Positions 1 to 64,000 of a stretch of DNA of 64,000 nt are shown here, in pieces (within the stretch, counting starts at the first letter, position 1; every line of letters starts with the position of its first letter). The notes under the pieces are model-generated. The model saw only the letters and a list, made by a program, of their open reading frames with translations, made no database searches and had not been told where the DNA came from. Source of the DNA: Paraphysomonas bandaiensis. Lineage: Eukaryota; Protista; Chrysophyceae. The position numbers and the translations under genes were made by a program. The DNA is taken from NCBI GenBank assembly GCA_965644295.1, contig CBFFRP010000200.1:186001-250000 (forward strand), written 5' to 3'.

Positions 1-59
1 ACCACAAACCATCACGGTATAACTGATGCGCTCCTTATTTTTTTGACGTATCTTCGTAG

Positions 60-521
60 GGAGGATGAAGAGCAACGTATTAGAGACTTAGGAGGTAAAG
101 TTATATTCTGGGGTCGGTGGAGAGTAGAAGGTGTGCTTGCCGTTTCTCGAGCCATAGGAGATATCAAGCTGAAACCGTATGTCACTTGTGATCCCGAAAT
201 TCAGACAAAAGAGATTACAGACGACGATTTATATATGGTACTCGCATCCGACGGGCTATGGGATGTAATGACAAACGAGGAAGTCGCCTCCTTTGTAGTC
301 AGGTGTGATGTGCCATATTTAGCTCTGTTGTTTTAATTACGTCGAGCAGAAACTGCCAGCGGCAGGAATTTAAGCATATTGCAAGAGATCTTTGCTACGA
401 AGCCACTCTTCTCGGCTCTACAGATAACGTCACGGTACAAGTAGTAGATTTGAGGTAAGTTGTATGAGTTGAATTTGAAAAACTTGACATCTATATATAG
501 AAGGAAAGTCAGCGCTACGTA
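60..521 (+). CDS. PP2C (PPM) protein phosphatase, last three exons (5' part lies outside the window)
   Basis: Motifs RVEGVLAVSRAIGD and LASDGLWDV are present. The next exon gives GSTDNVTVQVVDL. GT-AG introns follow ~302 and ~454, and the stop TAG is at ~519-521. Confidence 0.9.
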
Positions 522-611
522 GCACTGTGAATGTTTTATAGATTTTTTTACATAGATAGTGCAGCATAAGGAAAGTGTCATAACCAAGTAATTAGTTCTC
601 TGTATCTTTCA

Positions 612-1002
612 TTGAAGTATAAACTTCGCTTCCGTAGTTTCTCTATTGCATACGCACGACGTATCTTGAATGAATGGATATCACATCACATGCATGCATA
701 TCCACACACTTAGTACAATGTATCGACATGTTACACCTGTAATCTCTAATCATTATGTGTTGACAAGTTGAACTACAAAGTATTGACTTGGTGAATTGAG
801 AATAATCATTATGTGTTGACAAGTTGAACTACAAAGTATTGACTTGGTGAATTGAGAATAATGATTAGAGATTACAGGTGTAACATGTCGATACATTGTA
901 CTAAGTGTGTGGATATGCATGCATGTGATGTGATATCCATTCATTCAAGATACGTCGTGCGTATGCAATAGAGAAACTACGGAAGCGAAGTTTATACTTC
1001 AA
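612..1002. repeat. Perfect 145-bp inverted repeat (612-756 / 858-1002) enclosing a 56-bp direct tandem duplication (747-802, 803-858)
   Basis: The arms read as exact reverse complements (ttgaagtataaacttcgc... / ...gcgaagtttatacttcaa). The spacer is taatcattatgtgttgac...gagaa repeated twice. Confidence 0.95.
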
Positions 1003-1413
1003 CTCATTCCTTAGCAAAATATGACTGAGATATACTTGACATTTCCACAACATGTCAAGTAATAAAGTAACAGCTTTGCAGAAAATTAAAGTGTATTTCA
1101 TTGTTAAGAATATAAAAATATTACAAATATACTGTGAGAAAGTAATTACAGAAGAACCGATATAGCATACCATTGCCTCATTTACAATCAAGTAGACAGT
1201 AAAAGAGCCAAAAGATTCAAAGCATATTTTTATACAAACCTGAATTTTGTGAGCGCATTGAATTTTGAATTCAGTGAATCTAATTTGAGGTATTTTGGGA
1301 TAGAGAAATTAATTATTCTAAATAGTTGATGTAACTACCTCTTCATGTGGATGACAAACCTCGTAAAAATTAATAAAACGTTGCGTTTAGTATCACGATA
1401 TTCCCTCATCATA

Positions 1414-1777
1414 TTAGTGAATGTCTGATTATTAGCAATAGGTGTAAGGGTTCGAGCTAATAATTTAGCATTGAAATTAAGAACAGAGAGCGAAAGTGGT
1501 CGCACCTTGGTGCTTGCGATGACGCACAAGCAGCTTTTGTAGCGCCAAATAGTAGGATATATATCAGAGCTAAGCACTGGTTAGTTATTAAATTGTTTTT
1601 CTACACTAGTTCTGACTCTCACACGAATATAGCTAATAATCAGGCATTCACTACACAAGTATTTGGCTACGATTGGGCAGACTATATATGCGGCATATGT
1701 TAGTTTCTTGGAGAAATATCTCCGGTACTTATCCCCCAGAACACCACGAAAAGGTGGGAGTCCGACATTGTTGAGAG
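1414..1777 (-). mobile_element. Ribozyme-headed SINE-like retroposon, copy A (internally rearranged, with inverted 3' segment ~1481-1653)
   Basis: Homologous to 21029-21457 and 62678-63117. Flanked by a 12-bp TSD: tccctcatcata (1402-1413) / tccgtcatcata (1778-1789). Confidence 0.8.
1691..1777 (-). ncRNA. Degenerate HDV-like ribozyme fold at 5' end of retroposon copy A
   Basis: Retains ACC-UUUUCGU-GGU (P3/L3), the GGAGA/UCUCC P4 hairpin and CUAA J4/2. P2 is eroded. Confidence 0.4.
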
Positions 1778-2265
1778 TCCGTCATCATAACATCTACCTC
1801 TATCGAAAAGTAATTAACGATTGCCGGCAACGTATACAAGCAACACCTTAAATGATTAGGTACTCTTTTTCAATTAGTTCTAGTAAAGTTCTACACCTCA
1901 TCATCATCCTACCCCACAATGAGGCGCACTACAATAGAATCTTACATTTTACTGCTACAACCTCATTAATCAAAAACAATGCTACAATATAATAAGTATA
2001 CACGAGCACAATTTATGACTAATTAGAAAATTAAACTAAAAATATAAGCTCTTAATCATTTATTATTTTGAGGAAGCCAATCTCACAAATGGTCAATAAT
2101 ATATCTCTGTATAACATGGTCTGAAGTATATATACTAGTAAGGTCTTATAAGGACAATAAGTAAAGACTGACAAAATTACTTTTAAACCTCATGCAATGA
2201 GTTCATTACGATTTCAATAAAATGCAAGCAATGCAATGACGACAGCACCGCGACAGTATATAATC

Positions 2266-3538
2266 CTAACCAAACACAAATCCCGGGCCTCGTTTCCCTT
2301 TCGTTTTGACTCTTCCGCGAGATCCCCCATCGTAGTCATCCTTAGGATTCTTTTCTACAATAATCTAGCGCACAATTTAGTCAGACACAAATTTCGAAAT
2401 GAAATTTATACTACCTTTTCGCCCTTAGTGGATGCAACCTTACCATCTCTATAACGTATCTACCGATATATTATTTCAGAACATTCCAAAAACTACATTT
2501 TCACAACCTTACTATTTCCCGGTGCAACTCGCTTATAGGCGACCTCCGTGACTCCTGATCGAGCCTGGTGTTTCGTGACTTTGTTAGTGTGCACTACCTG
2601 CTCACCGTAACGGCGAAATATGGAATTCTTCATCTCACGATCACGTCGACGCTTCTCCGCAGCATCATTCTTTAGTTTTTCTTCGTGCTCTGTCAACGCA
2701 GAGCGGAGACGCTCTATATCATCATCTACCATTCCACATAATTACAGAAGAATTGACGATACACTCATATATTACCAGTGCTATTTTCCAATAAGAACTG
2801 ACCCGTTTCTAAAATATTTCTGCAAAATTTTACATTATAAACATACGAGATTATTTCCTTGTCTACATGAGGAACTATTTGCTGCAATTCCATAACATTT
2901 GAATCTACAGGGTCATCACAACTCATGCCATCTTCTTGTGAGACAGTTTCACTAACTGTCTCAGGGTTCTTAACATTGTTTTCCTTTTTTGATTGGGACA
3001 ATACATGCCCGCTCGAACACTGCGAAGGAGCTACTGGAGTATCTCGACTGATATCCACAAGCTCCAGGGCAATTTTGCTTCCGCATAAGTCTGGGATGTA
3101 AGTGCATATTACTTCCGCAGCATCTTCGGTGGGCATATTGGGATCTCCACAGACCTCCACAATATAGTCCAAAATTGCATCGTCAAGAGTATCAGAATCA
3201 ACATCATGCCTACATAGACAATCCCGAAAACGTGTTGAGACACTAGAGTTATTCTGTGGCTCTGTGTTTGAAATATCGGACATGCCTTTAGCTGATCCCT
3301 CACATTTATTGGATAGAGATATGAGGTCTCTAAGAACCTCCTCTCGATCGCTAGCACTGACAGACAGCACGGCCGGACACACATTGCACACTACATCCAT
3401 TTTATCGTTGATTGATAGAGAGCTGTCAGTGAGTGCATTGACTATATAATGAGCAGTGTGGTTGTCAAGGGAATCATTGTGCTTTACTCCTCTCGACTGA
3501 AGAGCTGATAGCATAGCAGACAATACTCTATCAGTCAT
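2266..3538 (-). CDS. CUEDC2: CUE domain-containing protein 2-like (4 exons)
   Basis: CUE-like VMELQQIVPHVDKEIISYV, then KNSIFRRY, and a C-terminal IRYRDGKVASTKGEK motif. The last exon ends KGKRGPGFVFG*. Confidence 0.7.
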
Positions 3539-3548
3539 ATCACAGCAC

Positions 3549-3628
3549 ACAGATGTAGACAGATACAGACAGAGGTAGACAGAGGTAGACAGATGTAGAC
3601 AGAGGTAGACAGATGTAGACAGAGGTAG
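3549..3628. repeat. 10-bp minisatellite (ACAGA[G/T]GTAG)n, ~8 units, in a divergent promoter; a (GGTCT/GCTCT)n tract follows at ~3700-3734
   Basis: Read directly from the sequence. Confidence 0.85.
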
Positions 3629-3970
3629 AAGCTATCCGATAATACAATTCAAGTGTGATGCATCTCAACACTCTATATCTCTATAGGAAGATGCACGAGG
3701 GTCTGCTCTGGTCTGGTCTGGTCTGCTCTGCTCTGTATTGGAAGCTCTGGCTTGTTGATGTGTTTAACGGACCTCACAACATGTATCGTACCGTACACGG
3801 ATCGTTGGCCGGGTTACATATTTCATTATGTACCTATATACCTGTACTTGCCTACATACGCACAAGGTGTATGGGTACAGTCGTGCTGGTATCTGTACAC
3901 ACATATATATGTATGTGATTGATGGGTTCGGCTATTGATACAAATGCATTGCCATCATTGATTACAGTGC

Positions 3971-5266
3971 ATGTCCCTTCTGCTACTGTTTCTCTTCTCA
4001 TCATCTTCAGCCTGTACCCTGTACCTGGCCCCCTCATCTCTCCCTGGTGCTGGACTGGGAGTGTTCACAGGTATCGATCTAAAGAAGAAGACGGGCGTTG
4101 AAAGAGGCCACACTGTATTGATAGAGAATCTATTGATACAAGAATTACATCTATTGAATTATGTGTATGCATCTCATAATGGTGACTATGCGATATGTGT
4201 GTTTGGTGCATCCATGATGTTCAATCATCTCGACTCCCCTAACTTAGAGAGGACATGGGAGCCCGGAGACATACCAGACGTACAAAGTATTGCACTTAGA
4301 CCATACGGTGTATATAAAGAGTTACAATTTGGTGCTCGGAGAGATATATTAGCTGGAGAAGAACTTTTCTCGAAATATGGAGGCGCAGATTGGTTTGATG
4401 CACGTGGTATCCCGTACGACCCTTCTATAACGGCTCCTGTTTCGAGATATACGGTTGAAGAATTGCAACAAGTCGGCCACTGTATCAGTGATATTCATAT
4501 TGGGAGCTCGCGGATGACAGGGGCCGGGAAGGGGGTATTTGCTAGCAGGAATTTTAGAAAAGGTGAATTGATATCGATCTCTCCTGTATTCATAGCTCCC
4601 AAGCACACTATTATGAGGGAAGGAGCTAGTTCTTTTCTCATTAACTACTGTATTACTTCTCAAGACAGTGATGTTGTGGTGATTCCTTTTGGAAATGCTG
4701 CTATGGCTAATCATGGTGGATCGGATGCAAACATGCGTTTTGAATGGTATGATTGGAAGACAGGTAACTCCAGCAATGATGCTGTGGCCAAAATGAATGT
4801 GTCGGAACTTGTTGCCTCGCCATCGGCGCCGCTATATATGGGATATTACGCTACCGTGGATGTGCAGCGAGGGGATGAGCTTACTATAAACTATGGGCCG
4901 AAGTGGGAGCATGAATGGTTACGTTATCTCCGTGTGTTGGAGCAGTGGTTTGATGAGTATGGGTATGAGGATCCTACACGTGCACCACAATTCAGAGAGC
5001 CAATAGCTGCTCCAAATAGTTTCTTTCCCCCTAGTTTTGAAATTAATTGTGTAGGTCATGACTGCGGCGATATGTCGCGAGTATATAGCAACGCCAAGCT
5101 CAACGAACGTCTGAATATGAAACGCAGTCAGACACTCACTCCTGAATCGATTAAGATATCTCGTCGTGAAATTAACGAAAAGTCAGTTCGAAATGCAGAT
5201 TCTTCTTGCCGCACTGAATCAATATTTTCAGTATCGACTTTATTAAGATATTTAGGTGTCGAGTGA
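3971..5266 (+). CDS. Signal-peptide-bearing tandem SET-domain protein (putative secretory-pathway lysine methyltransferase)
   Basis: Hydrophobic N-terminus MSLLLLFLFSSSSA. Two SET signature sets: GAGLGVF..MFNH..GEELFSKYG and GAGKGVF..MANH..GDELTINYG. Confidence 0.85.
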   Translation: MSLLLLFLFSSSSACTLYLAPSSLPGAGLGVFTGIDLKKKTGVERGHTVLIENLLIQELHLLNYVYASHNGDYAICVFGASMMFNHLDSPNLERTWEPGDIPDVQSIALRPYGVYKELQFGARRDILAGEELFSKYGGADWFDARGIPYDPSITAPVSRYTVEELQQVGHCISDIHIGSSRMTGAGKGVFASRNFRKGELISISPVFIAPKHTIMREGASSFLINYCITSQDSDVVVIPFGNAAMANHGGSDANMRFEWYDWKTGNSSNDAVAKMNVSELVASPSAPLYMGYYATVDVQRGDELTINYGPKWEHEWLRYLRVLEQWFDEYGYEDPTRAPQFREPIAAPNSFFPPSFEINCVGHDCGDMSRVYSNAKLNERLNMKRSQTLTPESIKISRREINEKSVRNADSSCRTESIFSVSTLLRYLGVE

Positions 5267-5801
5267 TTTGACTATTGTTGTCCTGGTAACTAACCAGATC
5301 GAGCATATGTTGGAGTTAGACATATCTTGGTATTGAATCGAAACCCTGTTTTACTGTACAATACTGTCGAAGTGAAAGCGTTTGTCTCATTTACTGTATA
5401 AGTCTAGGTTGAATTTATGCATGTAGTGACTAGCAAGCCCCAAAAACAACTCTGTTGGTGATAGTTGCAGCCAGAATGTAAAACTGTGAAAAATACAAAA
5501 TGATGAACATATTATACTCAGCAAAATGTAACCATGAAATATTAGAACTGAAGTATGAAAGGACCTATTTAAATCCATATATAGAATTGTGATTAGAAAA
5601 AAATCTAGTAGAGAAATGGAGCAACAATCTGCAATGGAAAGAGGTAAAATTAGATTCGAACTACTTGAGGCTAAAATTAATAAGTATTGTTAAAAAGTTG
5701 CAGTTAAAAAAAGCACATTACTCTGCAACAATAAAAATTGATGGCTTCAGTAATTGATCATGCACATTGTTTCAACGAGTTACATTACTCTTATTCTTAT
5801 A

Positions 5802-6013
5802 CAGTAATGAATGTCTTGTTATAAGCAATATGCGTGTAAGAGTCAGAAATAATGTAGGAAAACAATTTAGTAACTATCTAGTGCTTAACTCTGATATCCT
5901 ACTATTTGGCGCTACGAAAGCTGCTTGTGCGTCACCGAAAGCACCAAGTTGTGACCACTTTTGCTCTATAACTCAAAGCAAACGTAGTGAGCAAGCATAC
6001 TGTTGATATATAC
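5802..6013 (-). mobile_element. SINE-like retroposon copy B (3' half only; copia inserted at its edge)
   Basis: Aligns by eye to 21029-21212 (tgcttaactctgatatcctactatttggcgctacgaaagctgctt...). Confidence 0.85.
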
Positions 6014-6306
6014 TGTTGGGAAATGCTCATTTTACTTAGATCAAAGAGAGATTAAGTTGTTAGACTAGATAGATTTATTAATATCGTTTACACGAATTGT
6101 GTTAAACAACACAAGCTCGTTTTGTGCCATGCATAAATCACTACTTCTGTAGACCTTTCGCTACTAAACATATCTTGAAAGAGCAAACTATTTCAGTTTT
6201 CTCAATATCATAACAGCATCTACACATCACCATACTTCACTGTATTCTCGTACATTGTCTTCAAGTACCACATTGAATATACTAGGATACAGTCCATATT
6301 CTAATA
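6014..6306 (-). repeat. 3' LTR (293 bp, TATTAG...CCCAACA)
   Basis: Direct repeat of 11176-11468. Confidence 0.97.
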
Positions 6307-6479
6307 CTCCCACTCAATGTAGAATGCAGTGATACGAAACAACAATGAGTACAGTGATCTTCATGCTATAAACTAGTCTCATAGGTAAAATAGATGTGAA
6401 ATCTTATCAAGATACATATATAACTAGCAGTCAACTAGATATATAGTTATGTGGGATTCTCACCCACTAAAACACACCT

Positions 6480-9400
6480 TTAACCTCTTCGGGGTCGCTT
6501 CTTCTGCTGCTCCTCAACTCTGGTTGACACACTTCTCTTAACCCCGGTAATAGTTTTCTCATGACGACTGAAAAGTTTCGTTGACAATGCCTTCGTGAAA
6601 ATATCAGCCGCCATATCATCCGTCGACACATGAATCAACTTTGCCGTAGGAAATTTTCCATTTACATGCTCTCTCACCCAGTGATACTTGATGTCTATAT
6701 GCTTCGACCTCTTATGATACACAGGATTCTCGGAGAGATCTTTCGCACTCTTGCTATCCATAAAGAATGGAGTCGGCTTCGCAACTAAGAGCCCGAGCTC
6801 CTTGAACACCCCCCGAAGCCACACCAGTTCTTGCATAGCCGCATACTCCGCCATATATTCAGATTCCATGCTCGAAGTTGCAACTGTGGTCTGTAGTTTA
6901 GACTGCCAGGCCAATGCGCCTGCACATAAGAACACAATGTATCCTGTTGTCGATCGCCGAGTCAGTCTATCACCAGCCCAATCTGAATCACTGAACACAT
7001 GTAAGTCGAACTCACTCCCACTGAATCTGATGCCCTCATCAATTGTTCCACGCAAATATTTCAATAAGTGAATCGCCAGTTTGCACGATGCATATGTCGG
7101 ACAACTACTAAATCGAGACAATAACCCCACTGCATAAGCCAGATCAGGTCTAGTATGCATTGCTAGATACAACACTGCTCCAATAATTTGCCGATACGGA
7201 AATGAGTCAACCCACTGCTTCTGCTCCTCCGTAAGTTCACGTTCCTCTGCCAACAGATCCTGAACATTAGTAGGTAGTGGGGCCTCCTTATTCTTACTAC
7301 TCTTTCCCATAACTGAGCTGAATTTCTTGATAATATTCTTAGCATACTCAGATTGATCTAACATATACCAATTTTCTCCTCTGGTTATCCTGATGTTCAG
7401 AAATCGCTTACACACTCCCAGATCATGCATCTCGAATGTTTCACAGAACCTACGCTTTACGCTTTCCAAGTAAGTCAGATCAGCGGATGCAATTATGATA
7501 TCATCAACATATATCAATAATAAATGCAGTTTTCCGTTACTCCATCGCATATACAAACACGTATCCAAAATACACGGAGTAAAATGCAATGATTTAATAA
7601 ACTTGTCAATATGTTTATTCCACTGTCGCGGTGAAGATCGCAGTCCATACAATGCCTTGATTAGTTGAAAACACCATCCAGCTAGTAATTCCTCATCTGG
7701 TGGAGGTGCCATATACACGTCATCCTCCAGATCTGCATAGCAAAATGCGGATGATACATCTAATTGATGCACATGCATCTGTAACATAAACGCAATCGCT
7801 AACACTAGTCTAATGGTTATACCCTTAACCACTGGAGCGAAAGTGGACGGCTCCTCCTCCTTCTTCTCTTGGAGATTTCCTAATGCCACTAGCCGAGCCT
7901 TGTACTTTACTATATTCCCTAGTATGTCTCGCTTCACCGTATGCACATATTTCGCTCTAACTAATTTCACTCCGCTTGGAATTTTCACGATCTTCAAGAC
8001 ACGTCTTTTCAGCAATGATGTCTTCTCCACCATTCGAGCTTTTCTCCATTGTTGATACTGTGGAGATCTCTCTGCCTCGGCATATGAATTTGGTATCTTG
8101 ATATCTTCTGTCTCTGCATGGTTAAGATCAATATTATGCGCATCCGGTACTTCAACCATATTAATCTCTCCTAAAACTGACGCGTTTGCCAGTCTCCGCT
8201 GCAGCCGTTTGCGTCGGACCCGACCATCACCATCTAGTTCAATCGGTCGACGAGGTATATAAGAACCCATACCTTGCTCATCCTGAGCACGCACATCGTG
8301 CGTTGTGGGAGGAGCCCCGCTCACAACCCCAGACTCATAGTCTTCAGAGGTCTGCAACCTCACAGCTGTCTCCTGACAGGTTGGGTCAGGACTCTCCTGT
8401 AACCCTCCAGGTCTTCCCTGGTCCAGCACCCTGGCTGGCATAGTACTCAGGGCGTCCCCCTTTCCTATATATCCGGTATTCCCGGGAGTTTCTGCAGTCA
8501 TTCGCACTACGTCCTCGACGTGAATCGGCACCCGGTGCTCGATATGCTTCCGACCTGCAGTTACCAGAGATCGATAGGCTACTATTACCCCCTTTCGTTC
8601 TACTACTCTCGTGGTCTTGTAGAGAAGACCATCCTCATCATCAATATGATATGTACCTTCTAAGCCCGCATAGTCAGACACAATTTTCGGTCTCTCGGCC
8701 TCCTTCACTCGAAGAGCATCTATCTCAGCGAAATAGCTCTCCGAGCGTGACGGTATGGACTCATCAGTTAATACATGTACCGACGTGACGACCCTATCAG
8801 TCGCAGGTAGATATACATCATATCCTACCTTTTCATCTGAATATCCTATCAGATATCCGATAAGGGCCTTGTCGTCCCAGTCTTTCCGTCGATCCGCCTT
8901 TGTAGTGAGGACATACGCACGACACCCCCATACTCTGAGATATTTCAGGTTGGGAGCCTCACCAGTCAAAAATTCAAGAGGGGACATATACCCCTTCGCT
9001 GTCTTTGTAGGCAATCGAATTAATATGTACCTGGCTGCCATGTAGGCATCTAGCCAAAACTGTGAAGGCAATCCTGACTGAATCAGCATCGCTAATGTCA
9101 TCTCACCACAGGTCCTGAATTTCCGCTCCTCAATCGCGTTCATCTCAGGAGAGTCCGTAGAGCTCCACGTATGTTGATAGCAACCCTGTGACCTAAGATA
9201 TTGTCGCAGCTCATCACATATTAGCTCCCCTGCTCCATCTGCATGGTAATGATGCATTTCTAATTTGTACCTTTTCACATCTCCTTCAAAAATCTTCTTG
9301 AAAACCTGCAGTACCGATGACCCAGTCCTATGAACAAGCCCTTCCGACCAGAACATCCGACTGGCATGGTGTGTTAGTTTGAGCACATATATTTCCCCTC

Positions 9401-11192
9401 CTCGAGCTGGACAATTTAAGTATACTGCTATATCGGCCGAGAAATTTGGACGAACGGAGTCCTCATCCTTTGTCCGAAAACTTACTCTGGTGATCTTCGC
9501 CCTGGCGCATACATCACATAGACACTGTTCTTTGGAAACACGTTTCGAGAGATGTTTTCGTTTCAGTCCAGTCCCAATAATTAGCATTCTTTTGTGGGCT
9601 TCTACCAACGCATGCTTGTTAAAATGACCCGCTCTCCTATGTAACAGCTCCAGTTCATCCTCACCCGTACGGTCACTGAGATTTACTTCTGAATCACTGG
9701 ATGTCGATACGTCTGGAAGCTCCAATAACTGCTGTGTTGGCACAGCAGTCATTCCATTCTTCATAGGTCCCTCCAACACCAGCTCATCCGTATTTCTGTC
9801 ATATATCTGTATACCATACCATACAGTAAATCGATATCCCATATCGTTCAACTTCCGTCCAGAACAAAGACACCGATTTATCTGACTTGATACCTCAATG
9901 TTCTTCCATGCTCCACGGGAACCTACACTCGTGACGCATATCTCTGACCCTTTTTTCGAACCATTAATAACCTTTGATGTGTGCATATGACTATCAAGTA
10001 TATTCACATCATTTATCAAAAACATTGATGACGAACAACAGGTATCAATGTATGTATAGTGAATATCCTCATGCACACTACTGCATATATTCGTCTCATA
10101 CACATTACATGACAAGTGATACTCTTCCTGTTGCTCGATCATATTTGCTTCGTCTTCGTCAGACAAATCCGCTGGCTCTCCACGCCTGATGTTTTCAACT
10201 GTAAGTAGTCTTTTGTCTGGTTTCCTTCCATCTTGAAACCTCACAGCCTTGCTCTTGCTTTGCGAGTACTTCTTTTTCGATGCTGGACAATCGATGGCAA
10301 GATGTTCCTTTGACTTACAATTTCTGCACCCAGTATATTCGGCACTTCCAGGTCGCTGCCCTGTAATCTCTGTATCCTTCTTCATCGGCTTCTTCTTACC
10401 GTTGTTCTTCTTACGATGATCCCTCTCTCTGCGATATCGTTTCTTACTGTCTATCAGGTTCAGCTCCTCCACTCTTTTACGCTTCTTCTCCAACGCTTCC
10501 TTCCCAGCCATAGTATCATCATAGCCTTCTATCTTACGTGATACAGTTACATAATTAACATCATCATCCATCAAGTATAATCCAACTCTCAGTTGAGCAT
10601 ACTCTTCATTGAGCAAGCCTTCTCGTAGTCGACTTGTTTTTGATACCTCCGAGATATCCTGCTGCTGCTCCTGTAGTTCCTTCAGCAGTAGTTCGAACCG
10701 TAGTACGTAGTCCTTCGCCGTCTCCTCCGGACGCATACGGAAAGAACCATATTGAGTTAAGAGGTCACTGATCCTATTTTGCTTCCCTCCAGCAAAACAC
10801 TTCTTCAACTCATCAATCATTACATGTGTTTTGAACCTGTTTACACCACTCCCTTCTGCCTTGAACGCTTTGTGGGTAAGATGGAATTTACGCAGCGCTT
10901 TCGGGGAATGCTGCACCGCATCCCTGCAGTAAGAATAAGCTATGGCGTTCGCCTTCCAATACCTCTTCACAGCCTGTCTGTACGCCTTCTCCTCCATCAA
11001 CGTAAGTGGCTGCTCCCCGAAGTCGCTCTCCTTAGGTGGCAGTTCCACCGCTACCTCGCTTTGTTCCTTCCTCATAAGGAATGTCTCGAAGTCCTCAATC
11101 CATTGTTCAACGTTAGTCTCGTTGAACTGAGGAACTACTCCTCTATCCTCCTTCTCTCCTCCTCGCTCGCTACCATGTTGGGAAATGCTCAT
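6480..11192 (-). CDS. Copia Gag-Pol polyprotein (Gag/Zn knuckle-PR-IN-RT-RNase H), 1570 aa, single frame
   Basis: Zn knuckle CRNCKSKEHLAIDC; protease YIDTCCS; HRRAGH..CDVC; DDE (SADI, HADGAGE, NAIEER); RT QLDVSSAF/YVDD; RNase H FSDSDWA, ESEY, ADIFTK. IN precedes RT, as in copia. Confidence 0.98.
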   Translation of the reverse strand: MSISQHGSERGGEKEDRGVVPQFNETNVEQWIEDFETFLMRKEQSEVAVELPPKESDFGEQPLTLMEEKAYRQAVKRYWKANAIAYSYCRDAVQHSPKALRKFHLTHKAFKAEGSGVNRFKTHVMIDELKKCFAGGKQNRISDLLTQYGSFRMRPEETAKDYVLRFELLLKELQEQQQDISEVSKTSRLREGLLNEEYAQLRVGLYLMDDDVNYVTVSRKIEGYDDTMAGKEALEKKRKRVEELNLIDSKKRYRRERDHRKKNNGKKKPMKKDTEITGQRPGSAEYTGCRNCKSKEHLAIDCPASKKKYSQSKSKAVRFQDGRKPDKRLLTVENIRRGEPADLSDEDEANMIEQQEEYHLSCNVYETNICSSVHEDIHYTYIDTCCSSSMFLINDVNILDSHMHTSKVINGSKKGSEICVTSVGSRGAWKNIEVSSQINRCLCSGRKLNDMGYRFTVWYGIQIYDRNTDELVLEGPMKNGMTAVPTQQLLELPDVSTSSDSEVNLSDRTGEDELELLHRRAGHFNKHALVEAHKRMLIIGTGLKRKHLSKRVSKEQCLCDVCARAKITRVSFRTKDEDSVRPNFSADIAVYLNCPARGGEIYVLKLTHHASRMFWSEGLVHRTGSSVLQVFKKIFEGDVKRYKLEMHHYHADGAGELICDELRQYLRSQGCYQHTWSSTDSPEMNAIEERKFRTCGEMTLAMLIQSGLPSQFWLDAYMAARYILIRLPTKTAKGYMSPLEFLTGEAPNLKYLRVWGCRAYVLTTKADRRKDWDDKALIGYLIGYSDEKVGYDVYLPATDRVVTSVHVLTDESIPSRSESYFAEIDALRVKEAERPKIVSDYAGLEGTYHIDDEDGLLYKTTRVVERKGVIVAYRSLVTAGRKHIEHRVPIHVEDVVRMTAETPGNTGYIGKGDALSTMPARVLDQGRPGGLQESPDPTCQETAVRLQTSEDYESGVVSGAPPTTHDVRAQDEQGMGSYIPRRPIELDGDGRVRRKRLQRRLANASVLGEINMVEVPDAHNIDLNHAETEDIKIPNSYAEAERSPQYQQWRKARMVEKTSLLKRRVLKIVKIPSGVKLVRAKYVHTVKRDILGNIVKYKARLVALGNLQEKKEEEPSTFAPVVKGITIRLVLAIAFMLQMHVHQLDVSSAFCYADLEDDVYMAPPPDEELLAGWCFQLIKALYGLRSSPRQWNKHIDKFIKSLHFTPCILDTCLYMRWSNGKLHLLLIYVDDIIIASADLTYLESVKRRFCETFEMHDLGVCKRFLNIRITRGENWYMLDQSEYAKNIIKKFSSVMGKSSKNKEAPLPTNVQDLLAEERELTEEQKQWVDSFPYRQIIGAVLYLAMHTRPDLAYAVGLLSRFSSCPTYASCKLAIHLLKYLRGTIDEGIRFSGSEFDLHVFSDSDWAGDRLTRRSTTGYIVFLCAGALAWQSKLQTTVATSSMESEYMAEYAAMQELVWLRGVFKELGLLVAKPTPFFMDSKSAKDLSENPVYHKRSKHIDIKYHWVREHVNGKFPTAKLIHVSTDDMAADIFTKALSTKLFSRHEKTITGVKRSVSTRVEEQQKKRPRRG
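11164..11175 (-). promoter_or_regulatory. Primer-binding site (TGGTAGCGAGCG), probably initiator tRNA-Met
   Basis: Starts with TGG directly after the LTR's CA. Its complement ...GCUCGCUACCA fits the A1:U72 initiator tRNA end, like the yeast Ty1 PBS TGGTAGCGCC. Confidence 0.75.
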
Positions 11193-11468
11193 TTTACTTA
11201 GATCAAAGAGAGATTAAGTTGTTAGACTAGATAGATTTATTAATATCGTTTACACGAATTGTGTTAAACAACACAAGCTCGTTTTGTGCCATGCATAAAT
11301 CACTACTTCTGTAGACCTTTCGCTACTAAACATATCTTGAAAGAGCAAACTATTTCAGTTTTCTCAATATCATAACAGCATCTACACATCACCATACTTC
11401 ACTGTATTCTCGTACATTGTCTTCAAGTACCACATTGAATATACTAGGATACAGTCCATATTCTAATA
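11176..11468 (-). repeat. 5' LTR (293 bp)
   Basis: Direct repeat of 6014-6306. Confidence 0.97.
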
Positions 11469-11834
11469 TATACTGTTGATACTGTTGTATGAAGTATAAG
11501 CCATCTAGCCATCAATTAACGAATGCAAATATATATTACACTTTACTTTGACTAGAGGTGTTTACAAAACTACTTGAGCTTTTCACTTTTCTTCGTTTCG
11601 AGCCACAATATACTCTAACCGACAAACTTTTGCAACAACTCATATATGAACACAAAAAGGAGGAAGCTGTGTCATACTAGTTCAACGATGAGAAATATAT
11701 AGTTAATTAGCTAACAAAATAAAATACATACACCATCTATGTACTACAAGTCATTCGGAATATCGACGCAATTCGTTTGATGATAGCAAGACAATTGCCA
11801 ATCTACATGATGTCAATTAGTAGTTTCACCGCAA

Positions 11835-14800
11835 TCATAAGTAACTGTCGCAGTTGTTTTCGGGGAGGTCAAGATCCTTTGTCCACCGCCTAGAATGGTC
11901 CGGTCTCGAAGCAGACGGAATTTTCCTCGGCTTCTTTTCACCCTATCAAGATATAATTATGCTATTTGCTTATACAAATATTATTAAACTTACTCGTGAG
12001 TAGTACTTATTACAATTGTGAAGGCGAATCCACTTTTTATAAGCTTTCTTTGAATCAGCAAGGCGTTTTGCTGCTGCCGAACTATTCTTCTCTTGTTCTT
12101 TTGTCTGATCACAACATATAAATTAAAATATGGTATCAAAACTAACAAAGCACTTTACCTTCAATTCGACCTTCTGCTTCTCAGTCTCTTGCTTCCGTTC
12201 TATCCATTCCTTATACTGTTTTGCTTGCTTCTCTCTGTAAGATGCATCAAAATCCAAAGCGTTTCGAATCGCTTGTTCTCCATCAGAACAAAATAATTCT
12301 GATCCTAATTCTCTCACTAATATAGTGTAAAACTCTTCATTAAAGAAAGAATCGAATAATTGCTTCGTGATGAGAGGGTACTCGTTTTCATCTCGTGTGG
12401 CACGGTTATCGTTCATTACCCTTCTCTTCAAAGCGATGGCCTTACATCTCAACTCGTGGTGAATACGAGGATCAGAAGCCTGGATTGCTTTGTCCACTGC
12501 ACTTTCTGTGAGATTCAATGGGGCCAACCACGAACTTTTGCATTTTCTTGCCGAAAATGCTTTATTACGCTCTGCGAGGTCTGCTCTGATCTTCGCCAGT
12601 TGAGTGGTTTCCTGCTGAATACTTCTCTCTAACCATTCACCAAACTTTCTGCAATTAGAATAGTTCTCCTTTCTGTTGGAGTCATCATATCTTTTAAATA
12701 TATCCTTCGTCACTTCAGCATTCGTTTTTTCAGCCCGACGAAGCTGCTCTTCTTTCTCTATCAGCAACCGCTTCTTTATTGCACGCCTAGCCTTTCTTTC
12801 CTCCTCCATCTTAGCCGACTTCCCTCGTGCTTTTTTGATGACATCTTCATTATCTTTCAACCATCTCTTATACTCAACATTTAACATATGTGTAAAGTCT
12901 CGTCTCCCAGATACGTCCAACACCCATGCATCTACTCTGTTCTTGATCTCCTGGTCCATGACTTCGGGTGGAACAATATCAAACTTCTTAACCATGGCAT
13001 CTATATCACTTTCGGACAATGAATGTTCTAAGCCTGCAAGGGCTTTTCGGAACTCAATCGCTACAGTGTTTTCCGTGCGCTTTTTAAATGCGTTGTCTTT
13101 TATTTTCGTATCTAGCCACGTAACCCAATTGCAGGCACCTTGGCCAACACGGAGATGAACAAGGTACTTCCGTAACCAGTCTGCATGAATTCTGTGTTTA
13201 AATATGACGGAGGAGGACACCAATGCAGTATTTAGCGATTTCATTTCCCTGCTATCAGCAACTGACACCCGCAAACTTGTGCCATCGCACCCTACTTTCT
13301 CTGCAAAATTCTTGACCAGAGTGACCAGGAGGTGCAACTGCGGAGCTGACAGATGAAGTCTGGCCGCACAAAATGCTTCTTGTACCTCGCTAATAGATAT
13401 CCACTCTCGTGGTGACGATACAACAACCTTGCCCCGAGCTGGATTCATGGTATAAGGTTCAATATAACCAAGGTATACCTAAAAAGAAATTAATAAGGAA
13501 ATTATATACCATCATAAGAAATACCTGTATTGTGTGATACAGGTCTGTCTGTCGCACAGTTTGTGTTATAAGATCCTCTAATACAAAGTGTGGTGAGTAG
13601 TCACCCTCATGGGACCCCACATAGAACTTTTGAATACTACTTGTGGCGCTTGTAGATACTCTCTTTCGTCTTGCTGGAGGTTCGCTGGTACTCCGGCTTT
13701 TGCGCCCAGTCCTTCTAACGACTGGCTCTGGACCAGGTGACTGCTTTACAGCAGGTGGGGGGGCTTCTTCAGAGACTTCTTCCTCGGGTATGACTAAAGG
13801 AGGGGGCGGGGTATCCTCAGGCGAGGCTGGCGTATTATCAATCTGAGGCTTTTCTTCTTCCTCATCTTCTCCTTGTTGCATATACCGCTCCACAGCCTCC
13901 TCACACATACACAGAAAGGATCTCACATCTAGCATTGGTACACCTTCTTCATTGAAGCCAGCCCCACAGACTGCCAAAATAGTTGCTAAAGATGAAGATG
14001 AAGTGGCGAGATCAATCTCTCGTTTTGTCTCCCAGTCTTCCTGAATTCCAACCGCCAGACCTAAACTAATGAAACGACTATTGAAGTCAGGTACAGGTAT
14101 TATGTGAAAGTCGGGGGACTCGGAAAGCCATATTGCAACATCAATGCCTTTTGCTCTTGCTGAAGCAACCAACAATGCAGTTTCGATTCCCAAAGTGTCG
14201 ATCTTTGTGTCGTTAACTGTCTCAATTGGCACGGTCGGTTCTTCAGGGGAAGGTTGACTCGAAACTTCAGTTAGTGGGGCCTTACCACTATCATTTTTCA
14301 TTTGCTGGAGACTGAATGATTCACCCACCTGACCGCGTGATACCACGGCTGCAGTAGTATCCGCTTCAGTTAAAGGGATGGCACGGTCACACTCGCCAGC
14401 GGGAAACCAAGGCTTGTCATTCTCTTCTTCAGTAATCAGGCTCCAGTTCTTCTCGTCAGTATCATCGGCATTGTGGTCATATACGGTATACCATAAGTTA
14501 CTCAATGGAAGCAAGGCACACTCACGAAGATGTTGCATTTGCTCAGGATAACCTCCATTGAAACATCCAAATCTTAGTGCAGTTGATAGTTCAATGTGCA
14601 CTTCAGCCATAGAATAGACATAGAAATCACAGCCTGTACATTCACGAATACGAAGCTGTCGGCTGCATGCATACAGCGTACTCTTCTCACAGTTCCGCAT
14701 AAAAATTGTGCTGGTCGATGCGCCAATAAATATCCGGCAGTTTTTAACATTATCAATTTGAACTTGCTCACAGGCATCCATTACAACAAGCTCACAGTCC

Positions 14801-14964
14801 TCGCAATTAATGATATCGAACATCTGACCATTTATGCTTCCTGGTGGCTTTATATGAGGCCCTTTCTCTTTTATATCATGGAAAGAGTAATATGTCGCCA
14901 TCATATAATCGCGCCATTCCTTTCTGGTCTCGAATTCTATTCCATCCTGTACTTTAAACACCAT
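11835..14964 (-). CDS. TBCC/RP2-like (C-CAP/cofactor C beta-helix) protein with long coiled-coil C-terminus, multi-exon
   Basis: KPPGSINGQMFDIINCEDC..QVQIDNVKNCRIFIG..SRQLRIREC matches the RP2/TBCC repeat with its catalytic Arg. ORFs 13459-14964 and 12123-13448 join via a short intron. Further exons run to TGA at 11835. Confidence 0.8.
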
Positions 14965-15431
14965 GATGAGGAGGTTTGTATGATATGGTTGGTAAGATAT
15001 TGTATGAGGTGACTGCAGACAGGCGCCTTTATACCCTCTACAGATACTCTTATCGTGAAGTATGAAGGAAGTATGAAGTACACGTTAATAATATCGAAGA
15101 AACGAAGTGAAAGTCAAGATGATGCAGAGAAGTTTATTACTGTTCTGTTGGTGTTTTTTTGATATGTATATATCAACGGTCGATCTCGTTTAAAAACTAT
15201 CCATACAATACAATACCGGAATACGCTGACCAAATACAGGTACAGTATCCATATGCAGTGTAAGACTTCATACAATAGATATGTACGGAATGGGCCAATC
15301 AGCATCCAGATAAAGCTGTACACATACTCATACATATACCTCGACACGATCATGTCTACTAGATGTGCGTGCAGCATATGCACATACATCTCTACCAAGA
15401 ACACAGTTTGTCATTCAATTTAAAGAGAGCT

Positions 15432-17250
15432 ATGGTGTTTTCATTTTTTCGCTCATTATCCATCAAAAGTGCTCCGCTTGTCTTATCAGCTTCACTCCTA
15501 TACCCCTCTAGAGAGCACAGCTACAGTGCTGAAGAGAGCTCTCCTGTGCGCCCTCATCAAGTATATGACATCGCTGTTATCGGGGGAGGTGTTGTCGGTT
15601 TAGCTGTCGCACGGGCATGTTCTGTTCAATGTGGGGCTAAAGTAGTAGTATTGGAGCGCGAAGATGCCGTCGGAGCTGGTGTGTCTGCGCGCAATAGTGG
15701 GCTTGGATGTACTGGTTATGATGCCCCTGTCGGGAGCTTGGAACGTCAGTTATTGCGTCGAAGCATTCAACTTCATCCTAATTTGTATCGATCCTTTGGT
15801 CTAAGCTCAGAGCACGTTCGGAAATGTGGTTCTGTAATAGTTGCTTGGACACCAGCTGAACGAGACATGCTTCCGATGATACTGGAAGAAAATAGATTGG
15901 CAGGAGACATGGATGCAGTACTGCTTTCACAAGAAGAGCTTAGACGGCTAGAGCCTTCTCTTTCTCATGACGCTTTAGGAGCCGTATATTGTCCCTATGA
16001 GGCAGTTGTGGAGCCATGGCTGGTCCCTGTTGGTTATGCAGAGAGTGCTCGTCTCAGTGGAGTAGAATTCCGTACAAGTACAGAGGTCGTATCTGCACGA
16101 CGGGTTGAAGGTCTGTGGTGTCTAGACCTAGTTTCTAGTGGTGTCGAATCTTTGGATAAGCTAGCGGTGCCGAATACTGTAGCCCAGAAGACTTGTGAGG
16201 TACTTCAGAGTTTCATTATTGATAACTGTTACATTTGTACTAGGTTGAATGCGAACAGGCCGGCGAGGTGCGCGCGAACGTTGTAATAAATTGTGCAGGC
16301 TTATTTGGTGATGCGGTCGAGAGTATGCTGAGTGCTGCGGCTTCCGGTGAATCGAATTCCCAGAGTGAAGGTCGGTAATTGACTGTTTACGATATTTTGA
16401 TCAATACAACGTAGGTTTTGTGCCGAAATTCACTGTTACCCCTCGCAAGGGGCAGTTTGTGATATTTCGGGGACCAAAGGAGGGATTTCCAGCGCCAGGG
16501 GTTATTATAGAACCTGTGGCAACGGAGTATACCAAGGGAGTAATTATCTGGACAACACTTTATGGAAACATCGTGGTTGGTCCAACAGCAGAGGACGTCG
16601 AGCATAAGGATGATTTCTGTACAGACAGTGAGACCGTGTGTAGACTCAGAAAATTCGGTGAAAGTAGAGTACCCGGTCTGAAGGACGCAGAGGTTGTGGG
16701 TACGTATTGTGGTCTGCGTCCTGCCACTGAACACAGGGACTATAATATATATTCCTCCACTACCCCACTTGGTGGTAAGTGGATCACCGTTGGGGGGATT
16801 CGCAGTACTGGTACACGTGAAATCGAAGCACTATTCTGAGTTAATTACTTCACAGGTCTTACGGCGTCTAGTGGTATCGGAGAGTATGTTGCTCAGCTGT
16901 ACTGTTCTGATCACGTGATTAGTCGAAACGAGAGCTGCATTCATCGCACGGACAAGGAGGATGGTATTACATCCAGCAAAACGGATGGACTTATTGGCGT
17001 TTCAGAGAGTGCTGAGAGCCCACTGCCTTTACATACTATCAACAGATTTTTGGTGCCTCTGCAGTCGCCTCCACCACGATGTACGGGGAACGACGATTTG
17101 ATGTGCTCTGAGGTGCCATCATTAAAAGACTTGGCGGCAGACTATGCAAGCAATAGTAGATATGTTAAGATTTATGGTCGTCTACATCGAGTAACACATC
17201 CTATTAGTTATGTGGGTATGAAGACTCTCCATTACTCACCAGAAAAATAG
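15432..17250 (+). CDS. FAD-dependent oxidoreductase (GlpA/GlpO-like or L-2-hydroxyglutarate dehydrogenase family), possible mitochondrial presequence
   Basis: DIAVIGGGVVG, SARNSG, VINCAGLFGD, PRKGQF, VVGPTAED, GLRPA, GIRSTGLTAS. Three short introns. Confidence 0.85.
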
Positions 17251-17458
17251 ATAGTAAGTTATAGAAGTGCATGTTTAATCAAACACCCGATGGTGTATGT
17301 AAGCTGTTAGTGACGTAAACTACAATTTGACCTGCCTTAACTTTATGAAGCCTCAAATTCGTCTTAATACAGCATTTTAATTACACTAATAGTTTATTCG
17401 TTTATTCACCACACATCAGAGAAAAATGGGTATCTTCTAGTGTCTACTGCGCTATACA

Positions 17459-18867
17459 TTATGCATGCGATACACAATCGTAAATTAAACTAACACTCTG
17501 TTCAACAGAAAATGAACTAGGAATGCATATTTCACACTCAACGGGAGTCCCCTCAGATGAAGCAGCCCACCCTTTTAGAGTATCTTCTTCAGAAACACAC
17601 GTTATAGCTTGAAGCGATTGTCTGTCCTTCGTCTCATTTAGCAAAATATCTACATAAAACAAATGTACACGATCGGCAGACTGCAATCCAATTAGACCAT
17701 TAATCATATCACCATACTGCTGTGAATTGAAGCTTCCCCCCATGATAACAGTCGATCCAGCGTCGAGAGCAGTACGAGCACAGGCTCGAATGATCTCTGC
17801 TGCGAGGGTGTCGGCATTACTATTTTCGTGCAAGACGGTGCTGACAAAGTATTCTTGCTCCAAATATGCGACATTGAATCCTTTCCGCACAAGCAACTCC
17901 TGAAGTGACCTACATATTCCGAACATCCCAACAGCTCCGGGACCTCGCACAATAACCAAACGGGGTGCGTGTCCACAGGTAGGTGGATGAGTCGGACAAT
18001 TAAGTGATTCAGCCAGTGATCTGCATGAGCTGCTATAGTCCATCATATCAAAGAATTCGAAGATCGGCGACAATATGTCTGGCGAGCGGGAATGGGACGG
18101 ATAAGCGAGACAGTGCAGCCAGGCGGGATACCCTGATAACACGGGAACAAATCCAGCCTTCTCCGCTTCAGTACTGTGAGAGAGTCGAATAGAGAGGCAT
18201 AAGTCTAATGCAGAAAGTAATGCGCTTTGATCGAATGAGCGTATGAATTCTAGAAGATCTTCCTGCAATGCATTTATATTATACTGTGATCAGACTGTCG
18301 AAAAGTCACAAACCTCAGTAGTGCTTTCAAAACATAGTGATACCCATTTTCTATCTCCACCGCATATGTTGGCATCGCAATCTAGCTCAATCGTTGTAGT
18401 CTCTCGTTTTCTTCCTTTTGATATTACTCTACTTCGAAATTTGATGACGTTCACAACACGGTCTTCGGAAAGCAGTTGTTTGCAGTCATCCATACCCCGC
18501 GATGACAGCATGTTTCCAATATCAGACTTATAGGCATCGAACCCAGATTTTCCAAACTTTTCTTTTGTCCATTCCTCGGCGCCAGGGAGGATAAGAGATG
18601 TCCGATCACGGACTTTAACCTCCAGTCTCTTACCGGCCTGAAGACAGTCAGAGCGACATCGTTTTATCGATAGACAATACCACATACTCGTTCTTTTATC
18701 CCTACTCTATCGCAGGTGCTAAGTATATATGTATCAGTTCTTGTCTCGCCCCATTGCCTATCAGAGGGACGGAGACGCTCTATGGCAGCATTGTACTGAG
18801 ACTCCTCCTCCACGCACACCCATCTATCAGACTTCTGCAAGACAGGTAAGAATACACGCCACTCCAT
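17459..18867 (-). CDS. CYTH-like N-terminal domain fused to degenerate P-loop small-molecule-kinase-like domain
   Basis: MEWRVF..RTDTY..GIKER..LEVKVR..EEWTKE..WVSLCFE resembles CYTH. The C-terminal LVIVRGPGAVGM is a Walker-A-like loop lacking GK[S/T]. Three ORFs are linked by short introns. Confidence 0.55.
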
Positions 18868-19256
18868 GAATTCTACTACTCTACAGATAATCCCTGTATG
18901 GAGTACACCGCCACTGAGCTGACACTGATGAGTGATATGCACAGCACACAGCAGTATGGTACTCTGCTCTAGTGTTGCAATAAGATCAAACATTAATACA
19001 CGGAATACATTGAAATACAGGACATTACTGTGAAGATATCAGAGTGGTGGTGTATACGGTATACGGTGGAGGTAGTTCCTGTATTTCATGTAGTGTGTAT
19101 GTGTATATGTATATGTATGATATGAGACAACAGGCACATACTGCTGTATCTACATACTGCACATACATGTACAGCTAGAGTATATGTATGTATGTATGTA
19201 TACACAGGCAGGGGGTCATATGCAGTGTGTCTTAAGAGCACTAATAGAACGATACA

Positions 19257-19787
19257 ATGTCAAAACCTAAAACTCTACGAGATTTTCTATCCCTGTATCC
19301 TGTGATATCTCGAATATCAGTGAAGTGGGGTGACATGGATGCCTACAGGCACCTCAACAACACGGTCTTCTTCAGGTATCAAGAGGTCGCAAGACTCAGA
19401 TTTTTCAGAGAATTTTTAAAGGAAATCGATACATCTGTCTTCGATGTAAAGAAATTTGATGAGGGGACTGGATTAGGTCCCATATTATCAACTACTTCTT
19501 GTACGTTTCGGTTACCGATAACTTATCCTGATAAATTGCTAGTTAGCTCTGTGATATTACCTGGCGATATGTCACACGATAGATACAAGCTCACCCACAC
19601 CATGTGGAGTATGAAGCACGACAGCCTTGCGGCGGTTGGACACGGTGTAGTTGTGAGCTATAACTTTGAGACTGGAAAAGTGGAACCTATTCCGGAAGCA
19701 ATGCGAACAGCCATTGAGAAAGTATCGCAACGCAATTCGTTGCATTTACTTGAACAACTTGAAAATTTACAATGTTTGGATGACTGA
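19257..19787 (+). CDS. Acyl-CoA thioesterase (4HBT/YbgC hot-dog fold)
   Basis: VKWGDMDAYRHLNNTVFFRYQEVAR; PITYPD. Intronless ORF of 176 aa. Confidence 0.92.
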   Translation: MSKPKTLRDFLSLYPVISRISVKWGDMDAYRHLNNTVFFRYQEVARLRFFREFLKEIDTSVFDVKKFDEGTGLGPILSTTSCTFRLPITYPDKLLVSSVILPGDMSHDRYKLTHTMWSMKHDSLAAVGHGVVVSYNFETGKVEPIPEAMRTAIEKVSQRNSLHLLEQLENLQCLDD

Positions 19788-21028
19788 ATATATTTATCAG
19801 TTGTAAGATTTTAGTACTAGTTCGCAGTAGTTGTAAAGATATCTCTGTGGAGTGGTATATTTGTATATGATTTCCATGGAATACGTTTGTACTGGTGATA
19901 TAAGTTATTTATAGTATTCACCCGATTTAGAAACATTGGCAGAATCTGCTCTAAATTATATCTTTTTGCGTTTGAAGTCTTACTACTTGCATTTTAGTAT
20001 TAATAACTTCGATGACAAAAGCAACATACGAATCTAGTTATCACAACACTTTCTTCACGGTGTAAACGTAATGATGGTCTCTTGTACACGAGAACAGCAT
20101 TTTGTAGGCACCCCAAAGGCAGGATCGCTGTATAGAGTATAGAGTGATTTCTAGAGAATATATGCTCCTTTTGACACATAAAGTTCATCCCAATAAGTTG
20201 GTGAGGAACAATTACCAGGGCTGCGTTTCAATTATTGCAATAGCAATAATTGAAATAGGGACAGCAAATCATAATTTCAATTATAATTGACTCCAGCTTG
20301 CTTCAATTAATTAAAATACAACAACTTGGTACTGGCAAGTATTTAGAAAACAGCACTTTCTATTTTATGCCAAAATTTAAAGATTGGTAGAATGCAATGA
20401 AATCTATGAGATTTATCTCATATAACATTTTTCTTCATTGATCCGCGATAGGAGCTACTATCTGGTACCAGAAGTCGCTGTTCGAGTGTTCTTCGAGAAA
20501 ATAAATAAAAAAGAAGACGTTGCATTAGAGACTTGGCAATGCCGGAAGTGCTCTGTGGTATAGGTGTTAGGAGGCGAAAGAAGGGTTATGGGTGGATCAA
20601 CCTCTAGCTGCATGCCATCAAATACGATGGCTGGAAAGAAAAAGTATTTTATGCGATGGATAAATAATTAAATAAGGTATCGCAAAATAGAACAACTACA
20701 GAAGGAAGGTGAACATCAGCTCGATCTACACGACGTTTGTACATTGTTTGACGAACTCATAACAAGGTCCCCGATTGTGGAGCGTCATCTGGGCTATTGT
20801 TCATAACGCAGCTTTCGAAAACGCAGTAGTGAAGATTCAAAGTGACAATGAAGTCTCACCTACCCGGACGGAAAAGAATCAAATAAAACTATTTTCGCTA
20901 ATGAAGAAGATGACGACAGTAAATCAGAATGACAACACAGCGCAAAGTTATATTGATGAAAACAGGCAGGCGAACCATGCACGTTTTAACAAGCACACTC
21001 GATACCGTAGCATGAATCTCGTGTATGC

Positions 21029-21457
21029 CAGTTGTGAATATCTTATTATTAGCAATAAGCGTGTAAGAGTCAGAAATAAAGTAGCAAAACAATTTAACTA
21101 ACTAATGCTTAACTCTGATATCCTACTATTTGGCGCTACGAAAGCTGCTTATGCGTCGCCGTAAGCGCCAAGGTGCAACCACTTTCCCTCTATCACTCAG
21201 AATGTTGATATACTTGACATCTGCTGACTTCATCAGGCAGCCCAATACCCCGGATGCCCTTGAAGTGGGCTTATTCCCGGATGCCTGTTTATTCGCCAGG
21301 GCCCAAAGGCGTCTACACAAGTTAGTGTCCCTTGTACCAGACAATATCTTCTGACTATAGACTATATATGCGGCTCACGTTAGTTTCCCAGAAAAATATC
21401 TCCGATACTTAACCCCCAAAACACCACGAAAAGGTGCGAGTCCGACTTCGTTGAGGG
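21029..21457 (-). mobile_element. SINE-like retroposon copy C (full-length), nested in the hAT transposase relic
   Basis: Imperfect TSD cgtgtatgcca / cgtgtacgaca (9/11). Same 5' end CCCTCAAC as copy E (CTCTCAAC in A). Confidence 0.85.
21371..21457 (-). ncRNA. HDV-like ribozyme fold at 5' end of retroposon copy C
   Basis: CGG-A-CUCGC / GUGAG-CCG (P2), ACC-UUUUCGU-GGU (P3/L3), GG, P4 hairpin, CUAA. Confidence 0.55.
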
Positions 21458-22100
21458 CGTGTACGACAATAAGGTTGAAAGTTTATTCAGTAGACTAAGA
21501 TTGTTATGAGTGATTTACGCAAGAGTATGAGAATATAATATAAGGATAAGACTTCTCGCCATTTAGATCTACTAATATTTTTCCTCATAAATCGTCGCCT
21601 GTGGAATTGAGCAAGCGATGATGGCAGCTAATGTATAGCTACTTGAGTACGTAGTTTAGGATCAAATAATTGCAATTCAATTAATTGTGACAGCAAGTAA
21701 TAATTATAGTAATTATAATTGATTACAACCTGCGCAGCCTAGACAATTACAGTCAATTTGTTGTTGGTAATAGTGCTTACGGCGGATAGTTATATGGAAG
21801 ACTCCTTTTGAGCCATTCCACAAATCCACAAATGATACGCTATAAATATTATTATCCATAATTTGGTAGTGGCGCTTTTCATATCGTACAGCAAATAAAT
21901 GCCACTAAACTTTCAGGAAACATAAAAAATCACGTCAATAGTCTACGACTAGTGGCACAATTATTTCGCCATTGCACTAACATCAATATATTGTCGCATA
22001 AAAACTCACACGACGTTTTCGATAACTACTTATGAGACCGTGCTCGATTTGAATCTTTACTAAGAAATTGAGAAAGTTCTTCTATTTGCATCTCAAGTCC

Positions 22101-25100
22101 CTAGGATGAATCGTTAGATGTTACAAGTGAAAAGTACCTTGCCTTCGGTACCTTTTCTGTGACATCCTCGTCAATTAGAGCACTTGGCATACTGGGGCCA
22201 TTGTGTCCTTGAAGAGCAGACGCCTTGCGTCTTCGACGCATCTCTTTTCCAGTGCTAATCGTATGGCTACTTTGAGTTGAAACTACACTATGTCGCGTAC
22301 TACGCTCCAACATGCTTCCGTTACCACGACGATAGTCAATATTTGTATGTCCTGAGCTCTGAAGCCGAGGGTCAAGTTGTTCTCTATGCTGTAGCGATGT
22401 AGTTGATTTCGAATGACGATTAAAGTACTGTGATGAGTCAGGATGCTTTGAGAAGTATTCATCACTTAGACCCTACAATCAAAGTGAACCCAATGAAATA
22501 TAATACACGAATCAGCATACATGTGGAACATGAGGGTGATTGTCATGAACTACATGTAGAATAGCTCCAACTTCTATTCCTTCGTTATCAGCTACATCTA
22601 GCAAATCCAAATCAATTGACTGTAACATAACATCAAAACAATTAATAAAAAAGAATGTAATACTTGTAATTCACTCTGTAAACTTTCGTACTCTCTTTTC
22701 ATTGTTATATAAGCTCGTTCAATTTCCATCTTTTCTTTCACAGCTGCGTCACGAGCGGCTATCGCCTCCGCTAATGCTTTGTCTTTAGACGCATCCCTTT
22801 TATTGAACTGTTCAACAGTCACCAATAGAGAAGAAAATTCCTTTCGCTTATCATCCTTAGAGGACATTAATTCGCTTTTAGTATTTTCAAGTTCCTCGAG
22901 AGACTTACGAAGATGCTCACGCAAAGATGCATTTTCAGATCGTAGATCAGAATAATCCTGAGATACTGTCGCTTGCATCGATGTCGCACTGATTATGCTC
23001 TGAGATTCATCAGCTGCTCTAGATTCAAATGAAATAGAGTTTTTCTTCTTTGCTACTTGCTGCCAGTAGTGAGCACGAGCTTCCCAATCAATTGCTTGCT
23101 TTTTCAAGTGATTAACTTGTTCCACGACAGATTCATTTTTCTTTACCCACTGATCGCGGTCCATCTCTAGTGCTTTTACTCGGTCCTCGAATTGTAATTT
23201 CTCATCTTCGAGCTCGGCAATTGTTTCTTTCAAAATTCTACACTCCGAAACTTTTACTCGTACAGATGATATTACACTTATCAATTTCTTTGCATCGACC
23301 AGTTCCGAGTACAGAGTTTGACCCTCTTGGGCCAACAGCTGCTGCAAGTTGTCATGCAACAGAGTCAGTTCGTCATGCTCTCCTTCACTCCGCTGCTCAT
23401 ATCTGTCCAAAGCGGCTTGTCTTTGATGCAGCATTTTCAATGACGCTTCTGACTGTTGTTGTTGTACAACCAGAGTATGCTCTTGTTGCTTGATAACTTC
23501 TAACAGTGAATCTCGCTCGAGCTTTATAATATCTAACTCAGATTTTAATTTAGATTCATTGCTGACCTTTTCTAAGCCCAATTGAAGCTCCTGAATTCGT
23601 CGAGTTAACACAACTTCTCTGGCCAACAAATTCGTTTTCTCTTCTACAATGGAGTTAAGTTCCGCATTAATTTGGTCTCGTTCTTTTATAGCATTTGTTA
23701 CATCGTTCATCGACAGTCGAAGCTCATCTTGGAGTGATGATATCTTCCTTCCGGCGTCCTCATTTTTCTCAGCCATCAATGTTTTTAGCTCTAACATTTC
23801 GGTACTCATAGCTTCTTTTTCTTTCCGCAAAATCTGGCATTCCTGTTGCCACTTTTCACAATCTTTAGCAACAGACTGACCTTGCTTGTGTAACGCCTCA
23901 AGTCGTTCAATAAGCTCTGCCACTTGGGACCTCGCAGTTTTTTCTACTGTGGCACGCGCTTGGCGCTCATCATTTAGTTCGCTCAGAAGTCTCTCAGCCG
24001 TTTCTTCTTTGCGGAGAATAATGCCTTTCAATTCAGCGATATCTTCTTCTGCCGCTCGTAAAGCCTTTGTAAAGTCAGAGGTCGCAGATTTAGATCCAAT
24101 AAATTTCTCAGCTTGGGTCCGTTGTATATACTCCTGCGCATTTTGAAGTTCTACCTTCATCCCATCTCTGTCTGTTCGAGCATTATCAAGTTCAATTTGA
24201 ATCTCAATATACTTTCCGTGTAATTGACGATACGCTTCTTTGAGGTCTGGGTCCATAGAACCCATACCAACGTCATCAGCCTTGACAACGATGTCTTTCG
24301 AGCAGCTCTGTTCCACACTCCCTGATGAAATAGGACGATGACGTGAAACACTACCAGGTGCAGAATATCTGGCATCGTCCATCAAGTAACTAATCTTATA
24401 AGGATCTAGGCGTGCTAGACGTTGCTGTGGGTCTGCAATTGTCTGCTGGAGCAAATGGCGTGCTGCTTTTGAGCCAGGTTTATTCCCTCCAAGCTCTCCC
24501 TTTAACTTAGAAAACTCTGTGGCAAGAGTGTAAGTCAGGTTCGGATCAATAGTGTCGTTTATTCCGACACGACCAAATGATTCCATCCCCGGCATTGAGA
24601 CAACACTCAACTGACACAGTCTCTCCGCGTACTTAAGAGTGTGAAGAGATTCATCATAGCAAGTATGGGACGGGGATATAGTCGCCAACATAGTTGTGTT
24701 GCTACGACCACTCAATGCATCCCGTAGAAGCCACGTAAGAACAGAATCTCTGAACGGCAAACCCTTGGCCGAATTTCCTTTTCCTAATTCTTTGATGATA
24801 TATCCTAAAGTTGACAGTGAGCGTCTGATCATTTTCAGTTCCAATCTTTCGGTATTACCGCTTGAGCGCTGGGAAGTGCCATAACGCTTGCGCCTACCAC
24901 TCGTATCTAGATCTTCTCTCACAACTTCCTTCTCTGAACCCGCAAGATCGACCATCTGTGCTCGTACATGGGCATGTTTCTGTACTGTCCTGACCTGTGG
25001 TACGGAACACACAGCTGTTGATGATATAGATTTGGAGAATGATGGAGAAAAAGGGTCAGGGTCATCAACGGGAGACAATTCAAGTGTTGCAATAGCGTGG

Positions 25101-26616
25101 GAGCGAGATGAATGTCGATTTCTAAATGTGGAGGCAGTACTTCGCTCCTCATACCCTCGATACAACAACTCCAACACTTCAGTTGCGGACTCTACCTCAA
25201 CCTTAGTTAACTTTTCGACATATGGACCAAGGGCAGGATGCTCTCTTACCCTTAAGTCACTTGTTGAAGTTGAAGGCGCCAGGCAGTCGCGAATTTTCTC
25301 CTGGTATATCTCTAGAAAGGACAAAGTAATCTTCGTGTCCTTAATTACTTCATCGTCGGAAAAAACGTTTTCGACGATGTCTAGGAAAACACGAGGAATA
25401 AGTCCCGCACTTTCATGAAGCTGTACGCTAGCTTCATCTTCTGACTGAATAAACCCCCCTCCTTCAGAGTGAATCAAATCGTCTCCGCCGAACATAGTGT
25501 ACGTCTTCCCAGTGCTTGTGTGCCCATATGCAAAGCAGCACGTGGATACCCCACGCATCACATCCTCCGCCATCCCAGCCCCTATCGAGTCGTACACTCC
25601 TCGCTGGTTCACATACGTATTTTCCTCGTCAGTAGGGTCGTACGACCATAAACAATGGTCGAAGCAGAAGACCTTAGCCCAATCATTGCAGCGCATATCC
25701 TCGAGTGATACTGCAGCAGCCGCAGCGGCAATTGCATCGGGATCAGCTGTGAAAGCTTTCGGATTTACGAGTATGAGTTTTTCACCGTTTACTGATACCA
25801 CACGTCTGGGGCCTGACTTAATTTCCCCAACAGTAAACGGACGGATTCTCACTGCTACGCGCACGGAATGGTGAAGATCTGGCCGCCCTCCCTTTGTCAA
25901 CGTCATAACCTTGCTTGACGACACAAAGCTATCGTTGACAGACCGCTTTATAACAGACCAAACATTCTTGCTGCTTTTACTATCACTGGGAGGCGCTGGT
26001 TCCGGGGTGGTTAGACATTGAACTAGACTACTTGCATGTTGAGGTGAAGTCACACTGGTATTGAATTCTGACAGCAGAGTTCCCTCGCCACTGCTAGTAG
26101 GAGACGACATATCGTCATCAGGAGTATTTCGAGTCTCACTCTCTTGGTCTTGGGACTGCGGTAATCCTGAAACGAAATATGTAATGAGGTACGTAAAGAT
26201 ATAAACTTGCGCTACAAAACACTACAAGTAGTTGGACTGGATAAAATACAAAATTAAACATCAGGTAATATACCGTTGCGTTCATCTGTTTCTGAAACAG
26301 ATGAGAGTGAGTTGCTGCTAGTGGGTTTCACTATTCGAGCACCACCACTCTTGTTTGAGTTCGACAACTGTAAATATGATTCCTCAGAGGACTCATCTTT
26401 GGCGGCAGCTTGAGCATGATGCTCCTGTGTCTCGTTAGCAGACGATGACAAAACCGGAGCAGGCATGTTGATGTCCGCCATCACTCTCGCTATCTTCTCC
26501 TCTAGAGTCTCTGGTCGAGACTTGTTATATGACGATCGATTCAAAGATTCAGATTTGTGATGTTGATCACCAGGTAGAGGAGAGCTTTGACTCTCTCTTC
26601 TGCTGTTGCCGGACAT
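22101..26616 (-). CDS. Kinesin motor protein (kinesin-3-like) with Ser-rich N-terminal extension and long coiled coil, multi-exon
   Basis: VRVAVRIRP, FAYGHTSTGKT, NRHSSRSH, DLAGSE, LRVREHPALGPYV, PFRDSVLTWLL, TLKYAER. Confidence 0.93.
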
Positions 26617-26842
26617 CTCCGTCTTCAATAACCAGATATATATATATATGTACCTACAGGTAAGATAATAGTCCCGAGACACTCAAAGCATACACACAGA
26701 GTGTTTAATCGAGAGAGGGAATCGTAATTCCAGAGAGAGTATTAGTGTATAGATTGGCAACTATTGAGGTGCAATCACAATGACAGAGTGGCAGTTAGGC
26801 GACATGGATATGATACCACACCACACAGCTGTACCTGGATAC

Positions 26843-26875
26843 GTATGTAAGTATGTATGTATGTATGTATGTATG

Positions 26876-26906
<31 letters not shown>

Positions 26907-27180
26907 GTATGTATGTATGTATGTATGTATGTATGTATGTATGTATGTATGTATGTATGTATGTATGTATGTATGTATGTATGTATGTATGTATGTATGT
27001 ATGTATGTATGTATGTATGTATGTATGTATGTATGTATGTATGTATGTATGTATGTATGTATGTATGTATGTATGTATGTATGTATGTATGTATGTATGT
27101 ATGTATGTATGTATGTATGTATGTATGTATGTATGTATGTATGTATGTATGTATGTATGTATGTATGTATGTATGTATGT
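26843..27180. repeat. (TATG)n microsatellite, ~340 bp, in the kinesin/SAC1 divergent intergenic region
   Basis: Read directly; two TAAG variants interrupt the run. Confidence 0.98.
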
Positions 27181-27265
27181 GAGTGTGGACACTGCTTTTC
27201 TTGGAGGTCTGGCCATTGTATCATCGCTACAGCACTTATATCACTCACCTACTAGGTGCCACGCC

Positions 27266-29784
27266 ATGCCCCGTGGCTATGCCCTAGTGTCATTGTTTCT
27301 GTTAGTGGTGCACACAGTATCTCTCCGTCTCTCATCGTATGTTAGTGGTCCCTCTCATATGCTGTATGCACGCACCTCTACCAACAACAGACACATCAAG
27401 ACCATTAAACCAGGGATTATTTACTTCAAAGAGGAAGATGATGGATTGATACTCTGGCAGTGTGATAATGGTGCTGAACTATGTAACACTATGCGCATAA
27501 GGAGGGGGGCCAATGAGGACAGTGCAGCGGCCATCTCATTGGCTATGGAGCATACCTCACACTTAGAGCGGGAGGGGGAAGGGGTTGGTCAAGCGGCTGC
27601 GTTACTTGGTTTCTTTAATGTTAGCAGGACTGAATATGTTGCACTAGTCACGAGGACGGAGCCAACTGAAGCTTTCATAGACCCATCCATACGCCGGATC
27701 AGTGAAGTGAAACTCTTGAAAATTCCGGGTAGTCCTATTAGCTTGAACGAGACAGAGATTCATGATGAGCAACTCTCTCTGCTTGAGGCAGAATTTCGAC
27801 GCCATACTCTGTACTTCTCGTCTGACAGAAGCACTGATGTCACCCGCACTGTCCAAGGTAACCAGCTGAGACGCCAACAGGGGGATAATATCTCGACTTG
27901 GTGGAAGGGCTGCGATGAACGCTTTTTCTGGAATCTCAACCTTTTACGTCCTTTGCTCGACAATCCATCACCATCTCCTGGAGTGCTGGATGTGTGGGTG
28001 ACTCCGATTACCAATGCTTGGGCAGATTGTACTTATTTTTCACTAGATGGACGCCCGTATTCTCTTTCTCTGGTGTCCCGTCGCAGTCGACTTAGACAGG
28101 GTGCAAGGTACGTTCTGTTTTCATATGTTGTATTATGTTACAAATAGAACTTGTCTTTTAGAATGATGATGCGCGGCGTGGATGCAGCAGGAAATGTGGC
28201 AAATCACGTCGAAACAGAGCAAGTGCTGCGTTCTGTTGACGGGCGAGACACATTCTCGTTTCTTCAAATTCGTGGATCTGTGCCGGTTTATTGGACTCAA
28301 AGCGAAGTATGGATCCCCTCTCCTCCCATCCTTGTTGATGAATCTCTCCGGCATTCTGTTGCTCTCACTGCACACTTGGATGACTTGCACCGTCAGTACT
28401 CCCACGCGGTGTTTGTAAATCTCGTGGACAAGGTGGGATCGCAGGGCGAGTTAGGACGATGCTTGGTTGGAGCTCTTAATGAGATAGCTAATAATAGAGG
28501 AGATCGAAGTGACCTGTATCGTAGCATGCTGGATCGGGATGCAGTGACCATAACGGACCACATGATTCCACCGAATAACGCTACGGAGCCTCTACGCGTG
28601 AGACACGTGTGGTTTGACTTCCACCATAAAGTTAACACCTTCACTGGCTCTGATAGGACATGGGAAGCAGTACTAGAACACTTGGAGGACGATACTATTG
28701 GGAAAGAGGGATTTTACTCACATAGAGAGGGAATAGAAGAAACTCTCCAGCAGACGGTGGTGCGAACCAACTGCGTGGATTGCTTGGATCGCACGAACGT
28801 CGTTCAAGTATGTGTACATATGTCTCATAGTTTGTCATACTTATACCAAGCATTTGCAGGCGGCCATCGGCAGAGCTGTTCTCATGTATCAGCTTCACCT
28901 TATGGGTCACAATATCTCTCGTACAACTAATACTTCCCTTGCAGCTATAGCGAAGCGTGATCTTCCTAAGGTATATAACTGCACTGCGCTGTAAAAATAT
29001 CTAAGTATTGGCGTTGTAGGCTGTAGAAAGGACTGTCCGGAAATTGTGGGTGGATAATGGTGATGGAATCAGTGATCTTTATGCAGGTACGAGGTCTCTT
29101 AAGCGCGACCTCACTCGAAATGGGAAGCGCACCTCAGTGGGTATAGTCAAGGACGCGTTAAGTTCTTTTGTACGATATGTGCTTGGTAACTTTGTGGACC
29201 GGGGGCGACAACGAGGGATAGATATGCTTGTCGGTGTAAAGGCATCAGCCAACACTTCTGACGATCAAACAAGACGCTCCGTCACAGCAACTAGTGATAA
29301 TACCCCAATTGATATCACTCATAAGCGGGATGAAGGAGTAGAAGAGAACGATTCGGATTTAATTGTCCGATCCATGAAATTTCCTATACGCAATTCGAAA
29401 CGCATAAGCGCTGATGTTTTTGTGGATGACTTGGCCCACAGACTGCGGCGTTTGGAGCAAAGAAGACAAAATATAATGTATAGTCAAATAGATTCTATTC
29501 GGCCACGCACCGCCCGAGCTCTATTCCAACCCATAGAGTTTGAAGGGGTTATATCTCGTCGACATATGATTATGAAAGAGTTGTTAAGTGATCTACTATC
29601 TACCATTGAAGATAGTTTGAATAGACCACAATCTGTAGTTTCACTGGACAACCCTGTTGTTAAAGGGGAAGAAATTAGTAAAGCAAGTATTTTAGACGCA
29701 GTTAACCGAACATTGGTCTATAGTAGTATGGATCACCTAGCACCTGCGTCTATTTTGGCGGCATTTTACATATTGTTTAGATAG
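27266..29784 (+). CDS. SAC1-family phosphoinositide phosphatase with N-terminal signal-like peptide (4 exons)
   Basis: DERFFWN, LVSRRSRLRQGAR, RGVDAAGNVANHVETEQ, QIRGSVPVYW, catalytic RTNCVDCLDRTN, WVDNGDGISDLYAGT. Confidence 0.92.
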
Positions 29785-30226
29785 TATGCTTTGCATATGG
29801 ATTGATAAATATCACATGCTTTCCGGCTAATTTGTAGTAATCTATATAGTGTAAATAAGTATAAACTACTGCAATTGATTTATATATATATTGAATGTCT
29901 GATTATCATTTGTTGGCTGTGCTAGCTGGAGTTTTTGTGAACTACTATTTCAGGTAGTATATGGCGGTAATAAGGCATTATCATTCTTCTTTCTCTAAAT
30001 GCAGATTTATGCTTAGTAATAGCAAGAAGAATGTTGTGATTATTAGAGTGTAAAGTGATGAACACACAGTAATGTAGAAAATTGAATAATAATGCAGAAA
30101 ATAACGGAATAATTAGAAGTATAACTGATAATGACGATCGTTATGATGACGATCACACATCTTCAACAGATACTCTCTCTCTCTAATTCAGTTCATGATA
30201 TATTTCACTGAACATCATAACTCACA

Positions 30227-32443
30227 TATACTATCTTATGTTAAGATGAATCTTAATACGCCCCCCAATGAAATAATCAGTAAACTGTGGATTATAGAGG
30301 GGATATGAAGCTTATACACACTGAGAGTAAAAACCAGAGTAGCAGTCACTAGTCAATAATAAGCGCACAGCAGAAATGCTGTATTGAGAGACCATCCTTC
30401 TAGTCCAGCATCACGTATTGAACAAAAATAAAAAATGGTAAAGACTCCGTGTAACTCAAACTAGCCACCTGTGGCTTGTTGGTAATTATGAGTTCGGTGT
30501 CTCTGAGATTGTTGCTCGCTTTCTATTGTTACTGAATGGGATGTCGAACCCAACTCGCCCCATCAATGTAGTTTGCAATATGTAAGAAGATAGTTGCTCC
30601 TAGTGGTTTCGTAAGAAGATCGGCTGACATTTTGACTTGTGGTGGGTATATGATTAACAGTCAATAGGTTTTCGGCTATATGTTCTCGAATGGAGTGATA
30701 TCGAATCGAGATATGTTTTTTACGGCGATGATGAGTAGGATTGTAACATAATTGGACTGCACCTTTATTATCGCACTAAATAGTTGTGGAGAATGGAAGT
30801 TTGAAACATTTCAGGTAATAAAGAGCGTAGCCATAATGCTTCCTGAGCTGCTGACGATAAGGCCATATATTCTGCTTCTCAGTAGACGACAGTGCCACTG
30901 TTGTCTGTACTGGAGATTGCCATTATATAATCTAAAAGCTGTAGTGGACCGTCGAGCGAGGTGATATCGCGCCCAATCGCTATTGCAGTATCCTGACAAT
31001 GATATGTGGGGTCCAGTATATATATCAGTCCTTGCTTAGCAGTGCCTTTGAGGTACCTAAGGACATGTAAAACGCAGCATTGCAGGTAATAAGATTAGGC
31101 ATGTCAGAAAATCTAGCAAGAGTATTGACTGCGTAGGCTATGTCCGTTCAGCTTGTATCAACATATCGTTGATTCGAGTCGAATGAATGATTGAATTCGT
31201 GCAAATCATAATTGAATGAGAACAACACATTGGTAGACATTGGTTTACAACTAGACATATTGAATTTTTCCAGTAGTTTGGTGACATATCGTTCCTGACT
31301 TAGAGTCGTGATATTCTTATCGAAGTCCTGGTGAATGGAAATGCCTGTAAGTAGTAATATCTAAGAGTCCGGGAACCGTAATTTCGAACTTTTTGGCTAG
31401 GCAGTTGTTGAAGTCTTGAATATCAGTGTTTGATGCTGATGCGATGATAATGTCATCAACATATATGGTGATTAACTTGCCATCGATCTGTTCTTTAAAT
31501 ATAAAAGGATCAGGTATTAGTCTAGTGAAACCCAAGTCTAGCATGAAAACTAAATTAGTACAACATTTGTACCAATTTAAACCTGCTAGCTTCAAATCAT
31601 AGTTTCCTTGTAATCGACACCTGGGATTTGAGTATATCCCTCTGGGCAACCAGCAGTCGAGCCTTGAACTTTATCGTTCTGCTTCCTATTGATTTTGAAA
31701 ATGAGTTTTCCTTTGATTGCTCATCATGCTCCCTGTGGTAACACCAAGCATATCTCCAATATCCTTTCTTCTGGAGATATCTCTTTGTTTATCGCGCCAA
31801 TCCACTGCTGTTGATGATGTAATACATGTTGAGCATTTACATCTTATGATCATGAATATATACACCGTCACCAAGTTTATGTACATTTACGGCTACTCAT
31901 ATACTATCGGGATGTATTTTTCGACCTAGTCAAATTGGGGGAATTACCTAGTCACACCAAAATTGGTGTAATAACCTAGTCAAAAGGTTGAAAAACCTAG
32001 TCATTAAATAATTAGATTTTTAACTTCACAATGACTAGGTTGACTAGGTTGACTAGGTGGAATCGAGTATTCACCTAGTCAAACAGGGGAGCATACTATA
32101 GCCATAAATTAAATTCTATATGCCTCACACTTCGTCTTCACAGTCGAATGCAAATTGGGCTGTTTCTGATGACCAAGTCCGGTGTAGCTCTTTAGCTTTG
32201 TGTTCGCCTGATCTATGTTGTATTGATTTTAATTCACCTTCTATGACCTCATGCTTATGTAATTCGTAGCTATATGTGAGTACAATTCATGACTAGGTTT
32301 AATACTATAATTGGCTAGGTTGAGTCATTTATTGCTTTGACTAGGTTATTACACCAATTTTGGAGTGACTAGGAAAGTCCACCAAATTGACTAGGTTGAA
32401 TAATATATCCCTATACTATCTTATATTAAGATGAATCCTAATA
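30227..32443 (-). mobile_element. Decayed, internally deleted copia element (left boundary approximate)
   Basis: Frameshifted remnants IYVDDIII, SGYCNSDWA..RRSTT and MSADLLTKPL. LTR-end segments 30227-30258 and 32412-32443 are 30/32 identical. A PPT GGGGGGCG abuts the 3' LTR. Confidence 0.85.
31909..32411. mobile_element. Mutator-like MITE (503 bp) inserted into the 5' LTR of the decayed copia
   Basis: ~75-bp imperfect TIRs starting GGGAT and built of ACCTAGTCA repeats. Exact 9-bp TSD TATACTATC (31900-31908, 32412-32420). No ORF. Confidence 0.9.
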
Positions 32444-32899
32444 TCGCATAACACACGCACATAATATATAATATAATGTGTGTGTTCATACAATAGAGGT
32501 GAGAAAGCGTTGAAGGGTATGAAACTTCAGTTTCTAGTTTTCTGTTAGTTTTGTATTCACCGACTACTATCTATTTTCGACAATTGTATGCACTACAGCA
32601 CCAGTTCAATTAGGTAGAGTTATTTTGTAGTACATCATGTAACTATCACGTGTATAGGTAATATAATATATACAAAATGCATTCAGGTGAAGCAGGTGAC
32701 GGTCCAGATGTACTAGAGCTTGACAGCAAATTTCGAGAGCATAACGCTATGGGCTTTGTGAACAAGATACTTAAATATCTAATGCAGAAAGTGCCCTACC
32801 AAGTTCAAATCTGAACGAGACAATGCTCCTGGTTTACATAGTAATGTATCATATATCACATATACACGTTTTATAAGTATGATAAACTAACTCTATTGC

Positions 32900-35800
32900 A
32901 ACACTTCAACTTTTGACGAACATAATAAACTAGAAACACAACAACATCACCGCCTACAGTCCAGTACAATACCATCACCCAAACGGCTCCCAGTATACTC
33001 GGGCTTAATACATAGTCATTAGATGAAATACTCGATATATATCTTACTCACATTGTAAACTTTTCGACAACTCTCACAAAAATTCTCTTTCTCGAAATAA
33101 TTGCTTTCAAGTATATGACTTGTGCCCTTTCGAATCTTTGCAGCCTTGCTATACGCTTCATTCCACTCATTGAGAGGTATCTATAAATATTTTCGTAAAA
33201 CAATTATGTCAACACAAACGTAAAACATACTTGCTTGCTCTTTGCAATCAAAGTCGAATACTCCTTCATATATGTGTGAGAAAGCTAAGATAAAAACGTT
33301 AGCCTCGAATACGATTCGAACGTGAAAATAAACACCTGATACTTGAAGAGATCATTACCACCGTAACAATATATCTGCTCATCGAGGTCATATGCATAAC
33401 CATCTACCAGAGATACTATTCTCTTGGTGTGATGAGCGGAATGAGTTTGTTCCTAGTCGCATGACAATTAAAAATCAATATCTTACATAATTCTACGTAC
33501 TTGGTCAAACTCTTGATTTTCAATAACAAGTTGGACAGCTTTTCTATCACACGACGGAACAAACTTGTCGTTCTACAAAATATTACGGCCAAAATATATA
33601 GACACCTACACATACCTTTTTGCACGTTTCCGGTTTAGTGTATGAGTCGAAAAAAGTGTACAACGTCTTGTGATTCATGAACCAACTGTTAACAGCATCT
33701 CGTCTGCTCTTCATCAATAAATTCTTATTGTATAAGAAAAATCGTACCTAACCCAGTCATTACCCGATCCAAGTGGGCCATCATAAGTGAACTCTCCGGA
33801 CTCGATACGATCTGGCATAACATCACAATAATTTACTCACTAACATATGGTAAAAATTCCACACCAATATCTTGACAGTAAGAACAATGCAGACGTGGCC
33901 TCTTCTCAGTCTCATAACTGACATGAAGCGCAGGGATATACTCGTTGGCACACCCCTGACACCATCAATGACAACGTCACCTACGACTAGAGAACGAATA
34001 TTACCTTGGATATTGACGAAATACCCCTGTGAAAGTTTCGACTAGTAGAACGGAACCCCAATCGAGTCAGAGAATTTTCATACTTAAAATCGCTGTCAGA
34101 TAAACTTTAAGCGAATCATCCAGTGATACTTCGTTCTTACCAGCTCCAATCGGCTCCACCGTCACATCCCTAATAGCAATTCATCAGTAAAAGAGTACTA
34201 TAGCACTTTTCACGGCATACCCAGTCCCACAGTGGGGGCGACTTCTGAACATGATCGAGTAACCCCTTTGGTACTCGACTGGTTTTTTTCGTATCGGTTG
34301 CCCATTTCGAGTTTAGGCACGTGTGATTGAAGGGAATTGCTGTGCGGATGTCACGTCCATCATGCATGCGAGACAGTATTACGGTTTCTAAAGCAGCCTA
34401 TACAAAAAATCAATAACTCATATTCTCAGAGAAACCAAGCACCTGATCAAAGCCGTGACATTGAACATAACCACTCATGGCCACTGCCAGCCAATCAATT
34501 GCAAACGCACGCCCTTCCTCCGAATTTCGATAAAATACAGCGTTGCTGAAAGCAGATCGCATGTTGCCCACCACGACAACTTTATCCTCAGGTACATCTT
34601 CAAGGAATGACTCTAGAGGAAGGTCCAACCACCCTTCAACAAAGTCTTATTACGATAGAGGGAATACTAGAAGGTCAAATTTACACCTGGATTAATGAAC
34701 ATATCGTCATCATTCCAAAATACCCACTCAGAATCAGGATTCTCGAACATTTGGCTCAAAATCATTGGCACTTTGCTCATGACGGCTTGACCATAATGAT
34801 TTTCTCCCAAAGGAGTATCCTAACAATTTGATTAGACAATTCGTGAATATCAACATGGTCCTACCTCAAGAAAACGCGGGCCAAAAAATTGTACATATTG
34901 GTTTGAGAGAATATGGCGATAGCGATATCCATGGCGGTGAGCATAGTACATCTTACTGAGTGTGGAGGGAAGAATATTATCCAGGCTTTCAGCGTCGCCA
35001 TGTGATCCTGATATCATTGTAATTTTCTGTTTCAACGTCGTATACCCACTGCGATGCGCAGGCTTTTCATACGGTCGAGAATCAGTGAGAGAGTGGTAGA
35101 TTCTGGAGCGGGTTGGGGTCTCATATGATAAGTTTCTGTGAGTAATGAGAACAGTTGCAAGAAGTAGAATGTATAATTAACACATGACTCACCCTGTGTT
35201 CCAGCAAAAGTCTAATGGAAAGTCGCTTTTCTCGGCGAATCGGTATCGATTTGGTCCAAGCATCATTTTACGGGGAAACTCCTTCAAAATACTCTGCATG
35301 TTAGCTCGCGCCTTTTCTGTGATGTCGTGACGCAATGAACGGACGGCCTTCTTCCAACCAATTGGTGTGTGTATCGTAGCGCACACATGGCTTGCATACA
35401 CATTCCCATCCCCACAGTGTAATTTAATTGAAGCTTTGTCGTCAGGACCGGAACAGAAACTGGAATGACCACCGTGATCAGAGCCCATCCGAAATTTCGA
35501 GCCGGAGTCCAGTGGTAGGACGCATATATCTGTTGGTGACAGATAACCCACCCCCACTTTTCCTCCCGTGCGCACATTAGCCTCCAGAAGCGTTGGGCGA
35601 GGCTCTAAAAGTGTGAATGTTGGTCGAACTGCGTAATATCTATAGAGATCTAAAAACGTGTTCACCCAACTCTGTACTCCAGGATGACCCAATTTCAAAA
35701 CAAGCAGCATTAGGTCGTGCCAATCCGACACAGATGACAGTTCTCGAGTCTTTTCAAACAAAAGAATCTGCACAGAGTCTGAATCCGAGGACACTTTTGA

Positions 35801-36274
35801 AAATAAACGTGCAAAGCTCGGAGAAAAACGTGGAGAGGAAAGAGATGAGAAAGACAGTGACAACAAGGTTGAATCCTTGTAATCTTTATGACTATCGGTA
35901 ACATCTTTAATAGAACTTAATATTTCGGACACATGTTCATATTTTGGTTGCAAACTCCCAATATTTCTATCAACTGCAGGATCGATAGTGTAGAAGTTAA
36001 CAGCGCTGTTCAATAAGGACTCCATTTCCTTTACAAGATCCCCCCCCATAGCTGCATAGGCCTCTTTACGCATGTATAATTTACACTTAAGAACTTTATT
36101 GCATTCAAGTTCATGTTCTTTCAAGTCTTTCATGAATACAATGGCCTCGTTAGCAGCATCCAGGGATCCGCTGGGGTCATACAGCACATTTATAAGTAGA
36201 ATATGATGAGCGACTGTCATAAGACACAAAGATGCTATCAATATCACACGGAGTGATAGAATGCTACCAGACAT
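32900..36274 (-). CDS. Large multi-exon secretory protein containing a GT34-like (GMA12/MNN10) glycosyltransferase domain; 3' end approximate
   Basis: N-terminal hydrophobic signal/anchor; LSKMYYAHRHGYRY; WVFWNDDDMFINP (DxD); NAVFYRNS..DQ. Several further short exons on the minus strand. Confidence 0.65.
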
Positions 36275-37540
36275 TATGAAAGTGATTATACAGAACGAGA
36301 TAATGAGAGTGGAAGCAAGCAGTGGGAGGTGTGTGAGATATGATGCCTGATCCTCATCTCAGTCTACTGTACATACATATACATATACATCCACACGTAC
36401 ATATACCGTATGTAGGGTATACCTCTTCTGTATATCAGACATTGTCTTCCAATCATACTCCGTTTAGAGCAATCATGTGCTTATTATTGGATATGAGACA
36501 GTTGTAGATTCTCATATTCATCACAGCGTAGCTCATGCTCGCTATAAGATATCAGATAGCTATAAGATATAAGTTGCAACTGTTGTATCAGTGTAATTCT
36601 ATGCATATTGTGCTGCAATGGTGCTGTTTGCTACTGCTAATACAAACAATGTATTGCTATTCTTTACCATTCTCCAGCAGTATTAAAACGATCAAACCTG
36701 TACATCACAGCGAGCAAAGAAGATATCAGATATAGGCTTTAGCAAGCAGAGTGTTATCATACCATTAAATAAATGAACATTTACATGCACAATAGGAACA
36801 GTGTTACATATTGCTTTGTAAGAGTCGATATATTACTATCGTACTGAAGCGTTATTTTTGATAGATTGATTCGAATAATATCCATATAGTATGATATGAA
36901 TGCAATAACACAATCTAAAACAGAATATCTTATTACGTATTTGAGTATGCTCTAATGTTGTACTGAATGCCAGGACTTATTGTAACTGTTATGTTGCCCC
37001 TAACCCTGAATGTAGATAGCTTTCACAGGCAACTATTATTCGAGAGTGGTAAAAGTATGTAGTATTGTATATAACACTATATAGCGTCGTTATTGGAGAA
37101 GCAACATGGGTGTTCTGAAGTTCTGATTTTGTGCAAAATATGAAGAGCGTATGTGCCATAGAGTAATACATTTATCCCTTGAAAGTTATATTAACTTTAT
37201 ACTATAGACTTCACATATAGCTGCATATGATTACTTCTTTGCAAACCTCAAGTTGATGTGAGGTGTGATGATTTTCTACTTAGCGCATACGTAAAAAGTT
37301 TGCTGCAAACTGAACATGCCAAAACTTTCATAGAATCATGTTACAAAAACACTATTTTCTTGACAGTCGTGATCACAGAAGCAGTGATATGCAACAACAG
37401 ATATACATAAATGTTACTTAAACGGTATTTACAAGCATCTTTCGTGTCGTTACACTCTATGAACCTCAACACAAAATATAAACAAGCCCTCCCCTATAAA
37501 TATAAGTGTTGCTTGCAGAGCATTCGTAACTATTTCCGGA

Positions 37541-38256
37541 TCACACTGGACTTGCCTCGATTTCTTGATATGGACATCGCGATACCAATAGTTGATCCAT
37601 AAGGATATTATCTTGTATCCAATACTGTCAAACAATTAAATATGAGAAAAAAAGGTTAAATGTGATACCTGTATCATACTAAGAAAAAACGGCAAAATTA
37701 TTAATGACAAAACTAACTCCAAATCGTCCGACAGAAAAAATTGGGCAAAGAGCCAAGAACTCAACCATCGTAATTCTGACGCCCACACAAGTTCAACGCA
37801 GCTTAGTATTATCTTGCTCAATATTACGGCACTACAAAATACTAACAACTGAGCCAAGTACCACGACGACAGCGCCGGATCTCCATAGTATCCTTGCATC
37901 TCTATACTAGGAATACCATTGTTTCGGGCAGCTCTACTCGCCGCCAATAAAAATGACCATATCAGGAAGATTCCGATACACGTGTCTAACACGTAATTAA
38001 TAACATAAAACGCACACTCATCGCCCTCGTTGTTTGATGTATCGAAATGTGCAAAGAGCCTGGCACTGAAAACATTCCACGCATGAATAAGCAACGACGA
38101 AAACCCTTGCTTTGAAATATCCATGAACCATATTGAAAAAGACCTCCTAGGGGGTTTCTCTATTGACCGTTTGTACACAAGTATAGCATATGCCATCACG
38201 CCAACCATAAACTGCAAAAACAGCGCAAGGCTTCCATCGAGCAAAGAGCACGACAT
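37541..38256 (-). CDS. STIMATE/TMEM110-like membrane protein (2 exons)
   Basis: YKRSIEKPPRRSFSIWFMDISKQ, DECAFYVINYVLDT, GYYGDP; spliced Q|YWIQDNIL. Confidence 0.85.
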
Positions 38257-38604
38257 AGTCAGTGTAACTACTAGAATGCCAACTGAATCCCAGAGAAAGA
38301 CAGCACTAACAGAGTTTTGTTCAGTACTGCATGGATGGACTGTGATAACCTCAATCTATTGCGAACGACTCCTTTACATGCAATCTAACGGCAGCTGCTG
38401 CTGGCCCAAGAACCACACCCACCATATTGGTGACAGCTGCGGCCTTAATCACGTACACATTGTTGCCTATTTTTTACCCATACAGCACCTAGATATCGAG
38501 GATATTTTGAATTGCAACTCCCAAAAATGGCATTTTGAAAGAAATATTGAGATATTTACAGCATCCAGCTGCTTGATATGCAGTCTGGATCTACATATAT
38601 GGCT

Positions 38605-38635
<31 letters not shown>

Positions 38636-38658
38636 CAGCTACAGCATGCCCCACAGCG

Positions 38659-39561
38659 ATGGATAGTAAACCCAAGAAGCCTTGGAGAAAAGACCGAGTT
38701 GCTGTGAAGCAGGAAAGGTTAGAAGCTGATAAAATACTCGGCTGCGGGAGAATTAAGACCCAGCGGTCCACAGCTATGGCGATAGTGTTTTGCTATGAAG
38801 CAGATAACATCATTGATAAGCGGATTAGATCTTTGGACGGATTAGATGGTGCTGATGTATTTGCTGAGGCACAACACGCAGTAGATCGTTTTCGTCAGGC
38901 GGTAACGAATGATTCTTCAGAGTCGGAAGTGGAAAATGCTCGTTGCGCTGCGATGACTGCTCTTCGTGTAGCTGGTCTGGAGTCTGATGTGCGTACTGCC
39001 CTGCATCGGTCGCCACCTGGTAAGTGGCCGGTGATGCACGAAATTGTTCCTCGAGTGTGGTGCGGGGGTTGGGTAGCGCTAAATGATTCGTGTAGATCGC
39101 TTCGACAAAAAGGAATCACCCGCGTAATTTCCGTTGTGTCAGGAGAAAATAAACGTACACTTCCAGCCGACGTTGCTGTGGAGCATATGCATATTCCATG
39201 CCACGATAAGGTTGAGTCTAATCTCCTTCTCTATTTCCCAATGATTGTGAAGTTTATTGAGCGCTCCCTTGATCCCTGCCAAACAGGAGGTGAACAATCC
39301 GTGTATATTCACTGCGGGGCGGGTATTTCTAGGGCACCCACAGCTGTTATTGCATGGCTAATGTACCGGTATAAACTGACTGCTGCTCATGGACTGGCGA
39401 TTGTACGTGGTGCCAGGCCAATGGCAAGGCCTAATATTGGTTTCGTGAAGCAGTTAAAGGAATGGGAGGGAATCTTAAGTTCCAGCTCTTATGATATCAC
39501 TTGTGACAGCGAGGTATCAGATGTTTTGTTAAATGTCATCGCCAAATGTGAAGACGTTTAA
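38659..39561 (+). CDS. Atypical dual-specificity protein phosphatase
   Basis: VYIHCGAGISRAPT, RPMARPNIGFVKQL, upstream HD general-acid loop. Confidence 0.92.
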   Translation: MDSKPKKPWRKDRVAVKQERLEADKILGCGRIKTQRSTAMAIVFCYEADNIIDKRIRSLDGLDGADVFAEAQHAVDRFRQAVTNDSSESEVENARCAAMTALRVAGLESDVRTALHRSPPGKWPVMHEIVPRVWCGGWVALNDSCRSLRQKGITRVISVVSGENKRTLPADVAVEHMHIPCHDKVESNLLLYFPMIVKFIERSLDPCQTGGEQSVYIHCGAGISRAPTAVIAWLMYRYKLTAAHGLAIVRGARPMARPNIGFVKQLKEWEGILSSSSYDITCDSEVSDVLLNVIAKCEDV

Positions 39562-41357
39562 CTATCATTAAAAAATTTGAAGCACACATAGCGAAACATG
39601 CCTGCATAACATGTAACTCTATCGTATCCGAATCACGCTGTGGTTGATGGGAATATATATATGTAGATGTCTATTTTTTGAAAATGTAGTTGATTTGTAT
39701 TATTGTGACTAAGAGTCATTCGAGGATGACGGCCTTCTTGGCAGCCGTGTGTTTATTATTTTGTTCTGTACGTAGCTGCATTATATATTATGAAATTAAC
39801 AAATACCTGTAAGTAAATTACGTATTTAAAATGCATGTGATTCGTTGATTTCAATACACATAACAGTATTACCAGAGAAGTATTCTTATTCCTTGATCGT
39901 GGAACTCTTGATAAATAGAGTTATGCATTGCTCTGGTTAGACTTCTGTCTTAAGTTGGGGATGTCGTATAGATTCATACTGTATTATTATGAATATCAGT
40001 TGCTTCAAAGTAGAAATGCGTATCAGCTATTTACTTTTCTTTTAATTCGACACTGTCAACTGCTATACAGGCCTGCCAGAAATCTAACCACGTTGTTCCT
40101 AGAAGAATATACAACGTAATGATCTATATAGTAATCAAACGTTTACTACTGGGCCACCAGCATCACGAGCTGTATCACGCGAATTGTAAAGTTGGAAAGC
40201 CTAAAGATGTCAAGATAATTGGTCGTTTGAATGGTACTCACATGAAGCAAAGGGACGTACCCTACACCCTGTACTAGTTGCAATACACTATGTATGTGGT
40301 TCTGGATTCAAATTGATATATACAAGATGATTAAATTGAATATATTTGCTTATAAAGTTAGTGTTGGTACTAGTGAGGCATGATACTATATCTAATGCAT
40401 CAAGGATACATCACTAAATTGGAGTAATATTTATTACAGTGCACTGAATATAGTTAAAAGGGTGTAAAGAGGATGACCTGATGGCATCACTTTTATATTC
40501 TATGTCTTGGCAGGTGCTCTGAAGAAGAATATCTCTGAAGCGGCAATATTACAATAGACCAGTGAAGTACTTGAAGTTGATCGGCGTAAACTTACGAAAA
40601 ATATGTACTTTAAGACGTATTCCAATTGAACACATGAAGCTTGTAAGTACTTGCTGTTCTTTGATGGGTAACCTTATATGCTTTGATGCTACCACACAAT
40701 AGGAAATAATCAACAATCTGTACTAGAACAACTGTGAAGAAATCCGACCAAATAATGATATGGGTTAGCAACTTGCATCATGTACAAGCAACAATAAAGT
40801 ATCACTCTGTGCGCTGATCCCTGACAAAATTTACTTTCTTCAGCAGGATAAAGATCCGACACAGACTGTGAAGATGGACATGAATTGGTTGCTGGATACG
40901 TTAGTTCGTCATACCGCTGGACAGGCCCTCCTAGGCCCTCTGTTCTTCTCCACATTGCCTCGCTGATCACCTCCAACCATGTCACCTATCTCCGCTCATG
41001 TTTTTCCTCCACTTCAGAGGCCAATAACACATGCTTTATTTCATATTATTACTGCAATCAATGCTGTGGCCTCAGCGCATATCCTCGTATCATGCTGATC
41101 CTGCATGTACATTATATGATATTGCTTATTTCCCTGAATATTAGCACTTTTCGCTTCTTTCGTCATAAAAATGCAGGTTTATAGCATAAAAAACATCATT
41201 GCTAACAAACTCGATCATTGTCCAATTGGTGTGTATGTATATGAGCAGCGGTGTGTGTGTGTGCTTTATATACGTGTGCGACAGTATCATAGTTGTGGTG
41301 TGGGCTTATTGATCAACGGCGCAGCTGCAGTGTTGTTAATATCAGTCATCATATAGA

Positions 41358-44281
41358 ATGAGGGGCCAATCTGCACCTTCCTACACAGGCCGCTCTAGGA
41401 GGGGGCGATCATCCATAAACTCCGTGACCATTCTACTCACAGCGATGTGAGTGCTTATATACACGTATATATGTGTGTCTGAGTGGTTATTGTCGTACAT
41501 AGGGTCATATTCGCAATATATGTATGTTTCTTCTATGCACCTGCAGTGGAGGTGGGCGCAGAGGTGGGGGCAGAGGTGAGCGCTGAGTTTATGGCCAAGA
41601 CATCTTATGTGTACAACCGTCTGTCCTCTGGACCCTCCCTCAAAGAAAAGGTATGAACACGGAGATGTGTTTGGTCATTAGAGTCATAGTGTTCTGTAGA
41701 TATATGGGATGATACCTAAGCATCCTGTGGAGTTAGATGCCAGTGTATGGAACAATTCAAAGAGTATGGGAAATTCAGGTAGAGAATCAGATAGGGATCT
41801 CCCTGATTGGTCGGAAGAACATCTATCACCGACGAGTATATCTATTAGTTCAGACCCTCTTATAACACTATGTCCTTTGAACTTTAAGGGATACTCACAA
41901 TCGCCACATCTATTTCCCATGTTCAAGGATTTGGTGGGCAGTTCTCGCTGCTCAGGAGGAAGAACGCAACATAAACGTGTTAGTGTAATACGGAAGGAGA
42001 TCCAAGACGCATCTGGAACTCCGGCTGGCCGTGTGGTGTATCCCACTGCATTTTTCTTCCATGAAAGCAGAGTGGGGTCTACTCTGATTGCTAACTTACT
42101 TGGAAGTGATCCCTACAATATGGTGTTTAGCGAATCTGCACCCCCAGCAGAAGTGTTACTGCGATGTGAAGGGTGTAGTCACAAAAGGCAGCTGGAGGTG
42201 TTTCGTCAGGCACTGATGGTGATGGGCCGCAGCCCAGTTCATGAAAGACTGTTTTTCAAGTTCCAGTCTATCACGACTACGAAGATAATGATTGCATTGG
42301 AGGTATGAGGGTCTAGTGTAGATGTATAAGATTGTCCTCATTATGTATTCATATCAATCGTTAGGCATTCCCAGATGTACCTTGGGCTTTTGTGTTCCGT
42401 CAACCAGTGCAGACGATGATGTCTCATCTGGATCCACGGAAAGGAGGGGGTAGGAATGCGCCGTGCATGCGGTCTAGGAGGAAACCGCCAGCGAAGGTAA
42501 GCAACTCTCTCTCTGACAGCGCCCCTGATATCTCCGTTATATTCCAGGTAAAAGATGCCCTAAAACGCGTAGGGGCGTCAGCATCAGCTGATAAAGAGGC
42601 TTGGTAAGTCCATTAGATTACAATATTGCTCTAGATTATAAATGTACAGGTGCGCAGCTCACCTGAACATGCTGTGTGAGCACGCCGTAGAAGCCTACGA
42701 GAAATATGGCGTTTACGATGAGGCGTCTTTGCGGGCAAACTCTCAAGCAGTGCAAGATGGTGTAATTCGAGCTGGCAGGGCTCAGGTAGAAGTGGGAGCA
42801 CAGAGAGGAATTCTTATTGACTACCAGAGCTTGCCTGGTATTATTCCCCGCGTAGTGCTTCCTCTCTTCGGAGTGGAACCATCTGATCAATGGGTGCAGA
42901 ACATGATCACAGAGTCTCAAGAATATTCAAAGGGACGGGGTAAGGGGCCGAAGTCGGGAATATTCAAAGGAGATTCTGCTGACAAAGAGAAGCATGCAAC
43001 GGATGCCATTGAGCAATGGGCTGAAAAGATACTTGCTCCAACCTACGACAAGATGTATGCAACTTTCAGAGGAGTGGTGGAAAAGGAGCTTTCCGAGCCT
43101 ATTCCACGGCAAGAAAATAATGATATTGACTGGAACGCGGTGAAGATAATACCTTCGCGTGGATCACCTAAGTCGGTGTCAACATTTGGACTTCGACGAG
43201 AGACCTCAGCGGCGCGTCTACTCTACAACCCTTTTGAGTCGACCTATAACTCCACTCCCTTTGAGGTAATGTTCGTCGAGCATAGGTTTCGAAAGTATAA
43301 TTACTGTATAATCTGATCTCTGTTTATGTTATTCACTAGTACACAGCATGTCCACCCACACCTGCGCCATCCTATCCCGCGTCGTACCCGATGAAGACTA
43401 TATTGGATCACTGGAATACGGATGATACGACAATACCACCTATGCACTATAGTACGCTCTGCCGGTTTGATTTCCAAACGGAGCAAGAGAAGGCGTTGGC
43501 CTATCGCAATGCGGAGGTCCCATTCATCACTTATAACCATCCAGGTGTGGATGAGGTACGTAGGAAGTGGGCGGACTTTGACTACCTCAATTCACGGGTG
43601 GGACCTAGTACCACATACAGATCTGAGGTATCCAAGGACAACCACTTCATGTACTGGAGAAACGTGAGAGGCTTCACACCCAATGATGGCTCAATATGGA
43701 AACCTCCAACTGGCCATGAATCCTATACCTTTGAGAACTGGCTGACACAGGCAGTTCGTGACCACAACAAAACACTTGACGACCGGGATCATGTATACTT
43801 TAGAGTAAGTTCTTCAGGGCGTCGACACTGGCTTTTTGACGAGCTTCCGTTCTTCAAACCAGAGAAATCGTTATTCATTGTTGAGCCTAGCGAGCAGAGA
43901 GGAATTCACTGTCGTTTCGGGATGCGGTCTGTTATTGCAGAGTGTCACTTTGATGGCAGTCGTAATTTTGTTGCCAGCTTTGGGGGTTTACGAAGGTGGA
44001 TAATTGCTCATCCTAATCAATGCAAGAATTTGGCATTGCTTCCACGAAAGCACCCTTCCGGCAGACACAGTGAGATTGACTGGTCGAAACCTGATTATGA
44101 TAAGTATCCACTTTTTAAGGACGCTCGTGCTTCTGAGATCATCATTAAGCCGGGCGAAGTTCTATATGTACCGACGTTTTGGTTTCACTATATTATATCT
44201 CTTAACATTAACTTCCAGTGTAATACACGATCTGGTGTCAGTCATGAAAATGATAAAGTTATAAGGAAATGTGGGTTTTAA
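41358..44281 (+). CDS. Type II membrane protein: sulfotransferase-like domain fused to JmjC (cupin-like) 2OG/Fe oxygenase
   Basis: Spliced N-terminal anchor VTILLTAMVIFAIYVCFFY. PAPS-binding-like FFFHESRVGSTL and FVFRQPVQTMMS. JmjC HFD..PGEVLYVPTFWFH. No stop or intergenic gap between domains once short introns are removed. Confidence 0.8.
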
Positions 44282-45899
44282 TAAGTGAATAAAGTAGCTA
44301 GCTTGTGAGTTGATTGTGGTATAAAAATATTTTATTTCGGGATGTGATGTCTTGCAATTTGTACCGAATCGTATTCCATATATTTAGTGGACACTAGCAC
44401 AATCGATACAAAATGAGGTAGAGTACTATGCAGCTATGCAGAATCGATCTATATGATAGTTAAAGTCAGCGTAGAGTGCGACTACATCAGTGCAGTTTAT
44501 TGTTTACCTAACTATTCTTTTGTCTAATGTCTGTCTGACTCTTGATGCTCCCAGAATGAGAAGAATAAAGTAGCATGAAAAGCCGAACGAAGTGATGGAG
44601 ATAAAAAGTGCCCTAGCAGCATGAACAATGAAGTGCTAGGATTAATAAATATAATTCTTTCGTGAAAGTACGTTGTGTGCAACAAAGCAAATTGAAGATT
44701 CACGGTAGAGAAAGGTTAATTCAGTGTTTTCTAATACTAGCATGCAAATTTTGGGTGGATTCCGCAAATAAAGTTCTACTTACCATCTAATACTAAAGTT
44801 CGATAACAATAACAAATCCTTCAGTGTAACATCGTTTTGTAAATGACCTTTCTAAAGAGGGCAATATGCAGCATGTCCATAAGGTTACCTAACCTCTTAG
44901 ACCTTCCACCTCTTAGCAATAGACATTCCAATGATAAGAAATGTTGCACAATGTCCGTTCAGGACCTTCTCGAGTTGTACCGTATGTCACTAATAAACAC
45001 AATGTCATCCGTCTAACGCTGATTTCGTGGCTTTCATCTACAGAATAACTTTAATTAGGGTTTCATCTAGGGAATCTTCAAAAATATCCCTTTATAGAGG
45101 AGATTGACCCCTCAATATCAACGGACTCACACCTTTCAGTGGTTTTCTAAGGGATGAGTACCTGAGAGGCTCATTTTATAGACAAAAGAAAATTATTCAT
45201 CCTAATAAACAAGAATGTGTGTTTATACGGTAAACAACTCTGGGCTCTTATGCTGATATGTATAGGTGTGTATGTATACATCTACAGGCTATAGACAATT
45301 AGCCCTTATGGAATGAGTTGATTACAGCATACCAGCATACTTCTTCCTCACTACCTCTACTATGATAGTATCATATGTTCTTCTGAGCTTATGACGTAAC
45401 AGTTGAGCTGTCTTCAGCGCTGACAGGTGTATGTATGTATATGCTATGAGCTTATTATCATACTCTACGCACATACACAGTACCTATAGAGGGTGAAGAT
45501 ATACATGAGGATCGTAGACTATGCATGGATACGCTCCTGTATAGGAAAATACACGGAAATACCGTTCACAGAAGTCCACTTGGAATTCCTACATCCATCT
45601 AGAATTTTTTTCATGTGTCATATTACACACACTCCATACTGGTACTGTAGCTCTATATCACACACTCTGTATGTATGCAGTAGCAGAGTACAGCAGTACA
45701 CTGCTCCGTACACTGTCATAGTAGGTACACTATACAAACTCCACACAATCAGCACGTACAGTACATTCCACTGCAGTCACTGTAAGGAGTTACTGCACTG
45801 TAGCATATAAAACACAGTGTTTATTAGTTTGAACATATCGATCAGAGTTACTCTCTTACGTATAGTACAATATAGTTAATAGCACACTGGATTAGTGAC

Positions 45900-46946
45900 A
45901 TGTCAGCGCCCTATATCAACAGACGGGTCAGAGTAGTGGGTACATCCCAGCCCGAACTCAATAACCAGGAGGGTCGTGCTACGGCTTACAATACAGAAAA
46001 AATGAGGTATACGGTGTTGCTGGACAATGGGCGGTCAGTTGCTCTTAAGCCTGCTAATCTCAGCCCAGCAGGGTCAGAGGACGAAGACAGCGGACACTCT
46101 GGTATGGGAGGAGGATTCCCGGGTATGGGGGGAGGATTCCCAGGTATGTCGGGTATGCCCGACTTAAGTCAACTCCTAAATAATCTTCCGCCATGGTTGA
46201 GGACGATGTTGATGCGTGGCCAGCTACCTAGCATGGGGGATTTAGAACGCCTCTTGCCACCAGGCATTAATATAGTACATATCGGGATCCTAGTCGTGAT
46301 ATTTGTCCTAATGCTGTTCAAATTTGGACTCTTAAAGACAGGGCTACTTTTTGCTGTGTGTGGCTTCGTTGTGCAGGCCGGGTTTGGGGCCTACGTGCAG
46401 AGTGGTGGTGGGGTGGCAGGGATAAAAGCCGCCGGTGTTGCCATCGGAAGGCAGGCCTCTGCGAAGATATTCTCTGTAACCAAACAGCACATCTCTCCTA
46501 ACTTATCTTTGGGAGCTGTGGGGGTGGCTCTCGTTGGAGTTCTATACTACACGTTCCTCACCGGGCAGGCCTCACTGTCTCCATCTTCGTCGGCATACAC
46601 CCGTAGCTACGGTATATCCCCAGCCGATGCGTACGACAGAGGGTATGAGGATGCACTCGCGGGACGCCCGCACAACTACGCTGCCCATATGGATACCAAA
46701 GCTTTTGAATATTCCCCTTCCGCTGCTCCCACTGGTGGTGGAATGTTTAGTGCTATTGGAGGTTTTGGTATTGGCAAGCTGTTTTCGTTAGCGATTCTTG
46801 GAAAGCAGATATATAGTCTTGGATCAGTACCAGGTGGCGGTTGGAATATGAACTTAGCTATGGCAAATTTGGCCAATCAGAGTACGTTGCAAAAAGTATT
46901 TTTGGCATTCATGGTCATGCGCTTGCTGGGTATGTCCCCTATATAA
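45900..46946 (+). CDS. Membrane protein with N-terminal SH3/KOW-like beta-barrel, Gly/Met-rich linker and several TM helices
   Basis: RVRVVG..PELNNQEG..RYTVLL..ALKPANL; GGGFPGM repeats; hydrophobic segments. Confidence 0.7.
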   Translation: MSAPYINRRVRVVGTSQPELNNQEGRATAYNTEKMRYTVLLDNGRSVALKPANLSPAGSEDEDSGHSGMGGGFPGMGGGFPGMSGMPDLSQLLNNLPPWLRTMLMRGQLPSMGDLERLLPPGINIVHIGILVVIFVLMLFKFGLLKTGLLFAVCGFVVQAGFGAYVQSGGGVAGIKAAGVAIGRQASAKIFSVTKQHISPNLSLGAVGVALVGVLYYTFLTGQASLSPSSSAYTRSYGISPADAYDRGYEDALAGRPHNYAAHMDTKAFEYSPSAAPTGGGMFSAIGGFGIGKLFSLAILGKQIYSLGSVPGGGWNMNLAMANLANQSTLQKVFLAFMVMRLLGMSPI

Positions 46947-47592
46947 TAACATGTCATAGTTTGATATATTGGTCCCTCCTATATTTTATTTCAACCTTGT
47001 TGCCGTATCAGAGTGTGGTATTTTGATATATGGTATGACATCTACTATTTAAGAAACAATATAACACCCCATTGTTGGGCTCAATCAGGGCTAGGGACAA
47101 TATGTTGCAATAGTATCATTGAAAGCTAGCTTCTAACTTCCCATCAAGGATAATATAGCAATACTATACTAGCTGGTCCAACACTACTATAACAATATAA
47201 TACGTTTAGTCTTAGATCTCATCACAATGACTACCTTAAATAACAGAAAGGAAGATAGTCTTATGTCTTATCAAGAAGGGCTATTAGGTATTCAAGCTGG
47301 CTGTTAAAAGTGCATCTTAAAAGAAAATGGCACGTATAGGAAGCAGAATATGGAGTTTGAAGTAGAATAGATATTTTCGAGAATAACACTTTCAATCACA
47401 ACGTATAAATCGATTTCATCGTTATTAATAATGGCAGACAGATCATGATACGATGTGCAGAAGCGTTACCACCACAACACTACGCTACTACATACCATAC
47501 ACAACAGTATGCCATTAAGCGAGAAATATTATGCCATTCACGCTCAATATATAATTCTCATTACGCACTGTTCCGCAGTAAGCAACTACACG

Positions 47593-50026
47593 CTAGTTGC
47601 ATCCACATTTCTCCTTCATAGTCATCTTTCGATCGCCATCAGCAATCACAACAGCGCCGGCGCTTGTCATATTCTCCTTGCTGATTCCGGTTACTCCACG
47701 TCTATCCACACTGGATTTAATACGGGTTGTCATCTTCACAAACGCAGCTTCCACATTGTCTCCACTTAATGCTGATGTCTCCATAAATGGTATTCCGAGA
47801 TCCATGGCCAAATTTTCACCCTCTTCAGTTAAAACCTACACAAAAATTATATTCATATACAAGCTACGACACCACAACAAAACAAAAGTACACATATACA
47901 CTAATTTCACTAGGAATTACTATCACCTGTCTCTGACTCGAGTCCAAATCATTTTTGTTTCCTATGAGAATGGGCTCAATGTCTTGTCCACCAAGCTGCT
48001 TCGCTCGGTCGTACCAGGACCGAACATGTTCGAATGACTCTTTACGACCTAAACAGCAAAGTGAGCAGTGCTGATGTATTGATACTTTTTAAGAAGTCTG
48101 ATTCCATTTTAGTACAGCAATAATATATTGTGCAAACATTTTCAGTACTTATGTCATAGCATAGTAAGGCTCCCTGGGCTCCACGATAGTAGTTCGCCGT
48201 AATAGTTGAAAATCTCTCCTACAACATCACATCAGAGGCGTGAAACCCAGACACTTCTTTACTCATTCGAAGCTGAAATACTTTTAGCACTACGTTGCAT
48301 CACAATTGTGCCAGCAAGAACTCGAGTGCAACACATATGATACATTGGTGGTACCTGTCCCGCTGTGTCCCAAATCTCGAGTTTGCATATGGACCGTCCC
48401 ACACGAATCATACGAGAATTGAAGTCAATTCCAATAGTTGAGGTATAACTTGGAAGAAATACGTTTTCTGAAAATCTAGTGAGGATCGCAGACTTTCCAA
48501 CGGCTTTAAACAAACGTGAGGTTATATTGTTACATCATCGCAGTCATGGCACCTGCATCTCCAATAATTAGAATCTTAAAACTATAGTCCGAGCTCGCCC
48601 CCTCTCCAACAGTAATATCCCTCGAGTCAAGATAGGCACTTAAGTCAAGAAATCGGATGTCATTGAAGCATGCCCCTTTTGCGTCGGTCCCACCAAACAC
48701 ATACGCAGTATTTCCTACAGTTGACAGTGAGCTATTCCCGATGGGAGTGGGTACTGCATTCTCCACGACGTTTACGGTGGTGAAAGAATACGTCTCCACA
48801 TCGAGAATAATGATGTCGTTAAGAAAAACCTATATCATAAAGTTACAATGCTAATTATGCGGTCTACATGCTAAGCAGGTATCATAGCAGCACACAATCA
48901 GATATACCGCGTATATCAATAGTTGCCACCAGCTTATTGCCCTCACCTCATCGCTTCTCTTTCCTCCAAAAATAACGATTGAATGAGCACCAATTACCCC
49001 TGATCCGTGACCACTGCGTGGAAAGGGATTACCCCCCCTTAGCTCTGGGTGGGACCAGGTCATGGTATCCAAACTTAGCTCGTGAAGAGAGAGGTGCCGG
49101 GTGCCGTCACAGACGTCTTCGCCGTTGTCACTGCCTCCGAGAATTATGAGCTTACCCAGAAGACACTGCGCAAAACGTTATAACCGCAACAACATAGGAT
49201 TGTCTTGCATTGCCATTAAGGGCTAAAAAATGTGCAAATAATACACCACTTTCAATGCACTTGCCTCCGAGGTGTGCCTGTATCGAGGTTTGGGCTGAAT
49301 ACCAGATGTAATAGCCTCCCGCCACTCGATGTCTACATAATCAAATATCCATAACTCGTTAGTCGGCCGTTCTGTCCACCCTCCAAAAATCGCAATATCA
49401 TTGGTGCCAATCTTGGATGCACTGTGTTCAGCCCTAGCATCTGGGCGCCTGGTCTTGTTCTGAATGATAGGCTTGGTCCATTTCCACGAGTCCGAGTTTA
49501 ATTCCAAGAAATATATCTATATGCAGCAATATTATAAATTTTATGAACTATGAGATGATATATAGACTGAATTTACCCCATTGTCAGTCTCCTCCGCCAG
49601 GTTTCTATTCTTTCCCTTACGGCGTCTGTTCATGAAGGCTCGTGTCATAAACGACTGCTCATTATCTGCATCTGCATGCATGCCATCGGGCACCTCGAAC
49701 TCAAAAGTGCTTAGCCCCACCATTCCCCCGTAGATCAGTATTCTAGGGGGATGCATTTCCACTAGTGTGGCGGAATGACCATAACGACATCCGGGGTGGT
49801 CTTCTTGGAACTCAGATGCATTGTTTGGCGAACTCCACTGAAACGTAACAGTGTCGTAGATGAAAAGCTGACTAATTGGCTCTCCGTTATAATTACACCC
49901 TCCATAAATCAGCAGCTTCGATCCAATCTGAGTGCAACTCTGAAGAAAGCACGGAGTGGGTGCATTCTTCTTATTTGCTTTTTTCATTTGCAGAAACTGC
50001 CATTGCACAAGTGGAAGACTGTTCAT
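47593..50026 (-). CDS. Kelch-repeat beta-propeller fused to a C-terminal Rab1/Rab8-like GTPase, multi-exon
   Basis: Six kelch blades (IYGG, IYGG, IFGG, ILGG, IFGG, VFGG), then DYSFKILIIGD..VGKS, TIGIDF, WDTAGQERF, YYRGA, GNKND, ETSA and C-terminal CGCN. Confidence 0.9.
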
Positions 50027-50545
50027 AATATAAAGACTTAATGTGCACAGCAAATACTAGACAAGAAATATTGCAATGTTGTATAATGGACCCACAATGC
50101 GCATATGGGTAACTCCCTCCACTATATAATAGTGTTACTAGCTCTTCATAGGCAGCGTATTCATGCCATATCAAGCAGCGCAAGATTGGAAAAAAAACAG
50201 ATATGAAGTGGGTCTTGTTTTTGTGGGTGGCTTCTAAACGTTCTCACTGTTGTTTTTGTGCAAATATTTACTCTATTTCGTCACTTCTAGAGTACATCAA
50301 TTTATCGGCATTTTTTCAAATATGTGGAGATTTTTCTACTAAAATTCGTTAATTTTATTATACAAAAGGGGTATTTTATATACAGCACCATCTCTATATG
50401 TATTTCACAGACCGCCCCTATGTATGCATTCATACGCAGCAGGTCAATATAACCCGGCAGGGTGTGATGTTCCATATGCAAGAATTCTATTCAATATCTA
50501 TTGAGATATTTTGAGCTGCATTCTATTAGGAAAGCCGTGACTCTA

Positions 50546-51515
50546 ATGGATTTTCTATCATCTCCCGTTGTTGTTGAACAAGTCGCCCTCAATATAAAGG
50601 AATGTTTCGTGTATCGTGTACCTCCTCTTCGAAGCGCATCAGGACATAGGTAACACAGCTATATAAATAGAACATAATAATGTCCATGATAGGGCTGAGG
50701 AATGGGGACTAGATAAACCTCTCTTTACGGGATATTTGAGAATATATCAAGCTGATACCAAACTTCGCATTGTGTTGTACCGTTATAAAGACGAGTCAAC
50801 AATGTTATCAAGTGATGAAAACTTGGTACATTTTGCTGAATGTCCGATATGCATAAATCCGAAAGAAGATATTACTCCTTTTGTAGATTCTGTAGCGGAT
50901 TCATCGAGATATTTTGTGATAAGGTTCGTTCAACTGTGCTTTTTTAACAACGCAGTAACGGGCAAGTACAGAGTGAAAGATCCGAATTCTGATAGGTCCA
51001 TTTCACTTGGCATTGGCTTCAGGGAAAGAGATACAGCATTTGATTTCAAAAATACGCTTAACGAGTATGTTCGATATATTGATCGCATGAGCGCTGCTGA
51101 GCAAATGCACAAGGAGGTAAGCCTTTTATGTTCAAAGTTTTTTTCTGACCGACATGTGACTTTGAAAGGTCGAGGAGTTGTCGCTAGAAGATGAGGTATG
51201 TTTTCAACGAATGCTTTTAGACTTGTAAATATACTTTAGCAGGAAAATGCTGCGGACACTGGTCCAGTCAAATGCATGCGAGATCTATCTGTGAAAGAAG
51301 GGGAGAAAATTCATGTTAATGTTAAAACGCTTGGCACCCGCCGAGAAAAGACAAATAAGAGTGGAGGCGGATTGCGGGGTTTAAAACCCCCGCCTCCTCC
51401 AGGGTCAATAGTGAAGGCGCATGACCCAAGTGATGTGACTACTGCTAATTTAGACGGGGAGTCCCCCACGACTGACTCAACAGATGATACAGAATGGGGT
51501 GACTTTACATCGTAA
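50546..51515 (+). CDS. NECAP: Adaptin ear-binding coat-associated protein (PHear domain), multi-exon
   Basis: VYRVPP..GHR|AEEW, DSSRYFVIR, LGIGFRERDTAFDF, KEGEKIHV, C-terminal WGDF. Confidence 0.92.
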
Positions 51516-51840
51516 TGGAATACCTACGTAGTGGCGTTGTAGTATTTAAAATAGTATCGTATTGGTACAAGTGTTGTTATTATCGCTTCTGTCAACGTAT
51601 AATTCATTTTATAACAGGGTTACGATATTACAGTACGTTGTATACTCATTCGAATAGCTAGATGTTAGATGTAGATTCCATACAAATTCCCAGAACATTA
51701 TATAAGCTAACTATATGGATTAAATATTTATACACGATGCTTTTATCACTTTTTTCTTCATGGAACAAATATGTTAATTATGTCAAAATAGGTAGTCCGT
51801 TGTACATCTCTCATATTCTCATGTCTTCCCATGTTCGCCT

Positions 51841-52016
51841 TAAGCAGGTATATCAACATTCTGCGTTTGCTTGAAGTGATAAAGAAAAAGTGCTTGCACG
51901 TTGGCGCTTGCAGTGACGCACAAGCAGCTTTCGAAGCGTTAAAGAGTAGGATCTCAGAGTTAAGCACTGACTCCTTAATGCCTATTGCTAATAACAAGGC
52001 ATTCCCTTATTTACTG
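51841..52016 (+). mobile_element. SINE-like retroposon copy D (5'-truncated)
   Basis: Reverse-complement match to the 3' half of copies B, C and E (gacgcacaagcagctttcg..tcagagttaagcac..ttgctaataacaaggcattc). Confidence 0.8.
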
Positions 52017-52481
52017 CACTGCTTACAAATAATAGTGAACTCAAAAGCAAGCGATAGTACTTAACATTTTGTCAATACTTTACAAAATTGTTTTACTGAC
52101 CCTTTACGTCACATCATCTTGACAAACTCTGTTCTACTAACTCGCATTCGTTTTGGACTGGATAGTTGAAAAAGTGACGTATAACTACTAATGTTTGCAC
52201 AAAGCATACGCTGTATGTAGAAATTAAAATATCATCTTTATTACGGTACTAAAATCGCAATGTAGTAAACCAAACGGTGTCGGAAATCAAAAACGACGAC
52301 TATCGACGAAACATATCAGCAAGAAACAGCACACTATACCCAATCGACAAGAATCATTCTACATGCATAAGTGTTTATTTGAGTATGATATATGTGAGAT
52401 TCTTTAACAAAGACCACGTGAGGCCGGCATTTTTCAGAATATATATCCCGTTTTGGCCCCGTTTCAGACAATGCACCACTC

Positions 52482-54234
52482 CTATTCCGGAGTGGAAGTC
52501 TTCGCGGTAACGCAAGCATATGATGTGTGTTGTGGCTGTTGTTGTCCTGTTTGTTGCATGGGCACAGGATACATGTACGCGGGCTGCGAACAGTACCCTC
52601 CATTTCCTGTTAAATAGCCGTACACTGGTGGCGTACAGGAATCCGTTCGCATTCCTGTGCAGTAATATCCTCCCTCCTCTCCTCCCCCATTGTACGGATA
52701 ACAGTATACTGTATCCATTCCAGAATGTTGCGGACCATGCACCGGAGATGAGCTTCCGTAACCTGAGGTGGACGGAGTAGCAGTAATGATACCGTCCGGT
52801 TGTTCTGCACTTGAATAGTAGCCAACGTCATATGCTTGCTGATGAGATCCGGGGTCTTGACAGTACGATTGATACCCAATCCCTACCCCCATTGGTACAT
52901 AAGATACCAAACCCTGTTGAGCGAGAATCATCTGTTGTTGATGTTGATGCAAAAACGGATCCTGCAGATGTAGTGGGTACTGGTATGGAACAGAAACCGG
53001 GGCGGATGATCTGGGAAGGGAGTACGGAAAAGAGGGAGGAGATGAAAAGCACTGCTCCTCAACCCGAAGAAAGTTACGACTCAGCTGAGACACATACCTT
53101 ACGCCGCGGTAAGTAGCATCGGCCAGTGCATTCACAGCGAGATAGGCCGCAATTCGACCACGCTGAGACACCTCGTAGTGTACGAATGCATAACCTCTCC
53201 TTTGGCCGGTTTCCTGTGCATAAGAACATACAGTGATATTAATTAGATCTACACATGATAACTAAACTCTAACACTTACAGGGCTAAATATATTTGCTTT
53301 GATAGAGACCGAGGTGACGTGTCCGTATTGTCGATAGGTCTGGTAGAGAACCTTTTCGTCTACTACAGCATTCTGTACAGATGTAAGTACAGAAATCCTC
53401 ACAGTATAGTACATATACACCTGCATTGTGGAAAACCGCACATGCACAGATATTACAGGATCCTGTCCCCAGGGCTGCCTACCAATATACTCTAACCCAG
53501 ATTCTGGGTAGGGTCTGTATTCATGAACACCCTCGTAACCATTGCCCCCGTATCCCCCACCGTTCCCTATTCCTGCACCAGTGCGATACCATTCCACGTG
53601 CATTGGGCTTCCATAGAGTACATGTCCATCCAGTGCTTCCTTGGCATCCTCTGCATCCCGGCGATGAACAAAGCGAACACTACCTGTACTGCGTCCATCT
53701 GTTGGTCCAGAAAACGTTAAGTATCAAAACAATCAAGTTTATCACTACTATACCGCAGCATTCCACTTCCGTGTCTTGTTCACATAGCTCACCATATATA
53801 TTAAACGTTGAATTGAGATCCTCAGTCGTCACAGAAGTATCCAAATTGCTTATATACAACCTGCAGTTGCGCTGGGCTTTGCCCACTCGAATCTTTCGAC
53901 CTTTGATGGTAACGTTTTCGCAGCTTGCCACACACTGCTGTGCCATCTCTACAGTCTTCATAGTTACAAAGCCATAGCCCAAAGGTTGAAGAGTTGATTT
54001 AGAACGCTTCACTACAACATCTAAAACATCTCCAAATCTTGTGAATATTTCTCTGACATCTCTCTCTGACGCCTCTCGACTCAAGTCCCCTACGAAAATA
54101 GTGGCCTCCGACACATCATCGTATTTATTATCTGCAGGAGTAGATCCCTCTTGAACACTTGAGATTGGACCACAACTAGATTCACTCTCTCTTTCTGTAC
54201 ATGATTCATCTGGTTTAAGTAGTTCGTGAGCCAT
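52482..54234 (-). CDS. Three-RRM RNA-binding protein with Tyr/Gly/Gln-rich low-complexity tail, multi-exon
   Basis: RNP2 IFVGDL, RNP1 GYGFVTM, LYISNL; third RRM ..GYAFVHY. Confidence 0.85.
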
Positions 54235-55104
54235 GGACTAAAATCATAAACCATACCTTGCGCGATGTCACTAGGAGTACCCATGGCTGATAATATGAAC
54301 ATAGAGTACACACGTATTGATTTTATCTCACCATAAATGTTGTTGTTTTGATGTTACACAGTTGACTCAGTGTCATGTTATGAATCATAGTGAGTCGTTC
54401 AATTGGTGTCAATAGCTATATATACAGTGACCAATAGCATGATCACATGAAGTATAATCATTGAATTTAAAAAGTGTCACTTTCTTAATTCAAAACCTTT
54501 TAAAAAAAACAAAAACAATGACGACACCTTTCTATCGAATCAGATCTCTTCATATCACACACACTTCGACACTTCGACACTTCGACTTCACTTTGTTTTT
54601 TTGTTAGTAATGATGTGAAAAGGAGTGACATCAAGTCATTATTTTCATATATATGGACTTAATATACTAAACATTATCTAACACTAAATATCACTGTTAG
54701 ATAAGCATCAGATATCAATAGATTATAGATAATTCTATTCCATGGTACGGATAATAGACATATGAGTTCAGTGTGGACATTTAGTTGGAAAGATTTTGGG
54801 ATACGACAACATCTTGAGGAAACTCTATGCCGGTATACAGCTGTATACACTGTATTTTTGCACTGTATAAGGGTTATATATATGGCGATAAGGTTCGAAA
54901 ACAGTGTGAAGAGGAGTGAGATGGTGCCAAGAATATACACCCAGAGCTCCTACTGCTACTCTATCTTATCATACAATCCGAATCGCTCTAGTGTGTCCTC
55001 ATGGACAGTGAGATATAGATACTATTGTGAAGACAGATAAGATGGTAGCTGTATAATATTATCCAAAAAGAAAAATTTCGTCTCTATTTAAAAGAATTCA
55101 TAAA

Positions 55105-58100
55105 ATGGGGTGCTTGGAATCCAAGCCGGGCCGACCTCGTACAGATTCCGATGCTATTGAGATACGAGATGGTGCATCAACTGCAAGTGCTACCAGTTCC
55201 CCTAGTAATCATGAATCATCTAAACTGCTATCACCGAAAGAGATGCTATCTGCGAAGAGTTCGCGCTCCTCTCTCGATGTGAATATGTCAGAGAGGTCTC
55301 ACTCTCCGATTCCTCAACAAGAAACTTCATCACCAATGCAAGAAAAGTCTACAAAGCATATGCCCCCACCGTCACCTCTGAAGACCGATCCTCCGCCGCC
55401 GCCAGTAGCACACTCTGATACCTCTGCTCGTGCCTTTGGGCAGGCCACTCCTGAGAAAAAACTCAAGATGTCTGAGATACTTCATGCGGAAAGAGTGAAG
55501 AAAACTCCTTCAAGTGTCTCATCTGCAGGATTCACTGGAGAAGTAGGCACCCACTTTAGTAGTGTTCTGCTTTAACATTCATGTGTGCTGCAGGGAAGAG
55601 AGGGGTGGCTTTATAGAGAAAATGATTCTTTTGGAGAGGTAAATGATGAAGCCGCCGAATCATTTCTTAAGGTATATATGGCGTTATAGTGAATTACATA
55701 TTTCATAATAAATGCGTAGGTATGGGTTGTGGTTGCCCGTAACCGCTTGTTGTACTATTCCCAGCGCCCGAAGGGGGACTATCTCAACAACTTCTCTGCT
55801 AGTGGCTACCTAGACCTCAATTCTGCCTCGTCTGATTGCAAGGTCATGGACCGCAAACATGATGGCGGTCTGCTGTCATCTGTAGGGAAATTCTGTTTTC
55901 GAGTTAGGGATGGCGGTACAACATTGATATTTTCTGCTTCATCAGATGCAGAGAGAAATGAATGGGTATTTTTGATTCAAGAGGCCATCAGAGGAGTTGT
56001 TCACACCCTTAACACTCAGGGGAGCTCCTCTGCCGCTGCGACAGATATAAGGGTACCGAGTAAGACTCGCCGAGTACTAGCTTGCGACAGTGTCGAGCTA
56101 CCGAAGAAAACGGGAATGCTTAAGAAAAAGTCTATAGAAGGAAAAAAGTTCGGGTTCAAAAATGTCAAGTCAAGGTGAGACATCATTACAACTTTAATGG
56201 TGCAATGCATAGATATATGGGTAGTGTGGCATATGTATATTGTAATGTGTGGAATGTAAGGTGGTTTCGACTGGAAGGAGGAGAGTTGCGGTACTATGGG
56301 GAGAAGTCAATGCGCCCAAGTTCCTTGAAGAAAACTATTTCCCTCAAAGGCTGTACAATGCCCACTGAAAATAAGGAAAATGATGGTGACAACATTACAG
56401 TGACCCTTCCGGATGGAAACTCTCTATTAATGATAGCTAACTCTGCGGATAGTGCTAGAGAGTGGCGAACTGCAATCAGTGACACGATAATGATACTCAA
56501 TAAAACATTGGAGGGAGAAAGTAAAGAGGCCAAGAAACGGCGAGTGAATCTCTCCAATGTACAGTATGATGATTCACCGGTAGTTCGGCGCGAAGTGGTG
56601 CATAAGTCTGAAGCCACTGTGAGGTCGATTACCTCTGCTCTACAGCAGCATTTCCTGTTGTGCACTCTGCAAGAATTTGAGCCAGTGCTGGATGCCCTTC
56701 AGTTATCGATATACCTTCCTGGTGATGTTATTATATGGCAGGCAAGGAAGGGATACACCTTGTTATATTACTGCCACTTACAGTGCTTACGTGTATGATA
56801 GGACAGCGTTGGTGATTTGTTTTACATACTTGAGTCGGGTCAAGTAGATATAATCAAGGATAACGAAAAGGTCGCTAGGCTCGGTTCGGGACAGGCGTTT
56901 GGAGAGTTAGCGCTGATAAATGACGTTAATCGGACAGCGAGTGTTCGTGCGGTGACAGTATGTCATACGTGGTCACTGGACCGTAAGACTCTCCGCCACG
57001 TGCTTTCGAGCCAACAGCACACTGTAAAGCAGAACAAAATTGAGTTCTTGGAAACTGTGACTATATTTGAAAAACTGAATAACGCAACGCTAGCCATGAT
57101 TGCTGATGTAATGACTGTTGCATCTTTTTCTCCAGGGGAACAAATCATTCGTCAAGGCGAGGTCGGTATATGTGTGTTCAGTGTATACTATAGTTTAAGG
57201 ATATTTGTTTCAGGTCGGGGAGTACATGTATGTAATTCAAAGTGGTACTGTGGTAGTAACTCAAAGCAGCTTTGGAGGGTCTGTCAAAGAATTGGTACGC
57301 CTTTCTTCGGGTAAATACTTTGGCGAGCTAGCGCTAATATCCAATGAGCCTCGGAAAGCCAACGTGACCGCAGTAGACACTGTGCAGTGTTATGTTATTG
57401 ACAAGGCAACATTCACCAGTGTCCTTGGGGATCTGAAAGAGGCCGAGGTTGAAAGTGTGGGAATAGCTATTCTGAAAAGAGTCAAGCTTCTACAAGGCCT
57501 GTCGGAGAAGCAGCTTGCAACTGTGTCAAAGAACCTGACGACTGTTGAATTCGCGGATGGTGAAACTATAATCCAGCAAGGAGAAGAGGGCGATAAGTTT
57601 TACATGATTTCTTCGGGTATAGTGTCGGTGTACGTTAATCATGCCGAGGTAGCAAAGCTTCAACCGGGATCTTATTTTGGTGAGATGGCTCTGATGAATG
57701 ACGATCGGAGGAATGCAACAGTCACAGCTGTGGGGCCTGTGGTTTGCTTAACGTTGGATCGCTCTGAGGTAATCAAAGTTTTCTTGATATGTGCCCACCT
57801 TCATCGTGTGTTACAGTTTGTCAAAATTCTTGGCCCATTGGATCAAATACTCAAGGAAGAGGCTGCACGACGAGAAGCAGAGGCAAGGGAGAAAAGTGTT
57901 GTTGGCCGCATGCGGTCTTTGTCCAGAGGAATCAGTCAAACGTTTACAAGAAAGACTGCAATAAAGAAAGTAGATGACAGTGAGGGGCCTGGGTTTAATA
58001 TGGATGAATTACAAACTGTACGGGTCTTGGGAACAGGCAGATTTGGTACTGTCAAGTTAGTTCAGCACTGTATCACAAACATGGCTTATGCCCTGAAAGT

Positions 58101-59193
58101 TCAACAAAAACAGATTCTAGATGATTTAAATCTTCAGAAGTCGACATTTACTGAACGCGACATCCTTAGGTCACTTGATAATCCTTATTTCCCTGCCCTA
58201 TATGCGACCTTTCAAGATGCTGACTGTCTTTATATGCTACTCGAGCTGATTCCAGGTGGTGACTTCTGGTCTATTCTGTACGACCCAGACCACGGTACTA
58301 AAGTGAGTTCTCGTACGCGCCTAGGGGGAATCGAGCTTGACGCCGCGAGATTCTATACTGCCAATGCCCTCTCAGCTATAAGTCATTTGCACGAAAACGA
58401 CATTATTTACCGAGACTTGCGTCCCGAAAATTTGGTGAGTAGCGTTTACTTTTGTCTATTTAGTTCCTTGACATGAATGAGTTAAGGTTATGGATAGAAC
58501 GGGATATCTGAAGCTTGTCGATTTCGGTTCGTCAAAGAATTTGGTTCCTCCAGACTTCACGAATACTATTTGTGGCACTCCAGAGTATATTCCACCTGAG
58601 ATGGTGACAGCCAGGGGCCATAACAGGGCTGTGGACTTTTGGGCGTTAGGTGTATTTCTCTTTGAAATGTTGACTGGATGCACTCCCTTCGAACATGCAG
58701 ATACGGTATATAACTGTGGCAGTGGTGTGGTATTTTTTTCATTTTGTACAACAGAGTGGAGTGTATCGGAAAATATTACGATGTTCCGAGACTCTGGAGA
58801 CTGCATTTTCGTCTCAGTTTGACGCATCCGCCAAATCTCTGATCACACAACTTCTGAATGAGGTTCCCGGATTGAGAATCGGCATGTTGAGAAATGGTGC
58901 TGATGATGTGTGGACACATTCTTTTTTATCAGGTTCTTCACTCTGATACTATTGATGCGAGTGTGCTTACTCTATGGCTACTTGTGTGCTCAGGTATATC
59001 ACCCGATCAGATGGCTGAAAGGTTCACTAGGCCGCCTGTCAGGTAAGTACTTTTTCTCGGTGCTCTTCGTCATTCACTACATGTATTAAGACCCGATGTT
59101 GACAACCTCTTCGAGCCCACTAAGCTGGATGCTGACCCTAGCGTAACAGATATTTTGTCGTACACCGGAAAAGCGGACTTCTCTGATTTTTAA
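55105..59193 (+). CDS. cGMP/cAMP-dependent (PKG-like) kinase with two PH domains, three cyclic-nucleotide-binding domains and an MGC acylation motif, multi-exon
   Basis: MGCLES. PH1 REGWL..ERNEWV; PH2 GMLKKK..RWFRL..AREWR. Three FGE[L/M]AL..R.A cassettes. Kinase GTGRFG, YRDLRPEN, DFG, GTPEY; ends FSDF*. Confidence 0.92.
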
Positions 59194-59883
59194 ATGTCCT
59201 CCATTACGGTTGAACCAGCAATGATATGTGATTGTGTATGTGATTTTGGAGTTAAGTAGATAAGTAAGAGTACGTTTTTTAATTTCTTGCTTAAATAGAA
59301 GATAGAAGTGCTGATATAATGGAAGAGGAAAAAGACTTATTGTTGTCTTGTGTAAATAGGTAGTCAATAATGATCTATGCTTTATGCATACGGTCACTTA
59401 TACAGCTAAACTGTACATATCAAAACAATAGCAAATACAGTAATGAGTAAAGTATTGTTCTTAATATCGTTTAGCGAAATATGTTTCTGGTGGTTACAGC
59501 GATTCGCAAGCATTAAATAGAGTATTGCAAATCTTTCGTGTATTTTATCGGACTTTCAACTATACCATGCCTGGTGTATGTACTATAATGCTAGTAAACA
59601 GACACCTGTTTACTTTTTTATTTTCCAAGAATAAATATTACTAGGGCTTATGAAAATCATCTGAACAATAGGTGCTGTTGGAAATCATAATTCATGGAGG
59701 AGCCCATTACTTTTTTCGTCATATTTTAACGATAATACTTAAAACATATCCATGCAATATTTCTTCTTTTTAGTGACATATGCATGATCACTTTTCTTTT
59801 GGTTTCTACCACGCAACTAAAGCAATGTACAACCAGATAGCAAATTATATCAACACTAGAAGAATACAATAAACAAAACATTC

Positions 59884-60680
59884 TTAAGACTTCGAACGCC
59901 CAGTTAATGGTTCGAAGTTTTCGTTATCATATTCTTCTTCAGGCTCTTCCGTGGCTTCGACATCTTTGCCGCTGTCTTCACAAGACATCAGCGAAGGAAA
60001 TATAAATGGAGTCTGAACGGAAAGAAGTGTCGGAGTTACTTCCTCTTTCTGAATACTTCCGAATACTTCCTGGTACAGTTCAAGGTGACGAACAAAACTG
60101 TTTGCAAAGAACTTCAAAAATTTTTGAAGCACCGGAACATCAAGCTTACTCGAGCTACCATTCGATAAAATAACGCTATCCACCTGTGTCATGATGAAAA
60201 TCATTAAAACTGAAGTACAAAGGTGATAAAGAGTAATACTTGTTCACGAAAATATATGGCTGCCGCTTCAGTAGCGATACTGGAATCCATCGCACAACGT
60301 TGCAAATATGACTCCGCAATGGACATTACACCTTTGGCTTGATCAAAAGACATACCGTTCTCATGACAAAAGCTGCCAAAAAAATATTATTATATGGAGA
60401 GATTCACATGCCACTTACTGCAAGTTATGAAATAAATACTCTTGGATAATTTCTGATTTGCTATTGTCAATATAAAAGTCTAGACAGGAAGCTTTGCACG
60501 TTGCCCTTCAACCCATAAATTAAATTCAAATACTTCATTTCATTTTATTAATACATACATCCATCGCTCTTGATCGCTATCACATGAACAGAATTCATCG
60601 TAGAATTCAGGGGATAGTGTTAAGTAGCACTTCTCATTGCTGGTAACACTGGTCGGTTCCTCGACTTCATCGTCAGCCAT
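59884..60680 (-). CDS. CLAMP / flagellar C1a-32 (CFAP119/CABCOCO1-like) domain protein, multi-exon
   Basis: IIQEYYFHNL|FCHENGMSFDQ and FLKFFANSFVRHLELYQEVF resemble this family. Confidence 0.6.
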
Positions 60681-61151
60681 ATCAGACTAATTGGATGCAA
60701 CTTCTAGCGTTTACTTCACAATGACTTGAGATTAAGTACGAGAAAAGAAGACTGTACTACAATAGCAAACGTTAAGCTACTGGTAACAGTCTTTAGTTGG
60801 CTGTGTGAGGGAGTGTATAGATATGAAGATGATGGTCATGTGTGTATATATACACGTGAGACGTTACTTTATATGCACTGTTATACAGTGGACTACATGC
60901 AGCAGTATACGTGTGTCCACACACACCAACACGCACACGCAGCTACATTAAACTTTGAAACTATAAAAACTCCATTTTCTTGACAAAACTCTAGTTTTTC
61001 TACTGCATGAAATAAAAAAAGTCGAGTTTTATAATATATACCCCCCTGTGCCCTTATATACACAGACCAGACCGCCCAGTGTATCTACTCAGGCAGATGC
61101 ATACTATCACATCAGCTGCTTATTGTCATTGTCTTACTGACAAGACAAACC

Positions 61152-61586
61152 ATGAGCTCAACCACCTTCAAGATATTCTCCTATATATGTGTGGGTGTTC
61201 TCTGGGGATGCACGAATCCATTCCTTAAGAAAGGAGCCCAAACATATGAGGGGAAGACTAAGACAGACCGGGACCATGACCGGGACAGAGAGAGTCGTTG
61301 GTCAAGCTGGTCAAAGCAGATATACTCTACTTTAATGTTGTTCTTTCGTCCACGTGTGTTTCTTCCTCTGGCTATTAATCAAATGGGCTCTGTTGCCTTT
61401 TATTACTTGCTGTCCACAGACGATATATCTGTCACTGTTCCACTATGCAACTCGCTTACTTTTGCGTTCACTGGAATTACTGGGTGGATACTAGGTGAAA
61501 AAGTTCATCGTCCGTATTTTTTTATGGTTGGAGTTCTGCTTGTAGTAGTGGGGATATCTATATGTGCTTTGACGGGGCCTAGTTAG
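61152..61586 (+). CDS. TMEM234: Transmembrane protein 234-like (EamA/DMT fold)
   Basis: VGVLWGCTNPFLKKG, PLAINQMGS, VPLCNSLTFAFT..LGE. Confidence 0.92.
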   Translation: MSSTTFKIFSYICVGVLWGCTNPFLKKGAQTYEGKTKTDRDHDRDRESRWSSWSKQIYSTLMLFFRPRVFLPLAINQMGSVAFYYLLSTDDISVTVPLCNSLTFAFTGITGWILGEKVHRPYFFMVGVLLVVVGISICALTGPS

Positions 61587-62677
61587 TTGATTGCCAAACT
61601 ATCTAACTGGTGGCTTATAGCAGCTAATGGTGTTGCGTGATTATAGCTATTTCTACTTTTCTTAAGGACATTCTCTACTTCCAGGAGCATCAGCTAAATA
61701 CTTGGATAAACTGTTTTCATCATCTGACCGGATGTTTATGTCAATCAAGGAGACTATCGATTGAAGAAATTGTGCAGATAGAAGGCATACATTCTTTGCA
61801 ATACGGTGTGAGATGGTAGCTGGAAAAGCTTTAGGTCTATTCACGATGAGTCGTCGAGGAGCATGGGATGATGAAGTGAGGTAATTAGGTTCTACGTCGT
61901 AGGATTGCTGATTTTGTAACGATAATAACAGTCCTGTAAACTGACCCACGATCACGATATTGTGTATTCAATTTATTACTTTATTCTCCCACCATGCACT
62001 GTAGCACCTAATCTTTCGGTGCTTACATATCTCCTGCTATCAAAGTGCAATAATAATTGTACTATGCAAGATGTATAAGGTGAGCATAACCCGTTCATGG
62101 CGGGGTAAGTCTCAGAGGGTACAACATATAATAATAGTATACACACAGCGGGTGGAGAGAGATTCGTGGAATCTTCATTGCGTCATAGTAGTAGTAGGAA
62201 TTGTAATATATATGTTAATATACACTCACTGTGCCCCTATGGTGTTATAGTGTATGTTGTATGTATGTAGAAAATATAGACATACTCTCCTAACTGGTCC
62301 AGCAATACTAATGCAATAACTAGTATTATTACATAGCAGCTGAATTCATTTTCTAATTCCTGTTGATAAGCTCATGCGATCAACGAGTCCACTTCGCTGT
62401 CAAATAAAATAGTACCTACTGTCAAGTTCATCGTAATTTTAATAATACTCACATTCATATTCACTACTGAACCCACTTCGGAAACGTCATTGTCACCACA
62501 TTTATTCAAATTTAAAACTGTAATATGTATTTTTTGCTTTCAGAAGAAGCAGTATAATATATAGTATATAGTGTGGTAAAGGGCAATAAATAGTGACTAT
62601 ACCTGAACAGACTTTTGCATGCATATAAAGATTCCTGTATCGGTACTCTGCTTAGATATATTAACTTTTTAAACTTT

Positions 62678-63117
62678 CAGTAGTGAATATCTAAGTATTA
62701 GCAATCGTGCATAACTCTGATGACCTTCTATTTTTAACTCTACGAAATCTGCTTGTGCGTCACCGCAAGCAATAAGGTGCAAGCACTTTTGCTTTATCAC
62801 TCAAAGCAAATGCAGTAAGAAGCAGAGTGTTGATATACCCGACATCTGCTTACTTCAGGATTTTGAGTCGTTTAGGTGAACAGTCCGGATCCCATTACCC
62901 GGATGCCCTTGAGGTGAGCCCATTCCAGGGTGCCTGAGTATTCGTCAAGACCCAAAGACGTCCACACAAAAGTCACTTATTTAGCATTTGGCTTTGTGTG
63001 GGCAGATAGTTATCTGCTGGCTATATATGCGGCTCGCGTTAGTTTCCCGGAGAGAATCTCTCCGGTACTTATCACCCAGAACACCACGAAAGGGTGCGAG
63101 TCCGACTTTGTTGAGGG
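62678..63117 (-). mobile_element. SINE-like retroposon copy E (full-length, best-preserved head)
   Basis: Homologous end-to-end to 21029-21457. Possible 10-bp TSD tttaaacttt / attaaatttt. Confidence 0.85.
63030..63117 (-). ncRNA. HDV-like ribozyme fold at 5' end of retroposon copy E
   Basis: CCCUCAAC-AAAGU-CGG-A-CUCGC-ACC-CUUUCGU-GGU-GUUCUGG-GU..CCGGAGAG/CUCUCCGG..CUAA-C-GCGAG-CCG. Confidence 0.6.
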
Positions 63118-63650
63118 ATTAAATTTTTGTATTGATGAGTTGACTGAATTAATTTATCCGCATAGTAGCCAATGTCAGTTGCATGCTTTCGTATGAGGAT
63201 GTGTTGTAGATGAATTCAGATTAAACGCGTAACTTGTTGTTCGAGCTTCACAGTGTGGTGTGTTGGAATTGTTGGGGATACTATAGTTTTATGAAAGGTA
63301 TATCCAGGTGTTATCTGTTCAATAATAAGTGGCTTGGTGACTGTCCTCATTTTTCATATTAATATTGCATATATATGAATGAAATGATGAAACCGATAAC
63401 CCATGTTTAATATAGGTATTAATCAATAAACTCTTGGTAGCAGTAGTAGTATTGGGTATATTTTGTAGTAATAAATCGTGAGTAGCTTCTCAATGAAAAC
63501 ATGAGTATAGTGGTTCTTACCGGTCGAACAATACAATCTATTGCAGTAAAATATGCTCCCTAGCCCTGAGAAGTCGTACAAATGATTCTCTGCGCAATAA
63601 TCACTTCACAGATTAACATAGTTTAAATCTTTATCATACAAATTATTTAT

Positions 63651-64000
63651 CTAACTATTGTCATATATTTCGTCGCCCCGATGATACTGCAACAACAGGG
63701 ATTTAAGAATTTCTAAACTATAACGTGTTGAATTACTCTTATCTACTTCTATTCTAACCACTCTGATGCCATGACACTCCCAAAAGTATGTATCTCTTCT
63801 CTTAAGAAAGCGTTGCTTCTGAGGAAAATGGTGTTTTGGTCCATCTATTTCTACGACAGCCACAGGTGGAATACGCCCAGCAACACCACCTTCTGGAAGA
63901 CGGATAATGATATCTACCTCAAACCCGTAGACCATTTCATTTGTTGATATCATTGCATCCGGCAGATATTCTGCTACGGAACGTCGCACAGTATCCCCAA
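63651..64000 (-). CDS. C-terminal RAP (restriction-endonuclease-like RNA-binding) domain of a gene extending beyond the window
   Basis: GFEVDIII..VVEIDGPKHH..RRDTYF..GIRVVRI. Confidence 0.8.
   Translation of the reverse strand, partial: GDTVRRSVAEYLPDAMISTNEMVYGFEVDIIIRLPEGGVAGRIPPVAVVEIDGPKHHFPQKQRFLKRRDTYFWECHGIRVVRIEVDKSNSTRYSLEILKSLLLQYHRGDEIYDNS

Follow-up and report, generated by a model that had tools for sequence, protein, structure and literature searches.

An HDV-like ribozyme module as the probable self-excising 5' head of a recently active SINE family in a marine protist

Three SINE copies in the window

The window, by which we mean the whole 64-kb stretch of DNA analysed, carries three copies of a short interspersed element (SINE), all on the minus strand. 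Their heads lie at 63030-63117, 21371-21457 and 1691-1777 and begin at the same base, and their upstream flanks are mutually unrelated. The copy at 62681-63117 (minus strand, about 437 nt, delimited by alignment to other copies and to the tail of the LINE described below) consists of the ribozyme-like head (element nt 1-88, 63030-63117), a SINE-specific body and a LINE-derived tail ending in ..ATTCACTA. Compared with the consensus of the young copies, its head carries two changes, U26C within L3 and G44U on the 3' side of P1, and it scores 40.2 bits (E 4.5e-9) against R1, a covariance model built from 50 environmental (metagenomic) HDV-like ribozymes, none of which comes from the genome of the SINE. 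The second copy (21033-21457, minus strand) scores 38.5 bits over its head, in which A46U removes the partner base of P1.1. The third (1415-1777, minus strand) is rearranged and flanked by a 12-bp target-site duplication (TSD) with one mismatch; its head scores 31.1 bits, with the P2 3' strand destroyed. Besides these three heads, R1 found no other match in the window at E<=10. All three copies are members of a SINE family of about 440-510 nt, and they are old, decayed insertions that need not be active themselves, the active masters being located elsewhere.

A recently active family with an exact 5' end

The common start nucleotide that the first-pass annotation had noticed in the three window copies is a property of the family throughout the genome. 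The first 36 nt of the element gave 1,025 matches in the 62.5-Mb assembly (at most three mismatches), compared with none for the reversed control, and at least 1,000 genome copies begin at the same base. At every locus read, the unrelated flank stops directly before CCCTCAAC, and in the young copies L019, L021 and L030 TSDs of 10-13 bp adjoin C1 on one side and the 3' end of the element on the other. The insertion of L021 is polymorphic and its limits are exact, since public runs also contain the empty-site allele, whose junction leaves out 1,219 nt and shares 11 nt.

Several non-coding families carry the same head, namely the family of about 440-510 nt, derivatives of about 310 nt and a family of 1,207 nt. 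The latter comprises about 160 copies, of which the full-length ones are about 97.7-100% identical; the tails are 100% identical in 40 of the 40 scored, and one insertion is polymorphic. The SINE family is recently active. Both head and tail were kept in the deletion derivatives of 310, about 500 and 1,207 nt. None of the SINE families has a poly(A) tail, and their 3' terminal motif resembles TAATAATCAGAYWTTCAMT. Downstream of the heads there are open frames, the longest of about 140 codons, and they are not common to different copies.

Every position of the ribozyme class core defined below (U...CG of L3, P3, P1.1, AGUAC, GAAA-CUAA, P2 and P4) is kept in all young subfamilies, and the only differences between the heads of the two subfamilies are in the P4 loop and one G-U/G-C pair. 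An apparent 4-fold difference in conservation between head and body was discarded as confounded, half of the loci having been chosen by head similarity; in copies selected by their tails, head and body have equal rates of non-diagnostic mismatches. The genomic copies show no signal of selection because they decay neutrally after insertion.

A partner LINE that lacks the head

The 3' end of the SINE comes from a 9.4-kb LINE (G000:C25, about 47.9-57.3 kb, minus strand) with three long ORFs, the second encoding a SET domain and an AP-type endonuclease and the third a reverse transcriptase (RT). Over nt 320-509, the short SINE copy L020 has 90.6% identity with the final 190 nt of this LINE, and the terminal motif is common to both elements; some SINE families share only the last 25 nt or so. 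Candidate copies of the LINE number about 147, and identity is 99-100% among the 40 that were scored. A LINE-derived 3' end and TSDs of 10-13 bp are the marks of a non-autonomous retroposon (SINE/SIDE) that depends on a LINE.

An autonomous LINE with the same head had been anticipated, and the partner found here does not answer to it. The LINE starts with ..TAATTCTCTGCCCTACGATGG in the four copies read (the candidates begin within a few bases of one another), and neither a ribozyme head nor an R1 match occurs at its 5' end. One RT locus near a head, at C25, had looked like a head-bearing LINE and proved to be a LINE of its own next to nested SINEs. The SINE is therefore not an internal deletion of the LINE but a composite, since it joins a 5' module of its own to a LINE-derived 3' module. 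Within the reach of our sequence searches, the ribozyme head is shared neither with the LINE partner nor with the rest of the genome.

The head matches a class of HDV-like ribozymes

The class was delimited by a search pattern drawn from the core shared by the trypanosomatid ribozymes and the SINE. The pattern constrains nothing beyond P3, some of L3, AGUAC and GAAR-CUAA. Scanning public metagenomes with this pattern gave 104 loci, and 87 distinct sequences were analysed; the locus L079, from a human-skin metagenome contig, was left out of every analysis. The helices that the pattern does not impose are recovered in these sequences. P1 is paired at 7 of 7 positions in 40 of the 87 (4.7% of shuffled flanks), 73 of the 87 have a P2 of 5 or more contiguous bp (7% of shuffles), and the third base of L3 pairs with the base following the P1 3' strand, forming P1.1, in 85 of the 87. 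In the alignment A3, 92.8% of the cells are paired and 526 are changed on both sides, figures that are somewhat inflated for P2, P3 and P4, because A3 was fitted to R1 in these helices, and free of this bias for P1 and P1.1. None of 500 shuffles reaches the observed level, and slid controls pair at about 40%. Covariation across the class is strong in P2, P4 and P1.1, the last being represented by the column pair 23-44, outside the model (UA 60, CG 25, GC 4, GU 3, other 2). Four members (L138, L156, L103 and L165) lie directly upstream of endonuclease-RT LINE ORFs, and other members directly follow the 3' ends of tRNA genes in AT-rich contigs from metagenomes.

Although built without the candidate, R1 recognises the consensus head of the young copies with 43.6 bits (E 5e-10), at the low end of the range of the class and training sequences (40-73 bits). 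Together with the covariation of P2, P4 and P1.1 across the class, this match to a profile of sequence and structure places the head in the class of HDV-like ribozymes known from the 5' ends of non-LTR retrotransposons, in agreement with the first-pass annotation. In the whole genome, the best 150 R1 matches (E 6e-9 to 9e-4) all measure about 80 nt like the SINE head, and many of them, judged by length and place, coincide with heads from the 36-nt search. Three pattern searches and the best 150 R1 matches retrieved only SINE-head-like sequences and no other ribozyme of the class in this genome.

In contrast, RF00094, RF00622, RF01787, RF01788 and RF02682, which we take to be the HDV-type Rfam families (HDV, CPEB3 and others), gave no match, either at gathering threshold or at E<=10, in the window or in stretches of 700 and 131 nt. 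These models also miss canonical members of the class next to LINE ORFs, and their silence on the SINE head is therefore weak evidence.

Revised anatomy of the head

All parts of the nested double pseudoknot are present in the SINE head in the order P1-P2-P3-L3-P3'-P1'-P1.1-P4-J4/2-P2', as had been proposed for most of them (P2 with a bulged A, P3, the 7-nt L3, P4, CUAA and P2'), and R1 recognises this arrangement. In the window copy at 63030-63117, read on the minus strand, the P2 5' strand (nt 14-22, bulged A17, 63096-63104) would pair with the P2 3' strand (nt 81-88, 63030-63037), as indicated by the sequence, R1 and the covariation of the class. P3 and the enclosed L3 (nt 23-35, 63083-63095) match the class core and the L1Tco ribozyme. 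In the consensus they read ACC/UUUUCGU/GGU, and the class is characterised by a P3 of 3 bp and an L3 of 7-8 nt that opens with U and has CG close to its 3' end. The UU in place of CC in this loop was formerly seen as a weakness. It loses its weight with the occurrence of the same UUUUCGU loop in five other members (L082, L139, L159, L161 and L167). Likewise, the C in place of G at the first position is no anomaly, as C or another base is common there among class members.

The P4 hairpin (nt 53-71, 63047-63065) begins with the C of AGUAC and covaries in the class. It is followed by J4/2, GAAACUAAC (nt 72-80, 63038-63046), which corresponds to the GAAR-CUAA class core and carries the putative catalytic C76 at 63042. 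This base stands at the first J4/2 position, in GAAA-CUAA-C, where the class requires C followed by UAA or GAA. The catalytic C is also the first position of J4/2 in theta ribozymes (PMC10879173).

Two elements of the earlier fold need to be redrawn. P1 had been described as a helix with two central mismatches, and energy and folding models indicate that it is better read as C1-A6 paired with U40-G45. This register consists of six contiguous pairs, one of them U-G, with a dG of -8.7 kcal/mol, compared with -5.7 for the mismatched register and -5.9 for a helix of 8 bp with a 2-nt bulge; the 7-bp P1 helices of other class members range from -4.3 to -8.9 kcal/mol. The plain MFE and centroid folds of the head pick the same 1-6/40-45 register. 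On the window copy, the two strands would be CCCUCA at 63112-63117 and UGGGUG (consensus UGGGGG) at 63073-63078, the former supported by the MFE and centroid folds and the latter by duplex energy and fold. P1.1, previously assigned to the GG, corresponds by homology to the single pair U28-A46 (63090 and 63072), A46 being the base before the AU-AGUAC stretch that pairs with L3 position 3, as in the column pair 23-44 of the class. Consequently, the P1 3' strand ends at G45. The base paired with G45, just before the P1.1 nucleotide, is C1, that is, the first base of the element as defined by the TSDs. The predicted cleavage site therefore lies 5' of base 63117 on the minus strand, and the proposed coincidence of the element boundary with an HDV-type cleavage position holds for this fold, in which the predicted +1 is C1.

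The revised P1 leaves a linker of 3-4 nt, G36-C39 (GUUC, 63079-63082), between P3 and the P1 3' strand, where R1 places a 3-nt insertion. In the class, P1 has 6-7 bp counted from +1, with its 3' strand directly after P3, and such a linker occurs in none of the 87 members. The spacing from GGU to AGUAC is 13 nt in the SINE head versus 9-11 nt in 87 of 87 members, a comparison bounded by the search pattern, which permitted at most 12 nt so that longer members were not retrievable. A genomic copy in which the linker stretch is deleted has the top R1 score, 49.6 bits. The linker, or alternatively a bulged or mismatched P1, could impair catalysis, and either is without tested precedent. By nested MFE, the head does not differ from shuffled sequences (z = 0).

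Transcription and gene context

The element is present in assembled contigs of poly(A) metatranscriptomes, and some of these contigs continue upstream of C1. The evidence consists of assembled Logan contigs, which show presence in RNA libraries rather than RNA 5' ends. Contigs extending upstream of C1 are what co-transcripts would yield, and DNA contamination would look the same. Because these contigs bridge the predicted cleavage site, either uncleaved transcripts or contaminating DNA must exist. In a single, anecdotal case, a bridging contig represents a copy with a mutated core (C30A in L3 and a changed AGUAC).

The first-pass annotation placed the copies downstream of genes. This is true of the three window copies, where same-strand ORFs end about 0.5-1.1 kb upstream. 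It does not extend to a wider, small sample, in which the upstream ORF is on the same strand in 5 cases, on the opposite strand in 4 and absent in 25, with no bias apparent in these numbers.

The head contains a T4 run at nt 26-29, and several further T4 runs occur in the 1.2-kb body. Judged from the sequence, transcription by Pol III appears unlikely, since these runs would terminate it. No promoter motif was identified in the head.

A self-excising SINE and the alternatives

We propose that the first 88 nt of the SINE constitute an HDV-like (delta-like) self-cleaving ribozyme that excises the SINE RNA from longer transcripts, the RNA then being retrotransposed by a LINE; on the sequence evidence, we give this reading a probability of roughly 0.65. 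When part of a longer transcript, probably made by Pol II, a copy would fold into the nested double pseudoknot (P1 1-6/40-45, P2 14-22/81-88, P3 23-25/33-35, P1.1 28/46 and P4 53-71), and C76 in the CUAA junction would catalyse the cutting of the bond 5' of C1. The released RNA would begin exactly at C1 with a 5'-OH, as predicted by the chemistry of this ribozyme class. Its 3' end would be the last 190 nt or so of the 9.4-kb LINE, or about 25 nt in some families, and the LINE machinery would copy it into new sites by target-primed reverse transcription, producing the duplications of 10-13 bp. Self-excision is suggested by the coincidence of the predicted +1 with the start defined by the TSDs, by the retention of the head in the derivatives and by the T4 runs, which disfavour Pol III.

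The most serious competitor, which we consider unlikely, is a head of HDV origin that is now catalytically weak or dead and would act instead at the DNA level, as an internal Pol II promoter or initiator at C1, or might serve as a structured 5' RNA handle. Pr77 of L1Tc offers a precedent, since it is a promoter as well as a ribozyme (PMC3383444, PMC4748587). The unusual region of the P1 3' strand, with 3 nt more than any of the 87 class members has there, and the RNA-library contigs crossing the predicted cleavage site point in the same direction. In addition, the 1.4 kb upstream of many copies is free of ORFs, so that such copies have no obvious gene to supply read-through. Nevertheless, a weak or dead head is at odds with the retention of all class-core positions in all young subfamilies and with a 6-bp P1 as stable as that of other members. 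A promoter at C1 would have to start at exactly the base predicted by the fold, it has no identified motif in its favour, and a promoter role would moreover be compatible with cleavage.

Two further explanations can be weighed against the same evidence. An ordinary SINE head derived from a Pol III small RNA (tRNA, 5S, 7SL, snRNA or other) with an internal promoter would conform to the usual origin of SINEs and to the absence of the head from the partner LINE. However, searches at E<=10 returned no Rfam family apart from noise, no A or B box was seen by eye, the T4 runs of the head and of the 1.2-kb body would stop Pol III, and the ribozyme model matches at E 5e-10, which makes this origin very improbable. 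Even more remote is a chance resemblance to HDV-like ribozymes in a repeat whose 5' end was fixed for unrelated reasons. Short helices are easily found by eye and the nested fold shows no excess of stability over shuffled sequences, yet the R1 match has an E of about 1e-10 in 83 kb and about 1e-8 in the whole genome, and the reversed-pattern controls gave zero.

Within the self-excision reading, the SINE could represent a distinct kind of element, in which a captured HDV-like ribozyme replaces the Pol III head, its source lineage being no longer detectable in the genome, and which parasitises both Pol II read-through and an unrelated, ribozyme-less LINE. We regard this extension as an even bet.

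Comparison with known ribozyme-bearing retroposons

HDV-like ribozymes at the 5' ends of retrotransposons are well documented in insects and trypanosomatids as well as in several other animals, and short retroposon derivatives bearing a ribozyme are already known. Among the trypanosomatid elements, compared by eye over short motifs with the sequences printed in PMC4035085 and PMC3185411, L1Tco and TvSIDER1 self-cleave in vitro (PMC4035085), as does L1Tc (PMC3185411). The L1Tco ribozyme presents, in order, ACC, U-N3-CGU, GGU, a 7-nt P1 3' strand, three bases, AGUAC, P4, GAAG-CUAA and the P2 3' strand (PMC4035085). It matches the full core of the SINE head, ACC-UNNNCGU-GGU...AGUAC...GAAGCUAA, with a single-pair P1.1 in both. 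With the revised P1, the spacing is also identical, with 6 nt from P1.1 to P4 and 4 nt (GAAA) from P4 to the catalytic C. L1Tc matches in its known 3' part, from GGU onward, and TvSIDER1 differs from the core only by GCC/GGC in P3.

The likeness extends to the organisation of the elements. The Pr77 hallmark is common to L1Tc, NARTc, ingi/RIME and SIDER elements (PMC3185411, PMC4035085). As in the L1TcRz/Pr77 system, the ribozyme occupies the first 77-95 nt or so of long and short retroposons, is cut 5' of a +1 C and also occurs on non-autonomous short elements. In contrast to that system, the LINE partner of the SINE lacks the head and the short element is not a deletion of the LINE. The SINE further differs from the trypanosomatid ribozymes by its J4/2, GAAACUAAC rather than GAAGCUAAG, and by three additional bases in the region of the P1 3' strand. 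It also lacks the poly(A) tail of the trypanosomatid elements, and its host genes are found on both strands, unlike those of the trypanosomatid polycistrons.

In the R2/R1 hybrid SIDEs of Drosophila, the R2 ribozyme is joined to the 3' end of the R1 LINE and the R1 machinery is used (PMC3414825). Likened by architecture, these elements follow the same chimeric logic as the SINE, a ribozyme combined with the tail of another LINE, and their 5' HDV-like ribozyme sets the 5' end by cutting a co-transcript. These Drosophila elements are rare and confined to rDNA insertion sites, whereas the SINE is dispersed, currently active and present in at least 1,000 copies. The closest precedents are the R2/R1 hybrid SIDEs and NARTc/SIDER.

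The R1 matches located 3' of tRNAs share their context with the phage theta-type tRNA-associated ribozymes (PMC10879173). These are minimal, lack P4 and belong to the context of tRNA 3' processing, in contrast to the retroposon 5' end of the SINE. As the core also occurs 3' of tRNAs, it has to be regarded as a general HDV-like consensus. With HDV, CPEB3 and the other HDV-type families of Rfam, the SINE head shares the nested double pseudoknot, the catalytic-C position that opens J4/2 and the CG near the 3' end of L3, even though none of their models matches it at E<=10.

The SINE is thus a known device in a different host, a clean and testable example that introduces no new principle and does not overturn current understanding. 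If the head is an active ribozyme of this anatomy, the HDV-like fold would tolerate an insertion of 3-4 nt at the P3/P1 junction, and this natural P1 variant could inform how much slack the double pseudoknot allows. The analysis also supplies a covariance model ready for use, along with about 100 environmental sequences that share a single conserved core, and this core links LINE 5' ends with tRNA-adjacent ribozymes. What is new is a very successful, active and dispersed family whose head is absent from its LINE partner, together with a free-living marine protist as the host of a ribozyme-headed retroposon. This protist is present in many seawater runs.

Variation at the putative ribozyme head

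The 1.2-kb SINE family, whose members start with the same putative HDV-like ribozyme (the head, numbered from C1), contains two head variants in a 9:9 split among 18 full-length copies (loci L031-L060) that are otherwise near-identical. All differences between the variants lie at head nt 60, 64 and 69, corresponding to the P4 loop plus a single pair, or at nt 91-95, directly following P2. This pattern suggests that SINE families have exchanged heads or that templates were switched between them. Partial duplications of the head were also observed, as two loci (L008 and L014) present a partial head, covering its first ~40 nt, directly upstream of the complete one, and a similar 5' partial duplication is found in the metagenomic LINE L138 (L138:150-171). 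These partial heads may have arisen through template jumping as reverse transcription came to its end. Separately, three copies of the 1.2-kb SINE are arranged in tandem in the genome assembly (G000:C421:68.3-74.9 kb; L010-L012 and L031), with spacings of 1,393 and 1,775 nt and with arrays of a roughly 10-20-nt, ACTATAGTAGACTATACTAG-like repeat lying between them.

Only one long RNA-library contig (run X16, compared with L021:1500-2674) bridges the 5' junction of the head. It is a diverged SINE copy with a mutated ribozyme core, in which L3 carries C30A, AGUAC is replaced by AGCGC and the top of P2 is lost. This single case is compatible with the idea that stable uncleaved transcripts come only from dead ribozymes.

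In the window, matches to the tail common to the LINE and the SINE are found without a head at 5887-5960 (minus strand) and 51888-51961 (plus strand). A decayed head-like fragment of 60 nt (45109-45168, plus strand; 78% identical) gives no match to R1, the covariance model built from 50 metagenomic HDV-like ribozymes.

The partner LINE and its flanking repeat

A full-length copy of the 9.4-kb partner LINE lies on the minus strand of contig C25 (G000:C25:45500-59999; L061 and L062), between copies of a 1,566-bp direct repeat. Its ORF2 (L061:2077-4386, minus strand) encodes a SET methyltransferase-like domain and an AP-type endonuclease, the reverse transcriptase being encoded in the ORF that follows. 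The direct repeats are perfect (100% identity) and reflect either a target duplication of unusual length, a segmental duplication of recent date or an effect of the assembly. They are composed of SINE fragments and a ~970-bp element (L061:7241-8311, minus strand) with ~78-bp terminal inverted repeats, which has about 537 candidate copies genome-wide and looks like a MITE or a DNA transposon.

Ribozymes adjacent to tRNA genes

In AT-rich tRNA arrays from metagenomes, HDV-like ribozymes that share the conserved core of the head and have a P4 are found directly 3' of tRNA genes, once in L115 (650-721), once in L164 (77-148) and three times in L143 (532-629, 1334-1414 and 1973-2052). Unlike the phage theta ribozymes, which they resemble, they are not minimal. 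L115 also contains an IS605 OrfB/TnpB-like ORF.
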